Shown: piece after piece, positions 1 through 64,000 of the stretch
How positions within the stretch are numbered: position 1 is the first letter of the stretch
Layout: the number at the start of each line of letters is the position of its first letter
Source: an uncultured Verrucomicrobiae bacterium
GTDB taxonomy: Bacteria; Verrucomicrobiota; Verrucomicrobiia; Limisphaerales; UBA11358
Length of the DNA stretch: 64,000 nt
Assembly (NCBI GenBank): GCA_963738245.1
Contig: CAVTWB010000012.1
Coordinates: 295,921 to 359,920 of the forward strand
Reading direction: 5' to 3'
Notes under the pieces: generated by a model
What the model was told of the DNA's origin: nothing
The model's database searches: none
Seen by the model: the letters and a program-made list of their open reading frames with translations, nothing else
Position numbers and translations under genes: made by a program

Positions 1-19
1 GTTGTGACAGCGGCATAAT

Positions 20-1376
20 TTAAAATCCTTCCAAGTGATACGCGTGCAGCTTGCGGTGAAACGTGCGCCGGCTCATGCCGATTTTTTTCGCGGCCCAGCG
101 TCCGGTTGCCATCGGTTTCCTTCAGCGCGCGCTCGATCAATTGTTTCTCGGCGTCCTTCACCGTCAAATCATTTCGCTGCAATAACTGGGTTCCCGTCGT
201 CCGCCCGCCGCGCACCGACGGCGGCAGATCGCGCGCGGAAATTTTTTCGCCCCGGCACAAAACGACCGCGTGCTCGATGGCCGTCCGCAACTCGCGCACG
301 TTGCCCGGCCAGGAATAATTCATCAGCAATTGGAGCGCGTCCGCCGTGAAATCGTTCACCGCTTTGCCGTTTTCCTTCGCGAACTCGCGCAGAAAACTCT
401 GCGCCAGCAGCGGCATGTCGCCCGTCCGCTCCCGCAGCGGCGGCAATACTATTTCAACCACGCGCAGCCGGAAAAACAAATCTTCGCGGAATTTCCCGGC
501 TTTGACCAGCTCTTCCAGATTCTTATTTGTCGCCGCCACCAGCCGCACATCCGCGCTCAGGGTTTTGTTGGAACCGACCCGCTCAAAAGTCCGTTCGCCC
601 AAAAACCGCAGCAGCTTCACCTGGATCGTCGCGTCAATTTCGCCGATTTCATCCAGAAACAGCGTGCCGCCCTGCGCCTGCTCGAACCGGCCGATGCGCC
701 GCTCGTGCGCGCCGGTGAACGCGCCCTTTTCGTGCCCGAACAGTTCGCTCTCCAACAGGGTCGGCGCGAGCGCCGCGCAATGCACCGTCACGAACGGCTG
801 CCGGGCGCGCGGGCTTAATTGGTGCAGCGCTTTCGCGATGAGTTCCTTGCCGGTGCCGCTTTCGCCCAGCACCAGCACCGTCGCCCGCGTCGGCGCGACC
901 TGCTGGACGACGTCGAAAATCTCCTTCATGACCGACGATTCGCCGATGATGTTTTCCAGCCCGAATTTTGAGTCGAGCTGTTTGCGCAGCGAAACATTTT
1001 CCACCTCCAGATTCTGCTGCTTCAACGCCCGCGCAATCCGCATTTCCAGTTCGTCAATCTGCAAACGGCCCTTGGCGATGTAATCGTCCGCACCGCGTTT
1101 CATCGCGTCCACCGCCAGCTCCTCCGAACCGTAGGCCGTCATCAAAACGCAGACCGGCGGATGGGAAAGCGATTTCGCGCGGGCGATCAGTTTCATTCCA
1201 TCCTCATTCGGCAGCCGGAAATCCGTGAGCATCACGTCGAAGTTTTCACTTTCCAAAAGAGCCATCGCCGCCTGCGCATCCTCGGCGATGTAAACGTCAT
1301 AGCGTTCCTCCAGCGCCGCGCGCAAACCATCGCGCGTCGTTTTCTCGTCATCCACGATGAGCAAAGTCGGTTTCAT
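20..1376 (-). CDS. sigma-54-dependent response regulator (REC + AAA+ + Fis-type HTH); frame broken by 1 nt just upstream of the HTH
   Basis: Own minus-strand translation from ATG 1376-1374: MKPTLLIVDDEKTTRDGL (receiver), VLVLGESGTGKE (Walker A), ELFGHEKGAFTGA (GAFTGA loop), NVRELRTAIEHAVV. Missing from the ORF track because this frame stays open past the left edge. The HTH AAKKIGMSRRTFHRKLHAYHLEGF-stop (stop at 20-22) is in another frame. Confidence 0.85.
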
Positions 1377-1454
1377 TTGAGATTTGCAAAATGGGTAAAT
1401 AGTTGAACTGGCTTTGGATCGCACATGAAATCAATTCAACGATTCACAATTTAA

Positions 1455-2702
1455 CTATTCAACTTTTAGTTTGGCTTCCAGCAAGCGCGGCCGGCGCTCG
1501 TGCAACGGCAGCCAGATGCGGAACGTCGTGCCGCGACCGACATGGCTTTCCAGTTCGATGCGGCCGTTATGGGCGCGCACGATGCGCTGCACAATCATCA
1601 GACCGAGGCCGCTGCCTTTTTTCTTGGTCGTGTAAAATGGTTCGAAAATCCGGTTGATCTGCTCCTGCGGAATGCCGCCGCCGTTGTCGGCCACGCTCAC
1701 CCAAACGCCGTCGTCGTTCTCGCCGGTTTGCAGCGCCAGCGTGCCGCCCCTCGTCATCGCCTGCATCGCATTTTTGACAAGGTTGACCAGAACCTGCTGC
1801 AATTGCATCGGGTCAACCGGCGCGGCGGCCAGCCGTCGCGCAAGTTTTGTCGTCACCGTCAGCCCGCGATTTTCCAGTTCCGGTCGCAGCAATTCCAAAG
1901 TTTTTTCGACCACGTCGTTGAGCGAATGCGGCTGAAGCTGCGGCGGCACGGGCCGGATCGCCTGGAGAAATTGCGTGATGATGTAATCGAGCCGGTTGAT
2001 TTCGCCCTTCGCCACGTCGAGATATTTTTCGAGCCGTCCGGAGATGTCCGCCGTGTCGGCTTCGACCACCAGATTCTGCGAACGCGGACGCGAAACCCGT
2101 TTTGAGCCGTCCGCGCCGGCCTTGAGTTTTTTCACCTCGCGCTCCATGAGCTGCAGATGAATGTGCAGCGCGTTGAGCGGATTGCCGATTTCGTGCGCCA
2201 CGCTCGCCGCGAGCAGCGTGAGCGCCTGCACCCGCTCGCTTTCGATGGCTTCAAAAGTTTTTTGCCGCGCCTCGGTCGCGTCGTGCAAAATCAGCGCCAC
2301 GCCGGAGCTGCCCTTCGCCTCGCCGTCGAGCGGCGCGGCGTAAAGCCGCAGAAAACGCGGACGCGGATAACTTACTTCGAACTCGTGCCGCAAGACGTGC
2401 GCGCCGCCTTCGCGGTCGAAGCGCGAAATTTTTCCCCAGTCCAGTTCCGGCAGGAAGCGTCCGACCGGCTGGCCTTCGTCACCAGCCTGCAAGCCCAGCA
2501 GGCCGGTCACGGCCTGGTTGAAATAAACGATGCGCCCCTGCTCGTCGGCCACCAGCACGCCGTCTTCAATCGTGTTGAACAGGGTTTCGAGAAAATTTCG
2601 TTCGTGCGCCAGCCGCTGAACCACCGTCTGCAACCCTTCCGCGTCCAGCCGCCCGATGCGGCCTAGCACTTTGTCGAGAAAACTGGATTTGATTGAAGCC
2701 AT
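1455..2702 (-). CDS. sensor histidine kinase (PAS-like + HisKA + HATPase_c), partner of the downstream response regulator
   Basis: 415-aa ORF. H-box AASVAHEIGNPLNAL, N-box LVNLVKNAMQAM, G-boxes DNGGGIP and GSGLGL. Sits directly upstream of the RR on the same strand. Confidence 0.85.
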   Translation of the reverse strand: MASIKSSFLDKVLGRIGRLDAEGLQTVVQRLAHERNFLETLFNTIEDGVLVADEQGRIVYFNQAVTGLLGLQAGDEGQPVGRFLPELDWGKISRFDREGGAHVLRHEFEVSYPRPRFLRLYAAPLDGEAKGSSGVALILHDATEARQKTFEAIESERVQALTLLAASVAHEIGNPLNALHIHLQLMEREVKKLKAGADGSKRVSRPRSQNLVVEADTADISGRLEKYLDVAKGEINRLDYIITQFLQAIRPVPPQLQPHSLNDVVEKTLELLRPELENRGLTVTTKLARRLAAAPVDPMQLQQVLVNLVKNAMQAMTRGGTLALQTGENDDGVWVSVADNGGGIPQEQINRIFEPFYTTKKKGSGLGLMIVQRIVRAHNGRIELESHVGRGTTFRIWLPLHERRPRLLEAKLKVE

Positions 2703-2729
2703 TGAATAAAATCAGGTTCGTGGAGTGAC

Positions 2730-2758
2730 ATTTTGGCACAAATATAAAAATTCGTCAA
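2730..2758 (-). promoter_or_regulatory. candidate sigma-70-type promoter for the kinase/regulator operon
   Basis: Minus strand reads TTGACG, 17 nt, CAAAAT, ending about 28 nt before the ATG at 2702. Motif match only. Confidence 0.3.
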
Positions 2759-2796
2759 CCGCTAAAACAGGTTTTGTTGACACAGCGGAGGATGAT

Positions 2797-3522
2797 TCAC
2801 TTGCCGTTCGCCGTGAGCGACAGGAAAATTTCTTCAAGCTGGCCGGATCTGCCACTTTGCCGCCGGAGTTCTTCGCGGGTGCCGACGGCAATCAGTTTTC
2901 CGCCGTGAATGATGCCGATGCGGTCGGCCATTTCCTCGGCGATTTCCAATTGGTGCGTGGAGACCAGCACGGTGACGCCCGCGCGCGAACGTTCCTTGAA
3001 CACGTCCTTCACCACGCGCGCGTGCTGCGGGTCGAGGCCGACCATCGGCTCGTCAATCACGAACACTTCCGGCTCGTGCAGGAGTGCGGACACGATGGCC
3101 ACGCGCTGGCGCGTGCCGTGCGAAAGACCTTCGAGCGGGCGGTTCACAAATTCCGCCAGATGAAACCGCGTGATCAATTCCTGCGCGTTTTTTTCGATGT
3201 GCGTGTCGGACATCTGAAACAACTGGCCGGTGAAGCGGAAAAATTCCCATCCAGTCAGCTTGTCGTAGAGAAATGGAAAATCAGGAACGTAGGCGATGTG
3301 CCGGCGCGCTTCGAGCGGCTGCGCCTGCATGTCAAACCCGCAGACGCGCGCGCAGCCGGAGGTGGGCTTCATCAGGCCGGCGAGCATTTTCAGCGTGGTC
3401 GTCTTGCCGGCGGCGTTGGGTCCGAGCATGGCGAAAAATTCGCCGCGGGGAATTGTGAGCGAAATGTCGCTGACCGCCGTGAGATCGCCGAATTTTTTTA
3501 CGAGGTTGACGAGTTCAATCAT
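2797..3522 (-). CDS. ABC transporter ATP-binding protein (ABC-2/DrrA-like)
   Basis: Walker A GPNAAGKTT, signature LSHGTRQRV, Walker B VFVIDEP. Start trimmed to MIELVNLVKKFG (M54 of track ORF 2797..3681) because the upstream gene stops at 3533. Confidence 0.85.
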   Translation of the reverse strand: MIELVNLVKKFGDLTAVSDISLTIPRGEFFAMLGPNAAGKTTTLKMLAGLMKPTSGCARVCGFDMQAQPLEARRHIAYVPDFPFLYDKLTGWEFFRFTGQLFQMSDTHIEKNAQELITRFHLAEFVNRPLEGLSHGTRQRVAIVSALLHEPEVFVIDEPMVGLDPQHARVVKDVFKERSRAGVTVLVSTHQLEIAEEMADRIGIIHGGKLIAVGTREELRRQSGRSGQLEEIFLSLTANGK

Positions 3523-3532
3523 GCGGCGGCCT

Positions 3533-4336
3533 TCAATTTTTGCTCCATTCGTCGAGCGAGGCGGTGAAGCCGTCGGGCAGTTCGACCCGCAAAATTTCTC
3601 CGAGCGTGCTGGCGTAGATGACGATTGAATAGTCGAGCATGTGGGTTTCCAGACGATAAACGGACACCGGCTCGTTGCCAATCTTCAAACGGTCGCGGTG
3701 CGCCTCCCACACGACCGGCTGGGAGAACGCCGCCGATTCCTCCGGCAGCATGGGCAGTTCCACTGCGCCCAGCACGCCGCCGCCGAAATTTTCGGTGAAT
3801 TCGTGCAGCAGCGCATTGGGATCCTCCAAATCCGCAAAGGCAATCTCGCGCTCAATGGTGCCGCCCTCATTGGTGATTTTCAATTGCACCATCTGGTTGG
3901 TGGCGACCGAATGAATTTCAATCGCGGCGGTGTGCGAGGATAATTTCAGGTTCAATTCGCGCCACTTCCGGTTGGGATAAAAGCTCAACCGCCCGTCGAA
4001 CCGCACCCGGTTGGTGAAATCGCCGAGGCTCGTGTTGCCGTTCAGCCGGATCTGGTAGCCGGCGCGGGTGATGACACCCTCCGGCGGCGGCTTGTCCTCG
4101 TCGAGCTTGGCCATCTCCGTCTCAACACTTGTCGAAAATTCGCAGAAGCCCGAGCGTTCGCCGTCCTGGTAGATGCTCAGGGACGAGGCGTCCGGCGCGG
4201 TCAAAATTTTCCGCCAGACCAGCGCCACCGGCACCGGCTCCTCGTTGCCGCGCGAACCGTATTCCATGCGCCACAACAAAACATTCATCGTGACCCAGAA
4301 CACCGCGATGGCAACAAATGGAGCGCGCGAAATCAT
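3533..4336 (-). CDS. hypothetical protein with N-terminal membrane anchor
   Basis: 267-aa ORF. N-terminal hydrophobic helix APFVAIAVFWVTMNVLLW. Tightly packed with the ABC ATPase. No motif recognised. Confidence 0.5.
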   Translation of the reverse strand: MISRAPFVAIAVFWVTMNVLLWRMEYGSRGNEEPVPVALVWRKILTAPDASSLSIYQDGERSGFCEFSTSVETEMAKLDEDKPPPEGVITRAGYQIRLNGNTSLGDFTNRVRFDGRLSFYPNRKWRELNLKLSSHTAAIEIHSVATNQMVQLKITNEGGTIEREIAFADLEDPNALLHEFTENFGGGVLGAVELPMLPEESAAFSQPVVWEAHRDRLKIGNEPVSVYRLETHMLDYSIVIYASTLGEILRVELPDGFTASLDEWSKN

Positions 4337-4343
4337 GTGAAAG

Positions 4344-5090
4344 TCACGGCGGCGGCAGATTGATGGGCTGGCCGACGCGCAATTTCTTCGGATTCAACCC
4401 CGGATTGGCCGCGAGCAGCGCGTCCAAGTTCAATTTGAACTTGCGCGCGATGGCGGCCGGCGTTTCGCCGGCGGCAACAACATGGGTGCGCGGCCTGGCC
4501 ACCGGCGGATTTGCCGCCGCGGTCGTCGCCTGCAACGGGATTGCCGTGGCGGTGGATTGTGGCGCGACATTCATTGGCGGCGGCGAATTTGTTTTCATTG
4601 CCACCATCTGGCTGGCGTAATACGCGCGCCACTTGTCCACTTCATCCTGCAACTGCCGGTTTTTGTCGGCGAGCTGCTGGAGCTGCTGCTGCGCGGCCGG
4701 CGAACTTGGCAGTTGCATTACGTCGGTTGCGAGCTGCTGTTTGCAGGTGTTGATATGCTGGTTGACAATGTCCGCATTGGGGGCGTTTGGGTCATAGCGG
4801 AGGTATTGCTGGTAATGATAAATGGCGGCGGCGGGATTGGATTCCTTTTCACTGTAAAGCATGGCGAGCTGGTAATGCGCCGGCACCGAATGCGGATTCA
4901 CCTCGAGCGATTCCTCGAACGCCTCGACCGCGCCCGCATAATCCATCGCGTTGACGCGGTTCTGGCCGAGCACGAAATGCGGCTCCTTCTCATCATCCGC
5001 CATGCTTTGTCCAGTCGGTTCACAACCGGCCAGCGTGACGCCGAGGCAGACGGCGCAGACACTGAAAACGGCGCGATTCCAAAAATCCAT
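4344..5090 (-). CDS. lipoprotein with TPR region and C-terminal LysM domain
   Basis: Lipobox VTLAGC after MDFWNRAVFSVCAVCLG. TPR-like YAGAVEAFEESLEVNPHSVPAHYQLAMLY. LysM-like HVVAAGETPAAIARKFKLNLDALLAANPGLNPKKLRVGQPINLP. The track ORF start (5306) was trimmed because it reads across the tRNA on the other strand. Confidence 0.7.
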   Translation of the reverse strand: MDFWNRAVFSVCAVCLGVTLAGCEPTGQSMADDEKEPHFVLGQNRVNAMDYAGAVEAFEESLEVNPHSVPAHYQLAMLYSEKESNPAAAIYHYQQYLRYDPNAPNADIVNQHINTCKQQLATDVMQLPSSPAAQQQLQQLADKNRQLQDEVDKWRAYYASQMVAMKTNSPPPMNVAPQSTATAIPLQATTAAANPPVARPRTHVVAAGETPAAIARKFKLNLDALLAANPGLNPKKLRVGQPINLPPP

Positions 5091-5184
5091 GCACAAAGTT
5101 AAACGAAAGTCGTCCGGCGTGCAATTGTGCCGTGCAAAAGCAGGCTTGAGATTCGCACGCGCGCGGCGCAATTTGTCTGCGGTT

Positions 5185-5269
5185 GCGCGCGTGGTGGAAT
5201 TGGCAGACACGCCAGACTTAGGATCTGGTTCCGCAAGGATTGGAGGTTCAAGTCCTCTCGCGCGCACCA
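5185..5269 (+). tRNA. tRNA-Leu (anticodon UAG), CCA encoded
   Basis: Hand-folded. Acceptor GCGCGCG/CGCGCGC, U8, 3-bp D stem GTG/CAC. Anticodon arm CCAGA-CTTAGGA-TCTGG (anticodon TAG). Long variable arm. T arm GGAGG-TTCAAGT-CCTCT. Ends ACCA. Confidence 0.9.
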
Positions 5270-5358
5270 TTCCACCAATCTGGCTGTTTGGGCCAGGCGG
5301 CATCAAGCCTGGCTGGCATGACGTCTGCTCATGGACAACAAGGACTTATCCGCGCCAA

Positions 5359-5380
5359 GGCCGCCGATGCGGCGGTTTTG
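5359..5380 (+). terminator. candidate rho-independent terminator after tRNA-Leu
   Basis: CCGCCG-ATG-CGGCGG stem-loop followed by TTTT. Confidence 0.4.
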
Positions 5381-5502
5381 TGAATTCTGGATAACTTCGA
5401 ACACATGTTATGAAACGAAACAGTTGTCATGGAAATCGCACAAGCTTTAAACTTGTGGCGCGGCGTCCTGTTTTCGGACGTTCCGTCCGGAAAAGTCATT
5501 CC

Positions 5503-6930
5503 ATGAAAACCACAATCTCGTTGGGTTTATGCGCCGCTTTTGCCGCAGTCTTTATTACCGCCTGTGCCCACAACAAGCCGGCCAAGGCCGCCGCCGATGC
5601 TGCTTTTGAAAGGCAATTGAACGAGGCGTCCGGCACAAACTCCATAACTACGGAGACCCCGGAAGCGGAATCTGTCACAACAAATATTGTGGCCGCTCCA
5701 ATTGCCGAAGCTGCCACAAATGAGGTTCCGGCGGCTGCCGTTTCGACTGTCGAAACCGCGACCAATGAGATTCCGTCACCGGCTGTTCCAGTTGTCGAAG
5801 CGTCCACGAATGAAGCGCCGGCTACTGCCGCTGCCACTGCTGAAGCTGTGACAAATGAAACTTCCGTTGCGGCGGCTCCGGTTGCCGAAGCTGCCACGAA
5901 TGAAGCTCCGGTGGTCGCCGCTCCGACTGCCGAAACCGCGACCAATGAGACTCCGGCGCCGGCTGTTCCAGTTGTCGAAGCGTCCACGAATGAAGCGCCG
6001 GCTACTGCTGCTGCCACTGTAGAAGCTGTGACAAATGAAACTCCCGTTGCGGCGGCTCCGGTTGCCGAAGCTGCCACGAATGAAGCTCCGGTGGTCGCCG
6101 CTCCGACTGCCGAAACCGCGACCAATGAGATTCCGTCACCGGCTGTTCCAGTTGTCGAAGCGTCCACGAATGAAGCGCCGGCTACTGCCGCTGCCACTGT
6201 AGAAGCTGTGACAAATGAAACTCCCGTTGCGGCGGCTCCGGTTGCCGAAGCTGCCACAAATGAGGTTCCGGCGGCTGCCGTTTCGACTGTCGAAACCGCG
6301 ACCAATGAGATTCCGTCACCGGCTGTTCCAGTTGTCGAAGCGTCCACGAATGAAGCGCCGGCTACTGCCGCTGCCACTGTAGAAGCTGTGACAAATGAAA
6401 CTTCCGTTGCGGCTGCCCCAGTTGCTGAAACTTCCTCGAATGAAATTCCGGCGGCGGCGGCTCCGACTGCTGAAACAACGACAAATGAAACTCCGGCTGG
6501 GGTTGCTCCGGTTGCCGAAGCTCCGACGAACGCAACTCCGGCGGTAGTTGCGGCGGTTGTTGAAGCCGCCACCAACAATGAAACTCCGGTTGCGGCGGCT
6601 CCGGTTGCCGAAGCACCCACCAATGAAGTGCCTGCGGTTGTGGTTCCTGCCACCAAGACGCCAACGGTTGCCACAGCAACACCCAGGCCAGCCCAGGCAC
6701 CCGCCGTGAATAAACCGGCCAGTCCACCGGCGACAGTGAAGCCGGCCAATCAGCTTGTGACCGTCAGTGGCGAAATCTTTAACAATCCATACGTCGAAAA
6801 AGTTGATCCGGACGGAATCATTGTCAGCTATACGCCGGCCCAAGGCGGGATGGCGATCACCAAGGTTTATTTCTACGAACTTTCCGACGCCATGCGGAAG
6901 CGATACGCACCCGATCCGGCGAACCAATAG
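5503..6930 (+). CDS. repetitive Ala/Thr/Pro/Glu-rich lipoprotein
   Basis: Start trimmed to MKTTISLGLCAAFAAVFITAC (lipobox). About 25 copies of a 15-aa motif (..AAPVAEAATNEAP..). Non-repetitive C-terminal domain QLVTVSGEIFNNPYVEKVDPDGIIVSYTPAQGGMAITKVYFYEL. Confidence 0.7.
   Translation: MKTTISLGLCAAFAAVFITACAHNKPAKAAADAAFERQLNEASGTNSITTETPEAESVTTNIVAAPIAEAATNEVPAAAVSTVETATNEIPSPAVPVVEASTNEAPATAAATAEAVTNETSVAAAPVAEAATNEAPVVAAPTAETATNETPAPAVPVVEASTNEAPATAAATVEAVTNETPVAAAPVAEAATNEAPVVAAPTAETATNEIPSPAVPVVEASTNEAPATAAATVEAVTNETPVAAAPVAEAATNEVPAAAVSTVETATNEIPSPAVPVVEASTNEAPATAAATVEAVTNETSVAAAPVAETSSNEIPAAAAPTAETTTNETPAGVAPVAEAPTNATPAVVAAVVEAATNNETPVAAAPVAEAPTNEVPAVVVPATKTPTVATATPRPAQAPAVNKPASPPATVKPANQLVTVSGEIFNNPYVEKVDPDGIIVSYTPAQGGMAITKVYFYELSDAMRKRYAPDPANQ
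5701..6420 (+). repeat. four near-identical 180-bp tandem units (built from 45-bp subunits) inside the lipoprotein gene
   Basis: 5761-5820, 5941-6000, 6121-6180 and 6301-6360 are near-identical. 5701-5760 matches 6241-6300, and 5881-5940 matches 6061-6120. Confidence 0.9.
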
Positions 6931-7064
6931 GATTTCCGGAACGGATTCTATCGGCGCTGAAATCCGCTCATTGGATGACAGGCCGGCTCGTCACACCGGG
7001 GAAGCGTAGCTGGGTATTGGAACCTGGTTCAATTCTTGGCGGGCGGCGGGATGGCACCGTCGGT

Positions 7065-7493
7065 CTATTTCTTCTTCCACGGCTGGCTGGGAAATTTCAT
7101 CGGCGCGGGCGTTGGTCTGGCGATCGTCAATCCAGAATCCGCTCCAATTTTTTCCCCGGGAGATTTGGCCTTTGCCGCGTCCTCGCGCCAGGATTCGATT
7201 TTCGCCTTCAAGCCGTGTTTTTCGGCGGTGACCTTGTCGCCGGATTTCATATAGAACAGCGAGAGGTTGGTGTGGACGAGCTGCTCCTGCGGGCGGAGTT
7301 GTTCGGCCTTGTGACCCTCGGCAATCGCCGCCGCGAAATTGCCCTGGCGATAATACGCCATGCCCAGCGCGAGTTGTGCGTCGAAATATCCGGGGTCGGT
7401 GGCCAGCACCGTTTTAAATTTTGCAATCGCGCCGTCGAAATCGCCCCGGCTGAAATCGAACATCGCGTCGTCGTAGGTTTCCTGCTGTGTCAT
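7065..7493 (-). CDS. small TPR-repeat protein
   Basis: 142-aa ORF. TPR-like FDGAIAKFKTVLATDPGYFDAQLALGMAYYRQGNFAAAIAEGHKAEQLRP. Confidence 0.7.
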   Translation of the reverse strand: MTQQETYDDAMFDFSRGDFDGAIAKFKTVLATDPGYFDAQLALGMAYYRQGNFAAAIAEGHKAEQLRPQEQLVHTNLSLFYMKSGDKVTAEKHGLKAKIESWREDAAKAKSPGEKIGADSGLTIARPTPAPMKFPSQPWKKK

Positions 7494-7617
7494 GTGCCGG
7501 GGCTACGCTACGCAGGCCGGCCGGTTTGCGCAAGCGGCGTGGTGCAGGAACAGATGGTTTCCGTTTGCTCGGCGGCTCGATTAAATTATATTATGAGCTA
7601 AATTCTTGCATTAGAAA

Positions 7618-7646
7618 TTGACACATTGACTCCGCCTGCCTACTGT
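7618..7646 (+). promoter_or_regulatory. candidate sigma-70-type promoter for korAB
   Basis: TTGACA, 17 nt, TACTGT, about 80 nt upstream of the korA ATG. Motif match only. Confidence 0.25.
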
Positions 7647-7725
7647 TATGAGGCAACAGTGTCGTGCTGTCCGTTACAACTGCCAGCCCACTTTGCACGC
7701 GGTAAATTTTTAAATTTGAGTTTCC

Positions 7726-9549
7726 ATGAGTGATACAATCGAACAGGCGTTGTCGTCGAACGGCGCGCAGAAAGTGGCGCGGATCAGCGAAGTGGTGATC
7801 CGCATCGCCGGCAATTCGCAGGACGGCATCCAGGCCATCGGCGGTTTTCTCGCGCGGCTCGCCGGCCGCAGCGAACAGGAAGTCATGACGTTCATGACCA
7901 TTCCCGCCACGATTTCCGGCGGCGCCTCCATCTTCCAGGTCCGCATGGGCAGCGGCGAGGTTTTGAGCGCCGGCGACGAAGCGGATGTGCTGCTCGCGTT
8001 TTACCAGCACAGCTACGAGGCCCATATTGGCGGTCTCAAAAAAGGCGGCATCGTGCTTTACGATTCCGACCACGTCGTGCCGAACGAAGAGTGGAAGAAA
8101 AATTATCACCACCTCGGCATTCCGATTTCCGGCCTGACGGTCGAGGCCATCGGCGGCACGGCCAAGGACAAGGGGAAAAATATTTTCGCCCTCGGCCTCA
8201 TCGCCAAGATGTTCGACCTGAACCTGCCGAAACTTGAACAGCTCATCGCCGAACGGTTCACCGGCAAGGATCCGAGCATTTTGAACAACGCGCTCGCCGC
8301 GTTTCATGCCGGCCACGCCAACCCGCTCGGCAACGTGCTGGAAACTTTCAAGTTCGTGGACAGCCAGAAAAAGGACGGCCATCAGGTCGTGATGAACGGC
8401 AACGAGGCGCTCGGCTACGGCCTCATCGCCGCCGGCGTGCGTTTCGGCGCGGGCTATCCCATCACGCCGTGGTCGGACATCATGGAACTGCTCCGCCGCG
8501 AACTGCCGAAATACGGCGGCTGCTTCATCCAGACCGAGGACGAAATCGCCGCCATCTCGATGGCCATCGGCGGCAGCTACGCCGGGCGCGTCGCGGTGAC
8601 CGGTTCGAGCGGGCCGGGCATTTCGCTCAAGACCGAGGCGCTCGGCTGGGCCATCATGGCGGAAATGCCGCTCGTCGTCATTGACGTCCAGCGCGGCGGG
8701 CCTTCGACCGGAATGCCGACGAACATCGAGCAGTCCGATTTGAACATCGCCGTCAACGGCGGCCACGGCGACGCGCCGCGCGTCGTCATCGCGCCGGCAA
8801 ACGTCGAAGATTGTTTTTACATGGCGATTGAAGCCGTCAACATCGCCCGCAACTATTCCGTGCCGGTGGTTTTGCTGACCGACCAGGGCATCGCCACGCG
8901 CATCGAGGCGTTTGTGGAGCCGAACCTCGAAAAAGTTTGCCAGGACATTACGCCGGATTTCGCGCCGGTGGCCGACCACAAGCCTTACGATTTGTCGGCG
9001 CCCAACGGCATTTCGCATCACGTCCCGCCGGGCACCAAAATTGACAGCGGAAAGTATCCCATCGTCACCGGCCTCGAACACGACGAACTCGGCCATCCGA
9101 CCGGCTCGCCGAAACTGCACATGCAGATGACCGCCAAACGCCGCAGGAAATTGCAGGCGCTCGGCGCGACGCTGCCGGTGCCGAAAATCTACGGCCCGTC
9201 CGAAGGAAATGTTTTGCTCGTCGGCTGGGGTTCGACCGAAGGCCCGATCAAGGAGGCCGTGGACCGCGCCCGCGCCGGCGGCGACAGCGTTTCCTCAATT
9301 CATTTGCGCCACATCAATCCGCTGCCGGACGGGCTGGAAAATATTTTCTCCGGCTTCAATCATGTGCTCGTCGTCGAGATGAACGACGAGGGGCTTTACG
9401 GCTTCGGCCAGCTCGGCGCGATTCTGCGCGCCCGCTATTGCGATCCGAAAATCCAGGGCATCAACAAGACCGACGGCCTGACCTGGAAGGTGAAGGAAAT
9501 CCTTGAACGCACCAAAACCAACCTGTCCGCCGGTTTGAGCAAAATTTGA
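7726..9549 (+). CDS. korA: 2-oxoacid:ferredoxin oxidoreductase, fused gamma/alpha subunit
   Basis: 607 aa. N-terminal gamma-like domain, then GNEALGYGLIAAGVRFGAGYPITP and GSSGPGISLKTEALG. Paired with a TPP-binding beta subunit. Confidence 0.9.
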   Translation: MSDTIEQALSSNGAQKVARISEVVIRIAGNSQDGIQAIGGFLARLAGRSEQEVMTFMTIPATISGGASIFQVRMGSGEVLSAGDEADVLLAFYQHSYEAHIGGLKKGGIVLYDSDHVVPNEEWKKNYHHLGIPISGLTVEAIGGTAKDKGKNIFALGLIAKMFDLNLPKLEQLIAERFTGKDPSILNNALAAFHAGHANPLGNVLETFKFVDSQKKDGHQVVMNGNEALGYGLIAAGVRFGAGYPITPWSDIMELLRRELPKYGGCFIQTEDEIAAISMAIGGSYAGRVAVTGSSGPGISLKTEALGWAIMAEMPLVVIDVQRGGPSTGMPTNIEQSDLNIAVNGGHGDAPRVVIAPANVEDCFYMAIEAVNIARNYSVPVVLLTDQGIATRIEAFVEPNLEKVCQDITPDFAPVADHKPYDLSAPNGISHHVPPGTKIDSGKYPIVTGLEHDELGHPTGSPKLHMQMTAKRRRKLQALGATLPVPKIYGPSEGNVLLVGWGSTEGPIKEAVDRARAGGDSVSSIHLRHINPLPDGLENIFSGFNHVLVVEMNDEGLYGFGQLGAILRARYCDPKIQGINKTDGLTWKVKEILERTKTNLSAGLSKI

Positions 9550-9568
9550 TTTTTACCGTCAATTATAT

Positions 9569-10513
9569 ATGAGCGAAACTTTGACCGAAACTCCGCCCGC
9601 CAGCCTTGCCGTTGTCAACGCGCCCGCGCCCGCCACCACGGAGCGCAAGGGGCTGACCAAAAAGGAAATCGCCGCCGACCATCCGACGTGGTGTCCCGGC
9701 TGCGGCGACTTCTCCGTGCTCGCGCTTTACTTCAAGCTGATTGAAAAGCGCAAGATGTGGCACGAGAAAATCACCACCATCGCCGGCATTGGCTGTTCCA
9801 GCCGCTTCCCGTATTTCGTGCAGGCGCACGGCGCGCATTTCATCCACGGGCGCGCATTGCCGTTCGCCAGCGGCATATCACTGTCGCGGCCCGACCTGCA
9901 TGTCTTCGTGTTCGGCGGCGACGGCGACGCGTTTTCCATCGGCGGAAATCATTTCACCCACACCGCGCGCAAAAACATCAAGCTGACCTATTGCGTCATG
10001 GACAACTGGGTTTACGGTCTGACGAAAAAACAGACCTCGCCCACGTCGCCGCTCGGTTTCAAGAGCAAGACCGACCAGTGGGGCGCGGTGGATTATCCGA
10101 TCAACCCGATGAAACAGGCGATCGCCGCCGGTGCCACGTTCGTCGCGCGCACGACGCACACGAATCCGAACCACGTTTTGCAGATGATGGAAGCCGCGAT
10201 GGACCACGACGGCTTCAGCTTCATCGAATGCCTGAGCGAATGCGTGGAATTTTACGAGGGCGCGTTCGACGCCAGCAACCCGCGCAAGGGCGGCGTGTTC
10301 AACGAAGTCCCGAAAAACCACGACGTGACCGACGAAGTCGCGGCCTACAAGCTGGCTGGCGCGGATTTCCCCGGCTACTTCGGCATTTTCTACAAGAGCA
10401 ACAAGCCGACGAAGAACGCCAAGGAGGCGGAGATCATCAAGTCGTATCAGAGCAAGGTCGCCGGCCTGAAAGACTGGCAGATTCTCCAGAAGAACTTCGA
10501 CAAGATGAAATAG
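9569..10513 (+). CDS. korB: 2-oxoacid:ferredoxin oxidoreductase, beta (TPP-binding) subunit
   Basis: WCPGCGDFSVL and FGGDGDAFSIGGNH motifs. 20 nt downstream of korA. Confidence 0.9.
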   Translation: MSETLTETPPASLAVVNAPAPATTERKGLTKKEIAADHPTWCPGCGDFSVLALYFKLIEKRKMWHEKITTIAGIGCSSRFPYFVQAHGAHFIHGRALPFASGISLSRPDLHVFVFGGDGDAFSIGGNHFTHTARKNIKLTYCVMDNWVYGLTKKQTSPTSPLGFKSKTDQWGAVDYPINPMKQAIAAGATFVARTTHTNPNHVLQMMEAAMDHDGFSFIECLSECVEFYEGAFDASNPRKGGVFNEVPKNHDVTDEVAAYKLAGADFPGYFGIFYKSNKPTKNAKEAEIIKSYQSKVAGLKDWQILQKNFDKMK

Positions 10514-10542
10514 TCGTCATTTACGGTCTGCGACATCCGATT

Positions 10543-10580
10543 TACGAGCCTGCGGATTTTTCCCGGGCTCGTATTTTTTT
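10543..10580 (+). terminator. rho-independent terminator after korB
   Basis: TACGAGCC / GGCTCGTA 8-bp stem with a 15-nt loop, followed by T7. Confidence 0.55.
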
Positions 10581-10618
10581 ATGGCGCGTCCATCGTAAAT
10601 CATCAATCGTCAATCCCG

Positions 10619-11140
10619 ATGGCCCACATCCACGAAAAAATTGATTTCACCGTCGCGATCTTTGTCGTTCACGACGGGAAGATTCTGCTCATCCACCATC
10701 GCAAGCTCGGCAAGTGGCTGCCGCTCGGCGGGCACATCGAGCTGGACGAAGATCCGGAGCAGGCGGCGCTCCGCGAGGCGAAGGAGGAGAGCGGCCTCGA
10801 CGTGGAACTGCTCGGCGAACGCCCGCCCACGACCTCGCCCGGCACCCGCGCGCTCATCGCGCCGCGATTTCTCGACATCCATCGCATCAGCGACACGCAC
10901 GAGCACATCGGCATGATTTATTGGGCGCGGCCCAAACGTGGCGGCGGCGCCCCCGCCGCCGAACTTCAGCTTGCCGCCGAGGAGCATCACGACATCCGCT
11001 GGTGCAGCCGCGACGATCTGGACAAACTGTCGCCGCCGATGAGCGACGCGGTGAAATGGTATTGCCGACAGGCCATTGAGGAGATTTCCCGCCATGAACG
11101 CGTAAATCCCGCGCCGTCTGCTACACCATCGAGGGGCTGA
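10619..11140 (+). CDS. NUDIX hydrolase
   Basis: Nudix box GGHIELDEDPEQAALREAKEESGL. Confidence 0.85.
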   Translation: MAHIHEKIDFTVAIFVVHDGKILLIHHRKLGKWLPLGGHIELDEDPEQAALREAKEESGLDVELLGERPPTTSPGTRALIAPRFLDIHRISDTHEHIGMIYWARPKRGGGAPAAELQLAAEEHHDIRWCSRDDLDKLSPPMSDAVKWYCRQAIEEISRHERVNPAPSATPSRG

Positions 11141-12249
11141 ACTCCTTCGCGACCGTCATCTTTTTCAACTACCTTTACTTCCTGTTCCGCGACCGGTTCG
11201 GGTTCAACGACAAGGAAAACCTCGCGCTCGCCTCGCTCATCGGCCTGATTTACATGTTCGCCTCGTGGCAGGCCGGGCGGATCGCGCAACGCTGCGGCCA
11301 TTTCACCGCGCTGAAAACCGGGTTTGGCATCATGATCGCCGGGCTGGTCGTCGGCTCGCAGCTTCACTCGATGGCCGGCGAAATTGCCGCCGCGTGCGTC
11401 GTGAACATCGGCATGTGTTTCATCTGGCCGGTGCTCGAGGCGCTCGTGAGCGAGGGCGCGAACGCCGCGCGCGCCGTGGGCATCTACAACATCACCTGGG
11501 CCGCCGCCAATGCCTCCGCCTATTTCATCGGCGGCACGCTCATCGTGACGTTCGGCTACCAGAGCATGTTTTATCTGCCCCTCGCCTTTATCGTGATTCA
11601 ACTGGCGCTGGTGTTCTGGCTAGAAAAAATCCACGGTGCCGCCGTCGGCGAACCCGGTGAGCTGTTGCCGCACGACGCCAACCGCCCGTCGCCGGCGCGC
11701 GCCAAAAATTTCCAGCGCATGGCGTGGCTGGCGAATCCGTTCGCCTACATCGCCATCAACACGCTGCTCGCCGTCATTCCCGGCATCGCCGCGAAGTTTC
11801 AGATGTCGCCCATGCTGGCGGGATTTGTCTGCTCGCTCTGGTGCTTCGTGCGGCTCGGCACGTTCGTGCTGCTGTGGCGCTGGCCCGGCTGGCACTACCG
11901 GTTCCGCTGGCTGGTGACGGCGTTTGCGCTGCTCATCCTCTCCTTCGCGGCCATTCTCGTCGCGCCCAATCTGGCCGTGCTGGTCGCGGCGCAAATCTTC
12001 TTCGGCGCGGCCATCGGGCTGATTTATTATTCGTCGCTGTTCTACTCGATGGACGCGAGCGACACCAAGAGCGAGCACGGCGGCATCCACGAGGCGGCCA
12101 TCGGCGCGGGAAATTTCGTCGGCCCGGCGGTGGGCGCGGCGGCGTTGCAGTTCGCGGCCCAAAGTCCCAACGCCGGGGCCTATGCCGTGAGCGGCCTGCT
12201 GCTGTGCGGCCTCGGCGGACTCGTGATGATCCGGCGGCTGGCGCGGTAG
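11094..12249 (+). CDS. MFS transporter; 5' end appears frame-broken (uninterrupted ORF only from 11254)
   Basis: Track ORF 11254..12249 is multi-TM. The same frame is open back to 11098 and encodes a first TM helix (YTIEGLNSFATVIFFNYLYFLF) with no ATG/GTG/TTG. ATG AAC GCG at 11094 would join it if T11103 were absent. Confidence 0.7.
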
Positions 12250-12289
12250 CTATTTCACCACTGTCCGCCCGCCTCCGGTGGGCCGCGCA

Positions 12290-12600
12290 TGGTCCCGCCA
12301 ATCCCAACGGGATTGAATCATTCAGCCCGGCGTTGCCCGGCCCCATCGGGCTACGCCGGGTATGCGACCCGAAACGTCCCCAACTCTGAAGGAGTTGAAT
12401 CACCCGGCTGGAAAATGCGCGCTGCAACCACGTTGTGGTTGATGAATTTGTTTTGGACGATGACCCAGGGTAGCTCGTTCCTCGCAACCCTGGGCTGAAA
12501 GATAAAATCCCGTTGGGATTTTCGCATCGTAGCGGCGGTCGGCAGACCGCCGCATTTCAAAAAAGGCATTATTAAAATGCGGCTCTCTACCGGGGAGCCG
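12290..12600. repeat. cluster of REP-like hairpin elements between convergent genes
   Basis: AATCCCAACGGGATT (about 12298) and its reverse complement AATCCCGTTGGGATT (about 12507) bracket hairpins CAACCAC-GT-TGTGGTTG and CCCAGGG..CCCTGGG. GCGGCGGTC..GACCGCCGC and GCGGCTC..GAGCCGC follow. Confidence 0.6.
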
Positions 12601-12611
12601 CTACATGGCTT

Positions 12612-13028
12612 TCACCACTCCGTATCCAGCTTGATGACGCAATGGCCGAGGTCGAGCCGCGGGCTGCCCGGCTGCGGTTGCACGGCGGGCGACAATTTGT
12701 AGCACCGGCCGTAGCCGACGATGACCGCGCCCGCCTTCTTCAGCAGCGCCATGTGCTTGGACACGCTCGCCGCCGGACAGCGCACGCGCAGGGACAGCTC
12801 GCTCACCGGCAGGGGCTCGCCTTTGGCCAGCTCGCGCAGGATGCGCCAGCGCGCGGGCACATTCAGCAGCCGCGCCAGGTGCTTGAGCTTGATCAATTCC
12901 GTCGTCGTCGCCGTTCCCGCCGCCTCGCCCGCCGGACTGGCCGGGTCCGCCGATAATTCAGAGGTATTTGCCGTCGGTTCAGACGTATTCATGCCCGACG
13001 TTCTGACACCGCCACCCCGCCGCGTCAA
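12612..13028 (-). CDS. ArsR-family winged-helix transcriptional regulator
   Basis: HLARLLNVPARWRILRELAKGEPLPVSELSLRVRCPAASVSKHMALLKKAGAV. The start may instead be the internal MNTSEP. Confidence 0.75.
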   Translation of the reverse strand: MTRRGGGVRTSGMNTSEPTANTSELSADPASPAGEAAGTATTTELIKLKHLARLLNVPARWRILRELAKGEPLPVSELSLRVRCPAASVSKHMALLKKAGAVIVGYGRCYKLSPAVQPQPGSPRLDLGHCVIKLDTEW

Positions 13029-13059
13029 GCCATTTAACCCAAAAAATAGTCTGTCGGAA

Positions 13060-13248
13060 GAAGAAAAGCATGTATCAGACGAAAAATATAATGTTGCAGA
13101 AGAATGAAATCGTATTTGGCGAGAATAATAGCCTATTACAAGAGAAATAACTCATATCCTGAAAGAATAATCAGCAATTGTTTAAGATAAAAATGGTGTC
13201 TGAAAGGAATAAACAGGCATTAAATAGGAATAATCACGTCAAAAATAT
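13060..13248. repeat. nine strictly 21-bp-phased units, each starting GAATAAT-like and followed by 14 variable nt
   Basis: Unit starts at 13060 gaagaaa, 13081 gaaaaat, 13102 gaatgaa, 13123 gaataat, 13144 gaaataa, 13165 gaataat, 13186 gataaaa, 13207 gaataaa, 13228 gaataat. No indels. AT-rich. Confidence 0.7.
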
Positions 13249-13454
13249 TCCAACTCTATGCCAAGCCATCCATCCAGGGCACAAATTTGCACGTTAATTC
13301 CTACAAAATTGCCGTCAGAATGCAAAAAGTTGCTGCCGGAACACAAATCATTGTCCGCGTAATACAAAAGTCTGGAGTAATTCTTTGATAAATAATTGGA
13401 AAAGGCTGATAGGGCGGGCAGTCCTCTGCTCTCTGCAACGTGGGCTGTCGAAAA

Positions 13455-13548
13455 GCGGCAGAAGGCTGCCGCACTCCAAGACGCTCCGCGCAATCCGGTG
13501 GCGACCGACCATCGCCTCGCGTCTTGGAGTGCTACAGCTCCTTGTAGC
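13455..13548. repeat. three adjacent hairpins upstream of thrS (REP-like element or leader structure)
   Basis: GCGGCAG-aagg-CTGCCGC (13455-13472). A perfect 14-bp stem GCACTCCAAGACGC / GCGTCTTGGAGTGC (13471-13484 / 13519-13532). GCTACA-gctcct-TGTAGC (13531-13548). Confidence 0.6.
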
Positions 13549-13629
13549 TTTGCCGGCGGAGCGGCGCGCGTGGTCGTGGTGGCAGGTTTTCACTTACTTT
13601 CCCGGCGCCTTTGTGGTTACATTTCCCTC

Positions 13630-15744
13630 ATGTCTGCTGAACAAGAGAATCAACCGCCGCCCGCGCCGCCCAACCCGGAGCGCAAAACTCTCGACGACCG
13701 CGCGAAGATGACCGAATTGGAACGCATCCGGCATTCCGCTGCGCACGTCATGGCTACCGCCATCCTGCGGCTTTGGCCCGAGGCGCAATTCGCCGCCGGG
13801 CCGCCGGTCGAGAATGGATTTTACTACGACGTGGATTTGCCGCACCGCATCTCGCCGGAGGATTTCGCAGCCATCGAGGCCGAGATGAAAAAGGAAATCA
13901 AGGCGAACAACGTCTTCGAGAAAATCGTCGTCACGCGCGAGCAGGCGCTGAAGGATTCCGAGAGCGGACGGCTCGGCGGCCTGACCGAGCGTCCGGGCAA
14001 TCCGAGCAAGTTCAAGATCGGCAACCTCGAAGCCATTCCCGAGGGCGAGCAGATCACGTATTTCAAGAACGGCGATTTCGTTGACCTGTGCGCCGGGCCG
14101 CACGTGATGCGCACCGGCAACATCGGCGCGTTCAAGCTCACCAGCGTGGCCAGCGCGTATTACAAGGGCGACGAGCGCAACCCGCAGCTCCAGCGCATCT
14201 ACGGCACGGCGTTCAAGAACAAGACCGCGCTCGACGAGTATTTCAAGATGATCGAGGAGGCCAAGCGCCGCGACCATCGCAAGATCGGCGCGGAGATGGG
14301 GCTGTTCGCGATTGACACGGAATACGTCGGGCCGGGCCTGCCGCTGTGGCTGCCAAAGGGCACGGCCATCGTCGAGGAACTGGAGAAATTGGCGAAGGAA
14401 ACGGAATTCGCCGCCGGTTATGTGCGCGTGAAAACGCCGCACATCGCGCGGGAGAAAATGTATTTAACTTCCGGTCATTTGCCGGTGCTTTATGCGGAAT
14501 CAATGTTTCCGCCGATGCGTCTAAATATTGAAGGTGGGCAACAGGCAGCCCTTACCGAGTTGAAATCCACTCTTGGCGCGGAAGACAAGAAATTCATAGA
14601 AGGGTTTGAGGAACTGCATCCAGAATTTGCAAAAGGCGCGCAGACAACTATTGAATTCCGAGATCGCCTTACTAGCTATTTAAAAAATCTGTCTCCAGAA
14701 GATCGAAAAGGATTCGAGGAGTCTGCACTCAACAAGTGGACAATTGATCTCACGCTGGCCCGTTTCGGTGAAGAGCGTTACTACCTCAAGGCCATGAACT
14801 GCCCGCATCATCACCGCATTTTTGCGGCGGAACCGCGCAGTTACCGCGATCTGCCGTTGCGGCTGGCCGAATACGGCACCTGCTACCGCTACGAGCAGTC
14901 GGGCGAATTGTTCGGCCTCATGCGCGTCCGCTCGCTCAACATGAACGACGCGCACATCTATTGCACGCCGGAGCAGTTCGCCGCCGAGTTCAACGCCGTC
15001 AACGAAATGTATCTGAAGTATTTCAAGATTTTCGGCATCGAGAAATACGTCATGCGCTTCAGCACGCACGACCCGTCGCGCCTGACCGGCGACAACGCCA
15101 AGTTCGTCAACGAACCGGAATTGTGGAAGCAGACGGAGGATATGGTCCGCAAGGTTTTGATTGATTCGAAGATTCCCTACGTGGAGGTGCCGAACGAGGC
15201 GGCGTTTTACGGGCCGAAGATTGACGTGCAGGTCTGGAGCGTCATCGGCCGCGAATTCACGCTGGCGACTAACCAGGTGGACTTCGCCGTGCCGCGGAAA
15301 TTCGGCCTGGTCTATCGCGACAAGGACAACACGGACAAGACGCCGCTGTGCATCCATCGCGCGCCGCTGGGCACGCACGAGCGGTTCATCGGCTTCCTCA
15401 TCGAGCATTACGCCGGCAATTTCCCGCTCTGGCTCGCGCCGGAACAGGTGCGCGTGATGACCATCGGCGAGGAGGAGCCACTGGTGAATTACGCCAAGGC
15501 CATCGTGAGCGAGCTTCGCGCCAGTTTCGTCCGCTGCGAATCGGATTTCTCGTCGAACAAAATCAACGGCAAGATTCAGGAGGCGGAGCAGGCGAAAGTC
15601 CACACGATGCTCGTCATCGGCGGCCGCGACATGGACGCCGGAAATGTTTCCGTCCGTCTGCACGGCAAGGGCAACATCGGCGCGAAGCCGAAGGGCGAAG
15701 TCGTGGCTGAAATCCTGCAGGCAATCAAAGACCGGCGGGCATGA
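13630..15744 (+). CDS. thrS: threonine--tRNA ligase, with an atypical insertion of about 87 codons in the catalytic core
   Basis: Start trimmed to MSAEQEN. Editing/second-additional-domain motif ERIRHSAAHVMATA. Also RDHRKIG, YYLKAMNCPHHHRIF, SYRDLPLRLAEYGTCYRYEQSGELFGLMRVRSLNMNDAHIY, and the anticodon-binding C-terminus. Confidence 0.9.
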   Translation: MSAEQENQPPPAPPNPERKTLDDRAKMTELERIRHSAAHVMATAILRLWPEAQFAAGPPVENGFYYDVDLPHRISPEDFAAIEAEMKKEIKANNVFEKIVVTREQALKDSESGRLGGLTERPGNPSKFKIGNLEAIPEGEQITYFKNGDFVDLCAGPHVMRTGNIGAFKLTSVASAYYKGDERNPQLQRIYGTAFKNKTALDEYFKMIEEAKRRDHRKIGAEMGLFAIDTEYVGPGLPLWLPKGTAIVEELEKLAKETEFAAGYVRVKTPHIAREKMYLTSGHLPVLYAESMFPPMRLNIEGGQQAALTELKSTLGAEDKKFIEGFEELHPEFAKGAQTTIEFRDRLTSYLKNLSPEDRKGFEESALNKWTIDLTLARFGEERYYLKAMNCPHHHRIFAAEPRSYRDLPLRLAEYGTCYRYEQSGELFGLMRVRSLNMNDAHIYCTPEQFAAEFNAVNEMYLKYFKIFGIEKYVMRFSTHDPSRLTGDNAKFVNEPELWKQTEDMVRKVLIDSKIPYVEVPNEAAFYGPKIDVQVWSVIGREFTLATNQVDFAVPRKFGLVYRDKDNTDKTPLCIHRAPLGTHERFIGFLIEHYAGNFPLWLAPEQVRVMTIGEEEPLVNYAKAIVSELRASFVRCESDFSSNKINGKIQEAEQAKVHTMLVIGGRDMDAGNVSVRLHGKGNIGAKPKGEVVAEILQAIKDRRA

Positions 15745-16247
15745 TTCACGGCTACTGGTCAGTCTTTGCGGAATTGATTCAGACGCCGTTCGAGCACGCC
15801 GCGCTGATCTGGGGCATCGTGCCGCTTTACTTCGGGCTGCTGCTCAATGAGCTGACGGCCGACAAGGCGAGCTTCCGCACGGCGCTCCAGAGCGGGTTTA
15901 GTTTTCTCTGGGCCGGCGCGCAGTGGCTGTGGCCGTATTTCAAGCCGCATGGCTTCGGCGTGCCGCAGGTTGAATTCAACGCGATGCTGCCGATCAATCT
16001 GCTCGTGACCTTTCTGGTGATCGCGCTCGGCTTCGTCGCGCTCGTCAGTGGCGTCCGCAAGAAATTTCCAAAGCATCTGCGCTTCATCGGCCACACGCGG
16101 TTCGCGAATTATTTCATGATTGCCATCTTCCCGATCCAGTCCCATTACCTGCCGTGGACTTGGGAACGGTTGGCGGCCATTGTTTTGTTCGCGGTTCCCA
16201 TCTGGCTGGCGCTGCACTTCGGGCTGATGCCGCTTCGGAACCGGTAG
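15741..16247 (+). CDS. hypothetical integral membrane protein
   Basis: 168 aa with about 4 hydrophobic helices. Its ATG overlaps the thrS stop (ATGA). Confidence 0.5.
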   Translation: MIHGYWSVFAELIQTPFEHAALIWGIVPLYFGLLLNELTADKASFRTALQSGFSFLWAGAQWLWPYFKPHGFGVPQVEFNAMLPINLLVTFLVIALGFVALVSGVRKKFPKHLRFIGHTRFANYFMIAIFPIQSHYLPWTWERLAAIVLFAVPIWLALHFGLMPLRNR

Positions 16248-16316
16248 GAAGGGCGCGTTGCAATTCCGGCGTGCCATTGTTATAGAAGGAGTGGCAGACA
16301 ACAAACCATCACGCTT

Positions 16317-16631
16317 ATGAAAAAAATAATTCTGTTAATCATCGTTCTGGCGGCGGGAATCACCATCGGCATTTATTTCCAAAGGCAGCCCAAAGCCGAA
16401 AAAATTGAGACGCAGGTGCAGACGGACGCCACGCAAGCCAGCGCCGACGTCAAGGAAGGCGCGCAAAAGGTTGAGACGGTCGCGACGAATGTGGCGGAGC
16501 ACGTCGAAGCGGGCGCACAAAAGGCCGGCGAGGTGGCGACCAATGTCGTTGGTGACGTGAAGGCCGACGCGCAGAAAATTGATCAGGCAGCGACCAATGC
16601 TGCCGGCGAAATCAAGCAGAAGATGCCGTGA
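16317..16631 (+). CDS. small membrane-anchored protein with amphipathic repeats
   Basis: MKKIILLIIVLAAGITIGIYF anchor, then repeats of the type ATNV..V.AGAQK. Confidence 0.5.
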   Translation: MKKIILLIIVLAAGITIGIYFQRQPKAEKIETQVQTDATQASADVKEGAQKVETVATNVAEHVEAGAQKAGEVATNVVGDVKADAQKIDQAATNAAGEIKQKMP

Positions 16632-17239
16632 CCTGGAACGAACTGTTTTTTGATTTTGTCACGCTGTGGGTCACGGTGGATCCCATCGGCACGGTGCCGT
16701 TGTATTTGTCGGTGACGAAAGATCTGCCGGCGCAGGATCGCAAGCGGGCGGCGATGCGGGCGACGTTGATTGCCTTCCTGATTCTCGCAGGCTTTCTCTA
16801 TCTCGGCCAGTATCTGCTGGAGGCGATGCACGTCGAGATGCTTTCATTTCAGATTGCGGGCGGCATCGTGTTGTTCCTCTTTGCCATTTCCATGATTTTC
16901 GACAAGTCGTCGGCCACGCAGGCGCCGGTGGACAAAGGCCACGACGTGGCGGTGTTCCCGCTGGCCATGCCGTCCATCGCGACGCCGGGAGCGTTGTTGT
17001 CGGTCGTGGTGCTGACGGACAACAACACGCACAGTTTTTTTCAGGAGACACTCACGTGCGCGGTCATGGCGCTCGTGCTGGGCGTGACCCTGGTCATGAT
17101 GCTGCTCGGTGACTGGTTCATCCGCCTCATCGGGCGTTCAGGCGCGAATGTCTTGTCACGCGTGATGGGCATGATTCTGGCCGCAGTGGCCGTGGAGATG
17201 GTTTACAGCGCCGTCAAGGGACAACTGGGACCGGGCTGA
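16628..17239 (+). CDS. MarC-family (UPF0056) integral membrane protein
   Basis: FVTLWVTVDPIGTVPLYLSVT, typical of the MarC family. 6 predicted TM helices. GTG start overlaps the upstream stop. Confidence 0.8.
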   Translation: MTWNELFFDFVTLWVTVDPIGTVPLYLSVTKDLPAQDRKRAAMRATLIAFLILAGFLYLGQYLLEAMHVEMLSFQIAGGIVLFLFAISMIFDKSSATQAPVDKGHDVAVFPLAMPSIATPGALLSVVVLTDNNTHSFFQETLTCAVMALVLGVTLVMMLLGDWFIRLIGRSGANVLSRVMGMILAAVAVEMVYSAVKGQLGPG

Positions 17240-17287
17240 CGGTTAATGCCATTGCCCTGCGACCCATTCGCGTCCATTCTTTATCCG

Positions 17288-19693
17288 ATGGAACAACGGA
17301 TTTTGAATCTGCTCGCGCAAAAGGACTACGTCCCATTGAGCGCGGAAAATTTGCAGCGGCACCTGCGCGTGCCGCCAGATCGCGAGCCGGAGTTTACCCG
17401 CGCACTCCGCAAGCTGGAGCGCGACGGCGCAATTGCGCTCATCAAGGCCAGCCGCTACGTCCGCACCACCGACGCCGATTTGATTCCCGGCCGCATCCGC
17501 ATGAACCGCGCCGGCAAGGGTTTTCTCCAGCCGGACGATTCGAGCCTCAAGGAAATCGCCATTGCCGAAAGCGCCACCGGCACGGCGTTGCACGAGGACC
17601 GCGTGCTGGTGCGCCGCGCGCCGCGCGGCAAATATTTTCGCGAAGGCGACCAGGAAACCGGCACGGTTGTCCGCATTCTCGAACGCACCCGCACGCAGAT
17701 TGTCGGCACGCTCCAGCAGGGCCGCGCGTCGCTGCACGTCATTCCCGACGACCCGCGCATCCCGCACGACATTCTCGTGCCGCCGGCGCACGACGTGGGC
17801 CGGCCCGCGCGCATCGGCGACAAGGTCGTGGTCGAGCTGCGCGAATGGGAATGGCGCAATTCCAATCCCGAAGGTGAAATCGTCGAAGTCCTCGGCGCGC
17901 CCGATGAAGAAGGCGTGGACATGCTGTCCGTGCTGCGCCAATACAATTTGCCGCTGCATTTTCCCAAGGCGGTGCTCGCCGAGGCGCACGCCATCGGCTC
18001 GGTGGTTCACGAAAAGGATCTGGCCGGCCGTCTCGATTGCCGCGCGCACAATGTCGTCACGATTGATCCCGACGACGCGAAGGATTTCGACGACGCGATC
18101 TGTCTCGAAAAAGTTTCGCCGGAGCAATGGCGGCTGTGGGTGCACATCGCGGACGTGTCGCATTACGTCAAGCCCGGCACCGCGCTCGACGCCGAGGCGC
18201 AGAAGCGCGGCAACTCCACCTATCTCGTGGACCGCGTCATCCCGATGCTGCCGGAGGCGTTGAGCAACGAACTCTGCTCGCTCAAGCCGAACGTGGACCG
18301 GCTGACGAAGTGCGTGGAATTTCTCGTGTCGCATGACGGCCGCGTGTTGAGCACCAAGTTTCATTCCGCCGTCATCCATTCGCAACGCCGCTTCGCCTAC
18401 GCGCAGGTGCTGGAGATTTTGCAACGCGCGCCGACGGACGATCCGATTGAGCAGATGCTGCATCAGGCGCACGAGCTGGCGCAAAAAATCCGCCGCGCAC
18501 GCTTCAAGAACGGTTCGCTCGAACTGGATTTTCCCGAAATGAAAATCCGGCTGGACGAGCAGGGAAAAATTTTGCGCATCGAGAAAAACGAGAACGACGT
18601 GTCGCACCAGTTGATCGAGGAATACATGCTGCTCGCCAACGAGGCCGTCGCAACGCGCCTGATGAGCTTGCAGACGCCGGCGATTTACCGCATCCACGAG
18701 GAGCCGGACGCGCGCCGCCTGCAGGAATACCGGCAGGAAGTTCTGGCGTATCACGTCCCGTGCGGCAACCTGAACCAGCCCGCCGAGGTGCAGAAGCTGT
18801 TGTCGAAGCTCGGCACGCTGCCGATCGGCGCGGCGCTGAAGATCGGCTTTCTCAAATCGCTCATGCGGGCGCGTTACGCGGTCGAGCCGCTCGGCCATTA
18901 CGGGCTGGCCAAGAAAAAATACACGCACTTCACCTCGCCCATCCGCCGCTACGCCGACCTCGTGGTGCATCGCGCGTTGTTTGACAAAAATGCGCCGAAG
19001 GCAGGCGCGCTCAAGCCGATTGCCGAACACATTTCCGTCACCGAACGCAATTCCGCCGACGCCGAGCGCGACAGCAAGGACGTGAAGTTATACGCATTCC
19101 TGAACGCGCAGCTCGAATCCGGCGACCCGGTGAAATATCCCGCGCTCGTGACCGACGTGCGGAACTTCGGTTTCTTCGTGGACGTGCCCGGCCTCGCGAT
19201 GAGCGGCCTCGTGCCGTTGTCGCTGGTGGAGGAGGATTTTTTTGTGTTCGACGAGGCGCGGCGCAACCTGGTGGGCCGCCGCACGCGCCGGATCATCCGG
19301 CTTGGCGACAAAGTCACCGTGCAGGTCGCGCGCGTGGACAAATTCAAGAAGCAGGTGGATTTCCAACTGGCCGTCGCGGAAGGCAAAGCATCTTCGATGC
19401 GGCCACCGGCACCACGGCCAAATGCCGCGCGTCCGCAGCAATTTCGGCAGCAGACACGAAACATCAGCAATCATCGCGGCAGGATTCAAAACGTCCGCCG
19501 TCGTCAATCGGAAGTTCGCGCCGGCAGGATTCGCGTCCGGGCAAATCGCAGAATGCCCGCCAGTCAAACGAGCGTCCGCAAAACCCCAAGCCGGCCGCTG
19601 TTTCAAACTTCCGGCTCCCAGTTTTCCACCACGCAACGCCCGCTGATCAAAGCCAGCAGCAGCCGGAGTTTTTCAAAGCGCCGTCCGCGATAG
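17288..19693 (+). CDS. rnr: ribonuclease R
   Basis: RNB catalytic core VTIDPDDAKDFDDAI and YLVDRVIPMLPEALSNELCSL. S1 domain GFFVDVPGLAMSGLVPLS. Basic C-terminal tail. The start could be 17246 or MEQRILNLL at 17288. Confidence 0.9.
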   Translation: MEQRILNLLAQKDYVPLSAENLQRHLRVPPDREPEFTRALRKLERDGAIALIKASRYVRTTDADLIPGRIRMNRAGKGFLQPDDSSLKEIAIAESATGTALHEDRVLVRRAPRGKYFREGDQETGTVVRILERTRTQIVGTLQQGRASLHVIPDDPRIPHDILVPPAHDVGRPARIGDKVVVELREWEWRNSNPEGEIVEVLGAPDEEGVDMLSVLRQYNLPLHFPKAVLAEAHAIGSVVHEKDLAGRLDCRAHNVVTIDPDDAKDFDDAICLEKVSPEQWRLWVHIADVSHYVKPGTALDAEAQKRGNSTYLVDRVIPMLPEALSNELCSLKPNVDRLTKCVEFLVSHDGRVLSTKFHSAVIHSQRRFAYAQVLEILQRAPTDDPIEQMLHQAHELAQKIRRARFKNGSLELDFPEMKIRLDEQGKILRIEKNENDVSHQLIEEYMLLANEAVATRLMSLQTPAIYRIHEEPDARRLQEYRQEVLAYHVPCGNLNQPAEVQKLLSKLGTLPIGAALKIGFLKSLMRARYAVEPLGHYGLAKKKYTHFTSPIRRYADLVVHRALFDKNAPKAGALKPIAEHISVTERNSADAERDSKDVKLYAFLNAQLESGDPVKYPALVTDVRNFGFFVDVPGLAMSGLVPLSLVEEDFFVFDEARRNLVGRRTRRIIRLGDKVTVQVARVDKFKKQVDFQLAVAEGKASSMRPPAPRPNAARPQQFRQQTRNISNHRGRIQNVRRRQSEVRAGRIRVRANRRMPASQTSVRKTPSRPLFQTSGSQFSTTQRPLIKASSSRSFSKRRPR

Positions 19694-19817
19694 TTTTTGA
19701 TGGGTCCGAAAGCAGGCTGGCGATTTATTTTTACATCCGCCGCGCGCGCCGCCGCCATGCAGGCGATTTACGAAGCCGCCCGCGAACACAAGTGGGTCAG
19801 CGTCGTTTGGGTCTGCC

Positions 19818-20005
19818 GTGTCTCGAAGAGACGAAACGATAATAGCCCGGCGTTTTAACGCCGGGGATGCCGTGGAATATCCGAGTCCCGCAGAGACGAC
19901 CGAAAACGTCTGCCGTCCCTGCGGGACTCGAATTGTTTATGGATTGTTCCCGGCATTAAAATGCCGGGCTATTTTCAGGGGTTCCTTCGGAACCGGCTTT
20001 TGCAG
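19818..20005. repeat. REP-like hairpin cluster
   Basis: CCCGGCGTT-tt-AACGCCGGG, AGTCCCGCAG..CTGCGGGACT, CCCGGCATT-aa-AATGCCGGG. Confidence 0.55.
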
Positions 20006-20368
20006 CTAATACACCAGCACCAACACCGCCGCAGCCTGCGCCGACTTCACCACATCCTCAAACTTCTCATCTGCCGTGTTCGGCGCTTTGAGTTTGGCAT
20101 CCACGTCCGGCACCGATTCCAGGAAGCTCAACAGCAGGCTGCTCTTGACCGCGTAATTCACATTCTCCGGCAACGCCCCGCTCGCCGCCAGCGCCGTGAC
20201 GCATCCAGCTTGGCCGACACGATGCTGATGACGTTGCCCCGCTCATCCACCAGCGCCCCGCCCGAATTGCCCGGCTGCACCGGCACGCTGATTTGAAAAT
20301 AGCGCGGGTCATCCCCCACGCCGGACAGCGACGCGATTTCCCCCTTGGCCAGTTTGGGCGAAAATAAT
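20006..20368 (-). pseudogene. 3' fragment of a trypsin-like (S1C) serine protease; 5' half missing and one internal frameshift
   Basis: Own translation: KLAKGEIASLSGVGDDPRYFQISVPVQPGNSGGALVDERGNVISIVSAKLDA, then a frame change near 20195-20206 to TALAASGALPENVNYAVKSSLLLSFLESVP..VLVLVY-stop. No His/Asp catalytic half upstream. Confidence 0.65.
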
Positions 20369-20376
20369 TTGAAAAT

Positions 20377-21075
20377 TCAGTCTGATGGATTGTTTTCGAA
20401 CTTCTGCTTAAACACATCAATCCATTTTTCTTCATTCCTATAAACTGTGGAGGGATTGATTTCGATTGTAGCAATGTCGCGTAATTTCTCTTTAATTTTT
20501 TCAAACCGAGCACTCGGCATTGTCTGACTGATTGTAATTTTTGTGATTATCGTCTCAATGTTATCAATCTTTATCTCATGGTGATTTTTATCTCCCTCCC
20601 AAATGACTCGGAATTCCTTTTCAAATCTATAAGGCCATCGTTTTATAAATGGAAGCATTTCAACGCAGTCATCTATTGTTCCATCATTAATTTCTTCAAA
20701 TCTCTTATACACAACTGAACCGAATCTCAAATTATCACCATCGTTTTTGCGTGAAAATAACAATTTTATTAGTTCGGTTTTGTCGAATTCAATGCAGCAT
20801 CCAGATATTCCATTTGCAAAAGCCTTCCAGTGATGAATTGTTTCGTGTTCCTTAAGAAAACATAGTGCTAAAAGACTTTTTGCAGGTTCAGATTGGCTGC
20901 AACTACTTATCTTTCTTTTTCGATAAATCTCCAAAAGTTCTGTATCGTTTTCATCATCCCAAAATTTTGGATCTGAAAAAACAAGACTCTTTTTTTTCAA
21001 CATGCGCAACAATACTGGAAGCGTTGTAAATCTGTTTAATTTTGTGAAAGCGGTTTCGGTTGACATATAGCGCAA
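20377..21075 (-). CDS. DUF2971-like protein
   Basis: N-terminal LNRFTTLPVLLRMLKKKSLVFSDPKFWDDENDTE and central LCFLKEHETIHHWKAFANGISGCCIEF resemble DUF2971 signature blocks (from memory, no HMM run). Confidence 0.55.
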   Translation of the reverse strand: MRYMSTETAFTKLNRFTTLPVLLRMLKKKSLVFSDPKFWDDENDTELLEIYRKRKISSCSQSEPAKSLLALCFLKEHETIHHWKAFANGISGCCIEFDKTELIKLLFSRKNDGDNLRFGSVVYKRFEEINDGTIDDCVEMLPFIKRWPYRFEKEFRVIWEGDKNHHEIKIDNIETIITKITISQTMPSARFEKIKEKLRDIATIEINPSTVYRNEEKWIDVFKQKFENNPSD

Positions 21076-21078
21076 ATG

Positions 21079-22221
21079 TTATGGAGCTGGAAACTGAACT
21101 GCCACGTTAGAAGAATTTGCTGTGATGAGGTTGTCATTACTCAACATCACTTGCATCTCCGATTTTCCGTCTGAATGAACTCGAACCAGCCAAAAATACT
21201 CTTCAGTCTTGTCTGAAACTTCTCTTTGAGCTTGCGCTACTAAAAAAAATTCGCCTTTTGTGGGTAATTGAAATAAAAACTTTCCATCTGCATCCGTTTT
21301 AGCTAATGCGATTGGAGTTGGCAAATTGCCAAAATAAATTGGGGTTGTGGATACCAACTCTGCAACTCATCTCGTATGGTTTGCAATTCGTCTGTTACAG
21401 TTTTCAATTCGTCGTTTATGGGTTCCAATGAGCATCTAAAGGCAATTTTTGGTTTGTTAACTGGCCTTCTAAACGAGGAACTAACTCGGCTAATTTGGCT
21501 TCTAAAACCTCTTGAGAATTTGTGTAGCCATCGGATTCGTCACTGGTCTTTTGCCATTCTTGGCGCAAGCGGTCTTCTTCGCTAACTTGCTTTAAATAGT
21601 CAGGATATAATCGCTCATGTGACGAGTCCCATTTCGACTGCATTTCCAAAATCGTTTTTTTCTTACTTTCCAGCTTTTGCGCCTCCTCTTGCATCGAGGC
21701 CAATAAAGAACTATCACCATGTTCGCTATACCAAACATAGCTTCCAAAGTGGTTTCATTACACCGTAAATCTGGCCGGTTAAATCCCACCTACTTTCTTT
21801 TTATCGGACCAAATCTTGGCATATTGGATTTTCAAGTGTCCAGTCAAAAGTAGCATTATTATATTTCTCTCTGATGCGTTCTTGTTGTTGCTTTATTTCA
21901 TTTGTAGATTTGTCTTCCAAATCGGCCTCGTCTTTTTCCAAATCAGCTTTCGTCTTTTCCAAGCTATCTCTCTTATTTTCTAAATCGTTTTTTGATTTTT
22001 TTTAATCAGCCCTGTTTTTTTCAAGTAGGCCGTAGTTATTGCATTGCATGATTCAATTTGCTGTTGGTCAAAAATGGAAATTGGAACAAGATAACGCTTT
22101 AGATTTTCACCGCTTTTCGTTACAATGAAAACACTTCCGTCAATTTTTTCTTCCCTCGGGGAACAGCCAGCAAAAGCAATGAAATAAGAAAAAGACCAAT
22201 AAACAATCTTGCAAATTTCAT
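21079..22221 (-). pseudogene. decayed lipoprotein gene (signal peptide, coiled coil, carboxypeptidase-regulatory-like C-terminus) split over at least 5 frames
   Basis: MKFARLFIGLF at 22221 joins ..YFIAFAGCSPREEKIDG (lipobox) only via a frame change in a T-run. KNDLENKRDSLEKTKADLEKDEADLEDK, MASMQEEAQKLESKKK.. and TDADGKFLFQLPTKGEFFLVA follow in other frames. Confidence 0.55.
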
Positions 22222-22372
22222 ATTGATTTGCAGATTGAAACGCCAATTGCCCCAATCGTCCATCCCAAAATGAAAACCGGAAAAGAGACCGCTGCCCCTG
22301 CGGAATTCAGATTGCGCTGTCAATAAAACAGACAACCCTGTTCCAACCTTTGGACACCGGGGCCATTTCCAT

Positions 22373-22640
22373 GACCATGGAAAACATTTCGTTGACCATG
22401 GAGCTTGGAAATGGTCATCGGAAACTTTCGTTGACCATCGGAGCCGTGGAAATGGTCATGGAAATCTTTTCCTTGACCATGGAAACTTTCAATGGTCATG
22501 GAAATGTTTTCGTTGACCATGGGAACCTTTTAAATGGTCATGGAAATGGTTTCGTTGATCATGTAAACCGTTTACATGGTCATGGAAATGTTTTCCTTGG
22601 TCATGGAAACCTTTTGGATTTCTTGGTCATCGAAATGGCC
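22373..22640. repeat. 13 tandem units of about 21 bp, consensus G[AG][CT]CATGGAAA(C/T)nTTTCnnT
   Basis: Core starts at 22373, 22394, 22413, 22433, 22454, 22475, 22494, 22515, 22536, 22557, 22578, 22599, 22625. Units alternate TGACCAT and its complement ATGGTCA. Confidence 0.85.
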
Positions 22641-22908
22641 TGAAACCCTCCCCCCCCTTGCTTCAAAGCGGGATTTTGCCATCACAACACATTTTTAACC
22701 AGTAAAACGGGCGTTTGCTGACGTTTACGAAACATTTATAGAAGTAATTACGATAAGGAATTAACAGATTAACAGGCTGGATGTGGAATGGTGCAAATGT
22801 GAATGGCATAGCCTGATGCTAACGAGCAGTCATTAAGGTTCAACAACTGAACCGAGGAAAAAATAAAAATGAAATAAAGATTAAAACACGAAATCGAAAA
22901 TAAAAACT

Positions 22909-23531
22909 ATGAATGTGAAACCTGCCATCGGATGGCTTAATACCGACAGCGACGAACTGCTGATCAATGATGTCAGCGTGGTCTTGAAGGCCCTGGCCGA
23001 CAACGTCGCCATCTACAAACTGCCCGACCCGCCATTGGCGGACGTCCAGCTCGCGCTGGACAATTCTCCACGGTGGTTCACATGGTGGGCCGCAGCCCGG
23101 CGGACAACATCAACAAAGACAACCTGCGCCTGGTGCTCACCAAGCTCGTGCGCTCGCTTTCGTATTATGTGGCCAAGGCGTGCAACGGCAGCATGGCGAA
23201 CCTGATTTTGAGCGGGTTTCCGCCCCAAAAGAGGCAAGGGCCAGCCCGTTGGCATACCGGCCCAGCCGCAAGGCCTCGTGGTCAAGCATGGCGACCCATC
23301 TCGGCGAGCTGGCGGCCAGGGTCAACCCGGTCTTTGGCGCGGTCCATCTACAACTACCGCCTGACGGCGAACACGCCCGGGGCGGTGCCGGTGATCGTGC
23401 AGGACACGGCGTCCATCCACACGTTTGAGGGCCTGATTTCCGGCGTGAAATACACCATTGATGTCAGTGCGTCGGGCACGGGCGGCACCATGAGCGACTG
23501 GAGCGGTGCGATCAGCCTGACCGCCGATTAA
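22909..23531 (+). pseudogene. decayed gene for a protein with a C-terminal fibronectin-type-III-like domain (about 4 frame changes)
   Basis: MNVKPAIGWLNTDSDELL..LALDN, then (about 23064) FSTVVHMVGRSPADNINKDNLRLVL..SGF, then KGQPVGIPAQPQGLVVKHGDP, then GELAARVNPVFGA, then IYNYRLTANTPG..GVKYTIDVSASGTGG..SDWSGAISLTAD-stop, using all three frames. Confidence 0.55.
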
Positions 23532-23576
23532 ACATTCTGTCTCCCATGCGCGCGCCGGATCAGTTCCGGCGCGTTT

Positions 23577-26500
23577 TTATTCACCATCATTGTTGCCGCC
23601 GTTTTTCTTTTCCCAACTGCGCCGCGCCTTTTCCGGCAGGCTGGTGTCCACTTTCGCGTAGTAAGTCTCCTCGCCGAACAGCTTGTTGGCGGCGTGCTCC
23701 AGTTCCAGCGACGGCGCGACGCTGAACCGCTCGTTCGTGTCCATGAAAACCGTTCCGCCGCCCGGTCGCATGAAGCACAACAGCAACGGGCATTTGCCGG
23801 GATGCGCGGCGACGAGTTCCTGAATCTTGATCATGTCGTCCGGCTGCAGATGCGCCGAGTGCAGGCGCAGATGAACCTGCTTGGTGTATTTTTTCGGCGC
23901 GTCGGTGAGCGGCAGGATTTCCTGCGGGAAAATCTTCGGCTTGTCCTCGCCGGTGCTGACTTCGCCGATGACGAGAATCGCCTTGTTCGCTTCGAGCAGC
24001 GGACGGAACTTGTCGTAGTCGTTCATCACGAGCAGTTGCACCGAGCCTTCCAAATCCTCCAGCGTCACCATCGAATACGGCTTGCCGGATTTTTTGGAGA
24101 AGCCGTGCGTGACCGCCGCGATCATGCCGCCGATGCGCGTCAAACTGCGGTTCGGCAGCTCGGCGAGCTTCGCGGTGTTCGTGAGCGAATATTTTTCCAG
24201 CAGCGGCACCAGCGGCGTCAGCGGATGGCCGGTGACGTAAAATCCGAGCAGCTCTTTTTCGTGCGCGAGCAGTTCGTGCTGCGGCCATTCCGGCAGATTG
24301 GAAATCGCCTCCGGCATCGGCGGCGCTTTTTCTTCCAGCGCGCCGAAGAGCGAGCTTTGCCCTTTTTGCTTGTCGGACAAAATGCTCGCCGCGCGCGCCA
24401 TCGTGCGCTCGATTTGTGCGAACAGCGTCGCCCGCGACTGGCCGAAACAATCGCACGCGCCGGTTTTGATCAATGCTTCCAACGGTTTTCGCGTGAGCGT
24501 GCGCCCGTCCACACGCTCGCACAAGTTCGGAAAGCGTCTTGAATTTTCCGCCTTCGTTGCGCGCCTTCAAGATGGTTTCAACGGCGGCCTCGCCCACGCC
24601 CTTGATGGCCGCGATGCCGAAACGGATGCGCTGTTGTGATAGTGGGACAGGCGTCCCGCCTGTCGTGTTGCCTTGGTATTTATCTTTGGAACTGGACAGG
24701 CGGGACGCCTGTCCCACTATGGCTGCGGGCAGGCTCGCAGTCATTCCTGCTCCGAGTCGGAAATTTTTTCCAGACAAACCGGCCTTGCTTGGATTTTCCT
24801 GAATATAGTGTCCGAATTTTTCCAGGCTGGCCTCATCGCGGACAATGTGATCGAAAGATTCGTCCTGCCAGAATTCGCCTTCGCGCCCCAGAAACTTGTT
24901 GGCCTCGTGGGCCGTAAATGATTTCCAAGCGTGCAAAATATCGGAGAGCTTGTGTTCCATCAGCGGCCGGACGATGAGGTGGACATGGTTTGGCATGATG
25001 ACGTAGCTGCCCAAAACATAGCGCTCGCCATCGAAATGGCGCAAGGCATTCTCGACCATGTCAGCCACATCGGGATTTTTCAGCCAGCACGCACCGTGAG
25101 CGTCATCCAACTGCGACTCCATCTGTTCGCGGAATTCTTCCATGACGGGTTCGGAGGCTGCACCGGCGGTGCGCACCGCCGCTTCGCGTTCCTGCTTCCA
25201 TCGGATGTAAACTTCGTTCGGCAGCGAATCAGCCAGCCGGAATGTTACGAAATAGGTTGCCCCGTCCTGCCGCCAATGCGGCAGGTGCCGGCTTTCAATG
25301 CTCGCAGGACGGGATTTGTCGAAGGGCGTGAACGGCAGTGGGACGGGCTGTAGTGGGACAGGCGTCCCGCCTGTCGAGTTCGTGTTTTGGAGTTTTCCTT
25401 TTTCAAAATCTTCTTTGGAACTGGACAGGCGGGACGCCTGTCCCACTACCGATGCGGGCGCAAAAAACACGCCGCTCTCGTTCACGTCCGGGCCGAGCAC
25501 CTCGATGTCGAACTCGCGCGCCTCGGCGATGTATTCGGCGAGCTTGTCCGTGTTCGCCATGTCGTTCGTCATCATGGCGCAGAAAAATTCCACCGGATAA
25601 TTCGCCTTCAGATACGCGGTCTGATACGCGACGATGGCATACGCGGCGGCGTGCGATTTGTTGAAACCGTAGCCGGCGAATTTTTCCAGCAAGTCGAAAA
25701 TTTGGTTTGCCTTCGTCTTCGGAATATTGTTTTTCTCGTGGCAGCCCTTGACGAAATCCTCGCGCTGCTTGGCCATTTCCTCGACCTTTTTCTTGCCCAT
25801 CGCGCGCCGCAGCAAATCCGCCTTGCCGAGCGAGTAGCCGGCGAGCAACTGCGTCGCCTGCATCACCTGCTCCTGATAAATCAGGATGCCGTAGGTCTCC
25901 TTGGAAATGGATTCGAGCAGCGGATGCTCGTATTTGATCTCGATCTCGCCGTGGCGGCGCTTGATGAAATCAGGAATCAGATCCATCGGGCCGGGCCGAT
26001 ACAGCGCGACGAGCGCCGTGATGTGCTCGACGGAACTGATCTGGAATTTTTTGCACAGGTCGCGCATCCCGCCGGATTCCAACTGGAACACGCCGAGCGT
26101 TTCCGCGCGGTTCAGCAGGTCGTAGGTTTTTTTGTCGTCGAGCGGCAACTGGTCAATGTTGATCTGCACGCCGTGCGTTTGCTTGACCATCTCGCAGGTG
26201 TTGCGGATGACGGTCAACGTTTTCAGCCCGAGAAAATCCATCTTCAGCAGGCCGAGGTCGCCGACGGGATTCATCGCGTATTGCGTGACGATGCCGCCAT
26301 GTTCGTCCAGCTTGAGCGGCAGCAAATTCACCAGCGGCTGGTCGCCGATGACCACGCCGGCCGCATGAACACTGGCATTGCGCGTGAGGTCTTCGAGGAT
26401 GAGCGCGGTGTCAATCAGCTCGCGCGTGACTTCTTCGGTCTCGTAAGCCTCCTTGAATTCCGGCGACTGCTTGAGCGCCTTCGTCAAATCCATTTTCAGA

Positions 26501-28759
26501 TCGAACGGAATCATTTTCGCCAGCCGGTCGCAGTCGCCATACGGCAAACCCATCACGCGGCCGACATCGCGCACGACGGATTTTCGCGCCCATCGTGCCG
26601 AACGTGATGATCTGCGCGACAGAATCATTGCCATATTTTTTGCGGACATATTCGATGACGTCAGCGCGGCGGTCGTCGGCGAAATCAATATCAATATCGG
26701 GCGGATTAACGCGCTCGGGATTGAGAAATCGCTCGAACAGCAGGCCGTAGCGGATCGGATCCACGTTCGCGATTTCGAGCAGGTAGGTGACAATCGAACC
26801 GGCGGCGCTGCCGCGCGCCACGCAGGCAATGCCCTGGCTGCGGCCATAGCGGATGAAATCGCCGACGATGAGAAAGTAGGAAATGAAACCCGTCTTCTCG
26901 ATGACCGTGAGTTCGAGCTGCAAGCGGTCAATGACCGTTTTGACGGCAGCGGCAACGGCGGGATCGTTGGTTAGTGGCACAGGCGTCTCGCCTGTGTGTT
27001 TCTGTTTTTCATCGCACAGGCAGGACGTCTGTGCCACTAAACCGCCGCCGACACGGTATGCCCCTTCGCCCAAACTTGCTTTCTTGGGATTATCTTGAAT
27101 ATACCGGCCAAACTTTTCCAACTGTTGCTCGTTTCTGACGATGTGGTCGAAGGATTCCGGCTGCCAAAATTCTCCCTCACGATTCAGCAGCTTGTTGGCT
27201 TCTTTCGCAGTGAACGATTTCCACGACTGGAGAATGTCAGATAATGTGTGTCCCATCGCTGGCCGCACCAAAACATGGACGTGATTGGGCATGATGACGT
27301 AGCTGCCCAACAAATAGCGTTCACCATCAAAGTGACGCAGCGCAGCCTCCACCATTTTGGAGACGCCAGAATCGCGCAGCCAGCACTCGCCGATGCCTTG
27401 ATCCAAGTGTCGTTCCAACTTTTTCTCGCATTCTTCGGCAATTTTCCCGGCCAGCTCCTGTTTCTCCGCGTCGGAAAGGTTGGCGGCCTGCTTCGCTTCG
27501 CGCAAAGCGGCGTCACGTTCATCACGCCATTGTTTGAAGACTTCCTGCGGCAGTGAATCATCCAGACGGAACGTTACAAAATATGTTGCGCCTTCCTGCT
27601 GCCAATGTGGCAGGGAACGTGAATGAATGCTTGCCGGACGGGTTTGGTCAAACGCGGTGAACGGCATTAGTGGCACAGGCGTCTCGCCCGTGTGTTTCTG
27701 TTTTTCGTCACACAGGCGGGACGCCTGTGCCACTACATTATACGTCGGCAGCCGCTTCGGATCATCAATGCCCGTGACGACAAATTCTTTTCCTTCCGCC
27801 TTCGCGTGAATCGTGTAGCGCGTGAACAGTCCTTCCGCCAGCCATTGCCGCAAAAAACCTTCGCGCGTGAAATGTTCCGGCGGATGAAACACCGGATAAT
27901 GCAGCTGGCCGAACTTGATTTCCAAATTGCATTTCTCGGCAACCTCCATCGTGTTCTTCACCGCCTCCGGCACCTCGGCGAAACGCGCCTTCATTTCGTC
28001 TGCGCTGCGCAGATAAAACTGTTCCGGCACATAGCCCGCGCTCATGCGCTTGGGGTCGCTCAACAGGGATTGCGTGCCGATGCAGACGAGACAATCGTGC
28101 GCGTGCGAATGGCTTTTCTCGATGTAATGGACGTCATTCGTCGCGACGAGCTTCAGGCCGAATTCCTTTGGCCAATTTGAATCAACTGCTTGATTGACCT
28201 TGGCCTGTTCGGGAATGCCGTGGTTTTGGAGTTCGAGGAAAAAATTTTCCGCGCCGAGCGTCTGCTTGAAGAAATCCACCGCATCGCGCGCCTTGTCAAT
28301 TTGATCCTTCATGATCAAATCGGGAATCTCGCTGGCGAGACAACCGGACATCGCGATCAGACCTTCGCTGTGCTGCGCCAAAATTTCCTTGTCAATGCGC
28401 GGCTTGTAATAATAGCCCTCCAGGTGCGCGGCGGTCGTGAGCTTGATGAGATTTTTGTAGCCGGTCTCGTCCTTCACCAGCAGGCCGAGATGATGATACT
28501 TGTCGCCCTCGACTTTTTTGCGTTCCAGCCGCGAGCCGGGCGCGACATAAACCTCGCAGCCGATGATGGGCTTGATGCCTTTCGCGCGCGCGGCCTGATA
28601 AAACTCGATCACGCCGTGCATCGCGCCGTGGTCGGTGATGGCGAGCGCGGGAAATTTCAGCTCATGCGCCCGCTCCATCAATCTGTCCAAACGGCACGCG
28701 CCATCGAGCAACGAATACTCGGTGTGCAAATGAAGATGGACAAAGTCAGCGTGCGACAT
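23577..28759 (-). CDS. dnaE: DNA polymerase III alpha subunit, interrupted by two in-frame HUH-transposase cassettes and two 1-nt frame breaks
   Basis: PHP domain HLHLHTEYSLLDG. GFISYFLIVGDFI, ARGSAAGS, FLNPERVNPPDIDIDF, ITFGTMGAK|SVVRDVGRVMGLPYG, FNKSHAAAYA, IAAIKGVGEAAVETIL, and OB/C-terminal region. Assembled from track ORFs 26411..28759, 23587..26955 and 23577..24524. Confidence 0.9.
24642..24717. repeat. REPIN-like nested palindrome, type A (cassette 2, DnaE-distal side)
   Basis: Perfect 23-nt arms GTGGGACAGGCGTCCCGCCTGTC / GACAGGCGGGACGCCTGTCCCAC with a 30-nt loop. Each arm is itself a hairpin GACAGGCG-nnn-CGCCTGTC. Confidence 0.9.
25353..25446. repeat. REPIN-like nested palindrome, type A (cassette 2, DnaE-proximal side)
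   Basis: Same perfect 23-nt arms with a 48-nt loop. A partial extra copy AGTGGGACGGGCTG lies at 25338-25351. Confidence 0.9.
26974..27037. repeat. REPIN-like nested palindrome, type B (cassette 1, distal side)
   Basis: GTGGCACAGGCGTCTCGCCTGTG .. CACAGGCAGGACGTCTGTGCCAC. 23-bp stem with 1 mismatch and 2 G-T pairs. Loop of about 18 nt. Confidence 0.85.
27670..27733. repeat. REPIN-like nested palindrome, type B (cassette 1, proximal side)
   Basis: GTGGCACAGGCGTCTCGCCCGTGTG .. CACACAGGCGGGACGCCTGTGCCAC. Differs from the 26974 copy at 5 of 64 positions. Confidence 0.85.
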
Positions 28760-28843
28760 GAAACCAGTTTAACTTCCAACCGCCGAGACACCAAGACGCA
28801 AAGTTTCGCCACAAAGAGTTTTCCACTGTGTCCTGGCGGTGAA

Positions 28844-29953
28844 TTAGTTCTTGAAGAAATCCTCGATGACTTCCGCCACGCGCTGGATTTGCGCGTCGGT
28901 CAGTTCGGGATAAATCGGCAGGCTCAAGCATTCGCGCGCGGCCTTTTCCGCCACCGGAAAATCGCCGGGCTTGTGGCCGAGGCTGGCGTAACATTTTTGC
29001 AGATGCAGCGGCAGCGGATAATGCAGCGCGCAGCCCACGCCGTTGGCGTCGAGATGTTCCTTCAATTTGTCGCGCTGCGGGTGGCGCACGACGTAAAGAT
29101 GGTAGGCGCTTTCGGCATAGGCGGCCTCGCGCGGCAATTGCAGCGGCGTGTCCTTCAACAGTTCGTGATAGCGATGCGCCACGCGGCGGCGTTCATCCGT
29201 CCATTTTTGCAGATGCGGCAGCTTCACGCCGAGCACCGCGCCCTGGATGCCTTCCATGCGGTAATTGAACCCGACTTCGTCGTGATAATAACGCACATTG
29301 GAGCCATGTTCGCGCAAGGACCGGGCGCGCTTGGCGAACTCCGCGTTGTTCGTGACGAGCGCGCCGCCTTCGCCGCACGCGCCGAGATTTTTGCCGGGAT
29401 AAAAACTGAAGCAGGAAATGTCGCCGAACGTGCCGACGATTTTGCCTTTGTATTTCGCGGCGTGCGCCTGCGCGGTGTCCTCGACGAGCGGCAGCTTGTG
29501 CTTTTTGCAAATTGCCAGAACCGGTTCAAGGTCGAACGGATGTCCGTAAAGATGCACCGGCATGACGGCCTTGGTTTTTGAAGTGATGGCGCGTTCGAGC
29601 AATTTAGGATCGAGATTCATCGTGGCGTCGTCCACGTCCACATAAACCGGTTTCGCGCCGACGTAGGAAATCGCCCAGCTCGTCGCGACGAACGTGAACG
29701 GCGTGGTGACGACTTCATCGCCCGGCCCGACGTTGAGCAGCATCAGCGCGACGTGCAGCGCGGAAGTGCCGCTGTTGAATCCGACGCAGTGTTCCGCGCC
29801 GATGAATTTGGCAAAGTCTTTTTCAAACTGGACAACGTCCGGCCCGAGGCAGAACGAGCAGTGGTCGAGCGTGCGCGCGATAGCGGCGTCCAGTTCCTTG
29901 CGGACGCCGCGGATTTGCGCCGGCAAATCGAGATATGGAATTTTGTCAGCCAT
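28844..29953 (-). CDS. DegT/DnrJ/EryC1/StrS-family PLP-dependent sugar aminotransferase
   Basis: 369 aa. Family-typical IPYLDLPAQ.., FEKDFAKFIGAEHCVGFNSGTSALH, and FSFYPGKNLGACGEGGALVTN (PLP-lysine region). Confidence 0.85.
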   Translation of the reverse strand: MADKIPYLDLPAQIRGVRKELDAAIARTLDHCSFCLGPDVVQFEKDFAKFIGAEHCVGFNSGTSALHVALMLLNVGPGDEVVTTPFTFVATSWAISYVGAKPVYVDVDDATMNLDPKLLERAITSKTKAVMPVHLYGHPFDLEPVLAICKKHKLPLVEDTAQAHAAKYKGKIVGTFGDISCFSFYPGKNLGACGEGGALVTNNAEFAKRARSLREHGSNVRYYHDEVGFNYRMEGIQGAVLGVKLPHLQKWTDERRRVAHRYHELLKDTPLQLPREAAYAESAYHLYVVRHPQRDKLKEHLDANGVGCALHYPLPLHLQKCYASLGHKPGDFPVAEKAARECLSLPIYPELTDAQIQRVAEVIEDFFKN

Positions 29954-29998
29954 TGGACGGCCAGCCTAATCCTATCGGCGGAAAATTAAAAGCGAAAA

Positions 29999-31030
29999 TC
30001 ATCCCGCCCCGGCGGCGGCGCGGGGCGCGTGAACCAGTTTTTCAATTTCCGCGAACACCTGCTCCGGCGTGATGGCGGCGAGGCAATGCTTCGCGCTTCC
30101 GCAGACACCGACGTTGCCGCAAGTGCAGGAACTGCCGGTCAAGAAACGATGCTGCCCGCCGACCGGCGCCCATTGCGCGGGCTGGCTGGGGCCGAACAGC
30201 GCCAGCGTCGGCACGCCCAAGCCGGCGGCAAAATGCAGCGGGCCGGTGTCGCCCGAAACAAAAACTTTGGCGCGCTGAAGCACAGCAAGATACAAAGCGA
30301 GATCGGGACCTGGTTCCAAAACCGGCGCGGCGGGAGCCAGCCGCTGGAAATCTTTCAGGAGCGCTTCTTCCCGCGCGCCGACGCCGGTGGTGAAAATCAA
30401 TTCGGTTCCGGCGGTGGTGGCCATTTGATGCAATGCCGCCCAGTGCGCCAGCGACCATTCCTTTTTCGGCTGGCTCGAAGCGATGTGGCAGAGGATTTTT
30501 CTCGGCGGCAGTAATTCTTTCGCCTTCGCCGCCATGGCCGGGTTGGCGCGGATTTCGGCGACGAGCGATGACGGCTTGATGTCCCACGCGGAAAGCAGAT
30601 GCGCCAGCCGCGCCGACTCGTGCCGCACCTGGTTTTCGGGAGCGACGCGCTGGGTGTAACAATACTGTCGGCCCCAAAATCCGCCCGGTTCCGCCCAGCC
30701 GAGCCGCTGCCGCGCGCCGATCAGAAAACTGGCGATGGCGCCGCGGTCGTTGCTGGCGAAATCCACCGAGCGGTCAAACCGTTCGCGGCGCAGCGCGCGG
30801 ATGACCGGCCAGGTCCGGCTCAAGGTCGCGCGGCCGCGCCGGTGCGGCATCGGCCAGACGCGGTCCAGCCACGGCAATGGCTGCAACACCGGGGCGATTT
30901 TTTCCGGCACCAGAACATGCAGTTCGCTTTTGGGGAAATGTTCGCGGAGCGCGCGCAGCGACGGCGTCATCAGCACGGCGTCGCCGAAGTATTTGAACTG
31001 AATCGCCAGGATTTTTGGCTCCGTCGGCAT
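29999..31030 (-). CDS. glycosyltransferase family 9 (LPS heptosyltransferase-like)
   Basis: KILAIQFKYFGDAVLMTPSLRAL N-terminus and C-terminal VFVSGDTGPLHFAAGLGVPTLALFGPS. Confidence 0.8.
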   Translation of the reverse strand: MPTEPKILAIQFKYFGDAVLMTPSLRALREHFPKSELHVLVPEKIAPVLQPLPWLDRVWPMPHRRGRATLSRTWPVIRALRRERFDRSVDFASNDRGAIASFLIGARQRLGWAEPGGFWGRQYCYTQRVAPENQVRHESARLAHLLSAWDIKPSSLVAEIRANPAMAAKAKELLPPRKILCHIASSQPKKEWSLAHWAALHQMATTAGTELIFTTGVGAREEALLKDFQRLAPAAPVLEPGPDLALYLAVLQRAKVFVSGDTGPLHFAAGLGVPTLALFGPSQPAQWAPVGGQHRFLTGSSCTCGNVGVCGSAKHCLAAITPEQVFAEIEKLVHAPRAAAGAG

Positions 31031-31050
31031 GGCATTTCCGGGCACCGGCT

Positions 31051-32853
31051 TCAGGTGAGAAACTGAAGCTCGTAAAGTTTTTGATAGACGCCGCCGTGCC
31101 GGGACAGTTCCTCATGCGTGCCGGTCTCGACGATGCGGCCCTGATCCAGCACGACAATCAAATCGGCGTGCAAAATGGTTGAAAGCCGGTGCGCGATGCA
31201 AATCGTTGTGCGGCCCTTCATCAATTCATCGAGCGCGGCCTGGACGGCGCGTTCGGATTCTGTGTCGAGCGCGCTGGTGGCTTCGTCCAAAATCAGGATT
31301 GGCGCATTTTTCAAAACAGCGCGGGCGATGGCGAGCCGCTGTCGCTGGCCGCCGGAAAGCGAGACGCCCTTTTCGCCGACGATGGCGTCGAAGCCTTCCG
31401 CTTTCTGCATGACGAATTCGTAGGCGAAGGCGTGGTGCGCGGCGGCGATGATTTCGTCGTTTGTCGCGCCCAGCCGGCCCAGCTCGATGTTCCGGCGGAT
31501 GGTGTCGTTGAACAAAATGTTTTCCTGCGCGACGACGGCGATCTGGTTGCGTAAATCGCGCGTGGTCACGTCGCGGATGTCCACGCCGCCGATGCGGATG
31601 CGGCCCTGCGTGGGGTCGTAAAAACGCAGGAGCAAATTGGCGAGCGTGGTCTTGCCGGAGCCGCTGGCGCCGACGAGCGCGACCAACTGGCCGGCCTTCA
31701 CGGTGAGGTTGATGTTGCGCAGCACCGGTTTTTCGCCGTAGTGGAAATCAACATTCTCAATGGTGATGTCGGCGTGGTCGGCGTGGAGCATTTTGGGCGC
31801 GGCGGGTTCCGGCACTGAATTTTTCGTGGCGAGCAGCTCGAACACACGTTCGCTGGCGGCGCGCGCCTGGGTGAGCTGATTGTGCAGGCGCGTGAGATTT
31901 TTGATCGGCCCATACATGTAAAAAATGCTGCCGGCGAGCTGGATGAAGTCGCCCGGATTGGGATGCGCCTTGGCCAGGTAAATCATGTAAAGCAGCGCCA
32001 GCGCCACGCCGCTGGAGGCGAGAAAATCAATGATCGGGCCGGAGAGTTCGCTGGCGCGGACGATGCGCATGTAGTTGCCGATGGATTTGCGCGCGGTCTG
32101 GCGGAACTCGTCGGTCACGATGTTTTCCAGATTGTAAGCCTTGACGACCCGGTGGCCGCTGAAGCCCTCCGTCATCACCTGCATCAGGTCGGCGCTCTGG
32201 CTCTGCATCTCGCGGCTGGCGCGGCGGATCTTGCGGCTGTAGATGGACAGCGGAATCAGGCAGACCGGCAGGACAATCATCGAAATCAGCGTCAACATCG
32301 GCTGCCGCCACAGCAGCAGCAGCAGCAGGCCGACAAGCTGGACCGGATCGCGGACAATGACGGAGGTGGCACCGCTGATGACGTTTTGCAGCGTGCCGGT
32401 GTCGTTCATGATGCGCGAAATCAACTCTCCGCTGCGGCTCTGGTTAAAGAATCCGGCGGACAATCCCAGCAGATGGCTGAATAATTTTGTCCGCAGATCG
32501 GTGATGGTGCGGATGGCCGTCCATTGCAGGAAATAGGTGTTCAGGTAGCCCATGACGCGGGCAAGCAGCATGGCCAGCGGGATGGTCGCCACCAGCAGAA
32601 CTGTGGCGGCAAAATGTTCCCGCAGGCCACTGCCCATGCCGGCGCGCGCGCTGTCCAGCCACGTTTGAATGAACGCCGGCAGGCCGTGGATGGGACTGAC
32701 TGCGCCGTCAAATACCAGGGTGGAAACCACATAGATGGTGGCCATCAGCAGCGGCGCCATGGCGCCCGCGAGAATGCCGGTAATCACGCCGAGAAACAAC
32801 CGCACGCGATAAGGCCGCGCGAGCTGCCAGAGCTTGCTGAGAAAGTCAGTCAT
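31051..32853 (-). CDS. ABC exporter, fused permease-ATPase, MsbA-like (lipid A/glycolipid flippase type)
   Basis: 6-TM N-terminal half. Walker A GASGSGKTT, signature LSGGQRQRLAIARA, Walker B ILILDEATSALD. Embedded among GT9/GT2 genes. Confidence 0.8.
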   Translation of the reverse strand: MTDFLSKLWQLARPYRVRLFLGVITGILAGAMAPLLMATIYVVSTLVFDGAVSPIHGLPAFIQTWLDSARAGMGSGLREHFAATVLLVATIPLAMLLARVMGYLNTYFLQWTAIRTITDLRTKLFSHLLGLSAGFFNQSRSGELISRIMNDTGTLQNVISGATSVIVRDPVQLVGLLLLLLWRQPMLTLISMIVLPVCLIPLSIYSRKIRRASREMQSQSADLMQVMTEGFSGHRVVKAYNLENIVTDEFRQTARKSIGNYMRIVRASELSGPIIDFLASSGVALALLYMIYLAKAHPNPGDFIQLAGSIFYMYGPIKNLTRLHNQLTQARAASERVFELLATKNSVPEPAAPKMLHADHADITIENVDFHYGEKPVLRNINLTVKAGQLVALVGASGSGKTTLANLLLRFYDPTQGRIRIGGVDIRDVTTRDLRNQIAVVAQENILFNDTIRRNIELGRLGATNDEIIAAAHHAFAYEFVMQKAEGFDAIVGEKGVSLSGGQRQRLAIARAVLKNAPILILDEATSALDTESERAVQAALDELMKGRTTICIAHRLSTILHADLIVVLDQGRIVETGTHEELSRHGGVYQKLYELQFLT

Positions 32854-32937
32854 CCCCTCTATTCTTGACGGACATGGGCGCAAAGCGAAAGTATTTGTTT
32901 GGTAAATTCGCGCGCTTTTTCAAATTGCGCCACGGGA

Positions 32938-33858
32938 TCAATTTGTCCAGCCGGCTTTGCGCCCAAGTTTTCTTAAAGGCTGCGAAACCTTGTGTCTCAA
33001 CCACTGCCCGGCATAGTCAAGAGAGGTCAGTTGCGACCTCATGGCAGCGGTCAGGTGTGCGGCACCCCGTCCGTAATATTTGTTCAAATAATAAATTTGC
33101 GTGAACAACATTCCCGGGGTGGCCGCCTTTTTCAGCCAGGGTTTGGCGTAATAGGTTTCAATGAACTGAAGCTGCTCGTGTTTTGCCTCGCCGGTTTTTC
33201 CCTGTTTCGCCGTTTGCTGGCTCTGATGCACCCGCCAGGTGGCCAGGGCTTCGGCAATGTAGAAAAAATCACCGTTCTCCAACAGGTGGCACCACATCTC
33301 GAAATCCCAGAGGCCGACAAAACGTTCATCAAATCCCCGTTTGGCGGCGTTCCGGCGAAACAATATCAGCGTCGGCTGGCCGGGGAGATTTCCGTTTTGC
33401 TCCAAGCTGGTGACAATCAGTCGCCGGCCATCGAAGAGGCCGGACTTTTTGGAGAACATCAGGGGTCTTGACTTGGTGCCGGTGAGATGCTGCCGGCAGC
33501 CAGCCATCACGGCCGACGGATTTTTGTCCAGTGCGTCAACGAATTTGCCAATGGCCGAGGCGGACAACAGCAAATCATCCTGATGGACAAACTTGACATA
33601 TTCGCCCCGCGCTTCCCGGAGGCACGCATTGGAATTTCCCGCCAGACCCAGGTTGCGTTCGTTTTTCCACCAGCGGATGCGGGCGTCGCGGGCGGCAAAA
33701 TTTCGGATGACTTCCAAGGAATCATCCGTGGAGCCGTCGTCCGCAATGAGAATTTCAAGGCCGCGAAAATCCTGCGCGACAATGGATGCCAGGCACTCGG
33801 CCAGATATCGGCCGCCGTTGAAGACGGGAATGAGGACGCTGACTTTGGGCGGAATCAT
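32938..33858 (-). CDS. glycosyltransferase family 2
   Basis: VSVLIPVFNGGRYLAECLASIVAQDF..ILIADDGSTDDS. Its ATG overlaps the upstream stop (ATGA). Confidence 0.8.
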   Translation of the reverse strand: MIPPKVSVLIPVFNGGRYLAECLASIVAQDFRGLEILIADDGSTDDSLEVIRNFAARDARIRWWKNERNLGLAGNSNACLREARGEYVKFVHQDDLLLSASAIGKFVDALDKNPSAVMAGCRQHLTGTKSRPLMFSKKSGLFDGRRLIVTSLEQNGNLPGQPTLILFRRNAAKRGFDERFVGLWDFEMWCHLLENGDFFYIAEALATWRVHQSQQTAKQGKTGEAKHEQLQFIETYYAKPWLKKAATPGMLFTQIYYLNKYYGRGAAHLTAAMRSQLTSLDYAGQWLRHKVSQPLRKLGRKAGWTN

Positions 33859-34835
33859 GGCCTGGCTGGCGGGGTGAATTTCTGGCCCCAAAATAAAAGT
33901 ATCATCCTGGTCAGACGCGAAAGATTGGAAATGCAAAACCAGGGATTTCTGACCGCCAGCTTCAAGTATGCGCCTGCCATGGCGGCGGCTTCCGGCAAAC
34001 GTCCGTTTTTTTTCAACAACCGGGCGTAAGCCTGCATGACCTGCAACCGTTCGTTTTGCACGATCGCACCTTGCGGCCGTCCCTGAAAATGCCGGCCGAG
34101 CGCTTCATACATTTCGAGCGTCCGCGCGATCCGGTGGAGTGACGAATTGCCGGACCAGACGCCGCTGCCGTGCAGCCGGTAGGCCCCCATCACCTCCGGC
34201 AAATAGGCGGCCAGCCCGTGTTCCGTGCAAAGAATGTGCAGCGGATGGTCGCCGAGCGAAAGCTTTTCAAACCAGGGCGGCAAACTGCCGGCGCTGGACC
34301 TTCGAAACATCACGGAACAGGTGGGCATGACATTCTGCTTGAGAAAATCCTTCTGCGAAAAGCGGGTGGCCAAATCCGGCGCGCACATCAACTGCCGTCC
34401 GTCCGTTTGCGCATAATAGCCCTGCACGGCCACGCGGGGGTCATCGGAAAATATTATCACATTGTGAAAACAGCTCACGCAGTCCGGATGGCTGTCCAAA
34501 AACGCGGCCTGCCGCGCCAGCTTCCGGCTGCCAATCCAATAATCATCGCCTTCCAGCAGCGCGACGTATTCCCCCTGACATGCGTCCAGCGTGGCGGCGA
34601 AATTGGCGTTCATGCCGAGGTTTTTGGCCCGTTGCAGCAGCCGGATTCGATCCGGATGCCTTTTAGCATACTCGGCCAGAATCGCGCCGGTGCCGTCAGT
34701 CGAAGCATCATCGCCAATCACCACCTCATAGGAAAAATCCGTTTCCTGCGAGAACACGCTGTCCAGCGCTTGCCGGATGTAGGAAGCGTGGTTGTAGGTG
34801 ATCATCAAAACGCTGATTTTCGGCTTCGAATTCAT
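33855..34835 (-). CDS. glycosyltransferase family 2
   Basis: ISVLMITYNHASYIRQALDSVFSQETDFSYEVVIGDDASTDGT .. LEGDDYW. Confidence 0.8.
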   Translation of the reverse strand: MNSKPKISVLMITYNHASYIRQALDSVFSQETDFSYEVVIGDDASTDGTGAILAEYAKRHPDRIRLLQRAKNLGMNANFAATLDACQGEYVALLEGDDYWIGSRKLARQAAFLDSHPDCVSCFHNVIIFSDDPRVAVQGYYAQTDGRQLMCAPDLATRFSQKDFLKQNVMPTCSVMFRRSSAGSLPPWFEKLSLGDHPLHILCTEHGLAAYLPEVMGAYRLHGSGVWSGNSSLHRIARTLEMYEALGRHFQGRPQGAIVQNERLQVMQAYARLLKKNGRLPEAAAMAGAYLKLAVRNPWFCISNLSRLTRMILLFWGQKFTPPARP

Positions 34836-34863
34836 TTCGTTTAACCCGGCGGGCGGATGCGCG

Positions 34864-36051
34864 TTACAATTTCCCGCCAAACGCGATCATGGTGCGGATG
34901 ATTTCAGCGATTGCGGTGATTTCCGCCGGCCCGACGGCGGTGCCGGTTGGCAGCACCAGCACGCTGGCGCACAATTTTTCGGTGAACGGCAGATCCTTGC
35001 CGGCCGCCGGGAAAAGTGTCCGATACGGTTCCATCCGGTGGCAGCCGGGATAAAAATACCGGCGGGCAACCACGTTTTCGGCCACCAAAGCCTCAATCAG
35101 ACGGTCCCGGCTGACTCCGCTTGCCGGCTCATCAACTGTTAGGACAACATATTGAAAATTATTCCGGACGGTTTCGGCGTAGGCAAACAGGTTTATGCCG
35201 GGAACGTCCTTCAACGCGCGGCGATAAGCATCGTAGTTGCGACGGTTGACGGCGATAAACTCATCCAGGCTTTCCAGCGAAGTCAGTCCCATCGCGGCGG
35301 AAATTTCGCTCATTTTGCCGTTGGTGCCCCAACTGACCACCTTGTCAAAACCGGCGAAGCCGAAATTTTTCATCAGCCGGAGCCGGGCCGCCAGGCCGTC
35401 ATCATTGGTTGTCACCGCGCCGCCTTCAAACGAGTTGATGAACTTGGTGCCGTGAAAGCTGAAAACTTCCGCCAGCCCGAAGCCGCCCACGGGCTGTGTG
35501 CCGATGGCGCAGCCGGTGGCGTGGGCGGCGTCGAACAGGAGCGCCAGCCGGTGTCGGCGGGCAAGGCCGGCCAGTTTATCCACGTCGCAGGGGTTGCCCC
35601 ACAAATGCACGGCCAAAATGGCCGAGGTGCGCGGCGTGATCAAGGTTTCCACCTTTGCGGGATCAAGACAATGCGTGGCCGGGTCAATGTCGCAAAACAC
35701 GGGTGTCAACCCGGCGGCGTGGAGGGCATGCACCGTGGCCACAAACGTGAACGCGGGCACGATGACCTCGCCGGATAATTTTGCGGCGCGAACCGTCAGT
35801 TCCAGCGCCACCGTGGCGTTGCAAAAGGCGATGGCGTGGCGCGTCCCGGCGAGCGCGGCCAGGCGCGCTTCAAATTCCAGCGCGCAAGGACCCTCGTTGG
35901 TCAGCCAGCGGCGATCCAGAATTTCATCCAGCCGTTGGTGCAACCGCTGGCGGTCGCCGATGTTGGGCCTGCCGACGTGCAGTTTCTCGGCGAAAGCCGG
36001 CACGCCGCCAAAGAGCGCCAGATCGGTCAGTTTCGTTTTCACGTTCTTCAC
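34864..36051 (-). CDS. DegT/DnrJ/EryC1/StrS-family sugar aminotransferase
   Basis: 395 aa. AFCNATVALELTV, FSFHGTKFINSFEGGAVTTND. 4-nt overlap with the upstream acetyltransferase gene. Confidence 0.8.
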   Translation of the reverse strand: MKNVKTKLTDLALFGGVPAFAEKLHVGRPNIGDRQRLHQRLDEILDRRWLTNEGPCALEFEARLAALAGTRHAIAFCNATVALELTVRAAKLSGEVIVPAFTFVATVHALHAAGLTPVFCDIDPATHCLDPAKVETLITPRTSAILAVHLWGNPCDVDKLAGLARRHRLALLFDAAHATGCAIGTQPVGGFGLAEVFSFHGTKFINSFEGGAVTTNDDGLAARLRLMKNFGFAGFDKVVSWGTNGKMSEISAAMGLTSLESLDEFIAVNRRNYDAYRRALKDVPGINLFAYAETVRNNFQYVVLTVDEPASGVSRDRLIEALVAENVVARRYFYPGCHRMEPYRTLFPAAGKDLPFTEKLCASVLVLPTGTAVGPAEITAIAEIIRTMIAFGGKL

Positions 36052-36671
36052 GAAGGCGAGGTTCGCGGCGGCCGCTGATTTTTGGGAATGTAGTGTCCGC
36101 GGGCGTCATACAAATCGCGGCGCAGTTGGGCTTCGAGTTCCAGGATGCGTTCCGGCGGGCGCGGCTTCAACGGTCGCGCCGGCGAGCCGACGTAAATGGT
36201 CCACGGCTCGCAATCGTTCAGCACGAGCGAATTCGCCCCGACCGCGGTGCCTTCGCCGATGGTGACCCCCGGCAGGAGGACGGAATTGGCACCGACGATG
36301 GAATGTTTTTTCAGGCTGACGAAAGTTCTTTCCGGCTGGCGGTAAGGATGCGGAACGGCGGAATTGGTCATGGAGTTGCCCAGAAAATCGTCGGTTCCCG
36401 TGAACACCCGGATGCCGCTGGAAAGCGTCGCAAAATCTTCCATGACAAATTCCCCGCCGCCGGTGATGGAGGTGAACGAGGCAATGTGAATGAAGCTGCC
36501 GATAACGGTTTTTTTTCCGCCCATGAGGAAAACAAAATCGTCAATGATCACCGAGTCGCCCAGCGAAATGGTTTCCGGTGAAATGATCCGGGCCAGCGGC
36601 CAGAGGGCGACATCGGCTCCGCGCCGGGCGAACCGCAGTTGATCGTTTGGGTTGGTCATCGGTTCAGTCAA
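36048..36671 (-). CDS. left-handed beta-helix (hexapeptide-repeat) sugar acetyltransferase
   Basis: Hexapeptide-like IGSFIHIASFTSITGGG, IVGANSVLLPGVTIGEGTAVGANSLV. Confidence 0.75.
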   Translation of the reverse strand: MTEPMTNPNDQLRFARRGADVALWPLARIISPETISLGDSVIIDDFVFLMGGKKTVIGSFIHIASFTSITGGGEFVMEDFATLSSGIRVFTGTDDFLGNSMTNSAVPHPYRQPERTFVSLKKHSIVGANSVLLPGVTIGEGTAVGANSLVLNDCEPWTIYVGSPARPLKPRPPERILELEAQLRRDLYDARGHYIPKNQRPPRTSPS

Positions 36672-36676
36672 TCATT

Positions 36677-37867
36677 TCAAGTCTGCAGGGCTTTTTCCAT
36701 GACTTTGAAGCGCGGCTCCATCTGGGAGGCAAAATCAAAGACGCGGCGGAAGCTGGCCTGCCCGCGTTTCGCGAGCGCATACAGTTCTTGCGGATGGTCA
36801 TAATAATGCTCAACGCATTTGGAAATTTCAGCCACATCGCGGTTGATGATAATGATGTCAACGCCATCGCGAAAGGCTACGTTTTGTTTCAAGTCGTCCG
36901 TCGCCGCCACGGCCACGCCGGACATGCCCGCCTCGATGCAGCAGCCCGTGGGAAACCCGTCAAATGCGCCCGGGTGGAGGATAAATGACGCGTTGGGCGA
37001 AAGAATCATTTCCATGCGGCTGTAAAATTCGCCGAAAAATTCAGGGTTCCGCGAGCCGTAAAAAATGATGCGGTCGCCAAGCCCGGCGACGTCCAGATCC
37101 TCTTTTGAAAATGGGCCGACGACATGAAACCGCGCCCGTGGACAGGAGCGGGCAAGATTTTTGGCGGTCGCCACAAAAAGATCATACCCCTTGTCCCGCC
37201 CCTGGGGCATGTATTTGTGCGCCACAAAACACAGGTCGAAGGTGTCCTTGGATTCGCCAAAATGTTTTTGTTCCGGCGCGGCACTGCCGGTGGCATGACA
37301 CGGAAAAGCCCCGCCATAAATGAACTCGATTTTTTCGGCCGGACAAATCCCGTTTTCCAGCAGGTAGTCGCGGGTCACGTTCTGGGTTGCAATCAGCTTG
37401 CGGAAATTTTTGGAAGAGCAGACGCGCTTCAAGCGTTCGTCGCATTCCTTGTCCCGCAATCGCAGGCCGCCGCCGGGATAAAGCGTGAAGACAAAGCCGG
37501 CTCCGGCCCGTTCCGCCAGCGGCAGAACCCAGCGGGCATTGTTGATGAACATGCAGCAGGCGATTTTCGGTTTCACGCCCCGAAATCCGGGAAAGGCCGA
37601 GACGCGTTCTTTAAACTGCGGATAATTTCCGGCGTATTCGGCCAGCACTTCTTTGAACGTCCGGCTTTTGCCGGTCGTCGGCACAGCGCCGCCGGTGGAA
37701 TAGGCCCGGCAACTGGAAAAGCGGCCGAGGTAGGCGTTGTATTCCGCCAGCCGGAAGGCCGACAGCGGGTGCGGAAAGACGTCGTCGAAAATCGCCACGT
37801 CCACCTCCGTTTTGGGCAGGAAAATTTGTGAAAGCCGGCGCAGGGATCTGTTAAGTTTCTTGCTCAT
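36677..37867 (-). CDS. glycosyltransferase, GT4/GT1-like fold
   Basis: C-terminal half DGFPTGCCIEAGMSGVAVAATDD resembles the GT4 nucleotide-sugar-binding region. No stronger motif seen. Confidence 0.55.
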   Translation of the reverse strand: MSKKLNRSLRRLSQIFLPKTEVDVAIFDDVFPHPLSAFRLAEYNAYLGRFSSCRAYSTGGAVPTTGKSRTFKEVLAEYAGNYPQFKERVSAFPGFRGVKPKIACCMFINNARWVLPLAERAGAGFVFTLYPGGGLRLRDKECDERLKRVCSSKNFRKLIATQNVTRDYLLENGICPAEKIEFIYGGAFPCHATGSAAPEQKHFGESKDTFDLCFVAHKYMPQGRDKGYDLFVATAKNLARSCPRARFHVVGPFSKEDLDVAGLGDRIIFYGSRNPEFFGEFYSRMEMILSPNASFILHPGAFDGFPTGCCIEAGMSGVAVAATDDLKQNVAFRDGVDIIIINRDVAEISKCVEHYYDHPQELYALAKRGQASFRRVFDFASQMEPRFKVMEKALQT

Positions 37868-37908
37868 GTCCGGCTTTCAACCAGTGGAAGTTGACCGATG
37901 CAGTCTGG

Positions 37909-38607
37909 TCACCCCCTGCCCGCGAACCCGAGCAGAAATTTCATCCATGCACATTTCATTTGCGATTTCATGTCCCAGAACACGGCGTAGTCGTTCATCG
38001 CATCAACACGCTGGAACACCCGGGTCAGGCGGGCGGCCACCTGGTTGTAAGCCGGCTTGACGGATTCCCAACTGACGTCATCCATCACGATGAATCCTTC
38101 CGACTTGAGCAACGGCAGGTATAGCTCCACGTCTTTCAAAACCGGTGCCGTGTCGTGGTTGCCATCAATGTGGATGAGATCGAAGGTGATTTTGTTTTGT
38201 GCAAACCAACCGGCCGCTGCCGCCGAGGTCATTCTCACCAATTGACAATGATTTTCAAATCCGCCCGCCGTTCGCAGCCGGTCCACCTCCCGGTAAATCG
38301 CTTCAAAATCCGTCTCGCCCAGAAAGCGGTCAATTCTCTCCTTTAACTGGACATTGTCTTTTTCCCTGGCCAGATCGTTCGACCAGGGATCAACCCCGTA
38401 AGCCGTCCCGCCGGTGAATTCCTTGTGTGCCAAAGCCTGCGGTAAAAGGCTCCGGCCACGATAGACCCCGATGTCCAGCGAGGTTTTCATCCGGAACCGG
38501 CGGATGAGATACGCCATCACGCTGGCCTTGCTGACGCTGCATCCGCCGCCGAAGTCAATCGGCACCTGGGCCAGCAGGCTGTTAATTTGGGAGCGAAGTG
38601 GTTTCAT
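37909..38607 (-). CDS. class I SAM-dependent methyltransferase (Methyltransf_24-like)
   Basis: SLDIGVYRGRSLL, FDLIHIDGNHDTAPVLKDVELYLPLLKSEGFIVMDDV. Confidence 0.65.
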   Translation of the reverse strand: MKPLRSQINSLLAQVPIDFGGGCSVSKASVMAYLIRRFRMKTSLDIGVYRGRSLLPQALAHKEFTGGTAYGVDPWSNDLAREKDNVQLKERIDRFLGETDFEAIYREVDRLRTAGGFENHCQLVRMTSAAAAGWFAQNKITFDLIHIDGNHDTAPVLKDVELYLPLLKSEGFIVMDDVSWESVKPAYNQVAARLTRVFQRVDAMNDYAVFWDMKSQMKCAWMKFLLGFAGRG

Positions 38608-39119
38608 AAAAATTCCGCGAGGCGGTTTGAGCGCTTGCCCGGCAGGTCAAACCCGCGTGGCCGGAGTGCGTCACAAAAAAGATTTCGGGAAATTTTCAGG
38701 AGCGACGAAACATTCCTTTCGCGAACAACCTCAGTGATTCTCCCCCGCAGATTGAGGAATTTGTCGAAAAGCTGTCCCGCCCCATTCCGCCGGCAACCTT
38801 TCACAAACGGCTTTGCCCGCTTTGCTGTGAACATCGGGCGATGCTACCGAAACAACTGCAAAATTCCAAACAATTTTCCCAGCGGCCAAATCCATTCCGG
38901 CAGGGCCGGAGAAGCGCTTCAGACTTTTGGCCGCCGCCGTTTGCCAGCTTGGCTTCGGTGGTGCTGGCGTCAAAACGCCGCCATTTCACTGGCAAAAAAT
39001 GCGAACATTGTGCCGGCTCCCTGTCTTCCTGCCATGCCGCAACCCAAAAGCACCTTGAATTTCCAACGGTTCCAGTCAAACTGCGAACGGAAAACCTTTT
39101 TTGCAATTTTGCCAGACGC

Positions 39120-40085
39120 ATGGCCATGAAAAAAATCCGGATCGATTTTTGTGACTGGGGCGACAACGTCAATAAGACTGAACTGCTCCTGTTCAAGGTG
39201 CTGTCGGAGCGGTTTCATCTGGAATTGTGCGTCCAGCCGGATTTTTTGATCTATGGTCACGGCGGCCACTCGCACCGGCTTCAGTCCGGGATCAAAATTT
39301 CTTTTTCGGGCGAATCCTTTATGCCGGATTATCGGGAGTGCGATTACTCCCTCGGCTCGGTCGGCCTCAACGATCCGCGCCATTTGCAACTGCCTTTCTA
39401 CGTGTCTTACGGCGATCCGCAGCAACTCATCAAGCAGAACGACGACCACCGCCGCATTCTGGCCGCCAAGACAAAATTTTGCAGCTTCGTCATCGGCGGC
39501 TACAACCCGCGCAAGAACGGAAACCGCGTGGAGTTCTTTCGCAAGCTCTCCAAATACAAAAAGGTGGACAGCGGCGGGCGCAAGTTCAACAACATCGGCG
39601 GCCCTATTCCATGGGGATCAGATCACAAGATTGAATTTCTGCGCCAATACAAGTTCAACATTGCCTTTGAAAATCGGTCGCTGGCGGGCTACGCGACGGA
39701 AAAAATCTTTGAGCCGATGGTGGCGCGCTGCCTGCCCATTTACTGGGGCGATCCCACCATCGCCGGGCAGTTCAACCCGCGCAGCTTCCTCAACCGCGCG
39801 GATTTCGCCAGCAACGAGGCGCTCATCGAAAAAATCATCGAGCTGGACAAAGACGACGAAAAATATCTTGAATACATGCGCCATCCGTATTTTCACGATG
39901 ACCAGCCGAATCAGTTTTTCAGCCACCAACGGATACTCGACTTCTTCGAAAAAATCTTTTCGACAAAAATCACTCCTGTGTCCCAGCGAAAAGGCAAATG
40001 GCATTTCCTGCGGCGCCTCCTTTTTGGCCGCTGGATAATCGTCAAACCCTACCATTGGCACAAGATGGAAGCTGATGGCTGGTAA
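39120..40085 (+). CDS. glycosyltransferase family 10 (alpha-1,3/4-fucosyltransferase-like)
   Basis: KFCSFVIGGYNPRKNGNRVEFF..VDSGG and FLRQYKFNIAFENRSLAGYATEKIFEPMVARCLPIYWGDPTIAGQFNPRSFLN closely match the GT10 signature known from Helicobacter FutA. Start trimmed to MAMKKIRIDF. Confidence 0.8.
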   Translation: MAMKKIRIDFCDWGDNVNKTELLLFKVLSERFHLELCVQPDFLIYGHGGHSHRLQSGIKISFSGESFMPDYRECDYSLGSVGLNDPRHLQLPFYVSYGDPQQLIKQNDDHRRILAAKTKFCSFVIGGYNPRKNGNRVEFFRKLSKYKKVDSGGRKFNNIGGPIPWGSDHKIEFLRQYKFNIAFENRSLAGYATEKIFEPMVARCLPIYWGDPTIAGQFNPRSFLNRADFASNEALIEKIIELDKDDEKYLEYMRHPYFHDDQPNQFFSHQRILDFFEKIFSTKITPVSQRKGKWHFLRRLLFGRWIIVKPYHWHKMEADGW

Positions 40086-40096
40086 ATTATGACAAC

Positions 40097-41155
40097 ATGA
40101 CGGACACGCCGGAAAACTTTCTCGCCCGCACCCGGTCCGCTCGCAAGGTGATGGTGCTCGACCTCGGCTTTCTCGGCGACACGGTTCACATGCTGCCGGC
40201 GCTGTGGATGGTGCGGCAGGCGTATCCGCAGGCCGAACTTCACGTGGCCGTTTCCTCGCAGGTCGTGTCCTTCATGGAATGCGTTCCGTGGGTGGACCGC
40301 GTTTGGGGCTACATGCGCTATCCGCGTCATGCCACGTTGCGCGAAAATTTCCAGTTCGTCGCCGGGCTGCGTCGGGAAAAATTCGACGTGCTGATCAACT
40401 TGAATGGTTCGGACCGGTCAAGCTGGCTGACATTTTTCAGCGGGTCGCGCGAACGGCTGGGGCGCTTGCCGGGCGACGGTGGCCCGCCGTTTTGGAAACA
40501 AAGGTTCACGGCGCACGTTTCGTATCCGTTCGGCGGCCAGCCAGTTTATCTGCAACGCTGCCGCTGTCTGGAGCTGGCGGGCTTTCCGTTCACGCAGCCC
40601 GAATTTCACGTCGAAATCAAACCGGAACATCTGGCGGCGGCGGGACTTTCGGAGGCGGATGCCGGCAGTTATTTTCATTTAAGCCCGTTCACGACGGACG
40701 ACCGCAAGGAATTGCGGCCGGAACAACTCACTGAACTTATCCATTCGCTCGAAACCCGCTGGCCGGAGAAAAAGTTGATTCTCTCCTGCGCGCCCAACGA
40801 ACGTGAGCGCGGCAAACTGGACGCGCTGCTGCGCGGCCTGCCGCGCAAACCGTGGCGCGTGTTTGCCGGCGATTTGAATTTGATGCAACTGGCCGCCGTC
40901 ATCCAGCACAGCGCCGTGCATCTTTGCGGCGACACCGGCACGCTGCACATGGCGCTGATGACCGGCACGCCGACGGTGTCCTGGTTCCGGCCCAATCCCG
41001 GTGCGGAAGAGTGGATTCCTGTCGGCCCCCGCCACCGCACGCTGATGGGCACGGGCGCTGACCGTCACGCGGCGTTGCAAGGCATTGTGATCCGAGATTT
41101 GGTCAACTCGGTTGAAACTGTGCTGCAAACGCCGGTTCCGCAGCCGCGAAATTAG
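40097..41155 (+). CDS. glycosyltransferase family 9 (heptosyltransferase-like)
   Basis: VMVLDLGFLGDTVHMLPALWMV, HLCGDTGTLHMALMTGTPTVSWF. Confidence 0.8.
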   Translation: MTDTPENFLARTRSARKVMVLDLGFLGDTVHMLPALWMVRQAYPQAELHVAVSSQVVSFMECVPWVDRVWGYMRYPRHATLRENFQFVAGLRREKFDVLINLNGSDRSSWLTFFSGSRERLGRLPGDGGPPFWKQRFTAHVSYPFGGQPVYLQRCRCLELAGFPFTQPEFHVEIKPEHLAAAGLSEADAGSYFHLSPFTTDDRKELRPEQLTELIHSLETRWPEKKLILSCAPNERERGKLDALLRGLPRKPWRVFAGDLNLMQLAAVIQHSAVHLCGDTGTLHMALMTGTPTVSWFRPNPGAEEWIPVGPRHRTLMGTGADRHAALQGIVIRDLVNSVETVLQTPVPQPRN

Positions 41156-41210
41156 AATGGCGTCTTGAATAATAGTTTGCGCCTTGTAGGATTATTGGCG
41201 GAAAAAACTC

Positions 41211-41969
41211 ATGCCGACACCCGTCAGCCTTTACATCATCACCTTCAACGAGGCGCAAAATCTTCGTGAAGTGCTGCCGACGGTTTCGTGGGCGGACGAA
41301 GTCGTGGTCGTGGATTCGTTCAGCACCGACGACACGGCGGCGGTCTGCGCGCAATTCGGCGCGCGGCATGTGAACGTCAAATTCGAGGGCTTCGGAAAAT
41401 TGCGCAACGATGCGCTCGCCTTGCTGAAGCACGACTGGGTCGTGAGCATTGATTCCGACGAGCGCAGCACGCCGGAATTTGCCGCCGAAGTCCGGGGGAA
41501 ATTAATCAAACCAAAGTGCGCAGCATATTTCGTGCCGCGCCGGAATTTTTTCCTCGGACATCCTGTTCATCATTGCGGCCTTTATCCTGATTACCGCCAG
41601 CCGCAAGTTTTCGACCGCCGCCAGTTCCGTTACCGCGAGGACTTGGTGCATGAAGGTTTTGAATGTTCCGGCGTCGTCGGCCATTTCGAGCACGCTGTTC
41701 TGCAGCATCCCTGGCCGACATTGGCGGTCGTGCTGTCCAAAACCGACCGTTACACCACGCTGATGGCGAAGCGGTATTTTGAAGCGGGCCGCCGCGCCGG
41801 TTTTCGCGAGTTGGCGCTGAACCCGGTCGGCGCGTTTCTGAAAAAATATGTTGCGCAGCAGGGTTTCCGCGAAGGCGCCGTCGGCTTCCTGGTCAGCGCG
41901 CTGCACGGCTATTACACCTTTTTGAAATACGCCAAACTTTGGGAGCTGCAAAACAAATCCGTGCCGTGA
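41211..41969 (+). CDS. glycosyltransferase family 2
   Basis: VSLYIITFNEAQNLREVLPTVSWADEVVVVDSFSTDDT .. SIDSDE. Confidence 0.8.
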   Translation: MPTPVSLYIITFNEAQNLREVLPTVSWADEVVVVDSFSTDDTAAVCAQFGARHVNVKFEGFGKLRNDALALLKHDWVVSIDSDERSTPEFAAEVRGKLIKPKCAAYFVPRRNFFLGHPVHHCGLYPDYRQPQVFDRRQFRYREDLVHEGFECSGVVGHFEHAVLQHPWPTLAVVLSKTDRYTTLMAKRYFEAGRRAGFRELALNPVGAFLKKYVAQQGFREGAVGFLVSALHGYYTFLKYAKLWELQNKSVP

Positions 41970-43138
41970 CGCCCCGCCAACATCTGCTGCTCTACGAACC
42001 GCGCACCGAAGGCCATCATCTGGGCTGGCTGCGCTTCATCGCCGAGGATCTGCTCTCCGTCGGACTGCAACTGACGCTGGCCGCCGACTTGCGGCCGGAA
42101 AACGCCGCCAAAGTCCGCAAACAACTCGGCGACCTTCTGTCGGAGATCAAATTGCTCAATGCCTACGACGCAAACGGCAACCGGCACGGCGACCGGAAAA
42201 TGGGTTCCGTCGCCCACTGCCTGCGCGCCAGCGGCGCGGACAATGTTTTCCTGTGCGCGTTTGATGAAATCGCCTCGCACTGCTGGCGTCGCGCAACTTT
42301 TGGCATTTTTCCGCCGGCCGAATTGCGCGGACGGATGGGCGGCATTTATCATCGCCCGCGTTTTTTGGGCGCGCCGCACTGGTCGTTTGACCGCTGGCTC
42401 AAGGAGCCTGGATTCCGGCGGCTGATCCAGAACGGCTGGCTGCAACAGCTTTTGTTTGTTGACGAATATCTCGCGCACGATTTGAAGAGACAATTTTCCG
42501 GAGCGCCGTTTTTTTTCCTGCCCGACCCGTGTCCGGCGGGTTATGACGGCGAAAACTGCGCAGCGCGGCAGTCGCTGAATCTGCCGGCGGATAAAAAAAT
42601 CTTTTTGTTTTACGGTGGCGGCTACCGGCGCAAGGGATTGCATCTGGCCGTGCGCGCCCTGCTGGAGTTGGCTGCGGATTCCCCCGCGTTTCTGCTCTGC
42701 GCCGGCCAGCAGAATCCCTCCGGCGAAACCGCCGCCGGCCTGGAACAGCTCGTTCGCCAGGGCCGTGCCGCGCTTATCAACCGCTACGTTTCGGTGGCGG
42801 AAGAAAAAAACTGCTTTGCCGCCAGCGACGTCGTGCTGCTGCCGTATCTGGATCATTTCGGAACCAGCGGGGTGCTTTCGCGCGCGATGGCGGCGGACAG
42901 ACCGGTCATCGTTTCGAACGAACAATTGCTCGGTCGGCTGACACGCGAACAGCGCCTGGGGCTGTTGTTTCCTTCCGGCGACGTTACGGCGCTGCGTGAA
43001 AAAATCCGGCAGGCGGCCGCTTTTTCGCCAAAGGAAATCAGTGAATTTTCCGCCGCCGCGCGCACTTATGCCCGGCGTTATTCCCGCGAAGCCTACCGTC
43101 GGACGCTTTTGGAATCGCTAGGTCTTACGGGATCTTGA
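41939..43138 (+). CDS. glycosyltransferase, GT4/GT1-like
   Basis: IFLFYGGGYRRKGLHLAV, SDVVLLPYLDHFGTSGVLSRAMAADRPVIVSN. Start uncertain (31-nt overlap with the upstream gene). Confidence 0.6.
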   Translation: MGAAKQIRAVTPRQHLLLYEPRTEGHHLGWLRFIAEDLLSVGLQLTLAADLRPENAAKVRKQLGDLLSEIKLLNAYDANGNRHGDRKMGSVAHCLRASGADNVFLCAFDEIASHCWRRATFGIFPPAELRGRMGGIYHRPRFLGAPHWSFDRWLKEPGFRRLIQNGWLQQLLFVDEYLAHDLKRQFSGAPFFFLPDPCPAGYDGENCAARQSLNLPADKKIFLFYGGGYRRKGLHLAVRALLELAADSPAFLLCAGQQNPSGETAAGLEQLVRQGRAALINRYVSVAEEKNCFAASDVVLLPYLDHFGTSGVLSRAMAADRPVIVSNEQLLGRLTREQRLGLLFPSGDVTALREKIRQAAAFSPKEISEFSAAARTYARRYSREAYRRTLLESLGLTGS

Positions 43139-43155
43139 GCGACACCTTTGATTCC

Positions 43156-44148
43156 ATGAAGAACATCCTGCTCATCCGGCTGAAATCCATCGGCGACGTT
43201 GTTTTGACGCTGCCCGCCGTCAACGTCATCCGCGATAATTTTCCGACGGCAAAAATTACTTTTCTGACGTCGAAGGAAAACACCGGGTTGCTGCGCGGTT
43301 TCCGCGAGGTGAACGACGTCATTGCCGTTGATCGCGCCGCGCTGCGCGGGGGCCATCCGTTGAAAGTCGTCCCGGAATTTTTCGGACTGGTGCGGCGGCT
43401 GCGCGCCGGGAAATTTGACCTCGTCGTGGATTTGCACGGCATTGGCGAAACCGGCTGGCTCGCCCGCGTCACCGGCGCGCCCCAACGCTGGGGGCCGGTG
43501 CAGACCGCCGGGCGCGGCCGGGCTTACACCCGGAAAATCCAACATGCCCCGGAAATTCACGCCGCCGAATGGCACCGGCGGATGCTGGCGCAATGCGGCC
43601 TGAAAATTGGTGAAGTCCGCAATGAATTTGTCCTGCCGGATGCGGCGTTAAATGACGCACGGAACTGGTTCGCAGACCACCAGCTCGATCCGACAAGACC
43701 CACGATCTACCTCCAGCCGTTCACCAGCGCGGCGCATAAAAACTGGCCGCTCGGAAATTATCTCGCCGTCGCCAAGCACTGGCGGGCTGCGGGTCTGCAA
43801 ATAATCATCGGCGGCGGTGCCGCCGACTTTGCCGCGCTGGAGCCGGCGCGGCGGGAAGGACTGGCGGTTTCTGCCGGCGTGCCATTGCTCGTCACCGGCG
43901 GCCTCATGCAACTTTCCACGCTGGTGGCCGGCGGCGACACCGGTGCCTTGCATCTGGCCGTCGCGCTAGGCAAACGGGTTTTGATGCTCATGCACCAATT
44001 ATCGCCCGGCTGTCCGGCGCCTTTCCAGCATCCCGACTGGGTCGTGGCGGCGCCCAGGCCGGAGGCCATCGCGGAAATTTCCGTGGCCGAAGTCAACCTG
44101 GCCGTCGCCCGGATTGTCAATTCACCGGCTGGTAATGCTTTTTGCTAA
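43156..44148 (+). CDS. glycosyltransferase family 9 (heptosyltransferase-like)
   Basis: MKNILLIRLKSIGDVVLTLPAV, LVAGGDTGALHLAVALGKRVLML. ATG at 43156 preferred over the track's TTG at 43135. Confidence 0.8.
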   Translation: MKNILLIRLKSIGDVVLTLPAVNVIRDNFPTAKITFLTSKENTGLLRGFREVNDVIAVDRAALRGGHPLKVVPEFFGLVRRLRAGKFDLVVDLHGIGETGWLARVTGAPQRWGPVQTAGRGRAYTRKIQHAPEIHAAEWHRRMLAQCGLKIGEVRNEFVLPDAALNDARNWFADHQLDPTRPTIYLQPFTSAAHKNWPLGNYLAVAKHWRAAGLQIIIGGGAADFAALEPARREGLAVSAGVPLLVTGGLMQLSTLVAGGDTGALHLAVALGKRVLMLMHQLSPGCPAPFQHPDWVVAAPRPEAIAEISVAEVNLAVARIVNSPAGNAFC

Positions 44149-44992
44149 ACTTCAGGCCGAATTTATTTTCGAGCCACATCATCCGCCGGTGTTTTTTTTC
44201 ACGCGGCGTCAGTCGGTGATTCGGATCCGCCGGAAAAATTCCCGCCGCCGCCGGCAGCCAGTCTTGAATCACTTTCGGATGCGAGCCGGAAAATAATTTC
44301 AACGCGGCGGAATCAATCTGCGAGTAGTCCAGCACCGCCGGCGGATTACGGTTCCAGTATTTTTGCACGCTCGCCGACTTCAAATTCATCTGCGCCTCGC
44401 TGCGCACCCAGCCGTAGTGAAAAATCGTCGCGCCCGTGTGCGCCGCGCGCGGATAGCGCGATTTTTTGTGGCTTTCCACAATGTTGAAAAACAGCGCCTC
44501 GCTCGACCACGCCGGAATCGTGTTGCGGAGGATGCGGACTTCGCTGCGATACCAGCCCGGCGACCACGCGACGGTGTTTTTGTTCCCGTAAAAATGCAGA
44601 TAGTCGAACGCCAGCGCCTCGACGCGTTCGTCGGCCAGGTGTTTTTCCATCGCCGCGCGGATTTTCGGCCGATCATTTTCGTGAAGCACCTCGTCCGCTT
44701 CCAGATAAAACGCCCAGTCGCCGGTGCAGTTGAAGAGCGCGATGGATTTTTGCTGGCCATAGACAAAACCACCCACGCTGTAATCGCCGCGCATTTTTTC
44801 ATTCCACGTCGTTGGGATGATGCGGATTTTCGGGTCGCCGATGTCGCGCACCATTTTTTCCGTGTCGTCGTCGCACGGGCCGAGTGCGATAATGAACTCG
44901 TCCACCAGCGGCAAAATCGAGCGGATGGACGCGACGAACGGATAGCCGAGCTTCTGTCCGTTCCGAAGAAAAGTGAACCCGCTGACTTTCAT
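44117..44992 (-). CDS. glycosyltransferase family 2-like protein
   Basis: MKVSGFTFLRNGQKLGYPFVASIRSILPLVDEFIIALGPCDDDT .. FYLEADE. Confidence 0.6.
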   Translation of the reverse strand: MKVSGFTFLRNGQKLGYPFVASIRSILPLVDEFIIALGPCDDDTEKMVRDIGDPKIRIIPTTWNEKMRGDYSVGGFVYGQQKSIALFNCTGDWAFYLEADEVLHENDRPKIRAAMEKHLADERVEALAFDYLHFYGNKNTVAWSPGWYRSEVRILRNTIPAWSSEALFFNIVESHKKSRYPRAAHTGATIFHYGWVRSEAQMNLKSASVQKYWNRNPPAVLDYSQIDSAALKLFSGSHPKVIQDWLPAAAGIFPADPNHRLTPREKKHRRMMWLENKFGLKFSKKHYQPVN

Positions 44993-45070
44993 TGGCGAAG
45001 TGTCTGGCTTGGTGCTGGAGGTTTCAATGGAAATCAATCGCCGAACATTTTTTCGCCTCGCGGCGCCGGC

Positions 45071-45610
45071 TCAAATCTCGAAGTCGGTCAAATGCCCCTT
45101 CACCACTTCAAGGATGGCGTGGTAACATTCATCCACACTCTGGGCGATGGTGTTGATATAGTTTTCCCGTTCCGCCGGCCGCGGCACATCGAACGGATAG
45201 TTGATCAACTGCTGGATTTTTCCCTCCAGTGCGCGCTTGTAAATGCCTTTGGGGTCGCGCGCCATGCAGATGTCCAGCGGCGCATGAATGTAAAACCACA
45301 CCAGCTTCTCGCCCAGAATCTGCGCCACGAGGTCGCGCTGCTGGTGCTCCGGTGCCATCGTGGAAACCACCACGTTCAACCCCTGATTGGCGAGCAGCCG
45401 GGCGATTTCCGCGATGCGCCGATGGTTTTCCAGCCGCGCCTCCGGCTTGAAACCCAGGTCCGAACAGAGCGTCGAGCGCATCTCGTCGCCGTCGAGATAG
45501 ACCACGGGAATTTTCCGGTCCTGCAAACCGTCGCGCAGGCGCAGGGCCAGCGTGGTCTTGCCGGCACCGGAACGTCCAAACAGCCAGAAGACGCGCGTGA
45601 TGTTTTTCAT
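45071..45610 (-). CDS. cysC: adenylyl-sulfate (APS) kinase
   Basis: FWLFGRSGAGKTTLA P-loop, VVYLDGDEMR, and FKPEARLENHRRIAEIARLLANQG, typical of CysC. Confidence 0.85.
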   Translation of the reverse strand: MKNITRVFWLFGRSGAGKTTLALRLRDGLQDRKIPVVYLDGDEMRSTLCSDLGFKPEARLENHRRIAEIARLLANQGLNVVVSTMAPEHQQRDLVAQILGEKLVWFYIHAPLDICMARDPKGIYKRALEGKIQQLINYPFDVPRPAERENYINTIAQSVDECYHAILEVVKGHLTDFEI

Positions 45611-45689
45611 GGGTTCGAGACAAATTGGAAATTAAGCCGCAAGTTTAACGCCGGGAGTTTTTCAAACAAGGATTTTGCGACCTACGCAT

Positions 45690-45986
45690 TCAATCGCCGA
45701 ACAACTTGTTCATCCGCTCGCGCGCCGCCACTTCGCGGGAATTGACTTCGGATTTCGGCGTCCAATTGCGCCGGGCAAAGTCGAAAAATTCGCAAAAATT
45801 CCCGACGGCCTTTTCCAGCACCGGCTCGGCCCGGCGCTCGCGGCATTGCTGCGCTACACGCGGATCGTAGCTGGCGCAGTTCAGGCAGACGCGCAGGTCC
45901 GCGCGGCATTTCATGCAGACCTCGCCGCGCCCCGGCTGGCCGTCGAGCGTCCAGGGTTCGCCGCAGTTGTGGCAATGGCGCGTCAT
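45690..45986 (-). CDS. small zinc-ribbon protein
   Basis: CHNC..CMKC..CLNC Cys pairs. Confidence 0.5.
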   Translation of the reverse strand: MTRHCHNCGEPWTLDGQPGRGEVCMKCRADLRVCLNCASYDPRVAQQCRERRAEPVLEKAVGNFCEFFDFARRNWTPKSEVNSREVAARERMNKLFGD

Positions 45987-45990
45987 GAAT

Positions 45991-46509
45991 TTATGAAGTG
46001 CGAAAGGCGAACTGGGAAATTTCCGCGACGAACTGCTCCGGTTTTTCCGGCGAGATGACGAAGGTGTGTTTCGGAAACCGCAGAACGACTGTTTTGGTCA
46101 GGTCGGTGACGAACGCGCGATAATTGCCCAGCGCGCGGTTGCGATACAGGCCGGTGATCGAAAACATCCCGCCGTTGCCAAACAACCGGACGCTCCCGCG
46201 CATCGCGTTCGGCGACAGCTCGGCGGATTGCAAGCCGGACAGCGGCAGCCGCGTCGTCCACAGCAGCCGCCGGATGGCCAGCACATTGGGTTCAATAGCG
46301 TAGCTGCGGATGGCAAACAGCGCCGCGACCGGCAGGATCAGCAGCGGCAGCGCCGGCAGCCAGCGCAGGTTTTCGGATTTGATTTTCAAACTCAAGGGAA
46401 TCACCGCCGCCAGAATGATGACGCAACTGAACCCCGACATCCAGCGGAGCGTTTTTCCCCACGGCGCGTTGAAGGTGCTAAAGTTCATCATCCGCCTCCG
46501 TTTTCCCAA
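45991..46509 (-). CDS. membrane protein with bacterial PH-like domain
   Basis: Two N-terminal TM helices, then RLFGNGGMFSITGLYRNRALGNYRAFVTDLTKTVVL. Confidence 0.5.
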   Translation of the reverse strand: MGKRRRMMNFSTFNAPWGKTLRWMSGFSCVIILAAVIPLSLKIKSENLRWLPALPLLILPVAALFAIRSYAIEPNVLAIRRLLWTTRLPLSGLQSAELSPNAMRGSVRLFGNGGMFSITGLYRNRALGNYRAFVTDLTKTVVLRFPKHTFVISPEKPEQFVAEISQFAFRTS

Positions 46510-46594
46510 AAATGCGGATGTTTGTCGAGCGGGTTTGCCGGTGAGCCGGCTTGCGTTGCGGACTTCTAATATCTTAAATTCTCACGACTCATAA

Positions 46595-47851
46595 ATGAAA
46601 TCCAGCGAATCCGCCCTGCGCGAAATCCTCAAGCCCGCCGTCATCGTCGGCGCGCTCGGCTATTTCGTGGATGTTTATGATTTGATACTGTTCGCCATCG
46701 TGCGCGGCGCGAGCCTGAAAGACCTCGGCTTTTCCGGCGACCAGATTTTGGAGCGCGGCATTTTTCTGTTCAATTGCCAGATGGCCGGAATGCTCGTCGG
46801 CGGAATCGCCTTCGGCATTCTCGGCGACCGGCTGGGCCGCGTCGTTTTGCTGTTCGGCTCCATCCTGCTTTATTCCGTCGCCAACCTCGCCAACGGCTTC
46901 GTCCATTCCGTCGAGGCTTACGCCGTCTGGCGGTTCATCGCCGGCTTCGGGCTCGCCGGCGAACTCGGCGGCGGCATCACGCTCGTGTCCGAAATTCTTT
47001 CCACGGAAGCGCGCGGCTACGGCACGATGATTGTCGCCACGGTCGGCGTTTTTGGCGCGGTGGTCGGCGGGCTCGTTGCCGGCCTGGTTCACTGGCGCAC
47101 GGCTTATTTCATCGGCGGCGGACTGGGACTGGTTCTTTTGATTTTGCGGATGAGCGTCGCCGAATCCGGCATGTTCAAACAACTGCGAGCCGGCCCGGCG
47201 CAAATCGCGCGCGGAAATTTTTTGTCGCTGTTCACCGACTGGAACCGCTTTGCGAAATATCTCCGCTGCATCCTCATCGGCGTGCCGTTGTGGTTTGTCA
47301 TCGGCATCCTCGTCACCTTCTCGCCGGAAATCTCGAAAGCCCTGCAAATCCAGGGCGCCGTTGACGCCGCCCACGCCGTCGCTTTTGCCTATCTCGGCAT
47401 CACGTTCGGCGGATTTGCCAGCGGCTTCTTCAGCCAGCAACTGCGTTCGCGCAAAAAAATCGTCTTCGCGTTCATCCTGTTCACGCTGGCGGCGATGGCC
47501 GCGTATTTTTTCTGCGCCGGATTTTCCGCCGCGACATTTTATCTCGTCATCAACCTTCTCGGCTTCGGCGTCGGCTACTGGGCGGTGTTTGTGACCATCG
47601 CCGCCGAGCAGTTCGGCACGAACATCCGCGCGACCGTGGCGACCACGGTGCCGAATTTCATCCGCGGCTCCGTCGTGCCGCTCACGCTCGCATTCAATTT
47701 TTTGAAATCTTATAAAATCGGCGGCACGCCCATCGGCGTCGTGGTCAGCGCCGCCATCGTCGGGACGGCCTGCATTTTGATCGCGCTCTGGGCGCTGCGC
47801 GGCCTCGACGAAACGTATGGCAAAGACCTCGACTACACCGAGCCGGTCTGA
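46595..47851 (+). CDS. MFS transporter
   Basis: 418 aa, 12 predicted TM helices. GILGDRLGR loop motif. Confidence 0.8.
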   Translation: MKSSESALREILKPAVIVGALGYFVDVYDLILFAIVRGASLKDLGFSGDQILERGIFLFNCQMAGMLVGGIAFGILGDRLGRVVLLFGSILLYSVANLANGFVHSVEAYAVWRFIAGFGLAGELGGGITLVSEILSTEARGYGTMIVATVGVFGAVVGGLVAGLVHWRTAYFIGGGLGLVLLILRMSVAESGMFKQLRAGPAQIARGNFLSLFTDWNRFAKYLRCILIGVPLWFVIGILVTFSPEISKALQIQGAVDAAHAVAFAYLGITFGGFASGFFSQQLRSRKKIVFAFILFTLAAMAAYFFCAGFSAATFYLVINLLGFGVGYWAVFVTIAAEQFGTNIRATVATTVPNFIRGSVVPLTLAFNFLKSYKIGGTPIGVVVSAAIVGTACILIALWALRGLDETYGKDLDYTEPV

Positions 47852-47904
47852 AGCATTGAAGAAAAGTTTGTTTTCAAACCGGACACTGTGGATAATTTTG
47901 CCCG

Positions 47905-48834
47905 ATGACGCCGCCCAAAAAGCCAAAACTGTTCACCATCGGGCTTCGGTGCGGGCGGCTCGCGAACCGCACCATTTTGTTCGCCAATTTCATCGCCCTC
48001 GCGGAGGAACAGGGCCATCGCCTCGTCAATTTCACCTTTCATTCCTACTCCGAATTTTTTGAAGGCACGCGCGGCAACATTTACTGCCGCTATCCGCGTC
48101 CGAAACGCCGGAGCTGGATGGATGTCGTTCCCGGCGTCGCCGCTGCGCTCCGCAAGACGCGGATTCCCTATCACCTGACCCGCGCCATCAGCACGTTGAA
48201 CCGGCGCTTCCCGGTCTTCGGCAACGCCGCCATCACGTTAGGCGAATTGCCGGGAACAAAAATCACCCTACTGGACGGCCCGGAATACCAGGAGAAAATC
48301 CGCCCGGCCAAAATTATTTTTGTCTATGGCTGGTGGCTGCGCACGCCGAGCCTGGTGAAAAAGCACGCCGACAAAATCCGCGCCTATTTCCGGCCGGTTG
48401 AAAAATTTGAAGCCGCCAGCCGCGCCGCGATTGACTCGCTGCGGCGCGAAGCGGACGTCGTCATCGGCGTCCACATCCGGCAGGGCGATTATCGCGGCTG
48501 GTTCGACGGCAAATATTTTTTCCCGATTGCGCGCTACGCCGCGTGGATGCACGAACTGGCCGCGCAATTTCCCGGCCGCCGCGTCGCCTTTTTCGTTTGC
48601 AGCGACGAGCCGCGCAGCCTCGGCGAATTTCCCGGACTGATTGTCGGGCTGGGTGCCGGTTCGCCCATGAGCGACATTTACGCGCTGGCCCGCTGCGACT
48701 ATATTCTCGGCACGAAAAGCACCTTTTCGCAATGGCCATCGTTTTATGGCGAAAAGCCGCTGCTGCAAGTCTGCGGCACCGACGAGCCGGCAAAGCTGGA
48801 AAATTTCCGCGTCTCGTATCTGGATTGGGATTGA
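47905..48834 (+). CDS. putative glycosyltransferase, GT11 (alpha-1,2-fucosyltransferase)-like
   Basis: GRLANRTILFANFIA (compare GGLGNQMFQYA), HIRQGDY (compare HVRRGDY), CDYILGTKSTFSQWPSF (compare SNSTFSWWAA). Motif-level resemblance only. Confidence 0.45.
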   Translation: MTPPKKPKLFTIGLRCGRLANRTILFANFIALAEEQGHRLVNFTFHSYSEFFEGTRGNIYCRYPRPKRRSWMDVVPGVAAALRKTRIPYHLTRAISTLNRRFPVFGNAAITLGELPGTKITLLDGPEYQEKIRPAKIIFVYGWWLRTPSLVKKHADKIRAYFRPVEKFEAASRAAIDSLRREADVVIGVHIRQGDYRGWFDGKYFFPIARYAAWMHELAAQFPGRRVAFFVCSDEPRSLGEFPGLIVGLGAGSPMSDIYALARCDYILGTKSTFSQWPSFYGEKPLLQVCGTDEPAKLENFRVSYLDWD

Positions 48835-48836
48835 AA

Positions 48837-49409
48837 ATGAAACTTGGATTATTTGGCGGCTCGTTCGACCCGGTTCACCTCGGGCACCTGCTCGTCGCGC
48901 AGGCGGCGGTCGAGGAACTGGGCCTGGACAAACTTTTTTTTATTCCGGCGGCGCAATCACCGTTCAAGCCGGAGAACCAGCCCGCGCCCGCCGGCGTCCG
49001 GCTGCAACTGCTCCGGCTCGCGCTCGCGGGCAGGACGAATTGCGACATTGACGAACAGGAGATCCGGCGCGGCGGCATTTCCTACACGGTGGACACGCTG
49101 CACGATTACGCGAAAAAGTTTCCGGCAGCGAAAATTTTTTATCTCCTCGGTGCCGACAACGTGGCGAAGCTGAACGAATGGCGCGAACCGGCGGAGCTGG
49201 CGCAGCGCGCGGAATTCATCGCGATTCCACGACCGGGCGGTGCGCCAGCGGTATTCCCGCCAATGTTTCGCGGCCGGACGCTGAAAGGTTTTCCGTTCGA
49301 CGTGTCGTCCTCGCAAATCCGAACGCGGATCAAGGCCGGCCTGCCGGTGGAAAACCTGCTGCCGCCTTTCGTGGCTGAGGCGATTCACGCGGCAAAACTT
49401 TACACCTGA
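48837..49409 (+). CDS. nadD: nicotinate-nucleotide adenylyltransferase
   Basis: MKLGLFGGSFDPVHLGHL (HxGH), ISYTVDTL, YLLGADN. Start trimmed within track ORF 48543..49409. Confidence 0.85.
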   Translation: MKLGLFGGSFDPVHLGHLLVAQAAVEELGLDKLFFIPAAQSPFKPENQPAPAGVRLQLLRLALAGRTNCDIDEQEIRRGGISYTVDTLHDYAKKFPAAKIFYLLGADNVAKLNEWREPAELAQRAEFIAIPRPGGAPAVFPPMFRGRTLKGFPFDVSSSQIRTRIKAGLPVENLLPPFVAEAIHAAKLYT

Positions 49410-49557
49410 TTTTTGACACGGGTTTCACGGATTTTCACGATTGCTGATGGGACAAGATTGAACAATTAAATCCGTGCCAATCTGTGCAATCCGTGTCTAC
49501 CCCAAATTTTATTCGTGTTCCTTCGTGTCCATTCGTGGTTAAATTCTCCCCGCAACT

Positions 49558-49971
49558 ATGGATTCTAAAAAACTGGCCGGGCTATGCCGCGATTACGCGG
49601 ACAACAAAAAGGCGGAAAACATCGTCATCCTCGACGTGCGCGATTTGTCGTCCGTGACGGATTATTTTGTGATCGCGTCCGGCTCAAGCGAGCCGCACCT
49701 GCGCGCCATCGTGGGCGAAATCGCCGACGGCCTGCGCGAGGAGCACGACCTGCGCCCGACGCGCACGGACGGCTCGTTGCAGGGCGCATGGGTGGTGCTG
49801 GATTTTTTCGACGTGATCGTCCACGTCATGCGCACCGACGCGCGCGAACGCTACGATCTGGAAGGTTTGTGGGGCGATGCGGCGCGCGTGAAGGCGAAGA
49901 GCAAACCTGCCAAGATAAAATTAACCAACCGTCAGGCATCGAAGAAGCGAATCAGAAAAGCGAGAAAATAA
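49558..49971 (+). CDS. rsfS: ribosome silencing factor
   Basis: ENIVILDVRDLSSVTDYFVIASGSSEPHLRAI .. WVVLDFFDVIVHVM. Classic nadD-rsfS arrangement. Confidence 0.85.
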   Translation: MDSKKLAGLCRDYADNKKAENIVILDVRDLSSVTDYFVIASGSSEPHLRAIVGEIADGLREEHDLRPTRTDGSLQGAWVVLDFFDVIVHVMRTDARERYDLEGLWGDAARVKAKSKPAKIKLTNRQASKKRIRKARK

Positions 49972-49992
49972 GAATTTTAGTCGATTATAAAA

Positions 49993-50238
49993 ATGATTAC
50001 CAAGACCAAGAAACGCGTGATTGTAATTGTTTTTATTGGGATTTTGTCACTTCTCGTTATTTATCTATGTCGAACGAACCGGCAATCTTCATCCGCTGAA
50101 GCAGCTATCCATAACATAAAGATGCTTGAAAACGCATTGGCAAATAATGGCGCGGTCAGAGTGAGCAATACATGGGAAATGCCAGAAAAGACAAACGTTC
50201 CTAAATCGGTTCTTGGAACTGATCTTATTTTAAATTAA
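49993..50238 (+). CDS. small low-GC ORF with N-terminal TM helix (hypothetical)
   Basis: VIVIVFIGILSLLVIYL anchor. Composition differs from the neighbours. No motif. Confidence 0.35.
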   Translation: MITKTKKRVIVIVFIGILSLLVIYLCRTNRQSSSAEAAIHNIKMLENALANNGAVRVSNTWEMPEKTNVPKSVLGTDLILN

Positions 50239-50278
50239 GGCACCCCCGTCAGTAACCGCGACCTGTCGTTCTTAAAAC

Positions 50279-51598
50279 TTACAAAATATTCGCCGCGAGT
50301 TCCGCGAGTTCCGAGCGTTCACCCTTTTGCAGTTCAATGTGCGCGGCAATGGCCTGGTCGCGGAAACGGCTGACGATATAATTAAAACCGTTCGAGGACG
50401 AGTCCACGTAGGGATTGTCAATCTGATACGGGTCGCCGGTGAAGATTATCTTCGTGCCCGCGCCGACACGCGTGATGATGGTCTTGGCCTCGAGCGGCGT
50501 CAGGTTTTGCGCCTCGTCAATGACCATGAACTGGTTCGCGATGCTGCGGCCGCGGATGTAGCTCAACGCCTCCACCACGATGCTGCCGGAGCGCATCAAG
50601 TCGCCGCTGCGGCGATGATCGTGGCCCATGTTCAGGTCGCTCAACATTTCGAGCGCGTCGTGAATCGGCTGCATCCACGGCGCGAGTTTCTCCTCGAGCG
50701 AGCCGGGCAGAAAACCGAGTTCCTTGCCCATGGAAATGGTCGGGCGCGCGACGACTAGCCGGCGGAATTCGCGGTCAAGCACTGTGCGCTTCAGGCCTGC
50801 GGCCATCGCCATCAAAGTTTTTCCCGTGCCGGCCTTGCCCATGAGCGTGACGAGCTTAATGCGGTCGTCGAGCAGCGCGTCGAAGGCGTAATGCTGCTCC
50901 CGGTTGCGCGGCTTGATGCCCCAGATGCCTTCGCGACAGTCGATGATGGGCACGAGCTTCGTGCCGGTCGCATCCACTTTCGTGAGCGCGGCTTTTTTGG
51001 GATTCGCCTCGTCAATGAGCGTGCAGAATTCGTTCGGGAAATATTTCTTGCCGCCGTTGATCTCTAGTTCGCCGTTGGCACGGAACGTCGCCATTTTTTC
51101 CGGGCTGACGGACATTTCGATCATGCCTGTGTAAAGATCCTGGATGAGCACGCGGTCGTTCTCGTAATCCTCAGCCTGCAAGCCGAGCGCGTCGGCCTTG
51201 ATGCGCAAATTAATATCTTTGGAAACGAGAATGGTCGGATTTTTCGGCTGCGCCTTCTGGATGCTGGCGGCGAACGCGAGGATGCGGTTGTCCACGCTGT
51301 TGCTGTTCAGGATGTGGCTGTCGCCGTTCGCCGGGCCGTGGCCGTTTTTGAGAAACGCGATTTTCAGCTTGCCGCCATTGGGCAGATTCACGCCCTCGCT
51401 CAAGCTGCCTTCGCCGCGAAAGCCGTCGAGCATCCGCGAAACCTGCCGCGCGTTCTGGCCCAGCTCGGAGGATTCGCGCTTGAAGCGGTCAATCTCCTCG
51501 ATGACCTCGATGGGAATCAGGACATTGTTGTCGGCGAAGTTGAGGAGCGCGTTTGGATCGTGGAGGACAACGTTGGTGTCGAGAATGTAATTTTTCAC
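50279..51598 (-). CDS. PIN-domain + PhoH-like ATPase (YlaK type)
   Basis: N-terminal YILDTNVVLHDP (PIN). GKAGTGKT Walker A, VIDEAQN Walker B. GTG at 51598 preferred over the track start 51667. Confidence 0.85.
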   Translation of the reverse strand: MKNYILDTNVVLHDPNALLNFADNNVLIPIEVIEEIDRFKRESSELGQNARQVSRMLDGFRGEGSLSEGVNLPNGGKLKIAFLKNGHGPANGDSHILNSNSVDNRILAFAASIQKAQPKNPTILVSKDINLRIKADALGLQAEDYENDRVLIQDLYTGMIEMSVSPEKMATFRANGELEINGGKKYFPNEFCTLIDEANPKKAALTKVDATGTKLVPIIDCREGIWGIKPRNREQHYAFDALLDDRIKLVTLMGKAGTGKTLMAMAAGLKRTVLDREFRRLVVARPTISMGKELGFLPGSLEEKLAPWMQPIHDALEMLSDLNMGHDHRRSGDLMRSGSIVVEALSYIRGRSIANQFMVIDEAQNLTPLEAKTIITRVGAGTKIIFTGDPYQIDNPYVDSSSNGFNYIVSRFRDQAIAAHIELQKGERSELAELAANIL

Positions 51599-51674
51599 TG
51601 AGGTGTAATAAAAACTTTTTTCAGCAAAGCAAAGCGAGGTTGCAGGCCGGCGGCGTTTGGGTGACAAACTGGTT

Positions 51675-52340
51675 TCATTTCAGGTGCTTCAATTTGATGC
51701 GGGACATGTGCTGATGCCATTGCTGGATCTGTTTGTGGCGCGCGGGCAGTTTATAATGGCCGGAGTAGAGAAAATTTTCGAGCATGCCGAACAGGTCGAA
51801 GTCCACGAAACGCGGCTGGCCGTCCAATAAAAATGCCTGGTGCGTCAGGATGATTTCAAACGGAATCAGCCGTTCCTCGAGCTTTTTGAGCCAGAGTTTT
51901 TGTTCCTTGCGCCATTGGTCAATGCAGCCGCGGCCGAACTTGCGCTCCTTGAACCGCAGGAACTGCAACTGGTCCGCCGCCGGAACATTTTCCCGCCAGT
52001 AAATGTCGTTGAGCCGGAACGTGGCGCCTTCGATTTCGTTTTCGATGAATTTCCAGAGGACGGATTGCACGCCGCGCCATTGCGCCGGGAACAGGCCGAG
52101 TTCCAGTTTCCCGTCGAGATATTTGGCGACAACCTGCGAGTCTTCGTTAATTTCAAAAATCACGTTTTTACCGTCACGCACAATTGGCACGCCGTAATAA
52201 CGCTGCCGGGTGAGCTTCCAGACCAGCGAACGGTCCTGGTTGGCAATGTTGGTGATTTTGAAGGGCGTGCCAGAAAATTCCAAGATTCGCCGTTGCACCA
52301 GGCAGAACGGACTCCACGGAAATTGAATCAATTCGATCAT
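51675..52340 (-). CDS. glutathione S-transferase-like / thioredoxin-fold protein
   Basis: IELIQFPWSPFCLVQRRILEF..YYGVPIVRDG N-terminal GST/Grx-like fold. Confidence 0.55.
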   Translation of the reverse strand: MIELIQFPWSPFCLVQRRILEFSGTPFKITNIANQDRSLVWKLTRQRYYGVPIVRDGKNVIFEINEDSQVVAKYLDGKLELGLFPAQWRGVQSVLWKFIENEIEGATFRLNDIYWRENVPAADQLQFLRFKERKFGRGCIDQWRKEQKLWLKKLEERLIPFEIILTHQAFLLDGQPRFVDFDLFGMLENFLYSGHYKLPARHKQIQQWHQHMSRIKLKHLK

Positions 52341-52443
52341 GTCAAATTTATCTCACGGCGAACAAACGCACTTTAGGACTCATCCCGCACGCTGACAAGC
52401 GGAAAGCGGCACCGGCACGGTGGAACGGCCTGAGTGAAGTCGC

Positions 52444-52750
52444 GTGCCGGATGGGGCAAGAGAATTGGGATTGCCGGGCATTACAACGGAAAAGGAGTTC
52501 TTGAACTTGTGCCAGAACATTCTCCGACGAACCAATGAGCAATTGACTCCCCGGCTGAATTCAAAACGTGTCAGTGTGGATAAAGATGGGAACGTGCATG
52601 AATCTGCCAATCGCCGGGTGTTTTACGATTTCACGTTGTCACCGCCCAAATCAGTTTCCATTGCGGCACTGGTTGAGAATGACCGGCGGATCATCGAGGT
52701 GCATGATGGGGCGGTCCAGGTGCCCAACTTCGTGCAGGCCGTATCAATCG
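52444..52750 (+). pseudogene. N-terminal fragment of a MobF/TrwC-type conjugative relaxase
   Basis: ARELGLPGITTEKEFLNL .. RVFYDFTLSPPKSVSIAAL..DRRIIEVHDGAV matches the relaxase block (LGL.G.V, D.TFS.PKSVS, H..AV). A stop lies immediately upstream and there is no downstream domain. Confidence 0.6.
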
Positions 52751-52975
52751 CACCCTGGCACTCGTGAACCAACATGACTGGCTGGCTTAAAAATTCCGTT
52801 TCACCACGCTCTGTTTGCAGCCGCTTCAACAACCGGCGCATGGTGGGAATCATGGGGACGCGGCGAATTTGCCAATTCTTCGTTCCGGTGGCCGGGTCGC
52901 CCAATACGGTAATTTTACTTTTTTCAAAATCGCAGTCCCGACCATTGACGCTTGCGGCTTCACCTTTTCGGCATC
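52722..52975 (-). pseudogene. internal fragment of a tyrosine recombinase/integrase
   Basis: Own translation: RDCDFEKSKITVLGDPATGTKNWQIRRVPMIPTMRRLLKRLQTERGE..VHECQGAIDTACTKLG. Lacks the N-terminal domain and the HxxR..Y end. The junction with the relaxase fragment is fuzzy. Confidence 0.5.
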
Positions 52976-53658
52976 CGCTTTATGCCAAAAATCCCACCAG
53001 ATCGGCGCAATGTCCCGCTCACCGCTGCGCACCCGACCAGTAACGGCATCACTAACCCGATGCCCCAAAAAGCTTCCAGAGCGGATTTCAAATCGCGGGA
53101 ATTTTCCAGATCGTAGAATTTTCGCACAGCAATGACTCCCAGGTGCAGCTCGACCAGCACGAAAGCGATGACAAATTGTGATTGGTGCAGCTGAATTTCC
53201 TTCCAATAAAGTGCGGCGCGTGGACGCCACATCGGCTGCCGGCCTGACACGGATTTCAGCCACCCCAATCCGTGCATTTCAGGCATGACAATGGCGCCCC
53301 CTGACCATTGTAAATCCTGGGCCCGCAGAAACAACCAGCGGGCGAAGAAAAATCCAACGAGACTGTAAATGCCCAGGGCGCTCGCAGTCATGCCGGAGAC
53401 AAAGTCGTCAGAGCGACCCCCAAATATGGCGACAATAATCACCATAATCACGCCCGGCACAAGCAGTGTAAACCAAAACGCTGCGGCCACCTGTCGGAGC
53501 AGCAGCACGGTCCACAGCGCACCGGAAAAAACCACCAATCCAAACGTGCCATGGGCAGTTCCGCTAAGGGATAATTTGGACGCGATAAAATCTTTCTGGA
53601 TCAGTAAAGTTGTTTGTGCTTTGGGTTGTGGATCCGGAAGCAGTAATGACACCACCAA
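52960..53658 (-). CDS. hypothetical multi-TM membrane protein, possibly truncated
   Basis: About 5 hydrophobic helices. The first 32 codons overlap the 3' end of the GH13 gene, and the 3' end abuts the integrase debris. Confidence 0.35.
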   Translation of the reverse strand: MVVSLLLPDPQPKAQTTLLIQKDFIASKLSLSGTAHGTFGLVVFSGALWTVLLLRQVAAAFWFTLLVPGVIMVIIVAIFGGRSDDFVSGMTASALGIYSLVGFFFARWLFLRAQDLQWSGGAIVMPEMHGLGWLKSVSGRQPMWRPRAALYWKEIQLHQSQFVIAFVLVELHLGVIAVRKFYDLENSRDLKSALEAFWGIGLVMPLLVGCAAVSGTLRRSGGIFGIKRMPKR

Positions 53659-56600
53659 TGGTCGTGAACGGAGTGCCCAAGTTGGTGGTGGACCAGACTT
53701 GGTAAGTCAGGCCGGAAACACTAGTCCAACTAAGCGCGCTGTTGCCTTGCATGCTTAAAACCGGGATCCAATTCGGATCCACTAAAGTTACACCGGCACT
53801 GCTAATGCTGGCAGTTCCTTGGATCCCAGCGTTGTTAATCGCGCTCACTTCTGCGTAAAGCGTCACGCCATAATTGGTCGTCACCGTGATTGTCGTGCCT
53901 TGGATGATACCGCTGAAGACATCGGAAGCACCCGGTGAAGTCCCGACAATAACCCGATAGCCCGACACACCGCCCTCCGGATCGTTCAGTGGCAGCCAGT
54001 AGAACGTCACACTGTTGCCTATGACATAAGCGCCGGTCGTCGTTGGTGCGGCGAGGATTGCGGGCTGGGCCACGTCGTAAAGCTTCAAATATTGAGCTTC
54101 GTAAGGCAAATTCGTCCAACCGGCGCTGCTGGTCGGCACCGGGTTGAGCGAAACCGAAACCCCATTTGCCAGCAGATTGCTGCCAGCGATCCCGCCGGCA
54201 CCCCACAACCAATATGTGCGGCGGTCCGGATCAGCCCCGACATAAGCGGCGATGTTTTTCGCGTTATACATGCGCGCGGGGTCGATGCCGAAAAGGTTTG
54301 TCCCGTTCGCCCCAACGTTTACGTTAAAAACAGCCGAGTGGCCATTAGTAACATCGAGATTCACGAATGCGAAGACCACGTCATTGAAGTTCGGGAAGCC
54401 GTTGGTGGCTGTAAACTTGGCCACTGCATAAATATTGGGTTGAGACACGGTCGAGTTAAGGAAAGAGCGGTTGGCGCTTTGCAACGCCGGGCTGGCCTGG
54501 CGGGCCTGCCCTACAGCCGCGTAAAGAGGATAAAGTTGATCTACTCTTAAATTGCCAACTGCGGTCGTGATGGCGGGCACCAAAGAATTGAACTTGTATA
54601 AACTCGGAACATCACCCGCGTATACAGAAAATCCGAACGATTCCGTCGTGCCCAACTCCTGTCCATAAAATATATGCGGCACACCGTCAATGGTTCCTCC
54701 CACCATGAATCGGATTAATGCCTGATAGGGATCTGTGTAGTAAAAGCCCGCGTCATGTGAGGCGGCATTCCACAACATCAAGCACTCGCCGTAACTGCTC
54801 CGCTCTAAATTGAAAATGTTCTGGTAGCTGGTAGCCGTTGTGGCCGTCTGAAACGCGTTGTAAACACTGTCACACAGAATGTCGAAATCACGACCAGAGC
54901 GATAGGTTGGCGCGCTGGGAGGTGGCCAGCTCAAAGATTCGGCAAGGAAAACAAAATCCCATTTCTGCGACCGCACCTTGTTGATGATGTATTCCCAGCA
55001 TTGCGGCGGCAATCCATCCGCAAAGTCAGCGCGCATCCCGTCTATGCCCACGGAGGTCTGACTGGCCGGCGTGCCGTTGGTGCAACCAGTTTGGTTGAGC
55101 CAATACAGGATGGAATCGGCATAATATCTCCAAACGTTTTGAGTGATGTAGTCGAAACTCCCCGTGTTGGTGCTGTAATCAAACCAGTCGTCGGCGCTCA
55201 AGTCATTATTGTCGTCCTGGGGATTTTCACAAACCAGCGCGGCATAGACGCCGTAAAATACATCATTTACGTCGGTCCATTTTGCGATATCGATGTCGGG
55301 TGCTATCGCGATGTCATTGGAACTGGACGCGCGGCTGCACCAGGCGTTGGTTGCTGAAAAAAATTGTGATACACGCATCGGGATCAGATCCGTGGGTTGC
55401 CAATTGCCTGGATTACCCGGACCGCCGAAATCAGTGACCCCCTCATTATCCAGTTCCACATCATGGGCTGTGTGATCAAACGGCTCATCAATCATCACAT
55501 TTACGCCGGCGGCATCCGCCGCCGCAACGAAATTTGTGAATTCCATCATGCCGGCAGGTCGCGTGTTCGCCTTGCTCATCCAGGGTGACACTTGAAAATA
55601 GTTTTTCACGCAATAGGGACTGTTGATACTGCCCGCGATGCCTATGGGATGGATTGGCTCAAGCCAGAGCCAGTTCACGCCAAGATTAGTCACATAATTG
55701 AGATTAAAGCGGCTGGCAGCATTAGTAAGGTCGCTGAAGGTGCTGCGCTGGGAACCGTTTAATGCCGCGCCTGACGCGTCAATATTATTGACCGCCAGCT
55801 CATAAACCGCCGCACTCAGCGCTTTTTTGGGCGAAACGACAACCATAAAGTCACGTCGGTTGCCGGTGATGTAAGGAGAGTTGGTGCTATACCAATTCCA
55901 ATTCGTCGAACCCGATACCTGCCAACGCGCCGTCAGACGATAGACCCCGGTCTTTTGTGCGTTGAGTGTCAGCGAATACTGCCCCGGCGTGCTGGTCGGC
56001 GACATCGCATACGCCTCATAATAATTATTGGTGTCGCCGGTGGCGATGGTGTTGCCATCCGGCGGCACAATTCCGTCTTCAATGCCGTCGCCGTTGGCAT
56101 CCATGGTGGCATGGTCACGCCGGTTCAGATTGGAAAAAGCATCCGCCTCCACCACGTTTGTAGCATTGGGTGAAAATAAAATTGTCAGCGGCACGACATC
56201 ATTCGACACTTCATTGACGAAGACATGCGTCATGCCGTAATCAGCGGTGATGCCATTGACGGTCAGAACCGGCGCTGCCGAAACCGGCACGGTAAAATAT
56301 TCAGCAGCAGTCGAACCGAAGTTAAATGTGGCCCTGCCTAAATTCGCTGTTCCAGAGGCCAATCCTGGAAGAAATTGATTCGAGAGAAATGCTTCCAGAT
56401 TGCCATTGATGCCGACCAAAACGTTGATGGTGCCGCCGGGATTGCCGATCAATGATAGCGGAATCGCCAGTTCCAAGCCGGTTGATCCCGTGCCAACATT
56501 GGCGGCCTGGGTTTTCGAGTTGTTATTATTGAACCCGACCACCACTGAGTTATCAACGGTTCCATTTACCACGATATTGCCACTTTCCGTTAAACTCCCA

Positions 56601-57070
56601 AGGGCATCCGCGGCGGTATTATTTGTCAAATTATACTGACTAACGGTAAGAGTCTTATTGGTGTTGTTGACGTTTAATGCGTAAACCGCCGAAAATCCGG
56701 GGCTGAATGTTGAACCGTTCATGACCGACAAATTATTCAGCCCAAGATTTCCTGGATTCGCAGCGCTCAAAGTGCTTTGACCGCCTGAACCAGAAATGAA
56801 GAGATTAATATTATTTCCATTATTTTGAAGGTTTCCGGGAAAAAACAGATAGAGATTCCCGTTCGCGATTAAACCATAGGCGGCATCCAACTCCGAGTAA
56901 TTGAGACCAAATCCAGTCGCATCAGTCTGGACCGCGAGCGGGCTGCCAAATGCCGGATCGTAGCTCCCATTTATACTGGCTGGCTGGGCACAGGCTGATA
57001 CCGCCAGCCCGCCGATGATCACCAGCAAAAATGGAAGACAAGCGCTTTGGAGACATTTTATTTTCACCAT
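53564..57070 (-). CDS. large secreted multidomain GH13 (alpha-amylase family) protein with FN3-like C-terminal domains
   Basis: Signal peptide. GVNWLWLEPIHPIG, GIDGMRADFADGLP, VFLAESL, AASHD catalytic-region blocks. YWLPLNDPEGGVSGYRVIVGTSPG (FN3-like). Confidence 0.8.
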   Translation of the reverse strand: MVKIKCLQSACLPFLLVIIGGLAVSACAQPASINGSYDPAFGSPLAVQTDATGFGLNYSELDAAYGLIANGNLYLFFPGNLQNNGNNINLFISGSGGQSTLSAANPGNLGLNNLSVMNGSTFSPGFSAVYALNVNNTNKTLTVSQYNLTNNTAADALGSLTESGNIVVNGTVDNSVVVGFNNNNSKTQAANVGTGSTGLELAIPLSLIGNPGGTINVLVGINGNLEAFLSNQFLPGLASGTANLGRATFNFGSTAAEYFTVPVSAAPVLTVNGITADYGMTHVFVNEVSNDVVPLTILFSPNATNVVEADAFSNLNRRDHATMDANGDGIEDGIVPPDGNTIATGDTNNYYEAYAMSPTSTPGQYSLTLNAQKTGVYRLTARWQVSGSTNWNWYSTNSPYITGNRRDFMVVVSPKKALSAAVYELAVNNIDASGAALNGSQRSTFSDLTNAASRFNLNYVTNLGVNWLWLEPIHPIGIAGSINSPYCVKNYFQVSPWMSKANTRPAGMMEFTNFVAAADAAGVNVMIDEPFDHTAHDVELDNEGVTDFGGPGNPGNWQPTDLIPMRVSQFFSATNAWCSRASSSNDIAIAPDIDIAKWTDVNDVFYGVYAALVCENPQDDNNDLSADDWFDYSTNTGSFDYITQNVWRYYADSILYWLNQTGCTNGTPASQTSVGIDGMRADFADGLPPQCWEYIINKVRSQKWDFVFLAESLSWPPPSAPTYRSGRDFDILCDSVYNAFQTATTATSYQNIFNLERSSYGECLMLWNAASHDAGFYYTDPYQALIRFMVGGTIDGVPHIFYGQELGTTESFGFSVYAGDVPSLYKFNSLVPAITTAVGNLRVDQLYPLYAAVGQARQASPALQSANRSFLNSTVSQPNIYAVAKFTATNGFPNFNDVVFAFVNLDVTNGHSAVFNVNVGANGTNLFGIDPARMYNAKNIAAYVGADPDRRTYWLWGAGGIAGSNLLANGVSVSLNPVPTSSAGWTNLPYEAQYLKLYDVAQPAILAAPTTTGAYVIGNSVTFYWLPLNDPEGGVSGYRVIVGTSPGASDVFSGIIQGTTITVTTNYGVTLYAEVSAINNAGIQGTASISSAGVTLVDPNWIPVLSMQGNSALSWTSVSGLTYQVWSTTNLGTPFTTIGGVITASGSTTQSTNNFTDPERFYRVQIIP

Positions 57071-57072
57071 GT

Positions 57073-58491
57073 CTAATTTTTATCCGGGGCAAGACTCGCC
57101 ACCGAACGTAACAATATAGACGGGCGATGATAGATGCGCCACTCGTATTGGTTCAGGTGAATCGTTGGCAGCGGGCCGCCTTGGTAACCCGGCAAGCCCG
57201 AAATTTCCATCGGCGCAAAGCCGTCCGCGTTTTTCAAGTCTACTTTGCCGGTAACCGGGTGGTCGGAAAAATTGATGACGACCAGAAGTTCATCCTTGTC
57301 ATCGGCGCGCAGAAAAGTGACAAGATTGGTCTCATCCGAGTTATGGAGCCAGTCCACGCGCGAATTGCGGAGCGCGGCATATTGACGGCGGAGTTGGATC
57401 AGGTTGTGGTAGATGCTGCGCAACTCCGGATGATCCTTCGGCTTCCAAGAAATATTCCGCTTGTCAAAGAGCGCGCCGCCGTCGGATTGGTTGGTGTCCC
57501 CGGCTTCCATGCCGTTGTAGATCAGCGGCACGCCGTCGAGCGTGAACGTCAATGCCGATGCGGCCAGCGCCCCGTCAAGCCCGTAGCGGGTGACCGCACG
57601 GGATGTGTCGTGATCGTCGGAAATCCGCATGTGCAGTGCAGACTTTGGAAACTGTGCGCGGCTCTCTTCCCATGACCGCGGTATGTTTGATGCGGGCGCG
57701 TTGTGAATCAGAACGTCATCCATGGTTGAAAGCAATGGCCAGGAGTAATCAATGTCGAACGCGTTGGTAAGCAATTCCGGCTTGCTGGCTTCGGCTAGCA
57801 ATATGATGTCCGGCTTGACCTTTGCAAGTTCAGTGCGGATCTGTTCCCAAAAATCCGTCGGCATCATGGCGGCGGCATCGCACCGGAATCCGTCCACGTT
57901 GCAGGTTTTAATCCAGTATTTGAGCATCGCGACCATGTATTGGCGCAACGCCGGATTGTCATAATTTAAAGCGGCCACATCCGTCCATGCCGGCACCGGA
58001 GGAATTATCTTTCCCTGGGCGTCATGTTTGTAAAATTCCGGGTGCTGCATCATCACACTATCCCACGCGGTGTGGTCCGCGACCAGGTCCATGATGACCT
58101 TCATGCCGCGCTTGTGCGCCTCGGAAACAAACCGCCGGTAATCCTTCACCGTGCCATAATTGGGATCCACGGCATAATAATCTTTTATGGAATAAGGACT
58201 CCCAAATTCGCCTTTGCGAAATTTTTCGCCGATGGGATGGATCGGCATCGTCCACAAGATGTTCACTCCGAGACGTTGCAACTCATCCAGTTTGGCGGTG
58301 ACGCCGCCAAGGTTGCCAGCCATGGAAAAGTCGCGCGGAAAGATTTCGTAAATGGTGCCGCTCCGAAGCCAGTCGGGCGAAGGACGGGCTGTGACGCCGG
58401 AAACATCCGCATCGGCCCAAACGCGCGGTGAAACTAAAACGAGTGCCGCGGCGAATGTGAGGGCGATTATTCTAAAAAACTGAAAATTCAT
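57073..58491 (-). CDS. secreted GH13 alpha-amylase-family glycoside hydrolase
   Basis: Signal peptide. DLVADHTA, VDGFRCDAAAMM, ILLAEA, ISDDHD (GH13 regions I-IV). Confidence 0.85.
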   Translation of the reverse strand: MNFQFFRIIALTFAAALVLVSPRVWADADVSGVTARPSPDWLRSGTIYEIFPRDFSMAGNLGGVTAKLDELQRLGVNILWTMPIHPIGEKFRKGEFGSPYSIKDYYAVDPNYGTVKDYRRFVSEAHKRGMKVIMDLVADHTAWDSVMMQHPEFYKHDAQGKIIPPVPAWTDVAALNYDNPALRQYMVAMLKYWIKTCNVDGFRCDAAAMMPTDFWEQIRTELAKVKPDIILLAEASKPELLTNAFDIDYSWPLLSTMDDVLIHNAPASNIPRSWEESRAQFPKSALHMRISDDHDTSRAVTRYGLDGALAASALTFTLDGVPLIYNGMEAGDTNQSDGGALFDKRNISWKPKDHPELRSIYHNLIQLRRQYAALRNSRVDWLHNSDETNLVTFLRADDKDELLVVINFSDHPVTGKVDLKNADGFAPMEISGLPGYQGGPLPTIHLNQYEWRIYHRPSILLRSVASLAPDKN

Positions 58492-58577
58492 GGTGATAGT
58501 GCTAGTTCAAAGATCCTTTCCGAAACCGCACGAGCCTGCATACACAGGGAACAGCCATGTGCAACAGCCCATGCAAA

Positions 58578-59472
58578 TCAATTTACCGGTGTGTGCGCCG
58601 CCAGATAAAGCAAGTCGGGGTCGTTGAGCGGACAAGGAACTTGCTGCCTTCCGTTGGGCAACGCCCCCAATGGCGGGGACGAAGCTCCGTTCCAATATGC
58701 CAACGGCACGTTGGCAATCTCACCCTGCCATTTGTGGATTTCCGCGTGGCCGTCGGCAAAAGCCATTCCGCAGGCGCCTCCATGTTGAACACCGGGTATT
58801 TCAGTTATAACTCCAGACGCATAGTTTGCGCAGTAAAATATATTGTCGTCCAGGCTGTCGGGATGCTCATCGGAGAACACCCACACATCGCTGGGGCCGG
58901 GAGCATGAAAGTCGGTAGATTTTTTTGCGAAGTAAAAGGACGGCCAGCCAAAGGGGGCACCAGTCCCAGTAACAGGGTTGACCCCAAATTTGTCTCCGTC
59001 TCCAACGGCGCCGTTCATCACCACGCTGTGAGAGCGGGCGGACCAACCCGCTTTCGCCTGGGCTGGACTCCTAAAATTGGCCGCCGGGCATTGCATGACC
59101 TTGGCGGATCTGGCCAGATAAGACCCCAGCAATGAATACCGGTCATCGGTCAAATAGAGTAAATTCGTATTTTCCTGCCCTGTAGTCCAATTAAAGCCCT
59201 GGCATAAAATCCATGATGGTGAACCATTGAATAAAGATGATCCCGCCGGGTTCGCCCGCGTATCACAATTTATCGTCAGGTGGTCAGCTGTTATCGTTTG
59301 CATACATGAGCCAGGCCAGACCAAGCTGCTTGTTGTTGCTCATACACGCAGCGGCCACGGCCCTTATCTTGGCCTTGTTCAACGCCGGCAGCAACATGGC
59401 AGCCAGAATGGCTATGATGGCGATGACTACCAGTAATTCGATCAATGTGAATCCCGCGCGACGGTTTTTCAT
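58578..59472 (-). CDS. prepilin-type N-terminal methylation-site protein of the DUF1559 (H-x9-DG) family; 1-nt frame break near 59288
   Basis: [26 protein letters not shown], then WLMYANDNS-stop. The next frame continues ADHLTINCD .. [15 protein letters not shown] (H-x9-DG). Confidence 0.8.
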
Positions 59473-59474
59473 AT

Positions 59475-59504
59475 ATTCCCTGTAATTCCCTGTAATTCCC
59501 TGTA
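59475..59504. repeat. 3 x 10-bp perfect tandem repeat directly upstream of the pilin-like start codon
   Basis: Plus strand ATTCCCTGTA x3. Minus strand reads TACAGGGAAT x3 followed by AT-ATG. Confidence 0.9.
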
Positions 59505-59526
59505 ACTTATTTTATAACCACACCAT

Positions 59527-59568
59527 AAATTAAACCCGCCCAACCGTCTTTTCGCACGGTCGGGCGGG
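59527..59568 (-). terminator. rho-independent terminator after the multi-CBM gene
   Basis: 12-bp stem CCCGCCCAACCG / CGGTCGGGCGGG (1 mismatch). On the minus strand it is followed by TTTAATTTAT. Confidence 0.6.
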
Positions 59569-59590
59569 CATTTTCCAACCCCTAACCGGC

Positions 59591-61546
59591 TTACGGCTTA
59601 ACCAAGCGGAAGAATGTATTCCCGCTGGACGGCCAATTTGTGACGCTCACGAAACCATTGGTTGAACTGTAACCTATAGTCCAGTTTGTGCCGTCGGTTG
59701 CCGGGAGATTCTGCCAAGGACCGCTAAGACTGCTTGCGGATTGCAGATTGGCACCCGGACGACCAAGCCAGGACACCGGAACAGTGCCAGCGACCGGCGT
59801 TCCGACGGTCAGATTGCCACCGGCCAAGCTGCCGTTGGCACCAATATTGCCGGTGCTGAAAAACGGCTCTACATACGGATTGGTGCTAAACGTATCCGTT
59901 GGCAACACATAAGGATTGAACTTGGTTGAACGCACTGCGGCGTAGTGAACGAGGTTTGAAGCCGCCTCATTTTCGACGGGGCCGCCTGCATCCACATAGT
60001 CCATGCCATACTGGTAGCTCAACGCCACTGGTGTTCCCCGGGGTATGATAATCGTGTTGGTATAAATTCCCGATGACCCTTCCTGAATCATTTGATAACC
60101 AGGAGGCGCAGGAGTCGGAGTTAGTCCCGACGACCAGCCATACCAGAATTGAGAAGTGCCAAATGTGGGATCAGGCTGAGATGGCGTGGCCCCAGCGAAC
60201 ATGCCGTTAATATAAACATTATCCGTGCCTACAATAAACTGGTGCCCATCATTGCCGACCGCGTTAGTCATGTTCACGCTGAACTGCACTGCCGTATCCT
60301 GCGGCAAATAGTCGTCAGGGGCGAGGTCGTTGAAGTAATAATTCAAGTTTGTATAAAGGGGTGCGCCAGTTACCGGAAAATTAAAGGTGTGCCGATAATT
60401 ATTATTGACAACCCAGTTTGGCCCGCCATCCTGGCCATAGTCATACACCCACGCACCGGTATAAGCGTTGGTATATCTAAATTGAACGGTATAGGATGCG
60501 CCTTCTCCAACGATCACCGTCGCACTATAAAGATTGGTGTTCGGAGCAGCGAGGTTGTTGTTCAACTGCACGCCACCGGCCCAGCCGTTAAAAGTCCCCC
60601 AGGCCGTCACGCTGCCGGCAATGAAGTTGGTGTCATACTTGGCGACACCCGACATATCCAAGTTGAAGGTCACATGGGCAATCGAATAGGGTTGATCACT
60701 AAAGTTGACCAGCGGCAGGGTTTGATTGCCTTCGGTAAAAAACCGGTTACCACCACTATCCGAATTGGGATATGCCGGACTATCCCAATTATACTCAGGC
60801 ATGATTACATATTTGAAATCCTCCGCGCAATTCGGTGTCGCCATTCCGGAATAACGTGCGTTCAAGGTGATTGGTGCCGTTACGGTATAAACATTTGACA
60901 AAACCAGTGGCGGTATAAAATTGTTGTTCGTTATTTTAATGCTCGGATCGTTCGTCAACGTAAACTGGGCTCCTGGCGTTTGGCTCCAACCGTTGAAGCT
61001 GCCCGCGATGATAACTGTGTCGCCACCTTGCGGATTAAAATTTCCAAGCAGAATCTGTTCGGACATGTCAACTTGGAACTTTACATTGGCCGTCGTAGCC
61101 GGCCCCATATCATTGAAAAACGGAGTTGGCAGCACTAGGCTGGCACCGCTGTTTGTAGGCAGATATGCCGCCCGGTTCGCCCAATCTGCCGGCCCTTCGT
61201 CACCATTCACATCATCGTGGTATATGTAACTTAAATTTCCGCCGTTGGGATCATCCGTGTCCTCGATGGTGTTTGTATAAACCGGACCGGTGCCTTCTTG
61301 AACCAGCGTCAGATAAGCGCCCCAGCCATTAAATGTTCCACGAGCGTATACTTGATTATTACCAGTCCCGCCATATTGAGTTGCTCCGACATACGCCGGC
61401 ACAGACGGGTTGAATGTTCCATTGACGAGGTTTGAGGACTCATCCACGCTGAACGTGATGAAAGTGCTTTGAGCTTGGGCAGTCAAGATTCCGGCTGAGC
61501 ACAGCAAGAGCCATGTCCAGACGCAGTTTAGCAGATTTCGTTTCAT
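59591..61546 (-). CDS. secreted protein with repeated beta-sandwich carbohydrate-binding-like modules
   Basis: Signal peptide LLLCSAGILTAQA. Recurring RGTFNGWG / GSFNGWS / GTFNGWAGG motifs reminiscent of starch/glycogen-binding modules (CBM20/48-like). Module family not confirmed. Confidence 0.6.
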   Translation of the reverse strand: MKRNLLNCVWTWLLLCSAGILTAQAQSTFITFSVDESSNLVNGTFNPSVPAYVGATQYGGTGNNQVYARGTFNGWGAYLTLVQEGTGPVYTNTIEDTDDPNGGNLSYIYHDDVNGDEGPADWANRAAYLPTNSGASLVLPTPFFNDMGPATTANVKFQVDMSEQILLGNFNPQGGDTVIIAGSFNGWSQTPGAQFTLTNDPSIKITNNNFIPPLVLSNVYTVTAPITLNARYSGMATPNCAEDFKYVIMPEYNWDSPAYPNSDSGGNRFFTEGNQTLPLVNFSDQPYSIAHVTFNLDMSGVAKYDTNFIAGSVTAWGTFNGWAGGVQLNNNLAAPNTNLYSATVIVGEGASYTVQFRYTNAYTGAWVYDYGQDGGPNWVVNNNYRHTFNFPVTGAPLYTNLNYYFNDLAPDDYLPQDTAVQFSVNMTNAVGNDGHQFIVGTDNVYINGMFAGATPSQPDPTFGTSQFWYGWSSGLTPTPAPPGYQMIQEGSSGIYTNTIIIPRGTPVALSYQYGMDYVDAGGPVENEAASNLVHYAAVRSTKFNPYVLPTDTFSTNPYVEPFFSTGNIGANGSLAGGNLTVGTPVAGTVPVSWLGRPGANLQSASSLSGPWQNLPATDGTNWTIGYSSTNGFVSVTNWPSSGNTFFRLVKP

Positions 61547-61674
61547 AGGGTTTCTCGTTTCATTTTTTCAGGTTGTTTGTTAAAGCGACCTCAATGCAAT
61601 CTGCGGGCTGCTTTAGCCGACTCATCGCCAATGGGGTCATTGGAGTAACATTACCAAAGATATTCTTGGGCTGC

Positions 61675-61718
61675 CATCGCATGAATTGTGGTGCGGGCAT
61701 CGCATGAATAGTGCGGGC
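61675..61718. repeat. imperfect tandem direct repeat in a divergent promoter region
   Basis: CATCGCATGAATTGTGGTGCGGGC followed by CATCGCATGAATAGTGCGGGC. Confidence 0.7.
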
Positions 61719-61909
61719 CGAAAATATAGTCTTTTTGAGGATAATAATCATTACTATTACTCACTGTGGGCTTGCCCGATATCGTAATCCTTTTCATTTT
61801 ATTTGGAATTAATGTGCCGACTCATTGCGAAATCTGAACTTACTTTGGGCTTGAATCCTGCCGTTTTGAAGTCAAAGTTGCACCATTCCAAACACCCATT
61901 AGTCCTGAT

Positions 61910-64000
61910 ATGAAGAAGCACATTCGTAAAAGAATTATCCAGAAGCCGATTTCAAAGCGTCGGCTTTGGTTGATGCGGCTGTTTTCCATGGTGTTCATCC
62001 CTCTGTTCGTGCTGGGCGGCTTGGAACTGGGGCTTCGACTGGCGGGTTGCGGTTATGACACTCATTTTTTCCGACGAATCCAAATTAATGGACAGAACTA
62101 TTACGTGCCAAACGACAAGTTTAGTCACCGTTTTTTCCCACCTGCTCTTTCCCGAACCGCACAGCCCATTCGATTTGCCGCCGAGAAGAGCACCAACTCA
62201 TATCGAATTTTTCTGTTCGGCGAATCTGCCGCCAACGGAGACCCCGACACTACTTATGGTGTTGGCCGCTATCTGGAAGTTCTGCTGCGCGAGCGTTATC
62301 CGGGAATAGAATTTGAGGTGATAAGTGTAGCGCTGACGGCCATTGATTCGAGCACCATCCTGCCGATTGCCCGCGAGTGTGCGCGGCATCAGGGTGATCT
62401 TTGGCTCGTTTACATGGGCAACAACGAAATGGTCGGCCCCTTCGGCGCCGAGACCAGTTATGGCTTTCACGCGCCCAGCCTGGCTGTCATCCGCACCATC
62501 CTCGCCATTAAAACCACACGGATTGGGCAATTGCTGGACGCGTTTGGAAGGCGATTAAGAAGCAATTCATCAACTCCCAAACAATGGGGCGGCATGGAAA
62601 TGTTCGCGAACAACCGTCTGGGTTATGATGATCCGGCCCGGCTGCGGGCTTATGCCAATTTCAAGGGAAATCTGGAAGACATGCTGCGCGCCGCACACAA
62701 AGCCGACGTGCCGGTCGTTTTGAGCACGGTGGCGGTAAATTTGAAGGATTGCGCCCCGTTTGCTTCGATTCATGCGGCTGGTCTCGACACAAACCAGGAA
62801 TCCGCATGGAAACAGATTTACCAGCAGGGCGTTGATCTGGAAACAGCGGGTTCTTATGCAGAAGCCCTCGCCCAGTATCAACAGGCCGCAAAGATTGATC
62901 CGCAATTTGCCGATTTGCAGTTTCGCATGGGAACCTGCGACCTGGCCTTGACCAATGATGCCCAGGCTCTGACCGATTTTGAACTGGCACGGGATTATGA
63001 CGCACTCGACTTCCGGTCGGACACGCGGATCAATTCGGCCATCAAGGATGCGGCATCGCGTCATGCCGGAGAGGGCGTCCACTTGTTGGATGCCGCAGAT
63101 GTTTTGGCACAAAACTCGCCGGATAAGATTCCCGGATTGGAATTGTTTTACGAGCACGTGCATTTGAATTTTGCCGGCAATTATCTGCTGGCGCTCAACT
63201 TTGCCGAACAGGCGAAAAAAATCCTGCCAGCCTCAATTACCGCCCAAGACAAGGGAAATTGGGCATCTGCTGAACTGTGTGACAGCCGCCTCGCGGTTAC
63301 CGTCTGGGATCGCCAGCGGGTCTGGCAGCCGATCATGACTCGCGTTACTTCGCCGCCGTTCACAGGGCAGTTCAATCACGATGCCATGCTCAAGGTTTAC
63401 GAGGACAAGGTAGAGGAAGCAAAATCCCAGATGAATTCCCAAACGCCAGCCCAAGCCCAACAAATATACGAGCAGGCACTGGCATCGGCTCCAGATGATT
63501 ATTTTTTGCATGGAAACTATGAAAGATTTTTGGAAAAAGGCGGCTATTTGACGCAAGCCATTGTCGAAGCCAAACGCTGCTGCGAACTGGCGCCCCAGTT
63601 GCCGGGGGGATATTATTATGCTGGCACACTGCTGGTCCGCGCCGGACAAATCTCTGAAGCCAGCAAATATTTTTCCCAGGCGCTCGCCGTTCGCAGCGAC
63701 CGGGCGGATGCGCAAAACGCCTTGGGAGTAATTTTGGCGAACCAACAAAAGCCCGCCGAGGCCATTGACTGGTTCGAACGCGCAATCCGGGCCAATCCGG
63801 ACTTCGTTGAAAGTTACATCAACCTTGGATTTCTCCAGCAGAATCAGGGGGAAAATGACGGCGCCATGGCCAGTTACCAGAAGGCCGCAAGCTTGCAACC
63901 GGGAGGCCCGGCGGATTATTTCTATCAGGCGAACTTGGCTGCCTCCCAGTTTCAATGGGATGAGGCGAGGGCCTGTCTGCACAACGCAATTAAAGCCAAG
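61910..64000 (+). CDS. SGNH/GDSL-like hydrolase domain fused to C-terminal TPR repeats; 3' end beyond the window
   Basis: Own translation from ATG 61910: MKKHIRKRIIQKP.., TM helix, RIFLFGESAANGDP, LVYMGNNE, YEHVHLNFAGNY. TPR-like region from about 63450. 697 codons with no stop, so absent from the ORF track. Confidence 0.75.
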   Translation, partial: MKKHIRKRIIQKPISKRRLWLMRLFSMVFIPLFVLGGLELGLRLAGCGYDTHFFRRIQINGQNYYVPNDKFSHRFFPPALSRTAQPIRFAAEKSTNSYRIFLFGESAANGDPDTTYGVGRYLEVLLRERYPGIEFEVISVALTAIDSSTILPIARECARHQGDLWLVYMGNNEMVGPFGAETSYGFHAPSLAVIRTILAIKTTRIGQLLDAFGRRLRSNSSTPKQWGGMEMFANNRLGYDDPARLRAYANFKGNLEDMLRAAHKADVPVVLSTVAVNLKDCAPFASIHAAGLDTNQESAWKQIYQQGVDLETAGSYAEALAQYQQAAKIDPQFADLQFRMGTCDLALTNDAQALTDFELARDYDALDFRSDTRINSAIKDAASRHAGEGVHLLDAADVLAQNSPDKIPGLELFYEHVHLNFAGNYLLALNFAEQAKKILPASITAQDKGNWASAELCDSRLAVTVWDRQRVWQPIMTRVTSPPFTGQFNHDAMLKVYEDKVEEAKSQMNSQTPAQAQQIYEQALASAPDDYFLHGNYERFLEKGGYLTQAIVEAKRCCELAPQLPGGYYYAGTLLVRAGQISEASKYFSQALAVRSDRADAQNALGVILANQQKPAEAIDWFERAIRANPDFVESYINLGFLQQNQGENDGAMASYQKAASLQPGGPADYFYQANLAASQFQWDEARACLHNAIKAK

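Follow-up and report, generated by a model that had tools for sequence, protein, structure and literature searches.

A RAYT transposase with flanking REP hairpins, apparently carried in frame as part of a verrucomicrobial DNA polymerase III alpha subunit

RAYTs are generally regarded as single-copy, extragenic, domesticated transposases. The closest described systems are the REPtrons, or REPIN-RAYT systems (Nunvar 2010; Bertels & Rainey 2011, PMC3116915; Ton-Hoang 2012, PMC3333891; Messing 2012, PMC3479197), which the locus described here resembles in having a Y1 HUH RAYT between inverted pairs of cognate REPs with a 5′ (G)TAG tag, in belonging to a REP family far more widely dispersed than the RAYT, and in compensatory changes that keep the stems. 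REPs are also known from within genes: Di Nocera et al. 2013 (PMC3733652) describe intragenic GTAG/CGTC REPs and REP dimers lying in frame in housekeeping genes, where they encode 20–30 aa. Replication/repair genes, tRNA synthetases and DnaE/DnaE2 are singled out as hosts, and the verrucomicrobium Opitutus terrae has the largest number. Unexpectedly long RAYT proteins were dropped from earlier surveys as gene fusions or annotation errors (PMC6006769).

We analyzed a 64,000-nt stretch of DNA from an uncultured Verrucomicrobiae bacterium (hereafter, the window), in which the gene for DNA polymerase III alpha, dnaE, occupies positions 23577–28759 on the minus strand and encodes Pfam PHP, DNA_pol3_alpha, finger and HHH_6 domains. 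Three-frame and spliced translation, with both cassettes taken out and two 1-nt frameshifts corrected, yielded a DnaE of 1201 aa with 96% identity to an intact 1200-aa orthologue (P0121). Cassette 2 (24640–25449), with which we are mainly concerned, spans exactly 270 codons in frame within dnaE. It is built as a RAYT whose catalytic motifs are intact, set between two hairpins, each with perfect 23-nt arms; its boundaries in the protein read ...APAS/VVGQ... and ...PVPL/SQQR.... The insertion site (site 2) is a permissive, variable surface turn just ahead of the helix-hairpin-helix module, corresponding in alignment to the turn around residues 825–829 of E. coli Pol III alpha. An earlier note on this DNA had proposed that a transposase cassette, with cognate palindromes at its ends, sits in frame in DnaE, a proposal that our analysis supports. 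We consider that cassette 2 is probably a REPtron, composed of a RAYT and flanking inverted pairs of cognate GTAG-type REP hairpins, lodged in frame in this permissive turn of DnaE and apparently made as an extra domain of the polymerase.

The upstream, gene-proximal 5′ REP pair forms a REPIN-like hairpin (25351–25448; arms 25353–25375 and 25424–25446, loop 48 nt) with a GTAG tag on both outer ends and the translation VVGQASRLSSSKEDFEKGKLQNTNSTGGTPVPL, and the downstream pair (24640–24719; arms 24642–24664 and 24695–24717, loop 30 nt) has ATAG outer tags and the translation IVGQASRLSSSKDKYQGNTTGGTPVPL. Both pairs of arms are perfect 23-nt inverted repeats (GTGGGACAGGCGTCCCGCCTGTC / GACAGGCGGGACGCCTGTCCCAC), and both loops terminate in CTTTGGAACTG. 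Allowing mismatches, the arms lengthen to 31 nt in the downstream pair (94% complementary) and to 32 nt in the upstream pair (97%). Direct-repeat analysis placed the starts of the two hairpin copies 711 nt, or 237 codons, apart. Each arm can also fold back on itself, as GGACAGGCG-TCC-CGCCTGTCC, with a 9-bp stem. All of these features (the perfect arms within 24642–24717 and 25353–25446, the unequal loops with a common ending, the spacing and the self-pairing arms) had been described in the earlier note and were recovered here, as was the extension TAGTGG...CCACTA common to all four palindromes of both cassettes. The TAG...CTA at these ends is the (G)TAG tag that GTAG-type REPs carry (PMC3733652, PMC3479197). 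Folding as single-stranded DNA gave −36.2 kcal/mol (z = −12.9) for the downstream hairpin and −39.7 kcal/mol (z = −11.0) for the upstream hairpin. Within the window, the 19-nt core of the arms was confined to the dnaE hairpins, with 0 matches in 100 shuffles, and the 810-nt cassette-2 unit contained neither a second ORF nor tnpB. The earlier note is silent on the identity of the cassette as a REPtron, on the two apparent frameshifts in dnaE and on the generality of the in-frame arrangement.

Next to the upstream hairpin, the end of the 3′ arm is partially duplicated in tandem and in frame over 15 nt (25336–25350, minus strand), encoding QPVPL; the coding strand reads CCTGTCCCACTACAG directly followed by CCCGTCCCACTGCCG, translated as PVPLQPVPL. 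The existence of this partial extra arm and its peptide agree with the earlier description, and its coordinates are 1–2 nt away from the 25338–25351 then given. An assembly artefact had also been contemplated; this was not the case, since the duplication is present, with substitutions, in the independently assembled relative L001. It is missing from the cassettes of L004 and L129. The footprint of end processing that the earlier note saw in it is unsupported; a plain tandem duplication, in frame and passed down to both lineages, would account for it just as well.

We scanned species-representative genomes for the REP core and found at least 120 stretches in many phyla; among the 120 listed, none had a RAYT nearby. 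The RAYTs of the cassette-2 clade, in turn, are regularly flanked by such REP pairs, and the same architecture was seen at four further loci (L004, L005, L006 and L007). The suspicion that the arms might be an abundant generic REP unrelated to these transposases is thus half right: the family is widespread, but it is not unrelated to the RAYTs. Stem positions covaried, with 134/138 and 137/138 paired. The presence of 51 of 138 REPs within long open frames was set aside as evidence, being uninterpretable without a proper gene-call control.

The RAYT core of cassette 2 (24727–25338, minus strand) contains the HUH (NHVHLIV), WQ and catalytic Tyr (YIQENP) motifs of a Y1 HUH transposase; NHVHLIV, FWQ and YIQENP align with H59/H61 and Y115 of E. 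coli TnpAREP, and the motif residues are invariant or nearly so in alignments. It scored 31.2 bits against Pfam Y1_Tnp (cutoff 23), and its best NCBIfam family was NF047646 REP_Tyr_transpos (71.5 bits, E = 6.6e-20; below the equivalog cutoff of 80), with only 18.7 bits against transpos_IS200 (cutoff 55). In the AF2 model (mean pLDDT 80), the RAYT core exceeded 90 and the hairpin-encoded residues 1–28 and 245–270 fell below 50; the core is therefore predicted to be well folded and the hairpin-encoded stretches to be disordered. The top Foldseek match of this model in the PDB was 4ER8_A, TnpAREP with a REP hairpin (E = 1.1e-06, target-normalised TM-score 0.63), followed by the IS200/IS605 enzymes ISDra2 and IS608 TnpA.

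The stretch that leads from the upstream hairpin into the transposase core contains no in-frame ATG or TTG, and the sole in-frame GTG ahead of the RAYT falls within the 5′ arm of the hairpin. The cassette-2 transposase has no accessible start codon of its own, extending the previous observation that it lacks an ATG, and an N-terminal Met is lacking in 4 of 6 DnaE-embedded RAYTs. Each flanking REP pair codes in frame for 27–33 aa, neither cassette contains a stop codon, and both cassette lengths are exact multiples of 3. REP arms are open in two of three reading frames, and free-standing RAYT ORFs of the clade start in the upstream 3′ arm (MPVLP...) and extend into the downstream 5′ arm (...VGQASxLS); a RAYT plus one REP pair (711 nt) therefore keeps the frame, and dnaE reads straight through.

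We compared cassette 2 of the window with that of L001. The RAYT core exhibited a dN/dS of 0.069 (35.5 synonymous and 10.5 non-synonymous differences), with values above 1 in the other two frames, and the DnaE segments gave 0.009–0.106; purifying selection on the RAYT protein is as strong as that on DnaE. The arms differed at 1 position in 92 nt, located in the upstream pair, where approximately 24 differences would be expected at the neutral rate (P = 2e-11), and the codons of the loops and linkers showed no protein-level constraint. These comparisons show strong constraint on the RAYT protein sequence and on the hairpin arm DNA alike. From the missing start codon and the purifying selection, we infer that the RAYT would be translated solely as a passenger domain of DnaE, in which the hairpin-encoded stretches may serve as flexible linkers. 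The embedded domain may still act as a single-stranded-DNA nuclease/transferase on REP hairpins, which is plausible for a domain within another protein given that TnpAREP of E. coli functions in monomeric form (PMC3479197).

The same data bear on whether the insert is genuine but dead, a tolerated passenger in a working DnaE whose RAYT is inactive and whose conservation reflects the need for a well-folded, harmless insert. Solo translated REP pairs are tolerated at the same two DnaE sites, flanking hairpins have decayed in some DnaE::RAYT lineages, the hosts of embedded RAYTs are very diverse and have no function in common, and translated intragenic REPs and Rickettsia palindromic elements (RPEs) are known to be tolerated (PMC3733652). 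We nevertheless consider a dead passenger unlikely: a RAYT dN/dS of 0.07 is as low as that of DnaE itself, the arm DNA is conserved far beyond neutral expectation, and 62 divergent embedded copies, all in long proteins, share invariant HUH histidines and retain the catalytic Tyr at a conservation of at least 90%, which folding constraint alone would not demand.

The window dnaE is interrupted by two apparent +1 frameshifts on the minus strand, at 26581 (AAA to AAAA; intact relatives read GCG AAA TCC or GCA AAA TCC) and at 24522 (GAACTTGTGCGAG; relatives read GAA CTT TGC, GAA TTG TGC or GAA CTG TGT). This copy could accordingly be decaying junk, a pseudogene full of IS-like insertions and frameshifts in an organism that uses another polymerase gene, with the reading frame of the cassettes a coincidence. 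The frameshifts would be compatible with a very recent pseudogene, the dnaE of L001 is broken at at least five places, and the other adjacent same-strand ORF pairs checked for split genes within the window were all separate genes, so that frameshifts are not obviously common elsewhere in it. However, both +1 insertions sit where close relatives have alternative synonymous codons (GCG AAA / GCA AAA; CTT TGC / TTG TGC), as would be expected if the consensus of a strain-mixed or long-read assembly were in error there. L001 lacks the second frameshift and also has a split ABC-transporter gene, and at least nine independent short-read assemblies contain an uninterrupted DnaE::RAYT ORF. Together with the low dN/dS of both DnaE and RAYT and the stop-free, multiple-of-3 cassettes, these observations make a pseudogene very improbable.

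Cassette 1 (26972–27735, minus strand; 255 codons in frame) is a paralogue of cassette 2, with type-B REP pairs at 27668–27735 and 26972–27039 around a RAYT that, in contrast to that of cassette 2, has its own ATG. Its insertion site (site 1) is a variable linker between the PHP and palm domains, in a stretch alignable to no solved DnaE. Type-A arms contain GGGAC...GTCCC and type-B arms GGCAC...GTGCC, a compensatory difference. A pairing of each RAYT with its own arm type, raised in the earlier note, receives modest support from the protein comparisons: the type-B RAYT of cassette 1 matches its counterparts in L128 and P0228, both of which carry B-type hairpins or remnants thereof, at 83% and 70% identity, respectively, compared with only 65% for the type-A RAYT of cassette 2, and it has an 11-residue insertion in common with the P0228 RAYT. 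Identity thus crosses sites, the 83% match being between the window site-1 RAYT and a site-2 RAYT in L128; the window site-2 RAYT has only 65–70% identity to all others.

We then examined how site 2 is occupied in relatives. Among 119 DnaE orthologues (at least 82% identity), it was empty in 112, held a solo hairpin in 6 and held a full cassette in 1, the last being an intact ORF of 1466 aa. Solo REP pairs were found at DnaE site 1 or 2 in P0125, P0133, P0138, P0170, P0238 and L001; L001 has a lone hairpin where the window has cassette 1, and in cassette 2 it has the short hairpin loop where the window has the long one, and vice versa. The P0228 cluster comprised six full-length DnaE::RAYT ORFs (1456–1468 aa) from independent NCBI, ENA and JGI assemblies, and further intact ORFs were found in L128, L129 and L130. 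The flanking hairpins have decayed in L128 and L130, which argues that mobility is not maintained everywhere. Relative to empty alleles, occupied site-2 alleles have five host codons (R-E/D-G-K-A) replaced by other flanking residues rather than merely interrupted; the insertion is not clean, and a clean target site could not be derived from the comparison. A search for a donor locus, in the form of a near-identical type-A RAYT in another context, returned none, the best metagenomic match having 66% identity.

The many empty alleles, the cross-site identities and the solo hairpins mark the insert as derived and mobile. They are consistent with a solo REP pair in a DnaE loop acting as a landing pad, with gain and loss proceeding via the REP pairs. 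The unit of one RAYT and one REP pair might come and go through recombination, slippage during replication or strand transfer by the RAYT from one directly repeated pair to the other, and its loss would leave a solo hairpin behind. An in-frame seat in an essential gene would give the RAYT expression without a promoter or start codon of its own, as well as protection from imprecise deletion.

Solo-hairpin alleles indicate that the unit can be lost from the DNA over evolutionary time, and the upstream 5′ arm is complementary to the downstream 3′ arm (30 nt, 93%), so that the two ends could meet in RNA or single-stranded DNA. As DnaE is also a classic intein host, the cassette might be a removable element, taken out before DnaE is made by protein splicing, hairpin-guided RNA processing or programmed DNA excision. 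The intein version was rejected: cassette 2 has no Hint or intein Pfam match and no N-terminal Cys/Ser or C-terminal His-Asn boundary residues, beginning with V-V-G and ending with P-V-P-L before S. An Rfam scan of positions 22000–29000 at permissive E-values returned nothing above threshold, only spurious miRNA-precursor matches on the long hairpins, and bacteria are not known to have a pathway that would splice RNA of this kind. Moreover, 270 stop-free, in-frame codons would be needless if the element were removed before translation, as would the multiple-of-3 spacing of the flanking direct repeats, which 15 of the 20 RAYTs embedded internally show (versus 10 of 33 free-standing ones; Fisher P = 0.002). 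Removal before DnaE is made is therefore extremely unlikely, and we retain the interpretation of cassette 2 as a REPtron read through as part of DnaE.

The arrangement extends beyond dnaE. Metagenomic relatives of the RAYT lay in frame inside large ORFs in 33 of 80 cases, and 62 of 141 newly listed cluster representatives (50% identity) exceeded 450 aa; about 40% of the RAYT clade, which was found in Verrucomicrobiota, Planctomycetota, Acidobacteriota and other phyla, resides in frame within other host genes. Homologues of the RAYT run to thousands, with 10,849 representatives at E ≤ 1e-3. The hosts of embedded RAYTs represent 66 Pfam families, among them DnaE, PriA, DinG-like helicases, ClpB, CarB, aminoacyl-tRNA synthetases and the CCA-adding enzyme, as well as the restriction-modification proteins HsdR and type IIG methylases, ExoVII and adenosine deaminase. 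So broad a host range counts against any advantage tied to DnaE or to events at the replication fork, and fits a purely selfish passenger; delivery to the replication fork as a general rationale is weakened by tRNA synthetases, CarB and adenosine deaminase in the host census. A wider reading, which we offer only tentatively and regard as open to considerable doubt, is that the clade represents an unrecognised way of life for mobile DNA, a non-splicing counterpart of inteins: a complete HUH-transposase cassette that inhabits permissive loops of essential proteins (DnaE, PriA, tRNA synthetases, CarB, ClpB) while keeping the frame, expressed only as a passenger domain, catalytically active and moving between REP-pair landing pads, which in DnaE, PriA and DinG-like helicases would be carried to the replication fork, where single-stranded REP substrates appear.

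A large RAYT clade residing in essential genes and apparently dependent on host-gene translation would change how REP/RAYT systems are thought to persist and to be expressed, and would provide a DNA-level parallel to inteins and Rickettsia RPEs. Many overlong RAYT proteins, at least in the cassette-2 clade, appear to be genuine in-frame insertions, which would also explain puzzling oversized or "fused" DnaE, PriA, Dtd, tRNA synthetase and other annotations in metagenome-assembled genomes. The DnaE::RAYT proteins, together with their cognate type-A and type-B hairpins, offer directly testable constructs.

Intragenic REPs and REPtrons are each already known, and an in-frame REPtron translated as part of a host protein does not seem to have been described: in the literature on in-frame or fused RAYTs and REPtrons, including RAYT with DnaE, we found no description of one translated within a host protein. 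The solo hairpins at DnaE sites 1 and 2 of relatives are exactly such intragenic palindromic repeats as PMC3733652 describes, to which the RPEs are akin, and the flanking REP pairs of cassette 2 fit the same description (GTAG-type tag, in frame, 27–33 aa). Those descriptions deal with short repeats alone, and the sections of PMC3733652 consulted contain no case of a RAYT gene inside a host ORF read through as a domain of approximately 200 aa. Classical REPtrons lie outside genes, bring their own start codon and typically occur as one copy per genome, whereas cassette 2 lies in frame in an essential ORF and is start-less, and one dnaE gene holds two paralogous units whose RAYTs are 65% identical. 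Cassette 2 shares its HUH/Y1 fold with IS200/IS605 elements (TnpA of IS608 and ISDra2), and like them would recognise single-stranded DNA hairpins in subterminal position; those elements, however, differ between their left and right ends, frequently include tnpB, are multi-copy and disrupt their targets, whereas the ends of cassette 2 are near-identical, symmetric REP pairs, tnpB is absent and the frame is preserved. Like inteins, cassette 2 resembles a selfish in-frame resident of essential, often replication-related proteins, expressed by its host and shielded from imprecise deletion; unlike inteins, it has no splicing domains, shows no sign of removal and sits in a variable loop rather than in a conserved active-site motif.

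The dnaE gene occupies 28759 to 23577 (stop) of the minus strand, and three-frame translation recovered the usual domain order of its product (PHP, palm/NTPase, fingers, helix-hairpin-helix and OB), interrupted by two in-frame blocks, cassette 1 (26972–27735, minus strand, 255 codons) and cassette 2 (24640–25449, minus strand, 270 codons). Removing both cassettes and correcting two 1-nt frameshifts yielded a 1201-aa protein with 96% identity to an intact 1200-aa orthologue (P0121). Both frameshifts are +1 insertions on the minus strand (AAA to AAAA at 26581; GAACTTGTGC at 24522); each coincides exactly with a codon for which close relatives have synonymous alternatives, pointing to consensus errors of a strain-mixed or long-read assembly. 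The frameshift at 24522 is not found in L001, a contig that carries cassette 2 and is approximately 95% identical to the window across dnaE.

In relatives, an HMGL-like gene lies between an aminotransferase gene and dnaE (L001 6416–7627; L002 430–1440); the window has no such gene (28760–28853), revealing an indel of approximately 1.1 kb immediately upstream of dnaE. Downstream of dnaE, about 1 kb past its stop, is an intergenic array (22345–22640) in which a 21-nt unit with TGGTCATGGAAA / TTGACCATGGAAA recurs about 12 times, its orientation alternating (TRF periods 21, 42 and 82); the array is 87% conserved in L001 (13105–13269) and may consist of protein-binding sites. Between this array and an RNase R-like gene, positions 20000–22000 are low in GC (0.416, versus about 0.58 elsewhere) and hold only short ORFs.

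The 200-aa core between the cassette 2 hairpins appears, from sequence and structural modelling, to be a Y1 HUH transposase of the REP-associated tyrosine transposase (RAYT) type. Its Pfam Y1_Tnp match exceeded the cutoff; the top NCBIfam family was REP_Tyr_transpos at 71.5 bits, just below the equivalog cutoff of 80; and its HUH, WQ and YxxxNP motifs aligned with E. coli TnpAREP. The AlphaFold model (core pLDDT > 90) matched best to PDB entry 4ER8 (TnpAREP with a REP hairpin), with IS200/IS605 TnpA structures ranking next. On either side of the core lies an inverted, REPIN/BIME-like pair of REP units; with a RAYT core and REP-pair flanks, cassette 2 is therefore by composition a REPtron, a RAYT gene flanked by inverted REP pairs.

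As an earlier note had described, both flanks contain perfect 23-nt inverted-repeat arms around loops of 30 and 48 nt with the common ending CTTTGGAACTG; the two hairpin copies start 711 nt apart, every arm by itself forms a 9-bp hairpin, and the arms extend outward to TAGTGG...CCACTA. When single-stranded, both hairpins are very stable (z = −11 to −13), and the arm core is absent elsewhere in the 64 kb (chance expectation 0). The outer ends carry GTAG on the upstream pair and ATAG on the downstream pair; binding and cleavage by E. coli TnpAREP require a GTAG tetranucleotide 5' of the REP (PMC3479197). Arms of cassette 2 (type A, GGGAC...GTCCC) and cassette 1 (type B, GGCAC...GTGCC) differ by compensatory changes, and a scan of 120 genomic stretches, using a pattern permitting every combination at the variable positions, found the two variable pairs complementary in 134/138 and 137/138 cases. 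Rfam gave no real match to cassette 2. The partial extra arm proved to be a real 15-nt in-frame tandem duplication, its true coordinates (25336–25350) lying 1–2 nt from those first proposed; it is not an assembly artefact, since an independently assembled relative also has it, and its interpretation as a footprint of end processing is unsupported.

What the earlier note missed is the membership of the arms in a widespread REP family: the REP core occurs across phyla (at least 120 matches), with no RAYT nearby in the 120 matches listed. This breadth agrees in part with the alternative that the arms are an abundant generic REP unrelated to these transposases, but RAYTs of the clade regularly have such REP pairs at their flanks, and copies lacking an adjacent RAYT are the pattern expected of a REP/RAYT system.

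We compared the window with L001, whose cassette 2 RAYT shares 95% protein identity. The dN/dS was 0.069 for the RAYT core and 0.009–0.106 for the DnaE segments, and above 1 in the other two frames of the RAYT DNA. The four 23-nt arms showed 1 difference in 92 nt, where the synonymous rate predicts approximately 24 (P = 2e-11); loop and linker codons were free to change. The low RAYT dN/dS and near-invariant arms together indicate that selection acts at the protein level on the RAYT and at the nucleic-acid level on the arms. Cassette 2 has no start of its own, containing no in-frame ATG or TTG and a sole in-frame GTG buried in a hairpin stem; an N-terminal Met is likewise missing in 4 of 6 DnaE-embedded RAYTs. 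Given the missing start codon and the purifying selection, the most economical reading is that the RAYT would be made by read-through translation as part of DnaE. The architecture and dependence on DnaE translation initially proposed appear largely right. Intact DnaE::RAYT ORFs occur in independent short-read assemblies; the P0228 cluster has six full-length members (1456–1468 aa), and loci L128, L129 and L130 supply more. At L128 (2850–3050) and L130 (2850–3050 and 3550–3800) the flanking hairpins have decayed, with the RAYT ORF and catalytic motifs intact, a possible sign that the domain has become fixed or domesticated within DnaE.

Of the three reading frames of the REP arm, two are open and the other has a TAG. 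Free-standing RAYTs of the clade start within the upstream 3' arm (MPVLP...) and stop in the downstream hairpin (...VGQASCLS...), and theirs is therefore the frame used when a solo intragenic REP pair is translated (VGQASRLS...GGTPVPL). Segments encoded by the hairpins, predicted to be disordered in the AlphaFold model, would serve as linkers around the RAYT. Among RAYT relatives retrieved with their flanks, the spacing of flanking repeats was a multiple of 3 for 15/20 internally embedded versus 10/33 free-standing copies (Fisher P = 0.002).

Across 119 close DnaE orthologues (82–96% identical), the cassette 2 position (site 2) was empty (...FFAPAREGKAIRFG...) in 112, held one solo translated hairpin in six, and contained a full cassette in one. 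In an alignment with E. coli Pol III alpha, site 2 falls in a turn near residues 825–829, immediately ahead of the HhH module. DNA-level alleles revealed that insertion there was not clean: five host codons were replaced, and no target site was therefore definable from empty and occupied site 2 alleles. The cassette 1 position (site 1) is a hypervariable linker, not alignable to any solved DnaE, that holds several unrelated palindromic repeat families differing by lineage. Because at least two other palindromic-looking translated families occur there (...LTPALSPGEREK...LSPLPGGEGQGEG... in P0138, P0144, P0145, P0162, P0186 and L128; ...VGDDVRSLTS...EPPHVGSY... in P0126, P0185, P0188, P0210 and P0222), this loop seems generally to collect palindromic elements in the clade.

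Three observations point to past movement of the cassettes. RAYT type does not track position: the window site 1 RAYT (type B) shares 83% identity with the site 2 RAYT of L128, a locus whose host DnaE shows 85% identity, and the window site 2 RAYT (type A) shows only 65–70% identity to all other RAYTs compared. The long and short hairpin loops of cassette 2 are exchanged between L001 (10230–10330, 10950–11050) and the window (25351–25448, 24640–24719), as would be expected after an excision-reintegration cycle or gene conversion between flanking REP pairs. Finally, L001 has one solo in-frame hairpin where the window has full cassette 1. All three are consistent with a unit of RAYT plus one REP pair being gained or lost through the directly repeated REP pairs; recombination, slippage and RAYT-mediated strand transfer are candidate routes, and the data favour none of them over the others.

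Embedding extends well beyond dnaE. Host extensions were present on half of the best 120 RAYT protein matches, and about 43 of these 120 were C-terminal fusions to D-aminoacyl-tRNA deacylase (Dtd). This Verrucomicrobiota architecture (L006 3001–4254; L140) is conserved, with a REPtron in frame at the Dtd C-terminus in the order Dtd, REP pair, RAYT, second REP pair, and perhaps represents the RAYT's "home" locus, passed on by vertical inheritance. At 33 of 80 metagenomic loci the RAYT lay in frame within large ORFs. Searching a library of 1.84 billion representatives with the RAYT core matched 10,849 proteins (E ≤ 1e-3); among the 141 top representatives newly listed, 62 were longer than 450 aa, and these long proteins had invariant HUH histidines and a Tyr at least 90% conserved. 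Hosts spanned 66 Pfam families, including DnaE, PriA, DinG-like helicases, ClpB, CarB, class I and II tRNA synthetases, the CCA-adding enzyme, HsdR, type IIG/ISP methylases and ExoVII. Such a range of hosts argues against a DnaE-specific function and is more in keeping with a general strategy, a "safe haven in large essential genes".

There is an established literature on REPtrons and REPINs (PMC3116915, PMC3333891, PMC3479197). Di Nocera et al. (PMC3733652) reported GTAG REPs and REP dimers lying in frame within genes; the verrucomicrobium Opitutus terrae had the largest number, and they were noted above all in replication/repair genes, DnaE and DnaE2 among them. The solo hairpins at the DnaE sites represent the same phenomenon. 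In our literature search, no report emerged of a complete REPtron that sits in frame in a host gene and is translated through as a domain of its protein. REPtrons and intragenic REPs were thus already known, and what appears new here is an entire REPtron in frame within a host ORF: usual REPtrons are extragenic, self-initiated and single-copy, whereas cassette 2, though composed as a REPtron, is none of these.

Follow-up and report, generated by a model that had tools for sequence, protein, structure and literature searches.

Probable in-frame residence of a RAYT transposase gene and its REPINs within dnaE of a soil Verrucomicrobium

Genes for REP-associated HUH/tyrosine transposases (RAYTs) that are accompanied by a directly repeated REPIN on each side, an arrangement termed REPtron here, have been described as extragenic, usually single-copy and supposedly immobile units that serve large dispersed REP populations (PMC3333891, PMC3116915, PMC8266576, PMC6006769). 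REP sequences without a transposase gene, in contrast, are known from within coding regions. Di Nocera et al. (2013) reported intragenic GTAG REP dimers that contribute 20-30 residues in frame to proteins; the Verrucomicrobium Opitutus terrae has the largest number, many of them lie in replication and repair genes, and a GTGG variant of the foot is known (PMC3733652). Quentin et al. (2018) described REP insertions within subclass 2.4 tnpAREP genes (PMC6006769). Both reports deal with solo REPs, and a transposase gene within host reading frames is not reported in either of them. The 2018 survey excluded unexpectedly long TnpAY1 proteins as 'gene fusions or annotation errors' (PMC6006769). A further parallel is offered by the Rickettsia palindromic elements (RPEs), palindromic repeats that sit in frame in functional protein genes; dnaE of R. 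conorii is one of the genes affected (as cited in PMC3733652). RPEs occur only in Rickettsia, are taken to represent other sequence families and, in that paper, have no reported transposase.

The locus analyzed here lies in a 64-kb stretch of DNA (the window) whose host is a Limisphaerales Verrucomicrobium from soil. Positions 26972-27735 of its minus strand can with fair confidence be interpreted as a REPtron, in which a RAYT gene is placed between two directly repeated 68-nt REPINs, without stop codons and in frame inside dnaE (Table 1). As in the RAYT-REPIN systems of E. coli (TnpAREP), Pseudomonas and Stenotrophomonas, an HUH/Y1 transposase is combined with inverted doublets of GC-rich hairpins whose foot is GTAG or GTGG, and the REP type is specific to the RAYT lineage. 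Unlike known REPtrons, the system comprises two diverged copies within one essential reading frame, in which they would be translated, and these have moved between two sites of one gene. A RAYT gene that is extragenic and single-copy is not what is found, as the two copies, 61% identical, share one reading frame. No other REPIN of these types is present in the 64-kb window beyond the two cassettes and, therefore, a dispersed REPIN population is not shown. The sequence-only reading had drawn the comparison with RPEs, which is apt as an analogy: a palindromic repeat again lies in frame within a protein gene, here with its autonomous partner in frame too. Literature searches retrieved no description of RAYTs inside genes, of RAYT-Dtd fusions or of a RAYT in dnaE. 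While in-frame solo REPs are already known, a REPtron in frame within an essential gene thus appears to be undescribed.

Table 1. Positions of the dnaE gene, its two cassettes and its frameshifts in the window
Feature	Coordinates	Strand	Description
dnaE (DNA polymerase III alpha)	23577..28759	-	three frames as assembled: 28759-26411, 26955-23587, 24524-23577
Upstream REPIN, cassette 1	27668..27735	-	two inverted REPs; codons 27733..27668 read VAQASRLCDEKQKHTGETPVPL
RAYT 1	27038..27667	-	210-codon Y1/HUH transposase domain in dnaE frame; HVH motif, Tyr of RYIQDNP
Downstream REPIN, cassette 1	26972..27039	-	direct repeat of upstream REPIN; read as VAQTSCLCDEKQKHTGETPVPL
Frameshift 1	26581..26584	-	extra A in GCGAAA[A]TCC vs four relatives
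Upstream REPIN, cassette 2	25351..25448	-	arms TAGTGGGACAGGCGTCCCGCCTGT; 32 codons, VGQASRLSSSKEDFEKGKLQNTNSTGGTPVPL
RAYT 2	24718..25350	-	211 codons
Downstream REPIN, cassette 2	24640..24719	-	26 codons, VGQASRLSSSKDKYQGNTTGGTPVPL
Frameshift 2	24522..24525	-	extra base in GAACT[T]GTGC vs four relatives

The insert had previously been described as a Y1/HUH transposase flanked by palindromes that are read in the host frame. This description holds, and the insert can be specified as a RAYT with REP doublets. Re-measurement of the flanking elements (26974-27037 and 27670-27733) reproduced the 5 differences in 64 positions and the offset of 696 nt (232 codons); inclusion of the TA feet yields the REPIN boundaries given in Table 1. 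Both elements are read through in the minus-strand dnaE frame, and the ATG of MPFTAFDQ directly follows the proximal REPIN. The 23-nt arms are likewise as quoted before: the left arm of the first element deviates from the reverse complement of its right arm at three positions (two G-T pairs and one C-A mismatch), while the second element exhibits two such differences. A single arm consists of a GTGG foot, an 8-bp stem (CACAGGCG/CGCCTGTG) and a 3-nt loop, and this 23-nt REP with its perfect stem matches the geometry of the group-3 REP of S. maltophilia. Inverted REP hairpins with TAGTGG and the same stem and loop lengths make up all four doublets of the two cassettes. For RAYTs, single-stranded REP DNA is expected to be cleaved and strand-transferred at a CT or CA beside the hairpin; the CCACTA foot contains a CT dinucleotide, and the activity itself is putative here. 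When folded, the whole doublet forms a long hairpin both as ssDNA and as RNA, with energies of -24 to -31 kcal/mol (z -7.7 to -10) and -44 to -52 kcal/mol (z -9 to -10.6), respectively; the upstream REPIN of cassette 1 reaches -31.3 and -52.3 kcal/mol. The half-site pattern occurs eight times in the window versus zero expected in shuffles, and all eight instances flank the two cassettes within dnaE.

The RAYT inserts match Pfam Y1_Tnp, and the best-scoring NCBIfam family is NF047646 (REP_Tyr_transpos) with 72.5 bits for RAYT 1 and 72.7 bits for RAYT 2, values short of the curated cut-off of 80. The best PDB match of RAYT 1 is TnpAREP (4ER8), both in sequence and in fold. An AF2 model of the RAYT (pLDDT 87) retrieved 4ER8 as the top Foldseek PDB match (E 1.8e-6), followed by the TnpA proteins of ISDra2 and IS608. 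The motifs NHVHVLV and RYIQDNP are present, H151, H153, Y211 and W190-Q191 occupy invariant or near-invariant columns of a 56-sequence alignment, and RAYT 1 retains all invariant family residues. An IS200/IS605 insertion sequence, for which a TnpA of about 150 aa, a match to the IS200 model, subterminal hairpins that differ between the left and right ends and multiple near-identical copies would be expected, was rejected: the IS200 model NF033573 gave only 19.6 bits against a cut-off of 55, the same REPIN is found at both ends and the copies are just 61% identical. In the predicted structure, pLDDT values of 85-98 over the RAYT drop to 25-67 over the REPIN-encoded residues. The RAYT is consequently predicted to fold as an independent HUH domain, and the REPIN-encoded stretches, being predicted as disordered, would serve as linkers. 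A model of a finger-RAYT-HhH mini-chimera showed the same confident RAYT with disordered linkers, and the host hairpin was too poorly modelled to show strand pairing.

Cassette 1 is oriented like dnaE and occupies a variable linker after the PHP domain (site 1). The second cassette (24640-25448), which shares its frame with the finger and HhH region of dnaE, occupies a hairpin loop of the finger domain (site 2) that corresponds to residues 821-830 of E. coli alpha. It has arm-to-arm periods of 711 and 729 nt, each a multiple of three, and its RAYT is 61% identical to RAYT 1. Both cassettes follow the orientation of dnaE, lack stops and have a length that is a multiple of three. This architecture recurs in relatives. 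In a set of 79 related species representatives, 18 have a minimal site 1 and 61 an occupied one; for site 2 the corresponding numbers are 48 and 31. The sites are either empty or carry palindromic inserts, and all lengths are multiples of three. The 22-codon in-frame solo scar that recombination between the direct copies was predicted to leave was found, from the same REPIN family and at the same codon, in the relatives L004 (VARASRPCVENQELTGGTPVPL) and L014 (VAQASRLCDTNQKHTGETPVPL). Conservation of the spacing in relatives, on which the earlier interpretation also depended, was observed in L085, the closest cassette from another assembly, which again has the 696-nt period. More generally, the repeat spacing is a multiple of three in about 15 of 18 embedded cassettes versus about one third of the free-standing ones. 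In 1.8 Mb of related loci, a sample chosen around dnaE and RAYT genes and thus biased, only about 15 of the 72 half-sites are located outside long open frames. REPINs are also nested in frame within the RAYTs of P0003, P0243 and P0245, a feature that matches the internal REPs of subclass 2.4 tnpAREP genes. Three further loci with long dnaE matches (L017, L027 and L051) were dismissed as cassette carriers as they have no RAYT; L027 and L051 exhibit a small insertion at the 5' end of dnaE instead.

The host gene encodes a DnaE with Pfam matches to PHP, DNA_pol3_alpha, DNA_pol3_finger, HHH_6 and the OB fold, which is by segment 86-96% identical to the intact 1250-aa DnaE of P0006. As assembled, it carries two +1 frameshifts, the first downstream of cassette 1 and the second downstream of cassette 2 along the gene. 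Only cassette 1 shares its frame with the dnaE start, and this frame stops 57 codons past the first shift. These lesions speak against the main reading and raise the question of whether the gene is a decaying pseudogene that tolerates junk insertions while a second, intact dnaE is present elsewhere in the genome. Of the remaining suspect ORF pairs in the window, the few that were checked resemble separate genes, and lesions also occur in further cassette-bearing dnaE copies, namely an in-frame TAG in L003 and frameshifts in L004, P0121 and P0255, which would be in line with decay. However, the window dnaE shows a dN/dS of 0.025 against L004 and L005 and, apart from the shifts, not a single stop in about 1700 codons. 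Both shifts are located where close relatives vary synonymously (TCC/AGC and CTG/CTT), which is the pattern expected from a mixed-strain consensus error, and L004 and P0255 carry many indels, as seen in noisy assemblies. Intact frames leading through a cassette to a normal DnaE C-terminus exist in L085 (1510 codons), L086 (1498 codons), L087 and P0243. Moreover, no GTDB representative genome appears twice among the 80 best dnaE loci, save for one palindromic contig artefact. A pseudogene is therefore unlikely, and the two shifts are probably consensus errors, which remains unproven. Programmed +1 frameshifting at AAA-A and CUU-G was considered and rejected: the sites lack conservation, P0255 has a deletion and not an insertion at the second one, and the frame is uninterrupted there in relatives.

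It is hardly conceivable that repeats have merely caused a RAYT locus to be joined into dnaE during assembly. REP repeats do break assemblies, and in both P0002 and P0004 the contig terminates within the downstream REPIN. Nevertheless, the same exact in-frame junctions are found in more than ten independent assemblies from different pipelines; those named for the shared architecture are the window, L003, L004, L085, L086, L087, P0002, P0004, P0243 and P0245. Other in-frame DnaE-RAYT fragments are present in P0002, P0003, P0004, P0241, P0244, P0245, P0246, P0250 and P0260.

Independent internal translation initiation had been regarded as conceivable, and in its strict form this scenario has the RAYT translated alone from the ATG at 27667, with the dnaE frame being irrelevant for its expression. 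The position of this ATG directly after the REPIN is suggestive, and free-standing homologues begin equivalently, e.g., with MPVLPFRAFD (P0125) or MWTLPFQAFD (P0137). Yet the methionine is missing in all other dnaE cassettes examined, where L, T or P is found. Since the internal ATG is not conserved, independent initiation is no general feature, which weakens the earlier suggestion. In addition, no Shine-Dalgarno-like sequence was recognized by eye before the ATG at 27667, promoter-like sites occur at chance level, and the ATG is located at the foot of a -52 kcal/mol hairpin. The search for an internal promoter likewise revealed no terminator-like site on the sense strand. The downstream part of DnaE would still need to be translated, and most embedded cassettes keep the frame on both sides. 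Translation of the RAYT on its own is thus improbable, and reading of the REPtron as part of the dnaE frame remains favored.

Selfish elements can persist harmlessly in essential genes, as exemplified by inteins in DnaE and by IStrons (IS605-family elements combined with a group I intron), which neutralize themselves by protein or RNA splicing. The cassette might be lost before the protein is made, through processing or splicing of the RNA, through splicing of the protein, or because the RAYT excises it from the DNA of most cells, so that DnaE would never contain it. The direct repeats at its flanks and the strong hairpins would be compatible with excision or with cleavage by RNases, and IS200/IS605-type enzymes excise precisely from single strands (PMC8266576). 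An intein was nevertheless ruled out, as Pfam detected Y1_Tnp alone and no Hint domain in the inserts and the junctions are REPIN-encoded peptides. The cyanobacterial split-intein site in DnaE, which lies before CFNKSH, differs from the cassette insertion sites. IStrons and group I or II introns were excluded by an Rfam E-value search of 23000-29500, which yielded no intron or ribozyme above noise and only sub-threshold, miRNA-like hairpin matches on the REPINs. Removal of the insert would leave unexplained why its length stays a multiple of three, why it lacks stops and why it is co-oriented across so many lineages and hosts. Removal is consequently very unlikely, and neutrality appears to be achieved by in-frame insertion of a domain into a permissive loop.

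Substitution patterns indicate that the embedded RAYTs are under purifying selection, with a dN/dS of 0.064 (dS 0.32) for RAYT 2 and its L004 orthologue and of about 0.05, at saturated dS, for RAYT 1 and the L085 copy. RAYT 1, which occupies site 1, shares 82% identity with the RAYT at site 2 of P0002, but only 65% with the site-2 RAYT of the window itself. In the phylogenetic tree, 14 dnaE RAYTs fall within a clade of 15 leaves, and a site-1 copy is present in both of its subclades. The dnaE-resident RAYTs thus form a clade of their own that has switched between the two sites. In-frame residence is, according to database records, widespread in this transposase family: about half of the database homologues are found inside larger host reading frames, including those of dtd, dinG, priA, hsdR and the CCA-adding enzyme gene. 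The idea that DNA enzymes are the exclusive hosts was weakened by a further search that identified metabolic hosts, i.e., a SerA-like dehydrogenase, pterin-binding proteins, adenosine deaminase, CarB and peptidase M3.

In the proposed model, a ribosome on dnaE would read the 22 codons of the first REPIN, then the RAYT of 210 residues and the 22 codons of the second REPIN before it continues into DnaE. The insertion points are two loops whose length differs between relatives, one following PHP and the other at site 2. RAYT and one REPIN are inferred to be gained or lost by recombination between REPINs, either homologous or as RAYT-catalysed strand exchange; because this recombination would be in register, both the filled and the solo state would preserve the dnaE frame. 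Expression of the RAYT through transcription and translation of the host gene is inferred without transcript or peptide evidence, and the chimeric polymerase is presumed to stay functional. Besides the frameshifts, the perfect 26-30-bp hairpins (-44 to -68 kcal/mol as RNA) count against the main reading, as they could hinder translation or draw RNases. Membership in DnaE may carry a single-strand DNA transposase to the replication fork. HUH-helicase fusions such as the Helitron RepHel, conjugative relaxases and viral Rep similarly unite an HUH nuclease and a DNA-tracking enzyme in one polypeptide, and RAYTs were found inside DnaE, PriA, DinG-like helicases and HsdR. In contrast to these fixed architectures with a demonstrated joint function, the chimeras described here arise from insertion of a mobile cassette, and a joint function is conjecture.

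It is possible, though so far doubtful, that in-frame REPtrons represent a distinct and long-lived lifestyle of HUH transposases. Such a frame-neutral mobile protein domain would reside for long periods in host ORFs (dnaE, priA, dinG, hsdR, dtd, the CCA-adding enzyme gene and others) and would be expressed solely within the host protein. In DnaE, PriA and helicases it would reach ssDNA at forks directly, and it would offer a natural route to HUH-polymerase and HUH-helicase fusions.

RAYTs are portrayed in the literature as single-copy, extragenic and immobile, 'domesticated' transposases. The present analysis contrasts this picture with an entire RAYT clade that resides in an essential replicase gene under purifying selection and has moved between two of its loops, with sister clades in other host proteins. 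The finding accounts for a class of 'fusion' proteins from metagenome assemblies of Verrucomicrobiota and Planctomycetota, which surveys discarded as annotation errors, and for recurrent low-complexity peptides of the VGQASRLS...TGGTPVPL type. Provided that the chimeric proteins are indeed produced, they would represent a third way, besides splicing at the RNA and the protein level, for a selfish element to persist harmlessly in an essential gene, and they would provide a testable link between single-strand transposition and the replisome.

The protein inserted in DnaE as cassette 1 is a Y1_Tnp protein according to Pfam, and its top NCBIfam family is the REP-associated tyrosine transposase (RAYT; 72.5 bits, under the equivalog cut-off of 80), with only 19.6 bits for the IS200 model. 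A PDB sequence search with the insert returned a single match, E. coli TnpAREP (4ER8); this structure also ranked first in the fold comparison for the 254-residue cassette as modelled by AF2 (mean pLDDT 87), ahead of IS200/IS605 TnpA structures. The HUH motif (HVH), the catalytic tyrosine (RYIQDNP) and every invariant residue of the family are kept.

The sequence-only reading had described two flanking elements of 64 nt, with five differences between them and a spacing of 696 nt (232 codons), and both figures were reproduced. Each REP arm combines GTGG with an 8-bp stem (CACAGGCG/CGCCTGTG) closed by a 3-nt loop; known REP families are on record with the GTGG foot variant and with these stem and loop sizes (PMC3733652, PMC6006769, PMC8266576). 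Within each doublet the arms are inverted relative to one another; the palindromes beside the insert have the anatomy of REPs in a REPIN arrangement. The folding check proposed by the same reading yielded long hairpins, with energies of -24 to -31 kcal/mol for ssDNA and -44 to -52 kcal/mol for RNA (z-scores between -8 and -10). The half-site pattern occurs eight times in the window versus none expected, and all eight flank the two cassettes of one gene. No dispersed population of cognate REPINs was shown, the half-sites in the 64-kb window being confined to the two cassettes. As palindromes with REP/REPIN anatomy surround a RAYT, the cassette 1 segment is a REPtron; it meets the criteria of catalytic residues, fold and REP flanks, without biochemical data on cleavage activity. 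The “extragenic, single-copy” habit of REPtrons is not met by the cassettes in this dnaE.

Features of dnaE and its two cassettes in the window
Feature	Position	Strand	Description
dnaE	28759 to about 23577	minus	PHP, palm, finger, HhH and OB domains (Pfam)
Cassette 1	26972-27735	minus
64-nt elements of cassette 1	26974-27037 and 27670-27733
Cassette 1 REPINs with TA feet	26972-27039 and 27668-27735	minus
Cassette 1, first REPIN			22 codons in dnaE frame, VAQASRLCDEKQKHTGETPVPL
Cassette 1, protein			210 codons in dnaE frame, begins MPFTAFDQ
Cassette 1, second REPIN			22 codons in dnaE frame, VAQTSCLCDEKQKHTGETPVPL
Cassette 2	24640-25448	minus	plan as in cassette 1; REPINs of 32 and 26 codons, arms GTGGGACAGGCGTCCCGCCTGTC
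Frameshift 1	26581-26584	minus	one extra A
Frameshift 2	24522-24525	minus	one extra base

Cassette 1 lies in the variable PHP-palm linker, between Taq alpha residues 323 and 381, and DnaE picks up as TNDPAVAAAVK after its second REPIN. Cassette 2, whose protein of 211 codons is 61% identical to that of cassette 1, occupies a loop matching E. coli alpha residues 821-830, immediately ahead of the HhH motif.

As assembled, the window's dnaE is not intact, since two single-base insertions relative to four relatives shift its frame. Close relatives use synonymous alternatives at both shift sites (TCC or AGC; CTG or CTT), which suggests mixed-strain consensus errors. Three observations leave room for decay: a related RAYT-bearing locus (L003; GCA_036490295.1, DASXED010000103.1, about 9490-9495, a short-read assembly) carries an in-frame TAG (EAI*KARKENGKF) 15 codons upstream of the position of frameshift 2, the homologue P0255 has a deletion at the very codons of that frameshift, and no other frameshifted gene was found among the few suspect ORF pairs checked in the window. 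However, dN/dS of the window's dnaE against the related loci L004 and L005 is 0.025 and no lesions beyond the two shifts were found. Because of these two observations and the synonymous-codon sites, consensus error is considered more likely than decay, although the question is not settled in the absence of raw-read evidence. The TAG of L003, the deletion of P0255 and frameshift 2 of the window cluster downstream of site 2, the dnaE position of cassette 2, without an evident explanation. As to tRNA annotation in the window, tRNA-Leu (5185-5269) is the sole tRNA backed by both ARAGORN and Rfam; a 94-nt ARAGORN tRNA-Arg(tcg) at 2359-2452 is absent from Rfam at gathering score and is probably a false positive.

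Species-representative genomes were scanned with a close intact DnaE (P0006), and the 80 best loci, from Limisphaerales (Verrucomicrobia subdivision 3), were compared. Two of these (L042 and L043, JBAPQW010000022.1) are one dnaE locus in mirror-image coordinates of a single contig, which is probably a palindromic assembly artefact; 79 distinct loci were counted. At site 1, the position of cassette 1, 18 of 79 loci have the minimal length (9-12 nt) and 61 a longer insert (up to 192 nt), and at site 2 the minimal length (18-24 nt) is found in 48 and a longer insert (up to 132 nt) in 31. All lengths at both sites are multiples of three, and the inserts are free of stop codons. Among inserts of at least 45 nt, an inverted repeat is still visible in roughly half at site 1 and three quarters at site 2. 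The 22-codon scar predicted by the sequence-only reading exists, as a solo REPIN of the cassette 1 family resides at the same codon in L004 (VARASRPCVENQELTGGTPVPL) and L014 (VAQASRLCDTNQKHTGETPVPL), and the closest intact relative has solos at both sites. None of the 80 species representatives carries a RAYT inside dnaE. Across Limisphaerales species (L005-L084), palindrome-derived peptides of at least ten unrelated families fill the two sites, again in multiples of three, for example LTPALSPGERE...LSPLPGGEGQGEG, VGDDVRSL...EPPHVGSY and RGTGFQPV...TGQRPVPQ. In L027 (6001-6724) and L051 (6001-6664), a second copy of the first 33 dnaE codons lies about 660-720 nt ahead of the true start; the L027 interval holds two small overlapping ORFs (74 and 100 aa), resembling an antitoxin and a RelE/ParE-type toxin by eye only.

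Outside the representatives, RAYT-bearing dnaE genes were found as database proteins (P0002, P0003 of locus L003, P0004, P0121, P0241, P0243, P0244, P0245 at site 1, P0246, P0250, P0255 and P0260) and genomic loci (L004, L085, L086 and L087). The frame runs unbroken from DnaE through the cassette to a normal C-terminus in L085 (1510 codons), L086 (1498 codons), L087 and P0243. In the intact chimera of L086 (about 6000-6760), both flanking REPINs retain only their outer REP arm, the inner one having decayed, so this cassette may be immobilised. In P0003 (L003, about 8900-8970), P0243 and P0245, the RAYT itself contains an in-frame solo REPIN (e.g., LVGQASSLPEAVKEKAGWKPAPL), in the helical region ahead of the HUH motif, a feature reported for TnpAREP subclass 2.4 and matching the known frame-keeping REP insertions within tnpAREP genes (PMC6006769).

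More than 60 extra host residues share the reading frame in 59 of the 120 database homologues nearest to cassette 1, and about 22 of the 40 nearest RAYTs in metagenome loci are flanked on both sides by in-frame host sequence. Hosts acting on nucleic acids (Pfam) include DnaE, DinG-like helicases, PriA, type I restriction R subunits, Eco57I/MmeI-like enzymes, a SNF2-PLD protein, DUF1156, XseA, a RecF/SMC-like protein, the CCA-adding enzyme, Sua5 and Dtd, for which dozens of C-terminal read-through fusions exist. Metabolic hosts comprise CarB, a UDPGP-like protein, a SerA-like dehydrogenase, pterin-binding proteins, adenosine deaminase and peptidase M3; nucleic-acid enzymes are prominent among the hosts, not exclusive. 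In P0131, P0138, P0234, L095 and about 45 more, dtd (D-Tyr-tRNA deacylase) continues into a REPIN and a RAYT without a stop, giving fusion reading frames of 350-420 aa, whose RAYTs form a clade of their own. The multiple-of-three spacing of flanking direct repeats, first noted for cassette 1, extends to about 15 of 18 embedded cassettes, and the 696-nt period of cassette 1 recurs in L085; in free-standing cassettes the spacing is spread evenly across the three residue classes.

A comparison of the cassette 2 RAYT with L004 gave a dN of 0.021 and a dS of 0.32 (ratio 0.064), and that of the cassette 1 RAYT with L085 a dN/dS of about 0.05 with saturated dS. Judged by these substitution rates, purifying selection acts on the embedded RAYTs. 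A neighbour-joining tree of 245 RAYT domains places all 14 dnaE-resident RAYTs within one 15-leaf clade, and those associated with Dtd, DinG, PriA, HsdR, PGDH and the CCA enzyme group largely by host. The window's site 1 RAYT is 82% and 72% identical to the site 2 RAYTs of P0002 and P0004, but only 65% to the site 2 RAYT of the window itself, and the site 1 copy of P0245 falls among site 2 copies. Insertion site is not tied to lineage inside this clade. The dnaE genes of the window and L004 differ by a dS of 0.17, and over this short distance site 1 has switched between filled (REPIN-RAYT-REPIN) and solo.

The cassette was shown to be a stop-free, frame-neutral module in loops of varying length among relatives. 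Its REPIN-encoded stretches are predicted to be disordered (pLDDT 25-67) and the RAYT to be an autonomous domain (pLDDT 85-98). Translation of dnaE would yield a DnaE-RAYT chimera that is still a working polymerase, for which expression evidence is lacking. Solo and filled, both in frame, exist at one site, and the RAYT-plus-REPIN unit is inferred to be gained or lost through in-register REPIN recombination; since the solo REPIN is homologous to both cassette ends, the exchange could proceed by homologous recombination, by gene conversion or by strand exchange that the RAYT catalyses at the CT in the CCACTA foot. The substitution patterns show selection maintaining the RAYT, whose expression would rely on the host gene. 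Internal initiation at an ATG of its own (27667), considered conceivable from the sequence alone, found no wider support, as this codon is present in the window copy alone among the dnaE cassettes examined. More speculatively, an enzyme housed in DnaE, PriA or a helicase would sit at its single-strand substrate; IS200/IS605-type enzymes work on single strands exposed at forks (PMC6006769, PMC8266576).

The observation made in the sequence-only reading is confirmed and its interpretation largely supported. Rickettsia RPEs are an already described case of in-frame palindromic repeats. REP dimers of the GTAG and GTGG kinds that lie within genes and span 20-30 codons peak in the Verrucomicrobium Opitutus terrae and are frequent in replication/repair genes (PMC3733652). 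Given these precedents and the REPs within tnpAREP genes, the solo elements are known biology. Our literature search found no account of a REPtron, transposase included, in frame within host genes. TnpAY1 proteins of unexpectedly great length were explicitly dropped from a 2018 survey as “gene fusions or annotation errors” (PMC6006769), and the RAYT literature emphasizes single-copy, extragenic and non-mobile genes (PMC5581495), in contrast to the two cassettes within this dnaE. The chief weakness is the lack of expression evidence, together with the two unresolved frameshifts in the window copy. Cassette 1 is not a one-off and is of interest because it represents a clade of host-gene-resident RAYTs, within a broader and apparently unrecognised pattern.
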